A DNA stretch of 63,465 bases, counting the filler, from Octopus bimaculoides (taxonomy: Eukaryota), in assembly GCF_001194135.2 (NCBI RefSeq). It is 5 parts of 5 records of this genome, joined end to end, with 100 filler letters (N's around TTAATTAATTAA, not from the genome) between each part and the next. Parts side by side here need not be neighbours in the genome. Positions count along the whole stretch, not along the records: positions 41,065 to 56,900 come from NC_069000.1; 4 more parts are not named here. One strand, 5' to 3'. The translations under genes were made by a program, and so were the position numbers. Positions 1 to 63,465 of the stretch are shown here, piece after piece. Under the pieces are notes generated by a model. It had not been told where the DNA came from and searched no databases. It worked only from the letters and a program-made list of their open reading frames with translations. The number at the start of each line of letters is the position of its first letter. Position 1 is the stretch's first letter.

Positions 1-31
1 CACACACACACGTATATATATATATATATAT

Positions 32-150
32 ACTACGAGCTTCCACACAGTTTCTGCTTACCAAATTCATTCACAAGTCTTTGGTCGGTTCGAGGCTAAA
101 GTAAAGGCCAATTGTCCAAGGTGCTGCGCTGTACGAGTGTGCTTTATCTC
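32..150 (-). mobile_element. SINE family C fragment (CORE-like, tRNA-derived)
   Basis: Matches the copy at 11494-11903 in reverse (ccttgggcaagtgtcttc/gaccaaagc block). Confidence 0.6.
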
Positions 151-451
151 TTAATATAAATCTCTGGTAATGTTTCTGATAACAGAAATGCTTCATTAGT
201 GAAAGAGATAATGAAAAATTAATGAAAAGGCACATTTTATTTACTTCCATCAGCAAATGTTAAAACAAACCATAATGTGTCATGGATTGATAATGTGTCA
301 TCATATCTTGACGGTTTTATCCGGTAGAGGTTATACAGCGTCCGATAGAATGACATGCAATATTTGTTAGAGCTGTCTACTGTTTCAGTTCAAATCATGC
401 TGAGGTCAACCTTACTTTTCATCCTTTCGGGATCAATAAATAAATGTTGTT

Positions 452-830
452 GGCACTCCGTCGCTTACGACGTCGAGGGTTCCAGTTGATCCGATCAACG
501 GAACAGCCTGCTCGTGAAATTAACGTGCAAATGGCTAAGCACTCCACAGACACGTGTACCCTTAACGTATTTCTGGGCTATATTCAGCGTGACACAGTGT
601 GACAAGGTTGACCCTTTGAATTACAGGCACAACAGAAACAGGAAGTAAGAGTAAGAGAAAGTTATCGTGAAAGAGTACAGCAGGGTTCGCCACCATCCCC
701 TGCCGGAGCCTCGTGGAGCTTTAGGTGTTTTCGCTCAATAAACACTCACAACGCTCGGTCAGGGAATCGAAATCGCGATCCTATGACCACGAGTCCGCTG
801 CCCTAACCACTGGGCCATTGCGCCTCCACA
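452..830 (-). mobile_element. tRNA-derived SINE, family A
   Basis: Minus-strand head tggaggcgcaatggcccagtggttagggcagcggactc...gatttcgattccc with pol III A/B boxes. Near-identical copies at 23676, 25853 and 49476. Flanks share aataaataaat (possible TSD). Confidence 0.85.
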
Positions 831-1744
831 ATAAATAAATAGTCAGCCCAGAACGATGGATGGGTGTAGAATTGTTAGATAGTCAGACGAGATACACTGC
901 GCTATCTGTAGCTGCATTTTGCAAGCTGACTGCAACGACGCTCCGATGAGGACGGTGCCAAGCTGTATCGGCCATTTGTCGTTTATTAGGACAATATCAG
1001 TGGCATAGAGAGCGGGAGTTGTATGCATGGGCAACTATTAGCCTTCTTTCGAAAGAACTTCACAACCTCCCAGTTGCAAATCCATAGTATCACAAAACAT
1101 GTACCTTGCCTCGGGGCTTCAACTACTGTTGTCGTACTCCGTTGCGACAGGCGACGTTTCTTGCTCACTTTTCGATCTTGTGTAGCTCATCCGCTTCAAG
1201 TCTGATAACATCCGATTTCTTCCAGAAAGAGAGAAATTGACATATACATAAGAAGAAAGAGAAAGAGATGGGGAAATCGATTCCACTTCCGCTACATTAC
1301 TCGTCAACCTATAAAGAATGAAAAGTAAAATCAACCTTCGTAGAATTTGAACCTAGAAAACAGGAACGCATTATGTAAAAGAATCTATCCGACGACTTTA
1401 ACAATTCATCCATTCTGTCATCTTATATAACTCAGGTACAAGATTCGATTTTTTAACAAACCTTTCATTATAATAAACATGTCTTTTATTTCTTTCTAGA
1501 GTATGTGGTGAAACCAGATGACAAAATGTTTTGTGGTACATTAAGGTGTGACTCTGTAATCTGAGTTTAAGTTCTGTTGAGGTCGACTTTGCATTTTCTC
1601 TTCTGAAGACTGGGTGGGGTGTGTACAATAAGAACCAGCAGTGCATTTGATTTAATCAACAATACTCCTCGATTAACATCTATGAGTAGAAATCAATAAA
1701 TATATTTTATATGACATTACTGTTACCATATCCTTTCCTACTCT

Positions 1745-1950
1745 ACTAGGCACAAGGCCCGAAATTTTGAGGGAGGGGACCAGTTGATTAGATCGACCTC
1801 AGTACGCAACTGGTAATTAATTTATCGACCCCGAAAGGATGAACGGCAAAGTCGACCTCGGCGGAATTTGAAGTCAGAACGTAAAAACAGACGGAATATC
1901 GCTAAGTATTTCGCCCGGCCTGCTAACGTTTCTGCCAGCTCGCGGCCTTA
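1745..1950 (-). mobile_element. tRNA-derived SINE, family B (most abundant repeat in the window)
   Basis: Head gcgagctggcagaaacgttag...gacttcaaattcc, then core gaggtcgactttgccgttcatcctttcggggtcgataaatt. More than 20 copies or fragments. The core resembles the Meta-SINE domain as I remember it (unverified). Confidence 0.85.
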
Positions 1951-2656
1951 TTATTGTTACCATATCATAATATTGATTATGTTAAATAACCTTGGATAAT
2001 GTCCCATCTATATTTAGCCCCTTGTGGGTAATAAAAAACATCAGGACGTTGGTGTTGCCTTGGCGCAGGTTTTCGCTCTCTGAGTGCTCTTCTTAGAAAT
2101 ATGGACCAAGCTTGATTCTATGGTTTAACTTCTTTGTTTTCATGCTTTATCTTTTACTTGTTTCAGTCATTGTACTGCTGCTATGCTGGAACACCGCTTT
2201 GAATGGTTTTAGTTGGACATATCGAGTCCAATACTTATTTTAAAGTCTAATGCTTAATATCAGTCTCAGCTACCGAATCTAGTGGGGACAGTTGGAGGAG
2301 CGGGCATGTAGAACTTGTGGGGATGCAGCGTCGAGATGTGTCTTTTTGCCGCTTTCGAAGACATTGGAAGGATCCCCTACCAGGTGGAGATTTCGGATAG
2401 GTTCACCGCCATCAATTCGCCGCAGAGAAGTTCATCACCATCAGTTCACCGTGAAGAAAGTTCACCGTGAGGAAGGTTTACCAAGAAAATATATTCGTAG
2501 TATCGTGAAGTATATTTGCCACCTAAATGCGGCTAACCCTTTAGGGTTAGTGCTACTGTAGCTTGTAGCCCCAGGAAGACATCTCCTCCAGCTGGCTATT
2601 GACACACTATCTATGCCCTATCAGTATTTGCAAAGGGAAGTCATCGTTCCCATCTG

Positions 2657-2696
2657 CACGGATTCGAGTTTCTGGGTATTGACTCGTCATCAGCGT
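2657..2696 (-). ncRNA. Degenerate type-I hammerhead ribozyme motif
   Basis: acg-CTGATGA-cgagtcaataccca-GAAAC-tcga-ATC-cgtg; stem II is mispaired. Confidence 0.5.
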
Positions 2697-2788
2697 ACTT
2701 CGCTCAGAGATTTACTATTGCTTGTTTCCACTTTTTCGAAAAAAGTATATACATTTGCATTGAGAACTCATCGCCAACCGGTGGTTGT

Positions 2789-2833
2789 CACACGCTGATG
2801 ACGAGTCAATACCCAGAGACTCGTGTCCGTGTG
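2789..2833 (+). ncRNA. Degenerate type-I hammerhead ribozyme motif
   Basis: cacacg-CTGATGA-cgagtcaataccca-GAGAC-tcgt-GTC-cgtgtg; 6-bp stem I, GAAAC changed to GAGAC. Confidence 0.55.
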
Positions 2834-3916
2834 TGTCACGTCAGGCTGGAAATGGGAACGATGACTTCCCTTTGCAAATACTGATAGGCCATAGATAGTG
2901 TGTCAACAGCCAGCTGGAGGAGATGTCTTCCTGGGGCTACAAGCTACAGTAGCATTAGCCCTTAAGGGTTAGCCACATTTAAGTGGCAAATATACTTCAC
3001 GATGTCGTGCGGCTACTGTTTATACCTCGCTCAGAAATTTATTATCTTCGTAGTATCTCACCATTAATAGTTAAAAACTATTTTATTGAAAAAAAAAAGA
3101 TGAACTGATAACGGTGAACTTACCGGACATGCTTCCGTATAAAGCTAGATTTTTTTAAGTGGGTGTATTATTTAATGCATTCACTTCACTGCAAAACTTG
3201 TTTCGTAGACAAAGAAAAGCTAGAGAATTTGATCTCAGCAAGTAAATTATGTACCTAAACGAGGAAACTCATTTTATCTGGTTCGGTACCGTTTCTGCCA
3301 TTTTCTTGTCTTAATGAAACAAATTGCGTGCGTCTGTGTATCTTCTAACTTTTTATTAATGGCTCTCAACATGTATAACTTCTTTCTACTTAATCCTCCA
3401 CTCTCAACCCCCCCCCCCAAAAAAAAACACGCTAATGAGTAGAGTTGCAATTGTGAGGTTAACAACTTCGTTTCTCAATCATTGTGCAGCGCCTTCAGCA
3501 AGTGTCTTCAAGGAAAGTCTCGAGTTCATTTCAGTTACTAGTCTTAGATTGACGGAGGCTGTACAGAAACCCACGTGTGTGTGTGTGTGTGTGTACACGC
3601 GTGCGCGTATAACTGCTGAAACTGTAGCTACTACTTATGACCCGACAGCCATCACATAGAAACCAGCTTCCAGCACTATGTGAATTTTGTGATAAAAACA
3701 TGTGAACGCCTAGAACTGATATCATGAAAATTTAATCTTATTTATTTCAACTTATTTTCCCTTCTCTGATAGCATGACTGGATCGTTTGGTGAAACGATT
3801 GAAACCAGTAGCATATTTTTATAAAAGTATATACATTTTCTTTCTTTTGACCATGATAAATTTCTCAAAAGATTCTCTTGTTGTTTTTAATATACGCGTG
3901 TGTGATGTGTGTACTC

Positions 3917-3964
<48 letters not shown>

Positions 3965-4663
3965 NNNNNNNNNNNNNNNNNNNNNNNNNNNNNNNNNNNN
4001 NNNNNNNNNNNNNNNNNNNNNNNNNNNNNNNNNNNNNNNNNNNNNNNNNNNNNNNNNNNNNNNNNNNNNNNNNNNNNNNNNNNNNNNNNNNNNNNNNNNN
4101 NNNNNNNNNNNNNNNNNNNNNNNNNNNNNNNNNNNNNNNNNNNNNNNNNNNNNNNNNNNNNNNNNNNNNNNNNNNNNNNNNNNNNNNNNNNNNNNNNNNN
4201 NNNNNNNNNNNNNNNNNNNNNNNNNNNNNNNNNNNNNNNNNNNNNNNNNNNNNNNNNNNNNNNNNNNNNNNNNNNNNNNNNNNNNNNNNNNNNNNNNNNN
4301 NNNNNNNNNNNNNNNNNNNNNNNNNNNNNNNNNNNNNNNNNNNNNNNNNNNNNNNNNNNNNNNNNNNNNNNNNNNNNNNNNNNNNNNNNNNNNNNNNNNN
4401 NNNNNNNNNNNNNNNNNNNNNNNNNNNNNNNNNNNNNNNNNNNNNNNNNNNNNNNNNNNNNNNNNNNNNNNNNNNNNNGCATGCATACATACATACATAC
4501 ATACATAGTTGAAATTTACAGAAAAACAAAAAACTTGAATTGACTATATATATATATATAGTCAATTCAAATAAACAAACAATTCAACAAAACAAATAAA
4601 AATGGAAAACATGAGGTAGTACATAAGAAATGTATTAGCTTTACGCTCGATGAAAGGAGAGAG

Positions 4664-4696
4664 TTTGACGTTTCGAGCATAGCTCTTCGTCGCAAA
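4664..4696 (-). ncRNA. Hammerhead-like remnant
   Basis: ttt-GCGACGA-a-gagc-tat-gctc-GAAAC-GTC-aaa; stem II and GAAAC-GTC intact, first core segment altered. Confidence 0.4.
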
Positions 4697-5029
4697 GGAG
4701 AAAGGGGAAAAGTCCAAAGAAGGAAAAGAAATCGCCAACAGCACACGTGTAGTTACAGTGCTGGATATATATACTCCAATTCCATTGAATAAATCAGCAA
4801 TATGAAGACTCCAGAATTGGTTGTGTAAGCCTTTGACCGTTCAGATAAACTTGTTTTATTTACTTAGAAACAAACGGGAAATTATGTTGGTCATTTGTTC
4901 TAATATTTCATTCTTTGTCTGTAGTTGGTAAACCTCTTTTATGGGTATAATTTCAAGAGATACATTTCCCAAAACACGAAATCACTATGATAACATTATT
5001 TTCTTACTTGGATGCTAGCTAATGACAGG

Positions 5030-5500
5030 AGTTATTATTTTTGTTGATTTTTGTCACCAATCAGCTCTGATCCAACAGGTCTAGGATCAAAGGCTTTTCA
5101 CCTGTTGTCCTCCTGCCTTATTTTTAGACATAGTATGTTTAGGACTACACTAATTAATACGTTGCTCCTAGTTTAAATCAGCACGGTGTAATTTAGGGAG
5201 GACTAGTCATTGTTCGGCGTGGGAGATTTGGCAGGACAAAAGCGACTATGTAGGCACTCCTTCACTGGTTTGACAGCTGATGGTGATGTTACTGCTGTTT
5301 TTGCTGTTGTTTGACTCCAGATCAACCCTAATCAAACAAATCTGTGACCAAGGATATTTCAGCTGTGACTATCCTGCATTATATTTTTTGTATACATGGA
5401 CCCCCCGGAACATATCATCTAAGACGCTGAAGTGTTGCCTGAGTAAAATTTGGCTGCTGTTTCTAGCAGCTCGAACAACCACGTAGAAGTGCCATTATTG
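5030..5500 (-). mobile_element. SINE-like repeat family F, two fragments
   Basis: Blocks tggctgctgtttctagcagctcgaacaaccacgtagaag and the ggatcaaaggc/ttgactccagatcaacc tails. Related sequence at 30090-30310 and 48985-49080. Confidence 0.5.
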
Positions 5501-5984
5501 AACCAACGTTTAGATGTAATAAACTTCGGTCAAATTTTCACAAATCTCATTAAATAGCTTCCTTTGCACCTTCAATGAAAACCGCCGATAAACGTTCTTC
5601 ATTATAACGTACAACACTAAATTAAATCAGAGGAATGACATGGATAAATTATTGTTTATTTCTGAAGGAAATCTATTCCAAGATTAACCATTTTATGGCT
5701 GTATTTCTATTGAGAGATATAATTCATAGACTTTGATAGATTTAGAAATAGAACAGGGGTGAAATTAGGATATTCAGCAACCAAGGCTAGCTTTACAATA
5801 TGCAACTCCTTTTCCAACTACAGTCTGTTCCTCCTTTATCCAGCCTTAGATTGTGCACTCATTTTAACAATTTTTTTCTACAAATTCTTCACCTTTTTTT
5901 CACACAAACTGAAAAATGAAGTTAAAAAATTATAATTAACTTGTGCACAAGAAATCTATAACATTTTGGTTTCTGGTTTTGGCA

Positions 5985-6385
5985 CAAGTTTATCAATTTC
6001 GGGGAGAATTAGGACGATTACATCGACCTCAGTGTTCCACGGGTACATATTTCATTGACCCTGAAATGTTAAAGGCAAAGTTGATCTCGGCGTAATTTGA
6101 ACTCAGAATGTTCAAGACGGACCGAATGCCAATAAGCATTTTTCCCGGTGTGCTAACGATTCTGCCAGCTCACCACCTTAATGTATAATATTGGTTTCAA
6201 ATTTTGGCACAAGGCTAGCAAGTTCGGAGGAGAGAATAAGTCAACTACATCGACCCCAGTGCTCGACTGGTACTTATTTTATTGACCCTGAAAGGATGAA
6301 AGGCCAGGTCGACCTCGGCAGAATTTGAACTCAGAATGTTAAGGATGGATAAAACCACGCTAGGGATTTTGCCGGGCGTGCTAAC
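5985..6385 (-). mobile_element. Two tandem family B SINEs
   Basis: Two successive same-orientation copies (~5985-6185 and ~6200-6385). Confidence 0.8.
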
Positions 6386-6654
6386 TGACAAAACCCTCAA
6401 CACGTCGGACACAATGCTTAACGGCATATCTTCTGGATCTTTACATTCTGAATGTAAAGAGGGTCGAAGTAATCGGTTATCCCATCCCGTAAAATAGCTC
6501 GCCTTGTACCAACATATGAAACGATTATCAAACGTATCAATGAGTAAATCTATTATCTGACAAAATCATTAATGTTTCACGCCACATCACATGCTTGGTC
6601 ACTACACCTTCCATCTTTCTTCCATCTTCCACTGCTCAGGGAGTGATCTCTTCT

Positions 6655-6860
6655 ACTCTAGGCACAAGGCCCGAAATTTTGGGGGAGGGGGCCAGTCGAT
6701 TAGATCGACTCTAGTACGCAACTGGTACTTAATTTATCGATCCCGAAAGGATGAAAGGCAAAGTCGACATCGGCGGAATTTGAACTCAGAACGTAAAGAC
6801 AGACGAAATACCGCTAAGCATTTCGCCCGGCGTGTTAACGTTTCTGCCAGCTCGCCCCTT
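6655..6860 (-). mobile_element. Family B SINE
   Basis: High identity to the 1745-1950 copy. Confidence 0.85.
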
Positions 6861-8699
6861 GGGAGTGAACTCTCTTGCTCTCATTATTACTACGATTTCA
6901 AGTTTCTAGTTGGATTATAGTGTTTAAGATGTTCAGAATTTGTACCACACGCCCAGATTTTAGCGTCTTGATGACCACCAGTTGGCCGAGTGTGTAGTAC
7001 CAGTCCTGATCAGTTGGAGAAATTTAGTAAAATAAAACTTCACGTTATTAAGATGGTCTTTAGAATAAATCATACATAAAACTGTCTTTCATAAAATTGT
7101 AATTTCACGTTTTAATTTAAATATGGATGGGTAACGACAATGACTGAACGTGAAGATGTCTTGGAAAAATGAATGAGAGAAGAAGAACTAATTATTACGA
7201 TGGTCATTTACTTTTGTTTGTAAATGCAGTAAGATGGTTTCTGTGGATCTATGGTTCATTCTGTATGTTAGTAGCTTCTCTACGACTGTTACGAAGAAAG
7301 ACATAGTAACAATTGTCTTTATAATTAGAGAGAGTTATGACTTTGTTAAGCTATTCATAAAAATAATTACAAACGAGAGTGTGTCGAAGTATCGTTTATT
7401 CTGCTTCAGTCATCTACACTGCGAGGGAGAAAACGATTGACCATTTAAACCCGAGTTTCGTTTACCACCTAACCGGAAGTCCTTTCTATCTGCGGACCTG
7501 CTCGATAGCTAGCCCGCAGTCAAGGACCTTGTCTATAGTTCGTCTGTTATGAGTTCATTGGCAATGTTCTACAGAGCGATAGTTCTATTCTCGCACGTCA
7601 CTCTTTGACTACGGAATCGGCCGATGCTCTTGGTTTGGCGTCGCACTTACCAAAGAGGTGGACTTAACATTTAACTGTGTATTTATGTGTTTAATAATTA
7701 AAGTAGGTCAACTGAGAACAGCAGAATTTCTCCAGAATGATCTGTTTTGCACCTTTCACGATCAGAGAAAGATGAACAGGTCAACTTATTCGCATTAATC
7801 TCCAAGTGCAGAGAGGAGAAAACAATAGACCGGAAAATTGTTTGTCAATTAATAAAAATGTAGATTCGGTTTCGAATCCCAGCTTTAGTTATTCTATAGC
7901 TGGTCACAATAAACGCTTTAAAATTAAAGATCTCGTAACCTAAAACCATGCAGTTAGTACGGAAAGGGTTAAAGTGAATGCAAAAAAATTAGATTCCTTG
8001 CAGACTATCATGAGTTTGCAAAGCCAAGAATTTACTATTTCTCTATAATTCAACACTCAGAAGAGGTAATTCTATAAATATTCCAATACGTAAACAGACA
8101 CAAGATTTAATAATCAATTTTTATTCATTCACAAATCGTCCGCAAGCAATTAATCAATTTTTCGTATCAACAGCCTCTATTGATAAGTGCAAAAATATAG
8201 TCCAGATATATGTAAACTAAAACATGTAGCACCAAATCAGCCAGTCGTAATATATGCAGACGTACACAAACGTTTTTCAGGCTTCAGATGTTTAAATACA
8301 AATCTTTGTGGATGTAACTTTAATGATTCATAAATTATTGAATATGAATATAAGAAAGAAACATCAAATGTTAGAAATGAAATAATTTGTAACTTTGAAA
8401 GCTACAAAAGATATTCATGTACCAAACAGAGAACTTCAAACAGTGAAGATTGTTAGGCAGAAGGTTAGACTGCAAAGAACCAAAGTCCACTTGCTACTTT
8501 TGATTCCCGTTAGAAGCATTTTTCCCTTTAATTTATGTTACTAATGCTGTGAATGAAGGTGTTACAAATTTCTAGTTCAATACAAATTTGTCACCAAGTC
8601 TATGCAAATGTTGCTAAGCCGATAAACATATATATATGTAGGACCTCGTTTGGCCCTGCCTGAGATTCGAAACCGAATCTGGAAATTCTCCCTCACTTT

Positions 8700-8850
8700 A
8701 TGTTCTGGGTTCAAATTCCGCCGAGGTCGACTTTGCCTTTCATACTTTCGGAGTCGTTAAATTGAGTACCAGTTGCGTACTGGAGTCGATCTAATCGACT
8801 GCCCCCCCCCCTCCTCAAAAACATTTCGGGCCTTGTACCTAGAGTAGAAA
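8700..8850 (+). mobile_element. Family B SINE, 5'-truncated
   Basis: gggttcaaattccgccgaggtcgactttgcc...gggccttgtacctagagtag. Confidence 0.8.
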
Positions 8851-9689
8851 AGAAGAAAAGGGACAGCTGATTAATGCGTTTTCCGTTTGACCTATGACAT
8901 TGCTATACCATAGAAAGTTTGGGTAAACAAAGTATGAGCTATATTAATTTAGCTAGAGTTAAAACAGTATATCTATTTTCCTAGCTAGTCTGCACAATTA
9001 TAAATACTAGCANNNNNNNNNNNNNNNNNNNNNNNNNNNNNNNNNNNNNNNNNNNNNNNNNNNNNNNNNNNNNNNNNNNNNNNNNNNNNNNNNNNNNNNN
9101 NNNNNNNNNNNNNNNNNNNNNNNNNNNNNNNNNNNNNNNNNNNNNNNNNNNNNNNNNNNNNNNNNNNNNNNNNNNNNNNNNNNNNNNNNNNNNNNNNNNN
9201 NNNNNNNNNNNNNNNNNNNNNNNNNNNNNNNNNNNNNNNNNNNNNNNNNNNNNNNNNNNNNNNNNNNNNNNNNNNNNNNNNNNNNNNNNNNATATATATA
9301 TATAATATAATATAATATAGGATAAATTCTTTATAAGAATTTATCAAGTAGTCAGCGTGAAAAAACCTCATAATCACAGTAACGATGACTTTTGTTCACA
9401 ATTATATATCCCTGAAAGAGATTTGAATTTATCCAGTTGCATCCAGTTGTGATGGCTACATCGTGGTAGGTTGATTCTTGTTTATTTTTATATATCTTAA
9501 CCATACGTGTACTGATGAACTAACGAATCTCCAGCTGCTGCAGATGCCAGGATATCAAAAATAATCAAAGTGTAGTACAACGCTTTCTCTATGGAATGGT
9601 GAAACTATTTTTGTTTTCTAAATTGCAACGTTTTGGACTTACGACACTTTTGCATGATAGCCACGATATATATATATATATTCTTTTAT

Positions 9690-9900
9690 TCTTTCATTCT
9701 TTTACTTGTTTCAGTCATTTAACTGTCACATACTGGAGTACCGCCTTTAGCCAAACAAATCAACCCCAGGACTTATTCTTTGTAAGTCTAGTACTTATTC
9801 TGTCGATCTCTTTTCCCGAACCGCCAAGTTACGGGGATGTAAACACACCAAAATTGGTTGTCAAGCAATGGTGGAGGCACAAACACAGACACACAGATAC
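9690..9900 (-). mobile_element. Family C SINE 3' part
   Basis: Reverse match to 11700-11903. Confidence 0.7.
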
Positions 9901-9905
9901 ATAAT

Positions 9906-9946
<41 letters not shown>

Positions 9947-10894
9947 NNNNNNNNNNNNNNNNNNNNNNNNNNNNNNNNNNNNNNNNNNNNNNNNNNNNNN
10001 NNNNNNNNNNNNNNNNNNNNNNNNNNNNNNNNNNNNNNNNNNNNNNNNNNNNNNNNNNNNNNNNNNNNNNNNNNNNNNNNNNNNNNNNNNNNNNNNNNNN
10101 NNNNNNNNNNNNNNNNNNNNNNNNNNNNNNNNNNNNNNNNNNNNNNNNNNNNNNNNNNNNNNNNNNNNNNNNNNNNNNNNNNNNNNNNNNNNNNNNNNNN
10201 NNNNNNNNNNNNNNNNNNNNNNNNNNNNNNNNNNNNNNNNNNNNNNNNNNNNNNNNNNNNNNNNNNNNNNNNNNNNNNNNNNNNNNNNNNNNNNNNNNNN
10301 NNNNNNNNNNNNNNNNNNNNNNNNNNNNNNNNNNNNNNNNNNNNNNNNNNNNNNNNNNNNNNNNNNNNNNNNNNNNNNNNNNNNNNNNNNNNNNNNNNNN
10401 NNNNNNNNNNNNNNNNNNNNNNNNNNNNNNNNNNNNNNNNNNNNNNNNNNNNNNNNNNNNNNNNNNNNNNNNNNNNNNNNNNNNNNNNNNNNNNNNNNNN
10501 NNNNNNNNNNNNNNNNNNNNNNNNNNNNNNNNNNNNNNNNNNNNNNATATCGACTTACCAATATTAACATGGAGTTAAAATTGAGAAATTTGCATTGATG
10601 TAGAAGGAAGTTATATGATATATGATAATCGGCTGCTGTTCTGCTGATGATCTCTGTATTTCACGATAGGCTGGAGAATCTTCTACCGGTACACGCAATC
10701 AGGTTCCTGATTACAGAGGGTTGTTGGAACGTTTATGAATGTAAATCGTTTTCTCATTGGGTTTTCTGTAGGAGAAGTGATTGCTGTTGGGTAACGTCCA
10801 GGAAGTCGACTTTTGTTAAATTGGTGGCGAGTTATACATATATACGTAAATGCAAAAATACGCATATTTTTACCACAGTTTTGGTTTAAAATTT

Positions 10895-11030
10895 TAGCAC
10901 AAGGCCACCAAGTTCGAAGGAGAGGATAAGTCATTGACCCGGAAAGAATGAACGGCAAAGTCAACCGCGATGGAGTTTGAACTCAGAACGTAAAGACGGA
11001 CGAAATGCCACTAAGCATTTCGCCCGGTAT
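10895..11030 (-). mobile_element. Family B SINE, internally deleted
   Basis: ggcaaagtcaaccgcgatggagtttgaactcagaacgtaaag block. Confidence 0.7.
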
Positions 11031-11493
11031 ATTTATCATATTAGAATTGTAAAATATATAATAGTGTATGTTAGATAGAGGAGTATTCAATATGTGCAAT
11101 TGTTAATCCAGATACGTTCTTTCCTCTCTCCCCGCTTTTCTCTCTCTCCATCTGTTTTATCTCCTCATGCCTTTCTGTACAAGAACGTAGACTCGAAATA
11201 TCAAAGAATTTATTATTTTTTCATGAGCATCAAAGTAATACACGTTTGGTGTTCTCTCATCTGCCTGACATTTTTTGTTGTGTTTTTTTGTACAATTTCG
11301 AACCATATATGTTATATGCGGTGCACACATTTTCTGATACACAACTCAATACTAGTTGTAGAGTGAAATAATATGATTTTAATATCGAAGAACGACAGTC
11401 TTCTCGAGTTTCGCCAGCTGACTGATCGGAATTGAGCCTCCGAACGACGCTCGAGTAGGTTGATTTTTTATATATATAATAAGCCTACATACA

Positions 11494-11903
11494 CCGGCGC
11501 AGGCGTGGCTGTGGTAAAAAGCTTTCTCCCCAACCATATGGTTCAGGGTTAGGTCCCACTGCGTGGCACCTTGGGCAAGTGTCTTCTACTATAGCCTCGG
11601 ACCGACCAAAGCTTTGTGAGCAGATATGGTAGACGGAAACTGAAAGAAGCTCGTTGTATATATAAATATATGTATATATTTATGTGTGTGTCTTTATATC
11701 TGTGTTTGTGCCCCCCACCAACATCGCTTTACAACCGATGTTGGTGAGTTTACGTCCCCGTAGCTTAGTGGTTCGGCAGAAGAGACAGATTGGACAAGTA
11801 CCAGGTTTACACAATATAAGTCCAAGGGTCGATTGCTTCGACTAAAAGGGTGTGCTCCAGCATAGCCCCGGTCAAATGACTGAAACAAATAAAAGAATAA
11901 AAT
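11494..11903 (+). mobile_element. Full-length family C SINE with internal (TA)n/(TG)n
   Basis: Head ggcgcaggcgtggctgtggtaaaa...ggttcagggttaggtcccactg, CORE-like ccttgggcaagtgtcttc, tail gtcaaatgactgaaacaaataaaagaataaaa. Confidence 0.85.
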
Positions 11904-11910
11904 AGAATGC

Positions 11911-12248
11911 TGAGACCCCTTCGGTCATGACTGACCATGGGATTGCACCTAGAAAGTTACCCTCCTAGGCACAAGTCCGGGCAAGGTTGTTTTTATGGAA
12001 GACCAGCAGTCGCCCATGCATACCAGACTCCCCTCTCCATGCCACCATTGTTATCCAAGGGAAAGGCAAACGCGGATACAGCTCGGCACTAGTGGCATCG
12101 CCAATCATTTCTACAGCTGAGTGAACTGGAGCAACGTGAAATAAAGTGTCTTGCTCAAGAACACAACACGCAGCCCGGTCCGGGATTCAAACTCACAACC
12201 ACGCGATCGTAAGCTCGACGCCCTAACCACTGAGCCATGCGCCTTCAC
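11911..12248 (-). mobile_element. tRNA-derived SINE, family D
   Basis: Head tgaaggcgcatggctcagtggttagggcgtcgagcttacg...gagtttgaatcccgg, CORE-like cttgagcaagacacttta, tail atggtcagtcatgaccgaagg. Confidence 0.8.
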
Positions 12249-13571
12249 AGAATAGAATAAACCCACACATAAACATGTTATCTCATATTCACAAGTGCAA
12301 TTTTCTGGCAGTTACTGAAAGTCATTTCGCGTGATTGATTAGCAAACTTAAATCCGGCCATGATGATTTTATCAGTAACATACTTCCCATACTCATCCCT
12401 GCGCACTACAAAACGCTGCAATACTAAAATGTCACTAAGAGGCGGTATGAGACTGAAAGTCTAGGAACACTAATGTATTTAAGAACGCGGTTGTATTTTT
12501 AAATGACTAGTGAGAAAATATGAAAGTCATTATGAAGGTTCGACTTGGACACTCAGGCGTGCGCGGGGAGGGATATGTGTGTGTATACATATATATGACT
12601 GTGTGCGTATGCGTGGGCATCTAAATAGATATGTGTGTGTGTGCGTGTATAAATATATGTGTACATATATGAATATGTACATATACGCGCGTGTGTATGT
12701 GTGTGTGTGTAAAGAGTGAGAGAAGAGGGTAGATAGATAGGAAGATAGGTACATAAATGTATGTACATGTGCTGTATATGTATGTATGGGGGTGTCAGTA
12801 TATCTACGCGCACACATATATCTACGTATATATGCGTAAGTGTGTACATATATCTACGTATATATGTGTGTAAGTGTGTGTATAATATAAACCTATATTA
12901 TAGGTGTGTGTACGTACGTACGTATGTATATATGTATATGCATGTATATGTATTTGTGTTTATATATGTATGTGTGCATATATATGTATTTGTGTAAGTA
13001 TATGTATGTATATGTATTTGTGGTAGTGGTGGGGACAGCGGTCAGTTTTTAAATGTTACTGTTAACATACAATCCACTTTAAACATGTAACATGATCTAA
13101 TCCGCTGTAACTGAACTGTCAGCCCCAGCAGGTTAACCTGGTGAGAATGGTTGCTAAAAATGCCAGTTAGACGAAAACGAGACCTATCAGAAGCCCATAT
13201 AGATAGAACACCAAATAGATATCAGCTTGGGTAAAAGGGAAACAACGTTTTGAACCATGAAGAATTTGTACCGGATTTTGGCAAGAGTTTTGAATTTTTT
13301 TAAACGTTTTGTTGAAATTGTCTGATAATGCAGATATAGGTTTGTCCCAATGCCTCAATAGATTAACATTGATATTCTTTCACCGTTGTTACAATCATCT
13401 CGACTTGTTCGTGTATGCTTGTGCGTTGTTCAAAAGGTTAGTAAGGATTATTGAAGAGTGTTTATTGTTAATTGTGTTTTTTGACATTTGTTTTTGCTGT
13501 CTTGTATCAGTTTTGTTAATGCTGTTCCCCTTATTTGAAGGGGCAGTGATGTTTTAAAAAAAACCCATGAA

Positions 13572-14762
13572 ATGACGAAATACGAGAACTTAAGCTCTTC
13601 AGAGTTCACTTCTTCGGAGGAGGAATTGAGAAAAGCCCTGGACAATGCAGACAGGAAGATGGATTTCGCAACGGTGGCCAGAAGCCACCAAAAACAAATT
13701 AATTTGGAAGAAATTAGTAGATATAAGGAGATACTAAGAAGGGACGGACACAATGTGAAGGTGTCTCGTCCTCAAGAACCAATACAGGGCGAAAAAGAAA
13801 AAATAATTGTTTACGGAACATTTTCGGTTAAAGAACAAGAAAATTGAGATAATGACGGTTGCACAAATTGAAAAGGCGTTAAAACCAATATGGAGAGAGA
13901 TTGTGTACCTCAACAGAGGCTGAAAGTTTGGAAGGCGTGCTTCCAGAGTAAGGGTACAAGACATACCCCCAGAAATAGACGTAGCCTGGCAAGTGGACGC
14001 TATCCTGCTGGGCTTGGAGGAGAAGGTGGTAGTCCTCCAAGCCCCTGCTCACAAGAATTGGCAGGGGCAAGGTCTCGCTATGACGATCCAGGCCGCCTCG
14101 GATGACCTAGAAAAAATGATACAAACAATTACGGTTGAGGACATAATACTGAGAGTTAGAGTGGCGAGCAGGATCCCTCGGTGCTATAAATGTTGCCAAA
14201 AGAGTCACATTAGGGTAGACTGTCCTCCACCACCGCAGAAATACAAGCCAAGCCCGTGAGGAGGAAGGAAGCCACACCTCCGCCTCCAGCAGTAACAGGT
14301 GCGGAAGCAGAGATAAGCAAAAATAAGGAAGAAGACAGATGGGAAAAAGTGGGGAGAAGGAGAAGGAAGAAGACACACTCTGTGAGTGATGAGCCCCACC
14401 CGACTCCCACTGAAGCCCACCCTTCCCCTGCAGACACCAATCCTCTCCCTGCCCCACCTGACACGGAAAAAACGAGCAAATGCACACAGGAGCCCCAAAT
14501 TTCCCAACCCCTGCCCTGTAAGGAAAGAAAGGAAAAAGAGAAGTACATCGTTTTTTACGATGAAGCAAATGCCAAACTTATAAATGAAATCCATCGTTGA
14601 GACAAGACAATATATGTGAGCACGTATCTTTGTGATGAGGTGCCCAGAAATTTGGGTTGTATTATAGTCGATCCTGTGTATGTGGAACGACTAAAGGAAT
14701 ATGAAGAGAACATTAAATACGTGGCAAAGAATATAGATACCAGTGAGATGCCCATAATTTAA
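13572..14762 (+). pseudogene. Disrupted non-LTR ORF1-like (gag-like) coding region with CCHC zinc knuckle
   Basis: CYKCCQKSHIRVDC (C-x2-C-x4-H-x4-C) at ~14186-14227. IMTVAQIEKALKPIWREIVYLNRG*KFG aligns by eye with the 34.4-kb relic. Contains stops and frameshifts. Confidence 0.7.
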
Positions 14763-14889
14763 ATTAAGATTTAAATTAAAACAAGACTTTGGTATAGACA
14801 TTTTACAATGTTTAACAGTTTTAAAATGTTTAAAAAAGAAAAAGTATGATTGTAAAGTTAAATGAAGACGTGCAGTCGAGCGTCATCAT

Positions 14890-16149
14890 TTCGTTACTTA
14901 TTTTATTTCATTTTTATTCATCTTTCCATCTGCTTTTATGTCCCCACTTTCATTGTACCGTGCTGTTTGTTTATGTACTGTCCCCTTTATATTTAGCCCC
15001 CTGTGGGCAATAAGAATTTCGTTGTTACAATCATCTGAAATGGAAATGTCAAAGTGCGGTATTCGAGCAATTTTGCTATTCAACTTCAAAAAAAGACGTA
15101 AAGCAGCTGAAACTGCTCGCGATATCAAAGAAACGTTTGGTGAGGAAATGACCAGTGAGTGGTCAGCTCGAAAATGGTCTAAACGACTTCACGGTGGAGA
15201 CCTGTGCCTTGAAGATCGTGAGCGTAGTGGACGCCCATCTTTCATCGATGACGGTCAATTAAAGACCGTCATTGAGAAAGAACAACGTAAAACCACTCGA
15301 GAATTGGCAAAAGAACTTCAAGTTAGCCAGAAAACTGCTTGCAACCATTTGCATGTGATCGTAAAATGAAAAAAGTTCGACAAATATGTACCACACGACT
15401 TGAATGAAAATCAGAAAATGCGCGAATACGAAATTTGCTCGGCGCTTCTTCTCTGTAACCAGACCAATCCATTTCTCGACCGTGTTGTAACTTGTGATGG
15501 AAAGTAGATTCTGTACAATAATGAAAAAAACGTTCTTCGCAGTGGTTGGACCAAAATGAAGCACCGAAAACCTTTCCTAAACCTATGCTCTTCAAAAGGA
15601 AGGTTACGGTGACTGTTTGGCAGTGTACTGCTTGACTCATCCGCTATAAGTTCTAAAAACCCGGAAAAACCATTATTGCATAAATATATTGCCTTGAAAT
15701 TGCCAAAAATGAACGAAAAACTGCTACTCCTCCGTCCCAGACTGGTCAACAGAAGAAGGCTAATCATTCTTCATGACAATGCTCGACCACACGTTTCACT
15801 AACGACGCTCCAGAAGTTGAGGGAAGTTGGCTACGAAGTTCTTCGCCACCCAGCTTATTCCTCAGACTTTTCTCCTACCGACTACCACTTTTCCAAGCAC
15901 TTTGATGGTTTCCCGCGAGAGAAGGAGTTTGAAAATCAAACCGATGCTGAAAGTGCGTCCAAAGAGTTCATCAGCTCCAGAACTCCAGATTTTTTTGTTT
16001 TACCAGAATAAACAAACTTGTAGCACGTTGACAAAAATGTGTTGATTGTAATGGTACTTACTTTAATGAATAAAATTTCCGCATTGTCGAAATATATTGT
16101 GATAAATTTCATATTTCAAAACGTTGCTTACTTTTTACTCATCCTGATA
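14890..16149 (+). mobile_element. Decayed mariner (DD34D) transposon
   Basis: HTH region IRAILLFNFKK...EDRERSGRP; YVPHDL (WVPHEL); TCDGK (TCDEKW); LHDNARPH; PAYSSDFSPTDYHF. Right TIR-like cgttgcttactttttactcatcctgata at 16122-16149; left TIR not seen. Multiple stops and frameshifts. Confidence 0.9.
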
Positions 16150-16572
16150 GAACACAATATAGATAGAAACATCAACTATCTTGTAACAGTGCGATAGCAT
16201 AAAAATACACGAGATGGTGGAAGAATGCAAAAGCAAATTCATAAGTCAAATACCAAAGCATAGAAAGCAAATGCAACATTCGATGCACATTACTGTTTAT
16301 TATTCCTTTATGCATGCACAGGATTTCCCGCTATGCCAGAGTAGCATACACCAGCTATGATATCGAGCTGTTGTTTACTACGGACAATGACATCTTCATG
16401 AAAGGGCGCGACCTGAAAATTCATTATATTACAATTTAGTTCAAAATAATGCAACCAATAATACACTACAATGTAATATTATAATTATAATACTGCGAGA
16501 CAGATGTCAAAGGTTGTGTTACGTACAAATAAATCAATACTAGCACTGAATGTAAAATAAAGAACACGAATC

Positions 16573-17160
16573 GGATCTATTTTAAAACGGGGGCCACATT
16601 TTTCATTAATGTTTTACGTAGTGTTTTTGGTACGGAAAGACTTTCAAACTTCGTATACTTATCTATTTTGTGTTATAGAACATAAAAATATTTTTGTATT
16701 CGAATTTATTTCATGTAAAAAATTGTCTTATTTCGATAATTTCAACCAATCACTGACAAGTATTCAGTTGTTTACATTTACTCCTTTGGCTGATTAAGCG
16801 ATGTAAAGCGTATTTAATCTCCATACCTTCGTTTTATTTGCTTTTTTCATTTTAAATTTGCTTTAACCTTAACCCTAACCCTAACCCTAGGGTTAGGGTT
16901 AGGGTTAAGGTTAGGGTTAGGGTTAATTGTTTCAGAATCATTTGTTTATGTAGTCGGCACTTAATGTATATCGGCTGACGTCAGTGATTGATTGAAATTA
17001 CAGAAATACGACAACTTTAGCATGGAATAACTTATGGATTTCTTTTTTTTTTAAGAAGACTAAGAAAAAAAGATGTTTTATATGACACATTCTACCAGTG
17101 TTCCAAATTTCAAAGTGTTTCGTTAATGAAAAATGTGACCCCCGTTTTAAAAAAAGATCC
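16573..17160. mobile_element. 588-bp MITE with ~39-bp TIRs starting GGATC and an 8-bp TSD (Merlin-like)
   Basis: TIRs GGATCTATTTTAAAACGGGGGCCACATTTTTCATTAATG and (rc) GGATCTTTTTTTAAAACGGGGGTCACATTTTTCATTAACG. TSD cacgaatc at 16565-16572 and 17161-17168. Confidence 0.85.
16864..16926. repeat. Interstitial telomeric repeat palindrome (CCCTAA)n-(TTAGGG)n
   Basis: Perfect 25-bp arms at 16864-16888 and 16889-16913, followed by two more TTAGGG units. Confidence 0.95.
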
Positions 17161-17764
17161 CACGAATCCTGATAGAGAGTGTAAGTTACAATACCCAGAG
17201 ATCAGAATGTAAGTGTTTAGTATACATAACGTTGGCATTCCGGAATACGCCATCTCAGGGTGCATAATACAAAAGCAAATAGTAACTATAGTAACTAGAA
17301 TAATCCAAGTATAAAATATTCTGTTATTCTTGTGTTACACTAGAGACGCGCTGGTAGGAGGTGGCGGCGTTGGCATGATCATACACTTCTTGATCGCCAT
17401 CACCACCACCGACGTAGTGGATATCCATAAAGAATAGGGGATGTAACATGTGGACATTTCTGTTCAAACATTCCAGTCAATCCAGGTTATTCGTTGGGTG
17501 AGCAGTACATAGAGTTTTAGTAGTTTAGTGGTGTATGCCGGGTTTACGAAGAGGATATAGAATTTCGTGCACCTTGTGCATCTGACTAGAATTAGACGAT
17601 TGGATTGGTGGTAGAAGCCTACGAATCACGCTGACGCGATTCTTATAGCTCTATACACGAAATCCGTGCGCAATAATGTAAGTTCGGATGGATGGATGGA
17701 TGGATGGATGGATGGATGGATGGTATTCCATCTAATGACTCAGCTCAGAAGGCTGTAATGTTAT

Positions 17765-18379
17765 TGTGGTAGGAACCCGGTAAAGAAATGCATGGAACAA
17801 AGGTGATAAATTTAAATACGTTTATTGTGGTCACACGTATATATATATAGAAGCTGAATGGAAGTGGTTGATGGACGTTTGTTCATATATCTACATGTAT
17901 CTGCGTGGGTTGTATGTTAGCTGTTAACCCTGGTGGGAAGCTCACGAACAGCGATGTGTTAGAACCAGTGCAATGTGTTGGTACTGTGTAGATGTTGTTG
18001 ACGACGTTGGTGAGAGACATCATGATGGCGACGAAGATGTCGTTGTAATGTGGTCAGTGGTTAGAACTTAGAAAGTCGGGAACCAACTGACGCCAAGCCT
18101 AGGAAGAGGTGAGCTTTTATAGCTGACGGGTAGGCTAAAATGTTTGCTTGGAACAGACTGTCTCACGTGACTTATTTGAAAGCTGTGATTGGTTGGGTTG
18201 GGTTGGGTTGGGTTGCATATTGGAGCGCGATAGAATATGAGACAAACTGCGCCAATACCAACCAATTGGAGTGGTAGACTCAACGGGGTCCAAAACAGCG
18301 CCCAAAGGTTAGTTGTTACCTGCTACGTTCGTATGTCTGTTATATAATAGAGAGACAAAACTCACTAGAGTTCGCTACA
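17765..18379 (-). mobile_element. Candidate solo LTR
   Basis: On the minus strand it begins TGTAGCGAAC and ends CCTACCACA, with AATAAA near the end. No second copy or clear TSD found. Confidence 0.3.
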
Positions 18380-19136
18380 GACAGCCCCATCACAAGTCAT
18401 TTTGTGGGAGATAAAATAGACGATAAAAGAAAGATATTTCTGTAGCGAAGAGGTGAAATAGGTCGCGTAGCCATTAAAACTTGACGTGCAAACGTGATGG
18501 ACCTACGTCCAGCTAAGTAGAAATCACGGGAATGCGAAAAATCAAGGTAACTGAGAGAATATGGGCTGTTGTGAGAGTAGGCTTTGCCAAGAATTTGCCT
18601 GCAAATCTGAATCGTTTGCAGAGGCAAAAGCTTTAGGTGCTGGAAAAGCGACAGTGACTAGCGAAGAGAGTCAAGTCATAAAGATGGCGGCAAAAGAAGG
18701 AAGTTCCAACATGCAAGAGACTTAGTATTGATCAGGCACCAAAGGAAGAAAATGCATGGAACGCTACGTGATGCAAAGAAAAAACTGCGTTTATAAGAGG
18801 TGATTTGTGCGTCCTACAAACCAGAGAAGAAACGCATGGCAAAAACACGTAAGGAGCTTTTTGCCGGATGAGAAAAGGCTTGAGAAAAGCATTCTGCTAG
18901 AATAAACCTAAAAATGTGTCGGAGTGGATAGCATGTGGCAGACATGTAAAATAAAATATGAACAAAACATTTAACAATCACAAGAGGAACAACAAGGAAA
19001 AACGTTCAGCAAAGAAAGGTGTCCATCAAATAGAACAAAGCATATATGTACAATGATACAGAAAGAGACAAAATATGAATGCAGTGTCTATAGCAACATA
19101 AGTCTATTCTCCAGAACAGTCACTGGCGAGGCAAAG

Positions 19137-19620
19137 TTAAATAATGTAAATAGTCTGAGACAATTTCTTCGGCCTATGAACCAATCTGCCAGAACGTGTC
19201 CTGTAAGGTGAATAATGTGTTGTGTAGTTGGTGTTTTGGTGAGTGGAGGTGGTGCTTGTGTGGGTGGCGGTGTTTGTGGAATGCTGGTGTGTCAGCAAGT
19301 GGCATAAATGTTTCGGAAAAGGCTTTTTTTCTCTGTCGATAGAGATAGTCTCTTTTTTTCCGTGAATGTCCACAGGGAACAGTTTCGGTGTGCTTTTTAA
19401 GAACGCGATAGGGTCCAGTGTAGGGAGGTGTGAGCGGTCCCTTGACGGCATCATTTCTTACAAACACGTGAATCCAGGTAGAAATATCCAGAGGTACTGT
19501 AGAAGAAATAGACTGGTCACGAGGAAGCATTGGTGGCAGGTCAGCAAAGAATGACCTGAGTCGCGCGACCTAAGATGTGGGGTCCGCATTCGGTAATTCG
19601 ACGGGCGTGTAGTGTGTGCT
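19137..19620 (-). pseudogene. Ty3/Gypsy integrase C-terminal (GPY/F) remnant
   Basis: HVFVRNDAVKGPLTPPYTGPYRVL, then (shifted frame) FPVDIHGKKETISIDR and RTRSGRLVHRP. Confidence 0.8.
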
Positions 19621-19679
19621 GTGTCATCTCACCATTTCAGTAGGTTCAGTGGTCATCTCACCATTTCAGTAGGTTTATT

Positions 19680-19880
19680 TACTATCCTCATTCCATGCTG
19701 ACATGAGTTAGACAGTTTGACAGGATTCAGTGAGCTGCAAGGCCACATTATGCACCAATATCAGCTTTGGCATGGTTTCTATGGCTGGATGCCCTTCCTA
19801 ATACCAACCACATTACAGAGTGGGGGTGTGCTTTTTGATGCCACTGGTAATTGTCAAGTCACCATATGGACTTGTAAGAC
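19680..19880 (-). mobile_element. SINE/LINE-tail repeat family E
   Basis: Reverse match to 55560-55770 (ggcattaggaagggcatcc block). Confidence 0.6.
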
Positions 19881-20536
19881 AGAAAAAGTACAGGCAAATA
19901 GAAAAAGGAAAAAGCTCTCACTATTAAGGAAGGGAGTATTTGAGAGGAGAGGTGAAGATGGAAGGCTTTATGCCAGGATGTAGGAAGGCTAAAGTTTAAC
20001 AGAGGGAAATAAATGACTGAAGAAGATAAAAGGAGGTAGTGATAGGGTACTAGAGCAAACTCTCAATGTACAAGAAGGTGAGCATAAGAGATAACACAGA
20101 CAGCTAGTCATAAGAAGAGATGAGAGAGAGGTTATTTTCATAAAATGTCGGTGGGGTGTAACAGATAGTTAAAGATATGAGTAGATGTGAATGTAGTGAG
20201 TGACGAGCGAGGGTGGATGAGCAACTGAAGGCAAAAACCACTATCGTGAAGAGTAAGGTGATAAGGCGAGGGACATAGGAGTGGGTGAGGAAGGAAAATA
20301 GATCAGCAAGTTGTGGGATGACATAGAGAGTGTAGGAGCAGTGGAGAGGGTGATATGGAGGAACATAAGGGGGCTATAGTAAGTGGGGTATATTGATAAA
20401 TATGAAAGAGCATTGAGATTAATAGCAAATAAGTGTTAAAAATGGAGTACAGCAGAGGGAAGCGAGCAATAGCTGAATGAACAGCAAGGAAGTGATAGGT
20501 GGGAATAGTGTGGGCAGAGATGGCAATAAGGATGGA

Positions 20537-20590
<54 letters not shown>

Positions 20591-21119
20591 AGGAAATGAC
20601 CTGAAGGAAGGGGAAGTAATATGTGCCAGTACTACTCTCAGATGATAACAGCAATTGAGTAGTACCATAGATGGAGGAAGTGGTGGGTGTTAGATGAAAA
20701 TCAGAGGAAATGCTTGATGTGTCAGATATAGTGGGGTCAGGGCCCCTATACGTAGTAGCATAACTGATACATACATATATACATACATATGTACACACAT
20801 ACATATATACATGTACATATAAATGTGTGTGTGTGTGTGTGTGTGTAGAAGAAGAAGAAATGAAGATGAAATGCACAGATAATATGTTAAAATTAATTAG
20901 AATTTAATTATATTTAAAATATAGGAATACACTTTACCAGTTTCACATTAGATTTTCAAAAGTGTAGAGTATATGGGGCTGTCTCACAAATGAAGTCTAT
21001 TCTGACCATTGTTATAAAAATAATTTGCTTTCAAAGTAACAATTTGGTTTAGAATGCTATCCATTAACATCGCTGTCATCTGTCTCGTTTACTCCACACC
21101 TTCTTATCTTACCCTACAC

Positions 21120-21848
21120 CTGTGGTTCCCAACCTTTTCACTATCAAGGACCACTTTTATTCAAATGAGTTTTTCCCTACGGACCCCTTTTAATATGCTT
21201 ATCCTCATGTGTGTATATATATATATATATATATAAATTTGAAGAAAAGCAACAAAAATGTATTAGGTTATAGCAGTACGTACGTTTCGTACAAGCTTCA
21301 TTTATTTATGTAGTGAGAACACCACATAAGATTTGCAATGAAATTGTACTCCTCAGCTGCATAATGGAAGTTCATTTCAGAAAGCCGTTTTGTAAATGCG
21401 TGCAAATACATGAGTGTGTAAATGCGTGTAAATACATGTGTGTAAATACTCATGTAAATACATGAGTATTTACACACATTTACAAAACGGCTTTCTGAAA
21501 TGAACTTCCATTATGCAGCTGAGGAGTACAATTTCATTGCAAATCGTATGTGGTGTTCTCACTACATAAATAAATGAAGCTTGTACGAAACGTACGTACT
21601 GCTATAACCTAATACATTTTTGTTGCTTTTCTTCAAATTTAATTCACCAAATCTCATGATTTTGCTTTTGGATTTTACCCTACCAAATTCTGGTGCCACA
21701 AACATTTTAAGTACCACATTCAATTTTTTGATTAAATCTATCTATCTATATATATATATATATATGAAATTTTGAATTTAGTTCACAGACCTCCAGTACT
21801 ACCTTTGTAGAACACCAGGGGTCCGCGGACCACAGGCTGGAACCACTG
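21120..21848. mobile_element. hAT (Charlie-like) MITE with 8-bp TSD
   Basis: Ends ctgtggttcccaacct and aggctggaaccactg (CAGTGGTTCC type); subterminal ggggtccgcggacc. TSD ccctacac at 21112-21119 and 21849-21856. Confidence 0.85.
21234..21641. repeat. Long near-perfect inverted repeat (165-bp arms) inside the hAT MITE
   Basis: 21234-21398 against 21477-21641, one mismatch seen. Inner 21-bp hairpin at 21436-21479 with a 2-nt loop. Confidence 0.95.
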
Positions 21849-23675
21849 CCCTACACCTTGTAAACAAAGAAGGGGCATCTTTTAATATGTTAATAAGAGT
21901 GATCTAGCACTAACTGGCAACATTATTTCTTCAACAGAATAATACACAATAATTACCTATAACATTTTTATGCTAACAATTATTACATCACTTATTCATA
22001 TCTCTCTTTTCTAACTGTCATATGACATATTCCGTGGAGAAAAGCTTTTATGTGACCTTCTCATGTGACTATTACGTAAGCTGAATACATGAACAAGCTA
22101 ATCAATTTGTAAGTTAAGAATAAACTATTTTATAACAACGACCAGAATAGACATAAATTGCGACACAAATCCATACACTATACACTTTCGAAAACCGGTC
22201 AAGTGCATTCCGACGTTTTAAAATATAATTGAACTCTAATTAATTTTAATATATTCTCAATGCATTTCAACTTCATTTCTTCTATTCCTATACTAGTTTG
22301 AATTTATAACTTTATATNNNNNNNNNNNNNNNNNNNNNNNNNNNNNNNNNNNNNNNNNNNNNNNNNNNNNNNNNNNNNNNNNNNNNNNNNNNNNNNNNNN
22401 NNNNNNNNNNNNNNNNNNNNNNNNNNNNNNNNNNNNNNNNNNNNNNNNNNNNNNNNNNNNNNNNNNNNNNNNNNNNNNNNNNNNNNNNNNNNNNNNNNNN
22501 NNNNNNNNNNNNNNNNNNNNNNNNNNNNNNNNNNNNNNNNNNNNNNNNNNNNNNNNNNNNNNNNNNNNNNNNNNNNNNNNNNNNNNNNNNNNNNNNNNNN
22601 NNNNNNNNNNNNNNNNNNNNNNNNNNNNNNNNNNNNNNNNNNNNNNNNNNNNNNNNNNNNNNNNNNNNNNNNNNNNNNNNNNNNNNNNNNNNNNNNNNNN
22701 NNNNNNNNNNNNNNNNNNNNNNNNNNNNNNNNNNNNNNNNNNNNNNNNNNNNNNNNNNNNNNNNNNNNNNNNNNNNNNNNNNNNNNNNNNNNNNNNNNNN
22801 NNNNNNNNNNNNNNNNNNNNNNNNNNNNNNNNNNNNNNNNNNNNNNNNNNNNNNNNNNNNNNNNNNNNNNNNNNNNNNNNNNNNNNNNNNNNNNNNNNNN
22901 NNNNNNNNNNNNNNNNNNNNNNNNNNNNNNNNNNNNNNNNNNNNNNNNNNNNNNNNNNNNNNATTCAGGGACAATGCAACCTATAGTCAGCGCATTAGCA
23001 AAGAATCATATTTTATCGCAAAATATAAACCTCTTTTGAAGGATTCCACCAAAGATGACACTACTACAAGTATCTTAGAATAATACCCACGTAAATATTA
23101 AAAACGATATATTCAGAACAGTCACTTCCCACATATTTATTCAGAACAATTCCAATCATTACAGCTACAACCACAACAGGCCACTATTAGGTCTCTTGAC
23201 CATTGAAGCCCACGAACAGTATACTACTGTCATACCACTCTCGTCTTTTACTTCTTTCTTTTCTTTACCTACTCATTCTTCTTTTCTTCCACATCTTCTT
23301 CGGCTGTTGCTGCTGCTGCAGCTTAAACAATCAAAATCTAGAACCAACATCCCTCATATTAACTTTTTCTTCAGATCTGCTATTACCTACCGAGCTTTCA
23401 CAAAAATAAAAGAGAGAGAGATACAGAAAAAACGGAAAATGTACTCCTTCAAGACTATGGAAATATTTAAAATAAAAAACATTTCATTTACTTTTTCCGC
23501 AATTTAATTGTTTTTCTTTATTTATTCTAAGCTGAAAAAGTCCAAAAGACTGAAACCGGTACTAAAATGTTCATGATAAAATTGTTTTAGCATTTTCTAC
23601 CTTGTCTTATTTTCCTTATACATATCAACTCGTGTGTTACTTTTCAACATTCTACATATATATATATTACTACTA

Positions 23676-24038
23676 CGGCACTCCGTCGGTTACGACGACG
23701 AGGGTTCTAGTTGATCCAATCAACGGAACAGCCTGCTCGTGAAATGAACGTGCAAGTGGCTGAGCACTCCACAGACACGTGTACCCTTAGCGTAGTTCTC
23801 GGGGAGATTTAGCGTGACATGGAGTGTGGAAAGACTGGCCCTTTGAAATACTGGTACAACAGAAACAGGAAGAAAGAGTGAGAGAAAGTTGTGGTGAAAG
23901 AGTACAGCAAGGTTCGCGACGACTCCCTGCCGGAGCCTCGTGGAGCTTTAAGTGTTTTCGCTCGATAAACAACCACAACGTCCGAACTGGGAATCGAAAC
24001 TGTGAGTCCGCTGCCCTAACCACTGGGCCATTGCACTT

Positions 24039-24040
<2 letters not shown>
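23676..24040 (-). mobile_element. Family A SINE
   Basis: High identity to 452-830. Confidence 0.85.
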
Positions 24041-24087
<47 letters not shown>

Positions 24088-25000
24088 CAGCAACAGCATT
24101 TAGCATCCATTTTCCATGCTGAGATGGGTTAGACAGTTTGACTGAGACTTCTAAGCCAGAGAGCTGTACCAGGTAGAAAATGCTAGGCTGATTTTATCTG
24201 ATTTGACTTAGTTCCTATGGTTGGTTGTTCTTTCAAATTCCAAACACTCCAGAGTGCAGTGGGTGTTTTTTTTTACGTGTCACCGACACTGGCTATGACT
24301 ACAATGTCACTTGACTATATTTCAGAGACATACTTGCCTGGTGAGTGATTTAATCTGAAACCATGTGTTGAAACATAAACAATTACGAAAGACATGTATT
24401 AGACATTCAAAATCACGCAAAATCATTTACATTTTTTAAATATTTATTATTTGACTGAGACTGCTAAGCTGGAGAGCTGTACCAGGCTCCTTTCTGATTT
24501 GGCTTGGTTTCTACGGTTGGATACCATGATGTCAAAATTCCTACTGCACCAACTATGATCTAGTCACTGATATGGCTCCACTGCAACTCAAACGAAAAGT
24601 TTGACATCAAATAATAAATGTTTAAGCGAAGTTAACAGTTTTTGTGTGATTTTGAATGGCTAATATGTATCTTCCAAACTATTGGTATTGAATTAAAAAA
24701 TAATAATTGATGTAAATCAATTGTTGTTGATCAATATTTCTCCAATTTTCTGTATACTTTACCNNNNNNNNNNNNNNNNNNNNNNNNNNNNNNNNNNNNN
24801 NNNNNNNTTAATTAATTAANNNNNNNNNNNNNNNNNNNNNNNNNNNNNNNNNNNNNNNNNNNNTAAAAGGCTTTTCCATTTTTCGCGAACGTTAAACTAA
24901 TACACTTGCTTGTTGTTCCTACACCTGTCATCGTCTTTTGTTTTCTATATATTTGAACTATATGTATATATAAATACATACACGCATGAAGATATGCAGT

Positions 25001-25069
<69 letters not shown>

Positions 25070-25852
25070 GCGCGCGCGCGCGCGTGCGTTCGCTCGTGCG
25101 ACTCTTTGTCTGTACGTAGCTGCCTACGTACGTGTAGATACCTGCTTATCAATTTATGTAATATTCTATTTCTCTAGAGAGCTGTATAATAAAAGAGTGG
25201 AATCAGGGACAGAGCTTCAGTATGTGGTATGTTACAACGTATTCAGAAATACAAAATTAGCTGTAATCAAGTAAGCCATGACAGTTAATCTAAATGATTG
25301 ATAAAGATATGACAACCACCAGGTAGGAAGACTGATTAAATTACTATTTAATAACATTAGAAATAAATCAATCTGGCTGAGAGTAAGATAGCAATGCGTA
25401 CAATAGTAAAACCTTGAGGTGTAATGACAACTCTGGGATGGCGAATTTTATCTTAGCGGATGTCAGTCATTGAAAAGTCTATTGATGCTATTTTTAAAGT
25501 AATAGAAAATAGATATATTTGACTGATTGACGGAAGCATTGATTGATAGATCGAAGGTTTGCTTAGTAGTAAATTCTTCTTTGTAGTATCTGAACTTTAC
25601 TTTATATCTATTGATATGAGCTTCCTCTTCGTCTGTCTAAATATCAGCGTGCCTTGGCTAACAATTTGCTTTTCAGGCAAAAAATAAATACTTCAATTTC
25701 AGCCAGTAAGGTCGTAAATAACGACGGTGTATTTTAACTGAAGAGTATGAATGAAACCATAATGGCTATGCTCTTATATAATTGTATGTCAGGTAACTCG
25801 ATAGAACCTTGAAGGAAAAGATGGGAGTCTTATCCGTCATACAGTATATGGC

Positions 25853-26583
25853 GTGGAGGCGCAATGGCTCAGTGATTAGGGCAGCAGACTCGCCGTCGTA
25901 GGATAGCGGTTTCGATTCCCAGACCGGGCGTTGTGAATGTTTATTGAGCGAAAACACCTAAAGCTCCACGAGGCTCCGGCAGGAGGTGGTGGCGAACCGT
26001 GCTGTAATCTTTCTCCAAAACTTTTTCTCGCTCTTTCTTCCTGTTTCTGTTGTACCTGTATTTAAAAGGGGTAAGCCTTGTCACACTGTGTGTCACGCTG
26101 AATCTCCCCCGAGAACTACGTTAAGGGTACACGTATCTGTGGAGTGCTCAGCCACTTGCACGTTAATTTCACGAGCAGGCTGTTCCATTGATCGGATCAA
26201 TTAGAACCCATATGCCCACGGGCATATGGCGTAGTGGTTAAGAGCGTGGGCTACTAACCCCAAGATTCTGAGTTCGATTCCAAGCAGTGACCTTAATAAT
26301 AATAATAATAATAATAACAACATCGAAANNNNNNNNNNACTAACCCCAAGATTCTGAGTTCGATTCCAAGCAGTGACCTTAATAATAATAATAATAATAA
26401 TAACAACATCGAAAAATATCTTAGGAATGAGAACCCAGGTTCGAAATTTCCTCAAGACATCTGATGAAGACTGGAGGGTATATCAGCCAAACGTTGTGTT
26501 AGCATCAAACAAGATGAGGACAAATATCCATCAAATGTAAACAATGAACTGAAACCCTCGCCGTCGTAACCGACAGAGTGCTA
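25853..26583 (+). mobile_element. Family A SINE interrupted by a family G insertion
   Basis: Body 25853-26209. The tail resumes at 26547 (aactgaaaccctcgccgtcgtaaccgacagagtgc). Confidence 0.85.
26220..26546 (+). mobile_element. tRNA-headed, hammerhead-containing SINE (family G); partly duplicated across a small gap
   Basis: Head gggcatatggcgtagtggttaagagcg...gagttcgattcc, then (AAT)n, then gacat-CTGATGA-a-gactg...cagcc-AAAC-GTT-gtgtt at 26456-26500. Confidence 0.85.
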
Positions 26584-28959
26584 CGATAGTGTATGGCAGG
26601 GGAATAGCTAACTTACGGAGAATAAATACTGTTGGATAAGAGTTAAACACTTATTAAATTTACCAAAAACGATGGTTCTCAAACTGAGAAATACAAGGAT
26701 ATCAATTAGCGAAAAATAGGAGTACGATATTTACAACTAATTTTTAGGCCATTTTTAATAACACAAAATTGAATCTTCTTCGCCATGTTGACGGACACGT
26801 TTAAAAGCTGATATCCTTTTTCCGTGCTCACTGCCTTTTCAATCTTCGCTGCCCTTTATGAGAAAAAATGAGCTAATGGATCATTAATAAATTTAAACGG
26901 CACCGTTGAATACTGAATGTGGCTGAGAGAGATCTCACCTATCCCGATTTCAAGAAATAGTTACAGGCTTTCAGTAAGAGATATGTTTCAGAAGAGATCG
27001 GTCGCAGGAAAGCTCAGACTGAATAGCGTTGGAGAAACGAATTTAATCCATGGTTCACATTTTGTTGATGTAATCTGAACTGGGGCCCCATAGGCATTTG
27101 ATGTTCCAAAAATTTCTGTTATATTTCTATAATTAAATATTATTTAGAATTATATTAAAAAAATTGTTAGAATATTTTGTGTATGTAGAAGTATATAACC
27201 AACTTATTGAACATAAATTTTAACAATAAAATCTGATATGGACCGCTAAAGGTCATATGGACCCTGGTTTAAAACCACTGTTAATGGAAAGCGGTACTGT
27301 GACAGATATTTGGGTCAACCGATTTATAGAGCGAGAAAGAGAGAGAGAGAAAGAGTGAGAGAGAGGGAGAGAATGAGTGATGATTCGGTCCAGTACTTGA
27401 TTGCTACCTTATTCTATGAACTGCGGAAAGTTTAAAAGTAAATTCATCTGCAGCAGATTTTCATCTCAGAACACAAAGGACTGGAACAAATACAGTAAAA
27501 AAGTCTGTCTGTCGCTCTACCAATTTTGCCAATCGAATTTTTGCAGTTCAGCTTGCTGCTATTGTTTCCAATTCACACACAAGACCAGAAATTTTTAAGG
27601 GAAGGGTTTCGTCATTATTATAGGTTCTAGCACTTGCGTGGTTCTTTATTTTAATGACCCCAAAAGATGAAAAACGTTGACAGAAGCGGGAATTAAGCAC
27701 AAAATATAAAGCTCCAGAACAAAGGTACGAGAAAGAATTTCCTCCGTCGCTTTACCGATCCTGCCTATCTAGCGTTTTTNNNNNNNNNNNNNNNNNNNNN
27801 NNNNNNNNNNNNNNNNNNNNNNNNNNNNNNNNNNNNNNNNNNNNNNNNNNNNNNNNNNNNNNNNNNNNNNNNNNNNNNNNNNNNNNNNNNNNNNNNNNNN
27901 NNNNNNNNNNNNNNNNNNNNNNNNNNNNNNNNNNNNNNNNNNNNNNNNNNNNNNNNNNNNNNNNNNNNNNNNNNNNNNNNNNNNNNNNNNNNNNNNNNNN
28001 NNNNNNNNNNNNNNNNNNNNNNNNNNNNNNNNNNNNNNNNNNNNNNNNNNNNNNNNNNNNNNNNNNNNNNNNNNNNNNNNNNNNNNNNNNNNNNNNNNNN
28101 NNNNNNNNNNNNNNNNNNNNNNNNNNNNNNNNNNNNNNNNNNNNNNNNNNNNNNNNNNNNNNNNNNNNNNNNNNNNNNNNNNNNNNNNNNNNNNNNNNNN
28201 NNNNNNNNNNNNNNNNNNNNNNNNNNNNNNNNNNNNNNNNNNNNNNNNNNNNNNNNNNNNNNNNNNNNNNNNNNNNNNNNNNNNNNNNNNNNNNNNNNNN
28301 NNNNNNNNNNNNNNNNNNNNNNNNNNNNNNNNNNNNNNNNNNNNNNNNNNNNNNNNNNNNNNNNNNNNNNNNNNNNNNNNNNNNNNNNNNNNNNNNNNNN
28401 NNNNNNNNNNNNNNNNNNNNNNNNNNNNNNNNNNNNNNNNNNNNNNNNNNNNNNNNNNNNNNNNNNNNNNNNNNNNNNNNNNNNNNNNNNNNNNNNNNNN
28501 NNNNNNNNNNNNNNNNNNNNNNNNNNNNNNNNNNNNNNNNNNNNNNNNNNNNNNNNNNNNNNNNNNNNNNNNNNNNNNNNNNNNNNNNNNNNNNNNNNNN
28601 NNNNNNNNNNNNNNNNNNNNNNNNNNNNNNNNNNNNNNNNNNNNNNNNNNNNNNNNNNNNNNNNNNNNNNNNNNNNNNNNNNNNNNNNNNNNNNNNNNNN
28701 NNNNNNNNNNNNNNNNNNNNNNNNNNNNNNNNNNNNTATATATATATATATATATATATATGTGTATGTATATATATCAAACTCACATATGAAATCGTTT
28801 CTCACATAGAGAAAGAAAGCAAAATCAATCCTAGCGAGAACAGAAAATCGACCACGGTGGGAAATGAACGCAGAACGTATAGAATCAGAACTAAAGACCG
28901 CAAGTAACTTCGGCTAAAGATGTAAAGATTCGACCAAACATCTGCACAATAATGGTTTC

Positions 28960-29255
28960 AAAGTTTGGCACAAGGCCAGTAATTTCGGCGGAAGTGGTAA
29001 GTCAATTACATCGATCGCAGTACTCGGCTGGTACTTGTGTCATCCACATAACAACCCTTTCCTCTATAGGCACAAGGCCGGGAATTTTGGGGAACCGGGC
29101 AAGTCGACTACCTCAACCCTAGTGCTTAACTGGTTCCCAAAAATCGAAAGGCAAACTCGACCTAGACAGAAAACGAACTCAGAACATAAAGACGGATGAA
29201 ATGCCGCTAAGCATTTCGCCCGGCGTGTTAACAATTCTGCCATCTCGTCGACTTA
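28960..29255 (-). mobile_element. Family B SINE fragments
   Basis: Tail/core and head blocks as in 6655-6860. Confidence 0.7.
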
Positions 29256-30499
29256 AAATACTCACATATAAAGAAATAAAATTTAAATAAGCTGTAAACT
29301 TTAAAAAAATGAAATAAATTTATTTAAAACATTTTCTTCCTCAGCATTCGCTTTCGTTTCCCTAATGTAGGTGTTGTGGGGCAATACCCAATATTAACCA
29401 ATCCACTGTTCCAGTGGGTTCTTCCTCTGATATGGAAGTACGGTTCCACTAAATCTAATGTTACATCTGGTGAGATCATTCAACTTTTACAACATATATC
29501 TTTCTTCTTCTCACAGCTCATCTGACATAATAAATCTCTGTAGTTTCATATTCTTCATTCAAAAGAAAGACCAACAGTCGTATTTGTACTTCTCAAAACA
29601 TGTTTAATCAAAATTAATCACTTTTGAAGCAAAATGCTATCAGCCGAGAAAATCTGCGTTGTTGCGTTTCAGCCATTTGTTTCAGCCATTTTGTTATTTA
29701 TTCCTTATTTATTCTGCAAAATATATTCCAAATGCATATCACAAAAGAGAGCAATTTCCAGACTTTGTCTATTCTTCTAGTGATTCTATTATTGTTTAGT
29801 TCTCACAACTGCTTCAATGGAAGCTTTGAAAAGTAGGATTTTAATTCTTTCACCGAATGAATGATAATTCCCGTATAAAATAAAGTTTGCGTGTTGCTGT
29901 CCTTGTCGTTTACTGTATTCATAAACTAGCAAATACTTCGTGTTATTATTTGGTATGCAATGAATAGGCGAGTATGGCGGTCGGTGTCCTTTCCTCTCTT
30001 AGCTACATCTACAACAGACATGAATTTAGTATTGTATATTAACAAAACACTCGACATATATACATTAGTCACGTTGTTTTCAGTGGTGAGAAAGTGAGAA
30101 AGAGCGTGGTTGGGGAGCATTTATCCATGTGATGTCTCGAGCTGCTAGAAATAGTAGCCAAATCTCCTCAAATGAAACATACCAACGTCGAAAAGCTGTA
30201 TGACGTAGTCGTGACACACATTTAAAACCATGATGATGGCCATAGCTGAAATACATTAGATGGTGCATCTGCTGGATCAGTAACGATCTGGGGCTAAACA
30301 AGAACCGCAAAATAGATTTATTTATAGGTAACACTAAGTCTATTGGCAATCATTAATATCAATACATTTTCACCGCTGTTTATCAGCAAGTTACTGTGTA
30401 TGGCGTTTTCAATAGGGTTAAGAGTTTTTCTGTTTTGGTTGAATGAGCGAGAGAAACATATTTTCTCAGTAGTTTGCTAAGACAAATAACAATTTTAAT

Positions 30500-30905
30500 T
30501 TTAATTTTGGCATGAAGCCAGAAAATTTACGGCAGTGGTAAATGGATTATACGGACTCCGATACTTGACTGCTATTTCATTTTATCGATTTCGAAAGATG
30601 AAAGGCAAAGTCGACCTCGCCTGAATTTGGACCAGATCGTAAAGAGCCGGACGAAATACCGCTTAGCATTTTGTCCAACGCGCAAACGTTTCTTATTTCT
30701 TTATTGCCCACAAGGGGCTAAGCATAGAGAGGACAAACAAGGACAGACAAAGGGATTAAGTGGATTACATCGACCGCAGTACGTAACTGGTACTTAATTT
30801 ATCAACCCTGAAAGGATGAAAGGCAAAGTCGATCTCAGCGGAATATGAACTCAGAACGTAACGGCAGACGAAATACCGCTAAGCATTTTGCCCGGCGTGC
30901 GAACG
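30500..30905 (-). mobile_element. Two tandem family B SINEs
   Basis: Copies at ~30500-30685 and ~30700-30905. Confidence 0.8.
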
Positions 30906-31769
30906 ACTATTAATGACAATTTTAAAGGTTTGTCCCTCCCCATGGTGCGTAAATAGGGAAGCAGACAATAGAAATCTAATCTTTACTCCGCCCTACGTAT
31001 ATATATAAATATNNNNNNNNNNNNNNNNNNNNNNNNNNNNNNNNNNNNNNNNNNNNNNNNNNNNNNNNNNNNNNNNNNNNNNNNNNNNNNNNNNNNNNNN
31101 NNNNNNNNNNNNNNNNNNNNNNNNNNNNNNNNNNNNNNNNNNNNNNNNNNNNNNNNNNNNNNNNNNNNNNNNNNNNNNNNNNNNNNNNNNNNNNNNNNNN
31201 NNNNNNNNNNNNNNNNNNNNNNNNNNNNNNNNNNNNNNNNNNNNNNNNNNNNNNNNNNNNNNNNNNNNNNNNNNNNNNNNNNNNNNNNNNNNNNNNNNNN
31301 NNNNNNNNNNNNNNNNNNNNNNNNNNNNNNNNNNNNNNNNNNNNNNNNNNNNNNNNNNNNNNNNNNNNNNNNNNNNNNNNNNNNNNNNNNNNNNNNNNNN
31401 NNNNNNNNNNNNNNNNNNNNNNNNNNNNNNNNNNNNNNNNNNNNNNNNNNNNNNNNNNNNNNNNNNNNNNNNNNNNNNNNNNNNNNNNNNNNNNNNNNNN
31501 NNNNNNNNNNNNNNNNNNNNNNNNNNNNNNNNNNNNNNNNNNNNNNNNNNNNNNNNNNNNNNNNNNNNNNNNNNNNNNNNNNNNNNNNNNNNNNNNNNNN
31601 NNNNNNNNTGGCAATATACTACACTTTATCGTGCAGTTACTGTTAATACTTCATTTAGAGAATTAACATTGCTTGTTTTCACCTTTTTGATACCAGTGAA
31701 GAATTTCACTGGAAAAGTAGATATAAGATTGCCAGGTTTTTGTCTCTCTCACCAAGGTCAGTGGATGTC

Positions 31770-31970
31770 GAACGCCGACGAAGGGAAATAACCCTGAAAT
31801 CCGGATCCGTTCGTGCTACAGACCATGGTGAGAGGGATAACTTCCCTTGGCAAACAGGACACAGTCGTGTGTCGATAAGCCAGCTGGAGGAGATGTCCTC
31901 CTGGGGCTAAAAGCAACAGTAACATCCACCCCTAGGGGTCAGCCACACTTAAGTGGCAATATACTACACT
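31770..31970 (+). mobile_element. Penelope-like terminal repeat with hammerhead motif
   Basis: gaacg-CCGACGA-aggg-aaataa-ccct-GAAA-tccgga-TC-cgttc at 31770-31812, followed by ccagctggaggagatgtcctcctggggc shared with 2502-3003. Confidence 0.7.
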
Positions 31971-33234
31971 TTATATATATATATATATGACGGATATTTC
32001 AGGATATAGCATAAAACTCTTGCCCCAACTCTTGCCCCTGCTGAATGCGATTGAACATAGAACCACATGAATGAGAAGCAAATTACTTATCCACTTGGCC
32101 ATTTCATCGCTTATTGAATCGCAGAACATAAAGCAACGCAAACAAATACCGCCAGACATTTTGTCCTTTGTTCTACCCATTTTTGTCATCCACCATCGAA
32201 CGAGATAATGGAATATCGAGAAGATAATATGAAATTCCTCATCTGTATTTACTGTTAGCTTCTTACAGACCGGCAGCTAGCTACTTAAATATATATTGCC
32301 AAACAAAACAAGATTTAGTCTCTCTTCCTTCAACAAGCATAAACAAAGACACCTTTCAGCTGAATACCTCAGCGCTGTACCTTTACTACATATAATTGCA
32401 GACTTTTATAATGACGTGTATAAGATAAAAATAATTGTTATACCTCAATAACAATTACATTTTGTAGTAATTCAGTGCAATAAAAAGAAACAAACCGTAA
32501 AAGTAAGTTGGACACAACAGTAAGTAACTACGTTTATTCAACACAGCAAACACGACATTACAATTTCCTTATATTGTTCCAACAAAATGTTCTCCTAGCG
32601 AATGTTTAGGAACAATAATTAGTCTCAATAACATACTTTAGCGCAGACATTGACAGCAGCAAACTATTAAAACAACAAGGATAAAGCTTTCTCAAAGTAC
32701 TGATTGCAAAGTTATTTACATTGTACGGAACGAAGAGTTTTGCTTGCGGTAAAATTGTTAATTAACAGAATGGTGGCAACAAATATATTTTTGAAAGACG
32801 CAAAGCTATACGATGATATAAGCACTGGGAATATATATCGCACTACAACTAGAAAGTGGCAGATAAAGTACTTAAGGCAGTGAACTGAAAATATTTAATT
32901 AATTTAGACTAAATTCGTATTGTCATTCTTGTGAAGAAATACAGCGAAGTCGATCCATAGAATGTTAATTAGTAAAAAGGAAATAATTATAAAATGCATG
33001 ATGAAATGCTCCTTATCATTGTGGGTACATTGATAAATATGAACGTGTAAAATAATTATACCTTTTTAATGACAATATTCTTTATCTCTCAAAACCTAAT
33101 GTTTCAAAATCACATTATTTTTGCCAACATTGGGTTCCTGAGAAATTGTAGCGAATAACATCCTGTGCGCGGGAAAAAAAAACTCTTCTTTTTTTCGACT
33201 TCAAGAAACCAAAACTAACATTTTGTTAGTTTTA

Positions 33235-33680
33235 AGATGGCGAGCTAGCGGAATCGTTACCGATCCGGACAAAATGCTTAGCGGCATTTCTTCCGACATT
33301 AGTCTGAGTTCAAATGCTGCTGGGATCGAATCTGCGTTTTATCCTTTTGGGGTCAGTAATATAAGTACTAGTTGATCACTGGGGTAGATGTAATCAACTT
33401 AATATGTCCCCTGAAATTGCTGGCTATGTGCTAAATTTGAAACCGATATTTATTGACTTTAAAGCGGCGAGCGGGCAGAATCGTTAAAACACTGGACAAA
33501 ATGCGTAGCCGCATTTCGTTCGTCTTCACGTTCTGAGTTCAAATTCAACCGAGGTCGACTTTACCTTTTTTCCGTTTCGGAGTCGATAACATAAGTACCA
33601 GTTGAGTACTGGGTCGATGTAATCGACTTGCGCTTCCTCCAAAATTGCTGGCCTTGTGCCAACATTTAAAACCAATGTTT
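33235..33680 (+). mobile_element. Two tandem family B SINEs
   Basis: Copies at ~33235-33440 and ~33465-33680. Confidence 0.8.
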
Positions 33681-34107
33681 GTTGGCTTTCATTGGAATTT
33701 GGGCGTATGCCTAATTTTAACAGTAGATATAATGCCTCAATCGATTAACTACCACCATCATAATTACAACGATCACCAGACTTTCATCCATTCTGTATTT
33801 GGCAGAAACGGGCTAACTCTCCGCTCCGAGATTGACTTTCTCTCTACATCTCACCCATCACGTGGGCCACGATTAAATGAAAAACGAGATTTAATACAAG
33901 AAGCAGTTTATTAATCAGCAAAGCTTTGATCTTAATTTCTAGTTGTTATTATAGAGAACCGTCTTTAGCATGTTATTTTAAATTCAGTTTGGTTCGAAAT
34001 AAGGTCAACAGAAAATAGGGTCAACATCAGTGTATTATTATTTTACAGGAATTAAGGTGGCAAGCTGGCAGAAAGGTTAGCACGCCGGGCGAACTGCTTC
34101 GCGGTAT

Positions 34108-35688
34108 AACGGCTCTGTGAATTATTGCGAATTATTGTGAATACTGTTGTGTTACTTTGTGAAAACTGTCTCGGTAAATAATTGTGATTTTTGTGGAACT
34201 ATTACGGTTACATTTCACGCGAGCTGCTGCGTTTCTTCTCAGCTATGGCAAGTTTCCAGTATGGAGAGCTACGCCAAGGCCACTGCGGTGAGGAAGCCAG
34301 TGCCGCTAGAAACCAAATTAATCAAGTTGGATATGGAGGAGGTGACCAGAAGCAGGAATTTGATAGAAGTTGAGGGAGACTCATACAAATTGTGCACCCC
34401 CAAAAGAGACTAAAGAAGAAACAATTCTGAGGACAGTTGTGTATCGTACACAGGCTGTCGAACCCTGTAAAATTGAAATGGTGACCGAAGAGGAAATCGA
34501 GGAGTGCCTGGGTGAAATTGTGAATGAAGTCATGTACATCAACAGAGGAAGAAAGTTCGGTACGGTAGAGGTGAGGTTCGCCACTATAGACGAGGCAACC
34601 AAGTATGCAACCAACATTTTAAGAAGTGAAAAAATAGCATTACTACCAAGTTATAGAGGAAGAATAAGTGTGAAAATACGTATTCCCAGAGTTACACCAG
34701 AAATCAAACCAGAGTGGTTGGTTGCAACAGTGCTGGCTGCAACCAAAGAGGAGCCGGAATTGGGACCAGTGGCGAAATCAAAAGTGCGCAAATGGTGGGG
34801 ATTTGGACTCGAAATGTGGCTTTTTGCCACATTCTAGGACACAGAAAGAATTCCTTACCAGATAGAAGTGGAGGATGTGAGAACCTTAAATCTTGTAGTC
34901 GAGGGAAGGAAACCAAATTGCTACATATGCGGGGAAAGATGTCATATGAAGACCAAATTCCCCCTATATGAGTTCACACAGCCACAGCAAGAGAAAGCAC
35001 AAGCAGAGGAGGAAAACATTGTAGACCACACTGAGGAAATAAAAGAGAGACAGAAGTGTGAAACAGAGAAAATAAAGAAGAACGAAAATGGAGCTACTAA
35101 CCCTAAAAAGCGAAGGAAAAATAAGTCAAAGGAACGGTCAACAGAAAACAAAAAAGAGATAGAAATGCCAGAAACTAATAATGTACAAGAAGAGGAGGAG
35201 AGAACGGATAAAAATGTGAAATACAAGGGGGTTTTGATAAAGTACGAGAATTGCGNNNNNNNNNNNNNNNNNNNNNNNNNNNNNNNNNNNNNNNNNNNNN
35301 NNNNNNNNNNNNNNNNNNNNNNNNNNNNNNNNNNNNNNNNNNNNNNNNNNNNNNNNNNNNNNNNNNNNNNNNNNNNNNNNNNNNNNNNNNNNNNNNNNNN
35401 NNNNNNNNNNNNNNNNNNNNNNNNNNNNNNNNNNNNNNNNNNNNNNNNNNNNNNNNNNNNNNNNNNNNNNNNNNNNNNNNNNNNNNNNNNNNNNNNNNNN
35501 NNNNNNNNNNNNNNNNNNNNNNNNNNNNNNNNNNNNNNNNNNNNNNNNNNNNNNNNNATTTTTTTAATTCTTGCATATTATCATTTTATTTTAATTACCC
35601 TGATTTTATGTTTGCGTTTTGTACTGCCTTTATGTTTTGTGATGTCTTAAAAATTCTTTGTATAGTCCTTTATGGTTAATAAAGAAAT
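34108..35688 (+). mobile_element. ~1.6-kb ORF1-only non-LTR element inserted in a family B SINE
   Basis: Disrupted ORF1 (EVMYINRGRKFGTVEVRF...VEGRKPNCYICGERCH). T-rich 3' UTR ending in AATAAA (35678-35683). cggtat repeated at 34102-34107 and 35689-35694. The SINE head lies before 34107 and its body resumes after 35689. Confidence 0.7.
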
Positions 35689-36000
35689 CGGTATTTCGTC
35701 TGTCTTTACGTTCCGAGTTCAAATTCCGCCGAGTTCGACTTTGCCTTTCATCCTTTCGGGGTCAATAAATTAAGTACCAGTTACGCACTGGGGTCGATGT
35801 AATCGACTTAACCCCTTTGTCTGTCCTTGTTTGTCCCCTCTATGCTTAGCCCCTTGTGGGCAATAAAGAAATAAGAAACGTTAGCACTCTGGGCGAAATG
35901 CTTAGCGTTATTTCGTCTGTCTTTACGTTCTGGGTTCAAATTCCGTCGAGGTCGACTTTGCCTTTCGGAGTCGATCTAATCGACTGGTTCCCTCCCCCCA
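35689..36000 (+). mobile_element. Remainder of the interrupted family B SINE plus a second partial copy
   Basis: cggtatttcgtctgtctttacgttccgagttcaaattcc...; a second head starts at ~35875. Confidence 0.8.
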
Positions 36001-37064
36001 AATTTTTAGTCGAATGAATCAACCCAAGTATTTAGTTTTTTAAGCCTGGTACTTTTTCTAAGGGTCTCTTTTGTCGAAACATTACGTTATGGGGACATCA
36101 ACACCGATTGTAAAGCGCCTAATAGGGGACACACATACACACATATATGTATATTATTTTTGTATTTAGTTTGCAAGATTCTGTATGTGAATTTGAGTGT
36201 TGAAGCATATTTTATTGTCTGGGGAGAGTCATTCTCTTAGTGCTTTATTACTCAACGCACTCACCGGTTCGATTTCAACGCATTCAATACACACACACTC
36301 ACAAGACTTTAATCGACCCATGGCTATAATAGAATGCACTTGCTTAAGATGCTACGCAAGGGGATTGATCCCAGAACTATGTGCTAGGGAAGCAAACTTA
36401 TTACAACAATGCCACATCTGATCGAGACCTTCCCAGCTTGGATCAGCTGGTTTAGTTTCAGAAATAATCTATTAATAATTTATTATTTAAAGAGATTTTA
36501 ATGACTGTATTAAATTGATCTGTAAGCGGTCTCCCTTCCTTTCTCCACATGGAGGCGGGTGAAGTGCTTTTAACTGAAACATCGATGAAAGTCAGAATAG
36601 AGAACATGGACGGAGGCAATAGAATTCCAGCGGCGTATTAGCAGACTCGGCAGTACGGAGAACAAAATCGGTTGTTTTATTTGTGCCGACTCTCAGCGCT
36701 CAGAATTCAAGTCACACCAGTTTTAAAATCGCCCATTTTCATTTCTAGAACCAGCCCACGTGACAATCGGATTAAGAGAAACAGTTACATGGTAGGACAA
36801 CATGATTTGCGTTATTTGTCATTTTTCATTATTTTCGAATTAATTGATTGCTTGCTTTAACGTAACCAGTCGGTACGTGGATACATTTATAATCCTTCAC
36901 TGTTTACGTTCTGATTTCAAGCCCTGACGAAGTCCTTTGCATATCATACTTTTGGGGCGATGAAATAAAGTACAAATCAAGTACTGGCATCAATGACATC
37001 GACTAAGCATAATCTACAAAAATGCTGCGTTTGTTTTCTAAACCAGAAAAAAATGTTTGAAATT

Positions 37065-37445
37065 TTTGGCGCAAGGCCAGTAATTTAAGGTAAGGCAGTA
37101 AGTCGATTACATCGACCCCAGTACCCAACTGGTACTTGTTTTATCGACCCTCCCCAAAGTCTAGAATGCAAAGATAACTTTGACAGAGTTTGAACTCAGA
37201 ACATAAAGACGGGCGAAAACTAGAAACCATATTAGTATTAAATTAAGGCAGCAAGCTGCCTGAATGGTTAGCATGCCGGACAAAATTCTTACCGGTATTT
37301 CATCCGGTTTACATTTTGAGTTCAAATTTATGCCTGTAATTCTTTCGGGGTTAGATAAAATAAGTACCAGTTGAGCCCTGAGGTCGATGTAATCGACTTA
37401 CCCCCTCCAGACATTGCTGGTCTTGTGCCAAATTTTCAAACCGAC
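37065..37445. mobile_element. Divergent (head-to-head) pair of family B SINEs
   Basis: Minus copy ~37065-37220 and plus copy ~37245-37440. attagtattaaat is repeated on both sides of the plus copy. Confidence 0.75.
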
Positions 37446-38281
37446 ATTAGTATTAAATAACTATTCTTCATTCACATCAGGTGGAGATGTTTATATGGAG
37501 CAAATAATAAAAATGAGGTGGCTTGGAGAGATGTAAAAATACACAAGTAATTTAAATGGTTGAAGAAGAAAGGTGAGAAGACTCTTTGAAATGTGGCAAC
37601 ACGATTCTGTGTTCATTTGGTAGCTAAGTCACGAAGATTACGCCTCCCATGACAGCAATGTTAACTATAGCGACAACTTCAATAACAACTTACGTTAACA
37701 AGAACAACAACAGCATTGGCAGCATCAGCAGCAGTAGCTTGCAGGAGAAACAACAACAGAGAACAGCAAGTGACCGAAACTAGCACGAATTCCTATCACT
37801 ATGGTCAGACAAATAATATGCGAGACATAAGACACAAAAGAGTATGGGGCGTTGAAATTTCTTCAAATATTAAAAGTCTGTTTAAGCTGAGCGAAAAAAA
37901 ATAACATTGTAAAGAAAACTAGAAATAAATAAATGATTTGGATGATAAAAACAAAAGCATGAAAAAAATGAATACAAAAAGCAAAGCAATGAGATAATAT
38001 AGTTACGAAAAAGCTGTAAGATAATTCCACCCGCTCCAAAAATAAAATAAATATAAAACAATAGAAAAAGACTATTAGTCTAATGCATAATAATCAAATA
38101 AAAGTAAATGAATCTTTATTAAAAAAACAGCAGACATTTATAAATTTCACAATTTTTTCTCATTTGTATACCGACAGGACAATGAGTTAAACTACGAGAA
38201 TATTTGAATCGAAATTTAACTCAAAGCAACAATAGTCTCAAATGAATTATTCAGAATATCTAACAGATTTTATACACACAG

Positions 38282-38331
<50 letters not shown>

Positions 38332-38428
38332 CTTATGTGTGTGTGTGTGAACGTGCGTGTGTGTATATCTATATATAAACTCGTCGCATCTATAGAAATA
38401 CATTGATGCAAATATGTCTGTCTGGTTG

Positions 38429-38468
<40 letters not shown>

Positions 38469-39003
38469 TGTGTGTGTGTATGTGTTTGTGATATTCTTTT
38501 GATATATATAAATTTATATATATAAATATATATATATAAATGTATATGTATATTAAAGAAAATAACACATACACATAATATANNNNNNNNNNNNNNNNNN
38601 NNNNNNNNNNNNNNNNNNNNNNNNNNNNNNNNNNNNNNNNNNNNNNNNNNNNNNNNNNNNNNNNNNNNNNNNNNNNNNNNNNNNNNNNNNNNNNNNNNNN
38701 NNNNNNNNNNNNNNNNNNNNNNNNNNNNNNNNNNNNNNNNNNNNNNNNNNNNNNNNNNNNNNNNNNNNNNNNNNNNNNNNNNNNNNNNNNNNNNNNNNNN
38801 NNNNNNNNNNNNNNNNNNNNNNNNNNNNNNNNNNNNNNNNNNNNNNNNNNNNNNNNNNNNNNNNNNNNNNNNNNNNNNNNNNNNNNNNNNNNNNNNNNNN
38901 NNNNNNNNNNNNNNNNNNNNNNNNNNNNNNNNNNNNNNNNNNNNNNNNNNNNNNNNNNNNNNNNNNNNNNNNNNNNNNNNNNNNNNNNNNNNNNNNNNNN
39001 NNN

Positions 39004-39047
<44 letters not shown>

Positions 39048-39303
39048 CCCATATGACGACATACAGATGAAACTAGTCACGCAGATGTTGGAAACAGCAA
39101 AAGATAGCTGTCTGGATGGTATGTGTTTTAATGCACACACACTGGCACACACACACTAATGCACACACGCATGTATATTTATAACGAAATAATATTGGTT
39201 ATGTTAATATTAATAATAATAACAACGATAACAATAATAAAGGATGATGCTTCAATACAAGGACAATGCAAGATAATTTACATAGTATAATATTGAATAT
39301 CTC

Positions 39304-39378
<75 letters not shown>

Positions 39379-39687
39379 GGGTACATATGTGTACACACAC
39401 TGACACACACACATATACATACATACGTACTTATCTATGTCTGTTCGTCTGTCTATCTAGCTATCTGTACATAATCATCAATTATATACCAGGTTTCTGT
39501 ATATCATTCACTTAAGCACATATATACGAATATTATATATATGTGTATATATACAATACCCATGGTGATGAGTAGATGTATATGTATGCATGTATATATA
39601 TATTCTGTAATAAGCATAAATCTGAAAGAGGAACCACACTCTAAGATGTAGAGTAATATATATTAAAATTGGGGAAGGCCGGTTTAT

Positions 39688-39740
39688 AGGATTACCTTAG
39701 GTTTCCCGTCCGTAAATAGTTATCGTATCGTCAGTTCCCC
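39688..39740 (-). ncRNA. Possible hammerhead motif in the PLE 3' region
   Basis: gggaa-CTGACGA-(22 nt, weak stem II)-GAAAC-ctaag-GTA-atcc, ~130 nt downstream of the GIY-YIG stop. Confidence 0.4.
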
Positions 39741-39870
39741 AAAACCTGTTGGCCTATAACCTCTTTAAAATATGGAGGAGGAAATGCCTTACTACTCAAA
39801 AGTAACAATTGGAGATTTTCACCCTTCGCTATTGGTTATCGAGGTCCGACTGTGCCGCCATCTTGTAGGC

Positions 39871-40582
39871 TCAAAAAGCTAGCAGGAATCTTATGAAATG
39901 TAAACATGTTCCGAAAATCTCCGTTCTAGTGTTAAGGATGTTACCTGGTTCGAGTGAGGCCTTTCGGACTCTCGAGCGTTCGCCTATGCATAACTTGCAA
40001 TGCTTCATCCCGTTGATGTAGATGCCTGTGTTCTCGAGGATTTTCCATGAGGTCGAGTGTGGGAGCTCATCATCTCTTAGTTGCCAGACGTGGCTGGCCA
40101 GTAATATTGCGTATCTTCTCTTCGGAATTCTGAAGGAGGACCTGTGGTTAGACACGTTGCTTGAAAGTGTTCTCGGAACATCCAATATATCTCCACAGGC
40201 GTGTGTGGTCGATGATGTGTCTGCTGTTGCTCTTGTTGCTGCCGCCGACATCGTTGTTGTTGGAGCTGGGACTGCTAGTGATGGCGTCGCTGGATGTGGT
40301 GGTTTTGTCGGTAATAGTATCACCACTGCCGGTTATGAGAAAAGTGCTGTTGTTATTATTGTGGTCCTCGTTATTGGTGGGAGAGTTGTCATTGCTGCTA
40401 AAGGTGTTATTAGCTGTGGTTCCGCTAATGTATCTGCTAGGGCCACTGACACCGTTGTTGCAATAGCTGCCATTATTGCCGTTAGTACTGTCAGTGGCAC
40501 TGGACCTGTTGCTGCTGCTATAGGAGTTGTCAGATCTGGTACTGTGGATGTTATTAATACTGCTGTCCTTTAAGTAAACAAC
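39871..40582 (-). pseudogene. Penelope-like GIY-YIG endonuclease remnant
   Basis: VVY (40582-40574), then 128 open codons, then YIGCSENTFKQRV, a frameshift, and NHRSSF...LASHVWQL...WKIL...CKLC...LNTRTEIFGTCLH. Confidence 0.85.
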
Positions 40583-40806
40583 GCGCAGAATAAACTGGAT
40601 ACGAAATTATATACATCCACCAATATACCTATAATTATTACTGGAAAATATCCACACGCATTCTATACATGGATATTTACATTTGGAATGGAACTATACT
40701 CCAAGTACTTTTTCTTCTTTGTTTTTTTTTCTACTCCGCATCGCTCTCATTTCTTCCTGCAAATCTCCTCATACAGATGTAATAATGCTTATCTTCTACT
40801 AATACC

Positions 40807-40855
40807 GTCTCCGATGAAGGGATACATTGAATTTTCCCTGAAACAACTGTAAGAC
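40807..40855 (+). ncRNA. Type-I hammerhead motif with variant core
   Basis: gtct-CCGATGA-aggga-(12 nt)-tccct-GAAAC-aact-GTA-agac. Confidence 0.6.
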
Positions 40856-41220
40856 ATTCTACATAAAATATTAATTTATTTACGGCATTGATCTCTTTTT
40901 CTCATTCTTTTTAGATATACACACGCTAATACACGACCCATGTTATATTCTCCATTCATGTTGCNNNNNNNNNNNNNNNNNNNNNNNNNNNNNNNNNNNN
41001 NNNNNNNNTTAATTAATTAANNNNNNNNNNNNNNNNNNNNNNNNNNNNNNNNNNNNNNNNNNNNTTTCTGATGTTATATTTATTCCTGACGATGTGTAAA
41101 GAAATTTTAATTTATTAAGTCTCTTAATGAATTCTTTATACTGAAAAATATATATTGAAGAAGATAAATATGTTCTTTTGAATATATACGTTTTTGTGTC
41201 GTAACTCCTTTATTATTATT

Positions 41221-41264
<44 letters not shown>

Positions 41265-43754
41265 CGTGCATATATACACGCACATATATGTGTGTTTGTG
41301 TATGCATGCATGTGTGGGCATGTTTGTGTTGTGCCTTCTCATCAACACTTGACAACTAGTGTTGGTTTGGTTACATCCCTACAACTTAGTATTGCAGAAA
41401 AAAAAGGCGGTCAATAGAATGAGCACCAATTTGAAAAAAAAAAAACAAAAACAAAAAAAAATAATGATATTTCGATTGGTTTTGATTGCTTAAAAAAGCA
41501 AAAAAAAAAAAAAAATTTAAAAATGGTATCTCAGTATGGTATGGCTGCAATCCAATGGCCAAAATAACAAAAACAGCTAAAAGAATAAATGAATGAAGGA
41601 AACTCATCTATATTTAATGTCCACTAAACTTCTCATTTCCTTTCCAGCAGAAAAAAAAAAAAGTCATAATAATATTCACCTTCTCTTCAAGTTGGTACAA
41701 AGTTCAATAAGGTTACATTGAGCCATTCGATTGACACTGGCCAAGTGATTCAGAATAGATCAGCTCACATGTCAGTTTGTCTCAAAGAGATATTTGCCTC
41801 GGTTTGTATATATCTATTTGATATTCATAGATAAATATACAGAAACATCTGCCCTTATCTCTTAGTATATGTGTCTGTCTGCCTGACCGTTTGCATGTAT
41901 GGCCGTCTGTCCGTCTGTCTATCTCTCTTTCCCTTTCTCATTTTGTTTCTATCCAGCTATCAACCTCTGTATTTTTCTTCTCTGTCTGTCTGTCTGTCTG
42001 TCTCTCTTTCTCTCTCTCTTGCTTGCCCTTTCTTTCTCAACTTATTCATGTTTTTTTCCTTTCTTTCTCACTTTTTATACACAGCAACAGACACTCACTC
42101 ACACACACACAAACACACACACACTCTCTCACACACACACTCTCACAGACACAAAACACACACAGAGCATGGGAAATAACCATCTGCTGCATGGTATATT
42201 TTGATTTCATGTACTATCATATAACACACACACACACACACACACACACANNNNNNNNNNNNNNNNNNNNNNNNNNNNNNNNNNNNNNNNNNNNNNNNNN
42301 NNNNNNNNNNNNNNNNNNNNNNNNNNNNNNNNNNNNNNNNNNNNNNNNNNNNNNNNNNNNNNNNNNNNNNNNNNNNNNNNNNNNNNNNNNNNNNNNNNNN
42401 NNNNNNNNNNNNNNNNNNNNNNNNNNNNNNNNNNNNNNNNNNNNNNNNNNNNNNNNNNNNNNNNNNNNNNNNNNNNNNNNNNNNNNNNNNNNNNNNNNNN
42501 NNNNNNNNNNNNNNNNNNNNNNNNNNNNNNNNNNNNNNNNNNNNNNNNNNNNNNNNNNNNNNNNNNNNNNNNNNNNNNNNNNNNNNNNNNNNNNNNNNNN
42601 NNNNNNNNNNNNNNNNNNNNNNNNNNNNNNNNNNNNNNNNNNNNNNNNNNNNNNNNNNNNNNNNNNNNNNNNNNNNNNNNNNNNNNNNNNNNNNNNNNNN
42701 NNNNNNNNNNNNNNNNNNNNNNNNNNNNNNNNNNNNNNNNNNNNNNNNNNNNNNNNNNNNNNNNNNNNNNNNNNNNNNNNNNNNNNNNNNNNNNNNNNNN
42801 NNNNNNNNNNNNNNNNNNNNNNNNNNNNNNNNNNNNNNACACATGTGTGCATGGATGTATTCATACATACATATATTTACATGTACACACATTCATACAT
42901 ACACATATGCATACATACATACATGCATGTATGCATATATTCATACACAGATATATTTATACATACATACATACATACATGCATGCATGATATATATGCA
43001 TTCATATATTCATATACACAGATTTTCATATGCAGATATATACATGCAGACAAACAGACATAAACACTTACATACATACGTACATACATACATACACACA
43101 CATACATACATACATACATACATGTATGCATGCATATATTCATACATATACACATAAATAATATACATCCTTATATACATAAATGCATATGCATACATAA
43201 TACACATGCATACATACATGCATATACACAGATATATTTATACATACATACATGCATACATAATATACATGCATACATACATACATGTTTGACCCATTTT
43301 ATGTTACAGTTTGAAAAGGTAAAAGAAAAAAAAATCAATGTAAAATATAGAAGATGCATTGATAGAGTAGCTGATGGTTATAGGTTGTCTTTTAATTACA
43401 AACCTATTTGGAAATAACCCAAGACTAATAAAGTTAGTTATGCAAAACTGATTTACCATTACTGTGGCAGTATTTCAGCTTGATTCAAACCACAACGGTT
43501 CAAACTGACTGAAGAACTAAGTAATTTGAATATAGAATATTGTTTGTCAGTGAAACGTTCTTCAATACATATATTGATTTCTTACTATTATGTTGTGGGG
43601 AGCAGTAGAACTTATTTGCTAGTAGAGAGACCTCTGAAGGTTTTTATGTTTGCGCTGTGTGTCTGGAGCAAGTCACATTGACGAAGTCCAGCCCTCTCTC
43701 TGCCGTGCTCTCTCAGGGAGAACTGAACTTAGTACTATGTTGTAATATTCTTTT

Positions 43755-43961
43755 CTGCTCTAGGCATAAGGCCTGAAATTTTTTGTTGGGAGGTGGGGGT
43801 GGGGGCAGTTGATTAGATCGACCCCAATACGCAACCGGTTCAGCCTCAGCAATACGCAACCGGTTCAGCCTCAGCAGAATTTGCTCAGAACTTAGTGATG
43901 AACAAAATGCTACTAAACATTTTACTTGACATACTAATGCTTCTTCTAGCTTGCCGCCTTA

Positions 43962-44011
<50 letters not shown>

Positions 44012-44250
44012 TAATAGTAATGATAATAATAATTCTTTCTACTGGAGGCACAAGGGCCTGAAATTTGTGGGGAGGGGACAAGTAGGTTACATCGACACCA
44101 GTGTTTCACTGGTACTTAATTTATCGACCTCTCAAGAGGACGAAAGACAAAGTTGACCTCGGTGAAATTTGCTCAGAACTTAGTGACAAACAAAATGCCG
44201 CTAAAAGTTTTTCTTGGCATGCTAACGATTCTTCTAGCTTGCCACCATAA
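43755..44250 (-). mobile_element. Two tandem family B SINEs separated by (AAT)n
   Basis: Copies at ~43755-43965 and ~44040-44250, with a 25-bp tandem duplication at ~43827-43876. Confidence 0.75.
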
Positions 44251-44727
44251 ATAATAACAATAATAATAGTAAATAATAAGCGCCTGGTTGACCCTTATCA
44301 GACGGGTAGTCATGATGGGTATAATGGGCTTCGTATAATTGTACCCCAGTGTTACTTTGATGGCATGCGCTGCTCTCTCACTCGATAATAATAACGATGA
44401 TGATGATGATGATGGTTGGTTCTCTCGATCAGATATATGTCAAATATGTGTAAATTAGGGTTTAAAATAATTATTTCTTTCATTTTATCCCAAGGGAGAA
44501 GTCATCTGTCTATTCAGTATGTCATAACAGCACTTGAAATAGCTGACTAACCCATAATTCATCTTTTGGTTACATTTCAATTATTAGACACAACACATAG
44601 AATTGGCTGTTGTGAAGTATAGCCATTAGACAGTGGCCATGCTGGGGCAACGCCTACTTACTTTTATTGGGAAATGTCTTTTTTTCATTAGTCCTAAAAC
44701 CAAATTTAATATATAAAAATGATTGAA

Positions 44728-44934
44728 TTAACACTTTAGCATATAAAATAGCCATATCTGTCCCAAAAGTTCAAACCAGCCAGATTTAATCTCTCACAGC
44801 TATCCTATTATGTCATTGCAAAAATAAACAATCACATCATTGAAATCTCGAAGCTCTGAGATAATGGATGATTATTTTATAATTATGTGAATACATAATC
44901 ATTTGACAGAATAATTTTAGCGCTAAAAGGTTAA
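44728..44934. mobile_element. Short TTAA-flanked MITE (piggyBac-like ends)
   Basis: ttaa-cactttagca ... cgctaaaagg-ttaa; internally similar to 55795-56338. Confidence 0.6.
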
Positions 44935-45453
44935 ACCTATACACAAGCATCTCTTATTGGTCCCTGAGAGAGGAAGGTTAAAGCCATCCCTGACTGGATT
45001 TGGATCTGGAATCAAAAGACATTAAGCCAGTCGCAATAAAAGCATTTGCTCTGTTCTACTGTCTCTGCCTTTTGCTAGTACAGTTTTGATAGTTGTCTGC
45101 CCTTTAGAGTCCCCACTGAAAATGTTACAAACTTACCTCCCTTGATCTTTCAACATCACTTGATCCGAGTTGATACCAGGAACGTTTGTTTGATAGTTTC
45201 TGTCAAACAAATTGTCCTACGACCTCTTAACTTTTGAATTTCTCTGGAATTAAACTTCCTTTACTTAAGAAAAAAAGGTTTAACGACAGGCAGGACACTC
45301 AGCTGTAAGAATCCTGCTTCAGTTACCTCACCCGTTTACCCCATGCTAGCTGGGAAAAAAGACGTTAAGCCTCTCTCTCTCTCTCCCCTCTTCTCTCTCT
45401 CTCTCTCTCCACACACACACACACACACACGCACACACACATACACACACACA

Positions 45454-45707
45454 TAGGGTGGTGCAGAAGTAGGTATACAGTTATGAAAAAAAAACATGTA
45501 CAATACTTATTTATTTTCATCAAAAAAATTAAAAGTTATGATAAAAGTATTATTATGATTAATGACAATGAAAATATCAAAAACGAGGCTAACTAATGTA
45601 GTTAGTTGTAATGTAATTAATGTAATGTGCTAATAATTTTAATGAATTAAATATTGTAAGATTGATGTGATATTTACTGTATACCTGCTTTTGCACCTCC
45701 CCCTGTA
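45454..45707. mobile_element. Tc1/mariner-type MITE
   Basis: TIRs agggtggtgcagaagtaggtatacagt and actgtatacctgcttttgcacctcccctg, TA-flanked. Confidence 0.75.
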
Positions 45708-47454
45708 TATGTATGTATGCACACACACACACATATATATGTATATATATATATATGTATACATATATATATTATGAACAGACTGACAGATAGATATTTA
45801 ATGCCAGTTTTCCCGCCACCACCAGAGTCCATTCTGTTGCAAACATTTAGGGCCATGACTTTAGTTTCAAGATACCTTCCTCTCCCCCAACACTTTTTTG
45901 GGAGACCTTGTAAAGGGTCACCCACATTGCTTTCCCTCCTTGCTAAAAGATTAAAAGGAAACCCTTTAAAAAAAAATTTTTTTTACTAATAACTATTATA
46001 TAATACATTGTTCTGGTAACATTGAAAAGTTGATATATCTAACTGATAAAACCTTTCTCTTTGCAAACCAATGAAGGAGCTTCTATGTGGTTACATGACC
46101 TGTCAGTAACCTCTGTATGACCTCTGTGTCAAAGGTGTCAAAGGACGATGGCCAGTCCAACTCAACAACAACAACAATAGCAAGATATTGTAGACCTAAT
46201 TTGAAGTTGGAAGTAAGGTGGTGGTGGTAGTGATGGCCATGGTAAAAATGCATGGTGTATGAAGTGCTTTGGTAATAAAGAATAAAAATGAAAATGAAAA
46301 TAGAAAATAAAATAAAACTTCTTTAAAAAATCCAAGATTTTAAGATTTTACTGCCATATTATGGTCACAGTGCGAAAATAAAATATCAGAATTTAACAAG
46401 TTTAATAAAAATTTAGAAATGCTAAATAAATAAGAATAAATAAATAAATACAAAATAAAAAAAATCTTAACAAACATAAATCTTTAGAAACATAAATTTA
46501 ANNNNNNNNNNNNNNNNNNNNNNNNNNNNNNNNNNNNNNNNNNNNNNNNNNNNNNNNNNNNNNNNNNNNNNNNNNNNNNNNNNNNNNNNNNNNNNNNNNN
46601 NNNNNNNNNNNNNNNNNNNNNNNNNNNNNNNNNNNNNNNNNNNNNNNNNNNNNNNNNNNNNNNNNNNNNNNNNNNNNNNNNNNNNNNNNNNNNNNNNNNN
46701 NNNNNNNNNNNNNNNNNNNNNNNNNNNNNNNNNNNNNNNNNNNNNNNNNNNNNNNNNNNNNNNNNNNNNNNNNNNNNNNNNNNNNNNNNNNNNNNNNNNN
46801 NNNNNNNNNNNNNNNNNNNNNNNNNNNNNNNNNNNNNNNNNNNNNNNNNNNNNNNNNNNNNNNNNNNNNNNNNNNNNNNNNNNNNNNNNNNNNNNNNNNN
46901 NNNNNNNNNNNNNNNNNNNNNNNNNNNNNNNNNNNNNNNNNNNNNNNNNNNNNNNNNNNNNNNNNNNNNNNNNNNNNNNNNNNNNNNNNNNNNNNNNNNN
47001 NNNNNNNNNNNNNNNNNNNNNNNNNNNNNNNNNNNNNNNNNNNNNNNNNNNNCCATTCGATGTTTAATAACTAGTTTTATAGAAACTTCTTACAAAATTC
47101 ATATTTTGTTTTTCACACATTAACTTGTGTTGTTTAAACTCTGTAAAAATATTAGAGAAAGAAACCCAGCTGTTTCTTGCAATACATAAATCTAAAGCAA
47201 AATTTTTTTCAGGGGCCCTTAAAATACTTTTGTGGACCCCTAATTATTATTTTGTTGTGTGGACCCCACCATATGGACTCTCACAGGCCATATGGACCCT
47301 CACGGGTCATTTGGACCCCAGTTGAAAGTCCATGTGTCTTTTATGCCATCAAATGCTGTAAATTAAAAAAAAAAAAAATGATAAATATATAAAATAGTTA
47401 TTCTTTCAAAATGGTGGCATTACAAATGTTCGGTTTTCAAACATTCATGAAACA

Positions 47455-48009
47455 TCATGAAATAACAGAGTCATATGTGAGTTTTCCACAAGCTTTCTTT
47501 CGAATTGGTTCTTTGCTGGAAAACAAATTATGTTTCCTTTTCCTAGACTTTCGTTCTCTTTTCAGCTTGCTGCCACACAGAGGCCTTAACTTCCGAGAAC
47601 GTTTTGGAGTCTTGTATGTCTCTTGAACTAATTCGGAATACTCAGACAGTTCATCACCCGCTGTATAGCTTTGTTTCGTTTGGTTGTTAATGTCATGCGA
47701 TGGTGTATGATCTAACTTTTGTACTTCATCTTCCGTTTGGTCTGTTTTAGACCTGGTCTCTTCTGTGTTGCTGACGACTTCGTCTAAGGGACAACCGTTA
47801 AGTTTCGAATCAGTTGGTTTCATCACAGATATTTGGTCATTCTCCTCGTCCGACTCTCTGTCCTTCTGGTTGTGGTTTCCACTTGGCTCACATTGCATCG
47901 AAGGGTCAACATAATCCCCCTTGAGCCAAATGTGCCGAGAACCAGTGATGTAGTGACGGAAACAACGTAACACACGGTTCCCTAGTGAATTATATTCCTC
48001 TGAAATAAC
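47455..48009 (-). CDS. Terminal coding exon of a retropepsin-like aspartic protease gene
   Basis: Acceptor ttttttcctag|GTT at 48009 (phase 0, matching the upstream exon). 185 open codons including the stop: VISEEYNSLGNRVLRCFRHYITGSRHIWLKGD..., an acidic tail and a basic cluster; TGA at 47457-47455. Confidence 0.85.
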   Translation of the reverse strand, partial: VISEEYNSLGNRVLRCFRHYITGSRHIWLKGDYVDPSMQCEPSGNHNQKDRESDEENDQISVMKPTDSKLNGCPLDEVVSNTEETRSKTDQTEDEVQKLDHTPSHDINNQTKQSYTAGDELSEYSELVQETYKTPKRSRKLRPLCGSKLKRERKSRKRKHNLFSSKEPIRKKACGKLTYDSVIS

Positions 48010-48299
48010 CTAGGAAAAAATTTAAAAAATGGATACAATGTATACATCAATGTGAATATTATGCACACACTTATAAACACCCAATATATTTTGAAGAAAA
48101 GAAATAGAAATATTACAAGAGATCATCAGTGGTATCTACCAAGTGAATGAAATTTCTCAGAAATTAGCTAACAAGAAATGTAAGGACCCTGTGAAGAAGA
48201 TGCCTGACGTATTTCCCCTACCTCCACCCCATTTCCTTCCCAATAATAGGAGGAAGGGGAAAAACGATTGATGGCTATATAAGTCAACATGAAGAGCGT

Positions 48300-48532
48300 C
48301 GCCTTCCTGGCACTTGTTCCGGTGGCACGTTAGAAAATTATTCGAACAAGGTTGTTGACAGTGCCGCTGGGCTGGCTCCTGTGCAGGTGGCACGTAAAAA
48401 ATAACACCATGTTGAGCGTGGCCGTTGCCAGTACCGCGTGACTGGCCCTCGTGCTGGTGGCATGTAAAAGCACCCACTACACTCTCGGAGCAGTTGTTGG
48501 CATTAGGAAGGGCATCCAGCTGTAGAAACTCT
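48300..48532 (+). mobile_element. Family E repeat in intron
   Basis: ggtggcatgtaaaagcacccactacactctcggag...ggcattaggaagggcatccagctgtagaaac. Confidence 0.7.
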
Positions 48533-49475
48533 NNNNNNNNNNNNNNNNNNNNNNNNNNNNNNNNNNNNNNNNNNNNNNNNNNNNNNNNNNNNNNNNNNNN
48601 NNNNNNNNNNNNNNNNNNNNNNNNNNNNNNNNNNNNNNNNNNNNNNNNNNNNNNNNNNNNNNNNNNNNNNNNNNNNNNNNNNNNNNNNNNNNNNNNNNNN
48701 NNNNNNNNNNNNNNNNNNNNNNNNNNNNNNNNNNNNNNNNNNNNNNNNNCAAATTCTGCTGAGGTCGACTTTGTCTTTCGTCCCTTTCGGGGTTGAGAAA
48801 GCAAGTACCATTTGAGCACTGGGGGTCAATGTAATCGACTTACCCACCCCATCCCCATCCCCATCCCCACCCCCGGGGGCTCGAAATTGCTGGCATAATG
48901 CCAAAATGTGAAATCAATATTATATATACACTTAAACACACACAACGTATAGTTTGCCTGTTTCTTTCAGTCTGGTGCTAGATAGACAACAAAATGGAAT
49001 GGTCATGGCTGGAATGTCTTGATCATAGGTCAGCTGAATCGGGGCTGACCTAGGGGCTACACATACAACAACAGTAACAATGACATGACCCCCACCATCC
49101 ACTGCGCCAAAACCTAGAAAAGAGCGCAATATTGCAAGTTACCTCCCTTGACTCTGATCACTGCAGACGCTTTATTGACCAAAAATAATTCATTGTTTTT
49201 TTATTCATATATTCACATATGGAAATATATTATTGAATACGTTTCCGCATCACGTTTATCATATCATATTATTTTTAATAGATAATAAATTGCGAGATAT
49301 TTCATTATGTATACATGAATTGATTAACGTTAACTGTAAATACATTATTTAATATAAATAATCAGGAATAGAGGCAGCATATTAATTTAGTTAAACATGT
49401 GTTTAGTAAATGACCGATATGAGATGCAACTGTCATGTATTGGAATACACAGTTAAGGAAAGGAAGGAAGGTAGT

Positions 49476-49848
49476 ACTCCGTCGCTTACGACGTCGAGGG
49501 TTCCAGTTGACCCGATCAACGGAACAGCCTGCTCATGAAATTAACGTGCAAGTGGCTGAGCACTCCACAGACACGTGTACCCTTATTGTAGTTCTCGGGG
49601 ATATTCAGCGTGTCACAGTGTGACAAGGCTGACCCTTTGAATTACAGGCACAACAGAAACAGGAAGTAAGAGTGAGAGAAAGTTGTGGTGGAAGAGTACA
49701 GAAGGGTTCTCCACCATCCCCTGCCGGAGCCCCGTGGAGCTTTTTGGTGTTTTCGCTCAATAAACACTCACAACGCCCGGTCTGGGAATCGAAACCGCGA
49801 TCCTATGACCGCGAGTACGCTGCCCTAACCACTGGGCCATTGCGCCTC
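49476..49848 (-). mobile_element. Family A SINE in intron
   Basis: High identity to 452-830. Confidence 0.85.
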
Positions 49849-49964
49849 GGAATACACAATATATCATAGAAAAGAAACAGTTAGATCGGTTTTTTTCCCC
49901 CCATGATTTTTGTTTTTCAGCTCAATGCATTCAAATTACCATAGCATAATATGCTGAGGCATAA

Positions 49965-50230
49965 GACGGTGAGCTGGCAGAAACGTTAGCACGCCGGGCG
50001 AAATGCTTAGCGGTATTTCGTCTGCCGTTACGTTCTGTGTTCAAATTCCGCCGAGGTCGACTTTGCCTTTCATCCTTTCGGGGTCGATAAATTAAGTACC
50101 AGTTACGCACTGGGGTCGATGTAATCGACTTAATCCGTTCGTCTGTTCTTGTTTGTTCCCTCTATGTCTAGCCCCTTGTGGGCAATAACGAAATAGGTAT
50201 TTCATCTACCGTTACTACGTTCTGAGTTCA
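49965..50230 (+). mobile_element. Full-length family B SINE in intron
   Basis: Head ggtgagctggcagaaacgttagc through tail ccccttgtgggcaataac. Confidence 0.9.
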
Positions 50231-50399
50231 AAGGGAGAACAAATGCAGGGAGCGATTTCTTTGACTAAAAAAGGTGGTGCTCCAGCATGGTCGCAGTTAA
50301 GTGACTGAAACTAGTAAAAGAATAAAAGAAGATCTAAAATGATATCTTATTTGACGTTTTGCTCATTTGTAACAAAAAAAAAAGCCTGGAATTTCTTAC

Positions 50400-50569
50400 C
50401 TCAATTTTAAGTTCAACTGATCCAAGCTTAAGCTTGGCTTCATATAGGGTTTTGTGCATTGACGCATGAACTCCTTTGCTGCGAACGTTTCCCAGTTCTT
50501 TCAAGTCAAGCTTTTCAACAATGTCTTTCCTCAAAGTCACCACATCGCTGCCAGAATCAACCATAAATT
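50400..50569 (-). CDS. Internal exon encoding the catalytic D-S-G motif of a retropepsin-like aspartic protease
   Basis: Acceptor ttttcttccctag|AA, donor GAG|gtaaga, 170 nt. (E)FMVDSGSDVVTLRKDIVEKLDLKELGNVRSKGVHASMHKTLYEAKLKLGSVELKIE. Confidence 0.9.
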
Positions 50570-51133
50570 CTAGGGAAGAAAAATTCATAAAAAAAGACAT
50601 TATATTCTTTTCTACTCNNNNNNNNNNNNNNNNNNNNNNNNNNNNNNNNNNNNNNNNNNNNNNNNNNNNNNNNNNNNNNNNNNNNNNNNNNNNNNNNNNN
50701 NNNNNNNNNNNNNNNNNNNNNNNNNNNNNNNNNNNNNNNNNNNNNNNNNNNNNNNNNNNNNNNNNNNNNNNNNNNNNNNNNNNNNNNNNNNNNNNNNNNN
50801 NNNNNNNNNNNNNNNNNNNNNNNNNNNNNNNNNNNNNNNNNNNNNNNNNNNNNNNNNNNNNNNNNNNNNNNNNNNNNNNNNNNNNNNNNNNNNNNNNNNN
50901 NNNNNNNNNNNNNNNNNNNNNNNNNNNNNNNNNNNNNNNNNNNNNNNNNNNNNNNNNNNNNNNNNNNNNNNNNNNNNNNNNNNNNNNNNCTTCGTAAATT
51001 TGTGTAGGGAAATTGTGAATTAACTCCATGCCTTACAAATAACAATGTAACTTTTCTCGAAATATAACAATTTAAACTAGAACTATTAATATTTCTAAGT
51101 CTCTCTAAAGGAGATTACGGCAGCGGTACTGGA

Positions 51134-63420: not shown

Positions 63421-63465
63421 CGAGTTCGATTCCAGGCAATGACCTGAATAATAATAATAATAATA

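What the first reader, a model, noticed from the sequence alone, without database searches (positions are those of the whole stretch)
47455..50569. Intron-containing host gene encoding a retropepsin-type aspartic protease unlike DDI1
Seen: two exons with canonical splice sites and matching phase join into FMVDSGSDVVTLRKDIVEKLDLKELGNVRSKGVHASMHKTLYEAKLKLGSVELKIE|VISEEYNSLGNRVLRCFRHYITGSRHIWL. The ORF track shows the halves separately and misses the domain. Established: clan AA proteases have a D-[ST]-G catalytic motif, a flap and a downstream hydrophobic-hydrophobic-Gly (here SLG), and act as homodimers. DDI1/2 typically read FVDSGAQxTIMS. Inference: the spacing and the LxLxxxG...G...Y pattern look more like stand-alone prokaryotic retropepsin-like proteases than Gypsy proteases or DDI1. 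This may be an uncharacterised domesticated or anciently transferred protease in a spliced gene.
Basis: partly seen in the sequence, partly recalled or inferred. Interest (0 to 1): 0.75.

Follow-up and report, generated by a model that had tools for sequence, protein, structure and literature searches.

The report
Octopus SAM-linked retropepsin-like protease gene
These are the last two coding exons of an octopus gene from an old, unstudied animal family (found from sponges to amphioxus) that joins two SAM interaction domains to a retrovirus-type aspartic protease domain with an intact active-site motif. It is a cellular cousin of DDI1, not a member of that family.

Summary
On the minus strand, exon 50569-50400 (…EFMVDSGS…KIE) and exon 48009-47455 (VISEEYNSLG…stop) have canonical splice signals and join in phase 0. 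Orthologues in O. sinensis and O. vulgaris, and an intron-free cephalopod transcript contig, read straight across this junction. The N gap at 48533-48749 lies inside the intron, and its flanks are colinear with the O. vulgaris intron, so it does not affect the frame.

The window is Octopus bimaculoides (UniProt A0A0L8HQ18, "uncharacterized"). It holds only the C-terminal two-thirds of the protease domain. The first ~45 residues and the SAM domains are encoded upstream of the piece.

The family architecture is SAM-SAM-retropepsin-like domain. Members occur in sponge, cnidarians, nemerteans, brachiopod, molluscs, crinoid, hemichordates and amphioxus. No vertebrate or genuine arthropod member was seen among the hits checked. 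D-S-(G/A)-S is conserved throughout. The AlphaFold model (pLDDT 91) matches retropepsins such as Rickettsia APRc, retroviral and foamy-virus proteases and Ddi1. Octopus dN/dS is 0.13. Intron positions are shared with a hemichordate.

The gene is not DDI1, not a transposon remnant and not "stand-alone". A prokaryotic affinity is not demonstrated. I found no literature on the family.

The parts
50400..50569 (-). Penultimate coding exon (exon D). It encodes (E)FMVDSGSDVVTLRKDIVEKLDLKELGNVRSKGVHASMHKTLYEAKLKLGSVELKIE, which covers the active-site loop and the flap hairpin of the retropepsin-like domain.
   Evidence: It matches exon D of O. vulgaris (L001 37113-37283) and of Ptychodera (L003 7954-8133).
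50550..50558 (-). Codons GAT TCT GGC, the D-S-G catalytic motif, set in the context F-M-V-D-S-G-S-D-V.
   Evidence: D and S are invariant, and G is G or A, across sponge to amphioxus.
48010..50399 (-). Intron, GTAAGA…CCTAG. It contains the assembly gap 48533-48749 and SINE-like repeats.
   Evidence: It is colinear with the O. vulgaris intron L001 37284-41021.
47911..48009 (-). First 33 codons of the last exon: VISEEYNSLGNRVLRCFRHYITGSRHIWLKGDY. They encode the S-L-G motif, a short helix and the two C-terminal strands carrying the family signature F-x-H-x-I-x4-H-x-W.
   Evidence: AF2 secondary structure.
47458..47910 (-). 151-codon C-terminal tail rich in S, K, E and D, predicted disordered.
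   Evidence: pLDDT is below 50 for nearly all of the O. vulgaris orthologue from residue 250. Composition. dN/dS 0.30.
47482..47613 (-). Basic cluster KTPKRSRKLRPLCGSKLKRERKSRKRKHNLFSSKEPIRKKACGK. It resembles a nuclear localisation signal; this is an inference.
   Evidence: Similar K/R clusters occur in the tails of other mollusc orthologues.
47455..47457 (-). Stop codon TGA.

Best explanation
The region holds the last two coding exons of the Octopus bimaculoides orthologue of a conserved, uncharacterised animal gene. The product has two N-terminal SAM domains (Caskin/ANKS1/Eph class), a short basic linker, a ~130-residue retropepsin-fold domain and, in molluscs, a disordered tail with a basic NLS-like cluster.

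Shown here: the exon structure and junction; orthology; the retropepsin fold with an intact D-S-G-S active-site loop, flap hairpin and S-L-G motif; purifying selection; deep conservation; and intron positions shared with a hemichordate.

Inferred: like all one-lobe clan-AA enzymes, the domain must form a symmetric homodimer to bring two Asp residues together. The most conserved family-specific residues (G-x-W on the N-terminal strand; F-x-H-x-I-x4-H-x-W on the C-terminal hairpin) lie where retroviral-like proteases build their dimer sheet. The SAM tandem probably supplies self-association or recruitment to a partner, and so controls where and when the protease dimer forms and what it cuts. This would parallel the way UBL and UBA domains direct Ddi1. 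The octopus tail suggests a nuclear site of action.
For: Junction and exons. Identity: 100% to A0A0L8HQ18_OCTBM and 87% to the O. sinensis and O. vulgaris proteins.

Architecture: Pfam SAM_1 and SAM_2 are significant in 13 of 16 members. Asp_protease_2 hits are consistent but sub-threshold in 14 of 16, gag-asp_proteas in 12 of 16 and Spuma_A9PTase in 8 of 16. The SAM tandem is closest to Caskin-2, SAMD5 and ANKS1B.

Fold: the AF2 model has pLDDT 90.9 and pTM 0.82. Foldseek gives probability 1.0 to APRc and to FIV, HTLV-1, HIV-1, EIAV, RSV and foamy-virus proteases and Ddi1, and to phage, retroviral and caulimovirid proteases. A sequence profile against the PDB finds the foamy-virus protease at E 0.019, aligned through DSG and the flap.

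Conservation: D46, S47, S49, G91, E98, G108, F115, H117, I119, H124 and W126 are invariant from Oscarella to Branchiostoma. The window copy keeps every invariant residue that it encodes.

Selection: dN/dS between O. bimaculoides and O. vulgaris is 0.13 for the domain and 0.30 for the tail.

Antiquity: the family occurs in Porifera, Cnidaria, Nemertea, Brachiopoda, Mollusca, Echinodermata, Hemichordata and Cephalochordata. The same three intron positions are used in octopus and Ptychodera.

Synteny: the whole piece is colinear with the O. vulgaris locus.
Against: No biochemical or expression data exist for any member. Every Pfam clan-AA match is below the gathering score (20-24 bits against 24.3 and 28.2). 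A few distant members have degenerate motifs: Actinia D-S-A, and a metagenomic fragment D-T-L. The O. bimaculoides gene model in UniProt lacks the exon for the first strands of the domain, and that exon is not in the piece, so I could not verify that this species' copy is complete. The proposed roles of the SAM tandem and of the NLS-like tail are analogy only.
Confidence: 0.72

Rival explanations
1. The fold is a retropepsin, but the protein is a non-catalytic scaffold or peptide-binding module (a pseudo-protease). The SAM domains would do the real work.
For: Only sub-threshold matches to the protease HMMs. D-S-A in Actinia and D-T-L in one fragment. No activity data exist.
Against: D and S of the motif are invariant, and G is nearly so, across lineages from sponge to amphioxus. 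The same holds for the flap Gly and the S-x-G motif. dN/dS is 0.13. Such conservation of the exact catalytic loop is what is expected of an active enzyme.
Confidence: 0.18
2. It is a recently domesticated or decaying protease fragment of an LTR retrotransposon or endogenous retrovirus sitting in octopus DNA.
For: Weak similarity to the gag-asp_proteas and Spuma_A9PTase models and to the foamy-virus protease. The surroundings are rich in repeats.
Against: There is no gag, RT or IN sequence in the gene or the piece. The domain is split by introns at positions shared with a hemichordate. The locus is colinear between octopus species and under purifying selection. Orthologues with the same SAM-SAM architecture occur in eight phyla.
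Confidence: 0.03
3. The protease domain was acquired by horizontal transfer from a bacterial stand-alone retropepsin-like protease (APRc / TIGR02281 type).
For: Rickettsia APRc (5c9b) is the top Foldseek PDB hit. The best Pfam models, PF13650 and PF13975, are the ones that also cover the bacterial enzymes (my own knowledge).
Against: The margin over retroviral proteases and Ddi1 is negligible: E 3e-4 against 4e-4 to 3e-3, and TM 0.56 against 0.5-0.57. The NCBIfam prokaryotic clan-AA models do not match. In the profile search of 1.84 billion representatives, every hit I inspected was an animal gene or exon fragment apart from one repeat-protein false positive, and I recognised no prokaryotic hit among the 150 listed. 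If a transfer happened, it predates animals and has left no detectable sequence signal.
Confidence: 0.05
4. It is a divergent member of an already characterised cellular family (DDI1/DDI2, NRIP2/3 or ASPRV1).
For: Same fold and the same D-S-G motif as DDI1 and ASPRV1.
Against: No UBL, HDD or UBA domains, and no Gag-like domain. The PF09668 match is insignificant. ASPRV1 is described as retrotransposon-derived during vertebrate evolution, with a Gag-like domain (PMC11402058), whereas this gene has ancient introns and SAM domains. No hit whose source I looked up came from a vertebrate.
Confidence: 0.02

Closest known systems
DDI1/DDI2 (Ddi1-type retroviral-like protease, Pfam PF09668)
   Same: An ancient cellular one-lobe retropepsin domain with a D-S-G motif, embedded in a multidomain protein whose other domains are interaction modules. 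The fold matches (T. gondii Ddi1 7d66, TM 0.52-0.55). The C-terminal hairpin is consistent with the C-terminal-strand dimer sheet described for retroviral-like proteases (PMC11402058).
   Different: It has no UBL, HDD or UBA domains and carries two SAM domains instead. The motif is DSGSD rather than DSGAQ. PF09668 is not matched significantly. The distribution seen is animals only, with no vertebrate found among the hits checked, whereas DDI1 is pan-eukaryotic.
Rickettsia APRc and the bacterial retropepsin-like proteases (PF13650/PF13975)
   Same: Best structural match (5c9b, E 3e-4, TM 0.56-0.59) and the best, though sub-threshold, Pfam models.
   Different: No sequence-level link was found. 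APRc is a bacterial membrane-associated protein (my own knowledge), whereas this is a spliced animal gene with SAM domains.
Retroviral and spumaretroviral proteases (MEROPS A2/A9)
   Same: Same fold, D-[ST]-G motif, flap and a G-R-N-like motif (S-L-G-N-R). A weak profile match to the simian foamy virus protease 2jys runs through the DSG, flap and 'YD-x-I/L' segments (E 0.019).
   Different: It is not part of a Gag-Pol polyprotein. It has conserved introns, an extra N-terminal strand (G-x-W-x-K-P) and a family-specific C-terminal signature, F-x-H-x-I-x4-H-x-W.
ASPRV1 (SASPase), PEG10 and RTL1 proteases
   Same: Cellular retroviral-like aspartic proteases with a D-S-G motif.
   Different: Those proteins derive from Metaviridae and carry Gag-like parts; ASPRV1 was domesticated during vertebrate evolution (PMC11402058). 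This family reaches back to sponges and has no Gag-like region.
Tandem-SAM proteins (Caskin-1/2, ANKS1A/B, SAMD5)
   Same: The N-terminal SAM-SAM region of the family is most similar to these (E 7e-8 to 5e-7). This explains the automatic 'ANKS1A-like' names.
   Different: Those proteins have ankyrin, PTB or SH3 modules and no protease domain.

Membership tests
Clan AA retropepsin-like fold (one-lobe aspartic protease) | Catalytic hydrophobic-hydrophobic-D-[ST]-G-[AS] loop | tested here: met
   F-M-V-D-S-G-S at 50567-50547. D, S and S are invariant, and G is G or A, in 17 sequences from sponge to amphioxus.
Clan AA retropepsin-like fold (one-lobe aspartic protease) | Beta-barrel lobe with a flap hairpin, a single short helix and C-terminal strands | tested here: met
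   AF2 pLDDT is 90.9. The lowest-confidence block, residues 71-80, lies at the hairpin tip. A helix at 109-112 is followed by two strands. Foldseek gives probability 1.0 to many retropepsins.
Clan AA retropepsin-like fold (one-lobe aspartic protease) | Second conserved hydrophobic-hydrophobic-Gly motif downstream | tested here: met
   Y-x-S-[LIV]-G with an invariant Gly (G108), at 47988-47980 in the window.
Clan AA retropepsin-like fold (one-lobe aspartic protease) | Match to a curated clan-AA HMM above its gathering score | tested here: inconclusive
   For the proteins tabulated, PF13650 scores 20-24 bits against a cut-off of 24.3, and PF13975 scores 18-22 against 28.2. The hits are consistent in 14 and 12 of 16 members.
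Clan AA retropepsin-like fold (one-lobe aspartic protease) | Homodimerisation and proteolytic activity | not testable with these tools
DDI1/DDI2 | UBL-HDD-RVP(-UBA) architecture and a match to PF09668 | tested here: not met
   The N-terminus is SAM-SAM. PF09668 scores E 0.073 on the fragment only.
LTR-retroelement or retroviral protease | Encoded within or next to gag, RT or IN; intronless; multicopy | tested here: not met
   The neighbouring exons encode SAM domains. Introns are shared with a hemichordate. There is no RT or IN ORF in the piece. The locus is syntenic.
Bacterial retropepsin-like proteases (APRc/TIGR02281/TIGR03698) | Match to the NCBIfam clan-AA models, or prokaryotic homologues detectable by sequence | tested here: not met
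   TIGR03698 scores E 0.042 in 2 of 12 members and TIGR02281 gives nothing. I recognised no prokaryotic hit in the 1.84-billion-protein profile search.
NRIP2/NRIP3 | Vertebrate nuclear-receptor-interacting proteins with a retropepsin-like C-terminal domain | not tested
   No reference sequence was at hand. No hit whose source I looked up came from a vertebrate.
SAM-SAM-retropepsin-like family (unnamed, defined here) | Signature M-x-D-S-G-S-D-V-x-T … S-x-G-V-H … Y-x-S-x-G … F-x-H-x-I-x4-H-x-W, preceded by a tandem SAM region | tested here: met
   The window copy keeps every signature residue that it encodes. The SAM exons lie outside the piece but are present in the O. vulgaris orthologue and in part of the UniProt model.

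The most novel reading that the evidence does not exclude
This is a second ancient cellular retropepsin lineage of animals, independent of DDI1. In it a tandem SAM module gates dimerisation, and therefore activity, of an aspartic protease that acts in the nucleus of molluscs. It arose before the sponge-eumetazoan split and was later lost in vertebrates and ecdysozoans. Because it is so old and so isolated in sequence, it could be informative about whether retroelement proteases descend from cellular one-lobe enzymes or the reverse.
Probability: 0.4. Interest if true: 0.7.

Novelty: new variant of a known kind. Interest (0 to 1): 0.55.

Why it matters
The cellular retropepsin-like proteases listed in the ASPRV1 review are few: DDI1/2, ASPRV1, PEG10 and PEG11/RTL1 (PMC11402058); NRIP2/3 I add from my own knowledge. 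Apart from DDI1, those in the review are retroelement-derived. A further family would add a new case of how a dimer-dependent protease is wired to interaction modules. This one is conserved from sponges to amphioxus, carries a SAM-SAM-protease architecture not previously reported, has an intact active site and is under purifying selection. It would also give marine-invertebrate biology a testable orphan enzyme, and it would add a deep branch to the question of how cellular and retroviral aspartic proteases are related. On the practical side, the O. bimaculoides gene model is truncated: it skips the exon for the first strands of the domain. The 'ANKS1A-like' names in several genomes are misleading.

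Tried and rejected
1. I searched the readable piece for the upstream exons (SAM domains and the first strands of the protease). tblastn found none. Colinearity with O. vulgaris places the next exon at or just beyond the piece's end at 56900, not in the internal gaps.
2. An exact look-up of the UniProt model in the contig collection found nothing on record.
3. A single-sequence search of the PDB gave no hits. Only the profile gave a weak foamy-virus match.
4. The NCBIfam prokaryotic models gave nothing useful.
6. The apparent insect member (Anabrus simplex, 2694 aa, 14 stretches) is a false positive. It is a repeat protein with no D-[ST]-G, whose weak FLVDHGLD repeats add up.
7. The many 70-200-aa 'proteins' found in the second profile search are exon fragments of coral and other invertebrate orthologues, not a new family.
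8. tRNA and Rfam scans of the piece found nothing.
9. Four literature searches that paired SAM-domain terms with retropepsin, aspartic-protease or Pfam-model terms returned nothing relevant, and a fifth search for reviews comparing the cellular retropepsin families returned no papers.
Full report
**1. What is in the sequence**

I read the minus strand of 47400-51100 and translated it.

- Exon D runs 50569-50400. A polypyrimidine tract and AG (ttcttccctAG|AATTT) precede it, and GAG|GTAAGA follows it.
- Exon E runs 48009-47455. Its acceptor is ttttttcctAG|GTTATT and it ends in TGA.
- The two exons join in phase 0 to give …EFMVDSGSDVVTLRKDIVEKLDLKELGNVRSKGVHASMHKTLYEAKLKLGSVELKIE|VISEEYNSLGNRVLRCFRHYITGSRHIWLKGDY…, followed by 151 further residues.

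The piece has five internal N runs. The flagged one, 48533-48749, lies inside the intron. Its flanks align in order and orientation with the O. vulgaris intron. No orthologue has extra residues at the junction. Neither the length nor the content of the gap therefore affects the reading frame.

**2. Whose gene it is**

A protein search gave these matches:

- 100% identity to UniProt A0A0L8HQ18 of Octopus bimaculoides, annotated "Uncharacterized protein";
- 87% identity to proteins of O. sinensis and O. vulgaris;
- 54-67% identity over the domain to proteins of other molluscs (a cephalopod transcript, bivalves and Haliotis), 42% to the gastropod Pomacea, and 59% to the hemichordate Ptychodera.

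A 1559-nt Logan contig carries an uninterrupted 434-aa ORF of a cephalopod homologue. An ORF that long on a contig that short must be mRNA-derived. It reads through the same junction, which is transcript-level support from a relative.

tblastn of the orthologues against the piece finds only these two exons. In O. vulgaris the gene has upstream exons for a SAM domain (…LPGHKKRLERA) and for VSQLKKKK…PVAYGRWMKPKCLVYAKFDFLCIDATVFSTKHPDRAEEL. The second of these encodes the first ~45 residues of the protease domain.

The piece is colinear with the O. vulgaris locus. Extrapolating from the last solid anchor puts that exon at or just past 56900, so it lies outside the piece rather than in a gap. The UniProt model joins …KKRLERA directly to EFMVDSG, which skips this exon. 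This is most likely an assembly or annotation artefact.

**3. The family**

An alignment of 16 homologues shows the architecture: SAM, SAM, a basic linker, a ~130-residue conserved domain, and a variable tail.

Pfam results for the 16 members:

| Model | Members hit | Status |
|---|---|---|
| SAM_1 / SAM_2 | 13 of 16 | significant |
| Asp_protease_2 | 14 of 16 | sub-threshold, consistent |
| gag-asp_proteas | 12 of 16 | sub-threshold, consistent |
| Spuma_A9PTase | 8 of 16 | sub-threshold, consistent |

The DDI1 model PF09668 reaches only E 0.07, and only on the 72-aa fragment.

A domain profile searched against 1.84 billion representative proteins gave 177 hits at E ≤ 1e-3. Every listed hit that I inspected was a member of the same family or an exon fragment of one, with one exception described below.

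Named members come from these groups:

- Porifera: Oscarella
- Cnidaria: Nematostella, Actinia, Exaiptasia, Acropora, Desmophyllum
- Nemertea: Tubulanus, Lineus
- Brachiopoda: Lingula
- Mollusca: chiton, gastropods, bivalves, cephalopods
- Echinodermata: Anneissia
- Hemichordata: Ptychodera, Saccoglossus
- Cephalochordata: Branchiostoma

All are annotated as uncharacterised, as "SAM domain-containing", or (misleadingly) as "ANKS1A-like". No vertebrate appeared among the hits whose source I looked up.

The one insect hit, from Anabrus, is the exception. It is a repeat protein with no D-[ST]-G motif, so it is a false positive.

Across the 17 sequences from sponge to amphioxus, the invariant residues are G7, W9, F43, D46, S47, S49, L62, G91, E98, G108, F115, H117, I119, H124 and W126. 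The window copy keeps all of those that it encodes.

**4. Fold**

AlphaFold2 on the domain alignment gave pLDDT 90.9 and pTM 0.82. The model has an N-terminal strand, the strands leading into the DSG loop, a helix, and a long hairpin whose tip is the least confident block, as expected of a flap. Further strands follow, then a short helix and a C-terminal two-strand hairpin.

Foldseek against the PDB returned only retropepsins and pepsin lobes at probability 1.0:

- Rickettsia APRc (E 3e-4, TM 0.56);
- FIV, HTLV-1, HIV-1, EIAV and RSV proteases;
- foamy-virus protease;
- Toxoplasma Ddi1.

The viral library gave phage retropepsin-like proteins and retroviral and caulimovirid proteases. A sequence profile against the PDB found the simian foamy virus protease at E 0.019, aligned through the DSG motif, the flap and the Y-D-x-[IL] segment.

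The fold assignment is firm. No one relative stands out.

The full-length O. vulgaris model shows a confident SAM domain and a confident protease domain. The tail from residue 250 is disordered. That tail corresponds to window 47910-47458 and includes the basic cluster at 47613-47482.

**5. Constraint and age**

Nei-Gojobori dN/dS between O. bimaculoides and O. vulgaris is 0.13 for the domain codons in the window and 0.30 for the tail.

Ptychodera flava has exactly the octopus intron positions: …A|VS…, …L|EFMVDSG and …IE|V…. The split structure therefore dates at least to the bilaterian ancestor. Coral exon fragments stop at the same …VE|V position. Nematostella has the core of the domain in one exon, which suggests it has lost those introns.

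There is no gag, RT or IN sequence anywhere in the gene or in the piece.

**6. How it probably works**

A one-lobe retropepsin carries a single catalytic Asp. By established enzymology of clan AA, it is active only as a symmetric homodimer. The family keeps the D-S-G-S loop, the flap Gly and the S-x-G motif.

The family-specific invariant residues cluster on the N-terminal strand and the C-terminal hairpin. These are the elements that build the dimer sheet in retroviral-like proteases (PMC11402058).

The SAM tandem is most similar to Caskin, SAMD5 and ANKS1B. These modules self-associate or bind Eph-type SAM domains. My proposal, by inference, is that the SAM domains concentrate or recruit the protein and so control formation of the protease dimer and the choice of substrate. 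This would be analogous to the ubiquitin-handling domains of Ddi1. The K/R-rich tail in molluscs suggests that the protein acts in the nucleus.

A non-catalytic scaffold role is the main alternative.

**7. Comparison and novelty**

The protein works like a DDI1-type cellular retropepsin, but it fails the membership tests for DDI1, for retroelement proteases and for the bacterial enzymes. NRIP2/3 could not be tested directly.

Four literature searches pairing SAM-domain terms with retropepsin or aspartic-protease terms found nothing relevant, and a search for reviews comparing the cellular retropepsin families returned no papers. A review of cellular retroviral-like proteases lists only Ddi1/2, PEG10, PEG11 and ASPRV1.

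I therefore rate it a new variant of a known kind. It is an undescribed family, ancient in animals, whose sequences are already in databases as uncharacterised proteins.

**8. Verdict**

- Interest is moderate, at 0.55.

Noticed in passing
window 49961-50195, 55000-55234 (inverted, 89%), 44080-44250; also 48307-48532 and 55596-55753: Two families of ~150-235-nt interspersed repeats, SINE-like, occur several times in the piece and many times in the O. vulgaris locus. One copy abuts the assembly gap at 48533. A tRNA-like stretch near 49780-49850 is not recognised by ARAGORN or Rfam.
   Followed up: partly
UniProt A0A0L8HQ18 (P0001) compared with window 50569 and upstream: The public O. bimaculoides gene model joins …KKRLERA directly to EFMVDSG. 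It omits the exon for the linker and the first strands of the protease domain that O. vulgaris and O. sinensis have. This is probably an assembly or annotation artefact.
   Followed up: partly
P0002 (O. sinensis XP model) and P0003 (O. vulgaris), N-termini: Both octopus models have odd N-termini: a duplicated non-SAM segment in O. sinensis and a 27-residue leader in O. vulgaris. Both lack the first SAM domain that is present in a cephalopod transcript (P0005). The 5' exons are probably mis-modelled or lie further upstream than the 10 kb I examined.
   Followed up: partly
P0060 (Anabrus simplex XP_068082098.1): This 2694-aa insect repeat protein reached E 4e-20 in the profile search through 14 summed weak matches (FLVDHGLD…). 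It has no D-[ST]-G. It is a false positive that would wrongly extend the family to arthropods.
   Followed up: yes
L002 5565-5903 (Nematostella) compared with L003 (Ptychodera) and L001 (O. vulgaris): Nematostella encodes the core of the protease domain, from the first barrel strand (RFGKFLCL…) to the stop codon, in one exon. Octopus and hemichordate split the domain at identical positions, and coral fragments share at least the …VE|V boundary. This points to intron loss in Nematostella.
   Followed up: partly
Alignment A3: positions 7, 9, 115-126 of the domain; window 47965-47930 for the C-terminal part: The family-specific invariant signature is G-x-W near the N-terminus and F-x-H-x-I-x4-H-x-W at the C-terminus, with two invariant His and two invariant Trp. 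I know of no counterpart in other retropepsins. It may form the dimer interface or a ligand or metal site.
   Followed up: no
P0044 (Actinia tenebrosa), P0103 (metagenomic fragment): Some distant members have altered active-site loops, D-S-A and D-T-L. These may be inactive paralogues.
   Followed up: no
window 52330-52950, 53150-53500, 53990-54680, 42060-43270: Long microsatellite and low-complexity tracts, (GAT/GAC/GAG)n, (TC)n/(TCC)n, (GA/GAA)n and (CA/TACA)n, generate long spurious ORFs on both strands. No other gene was found in the piece.
   Followed up: partly
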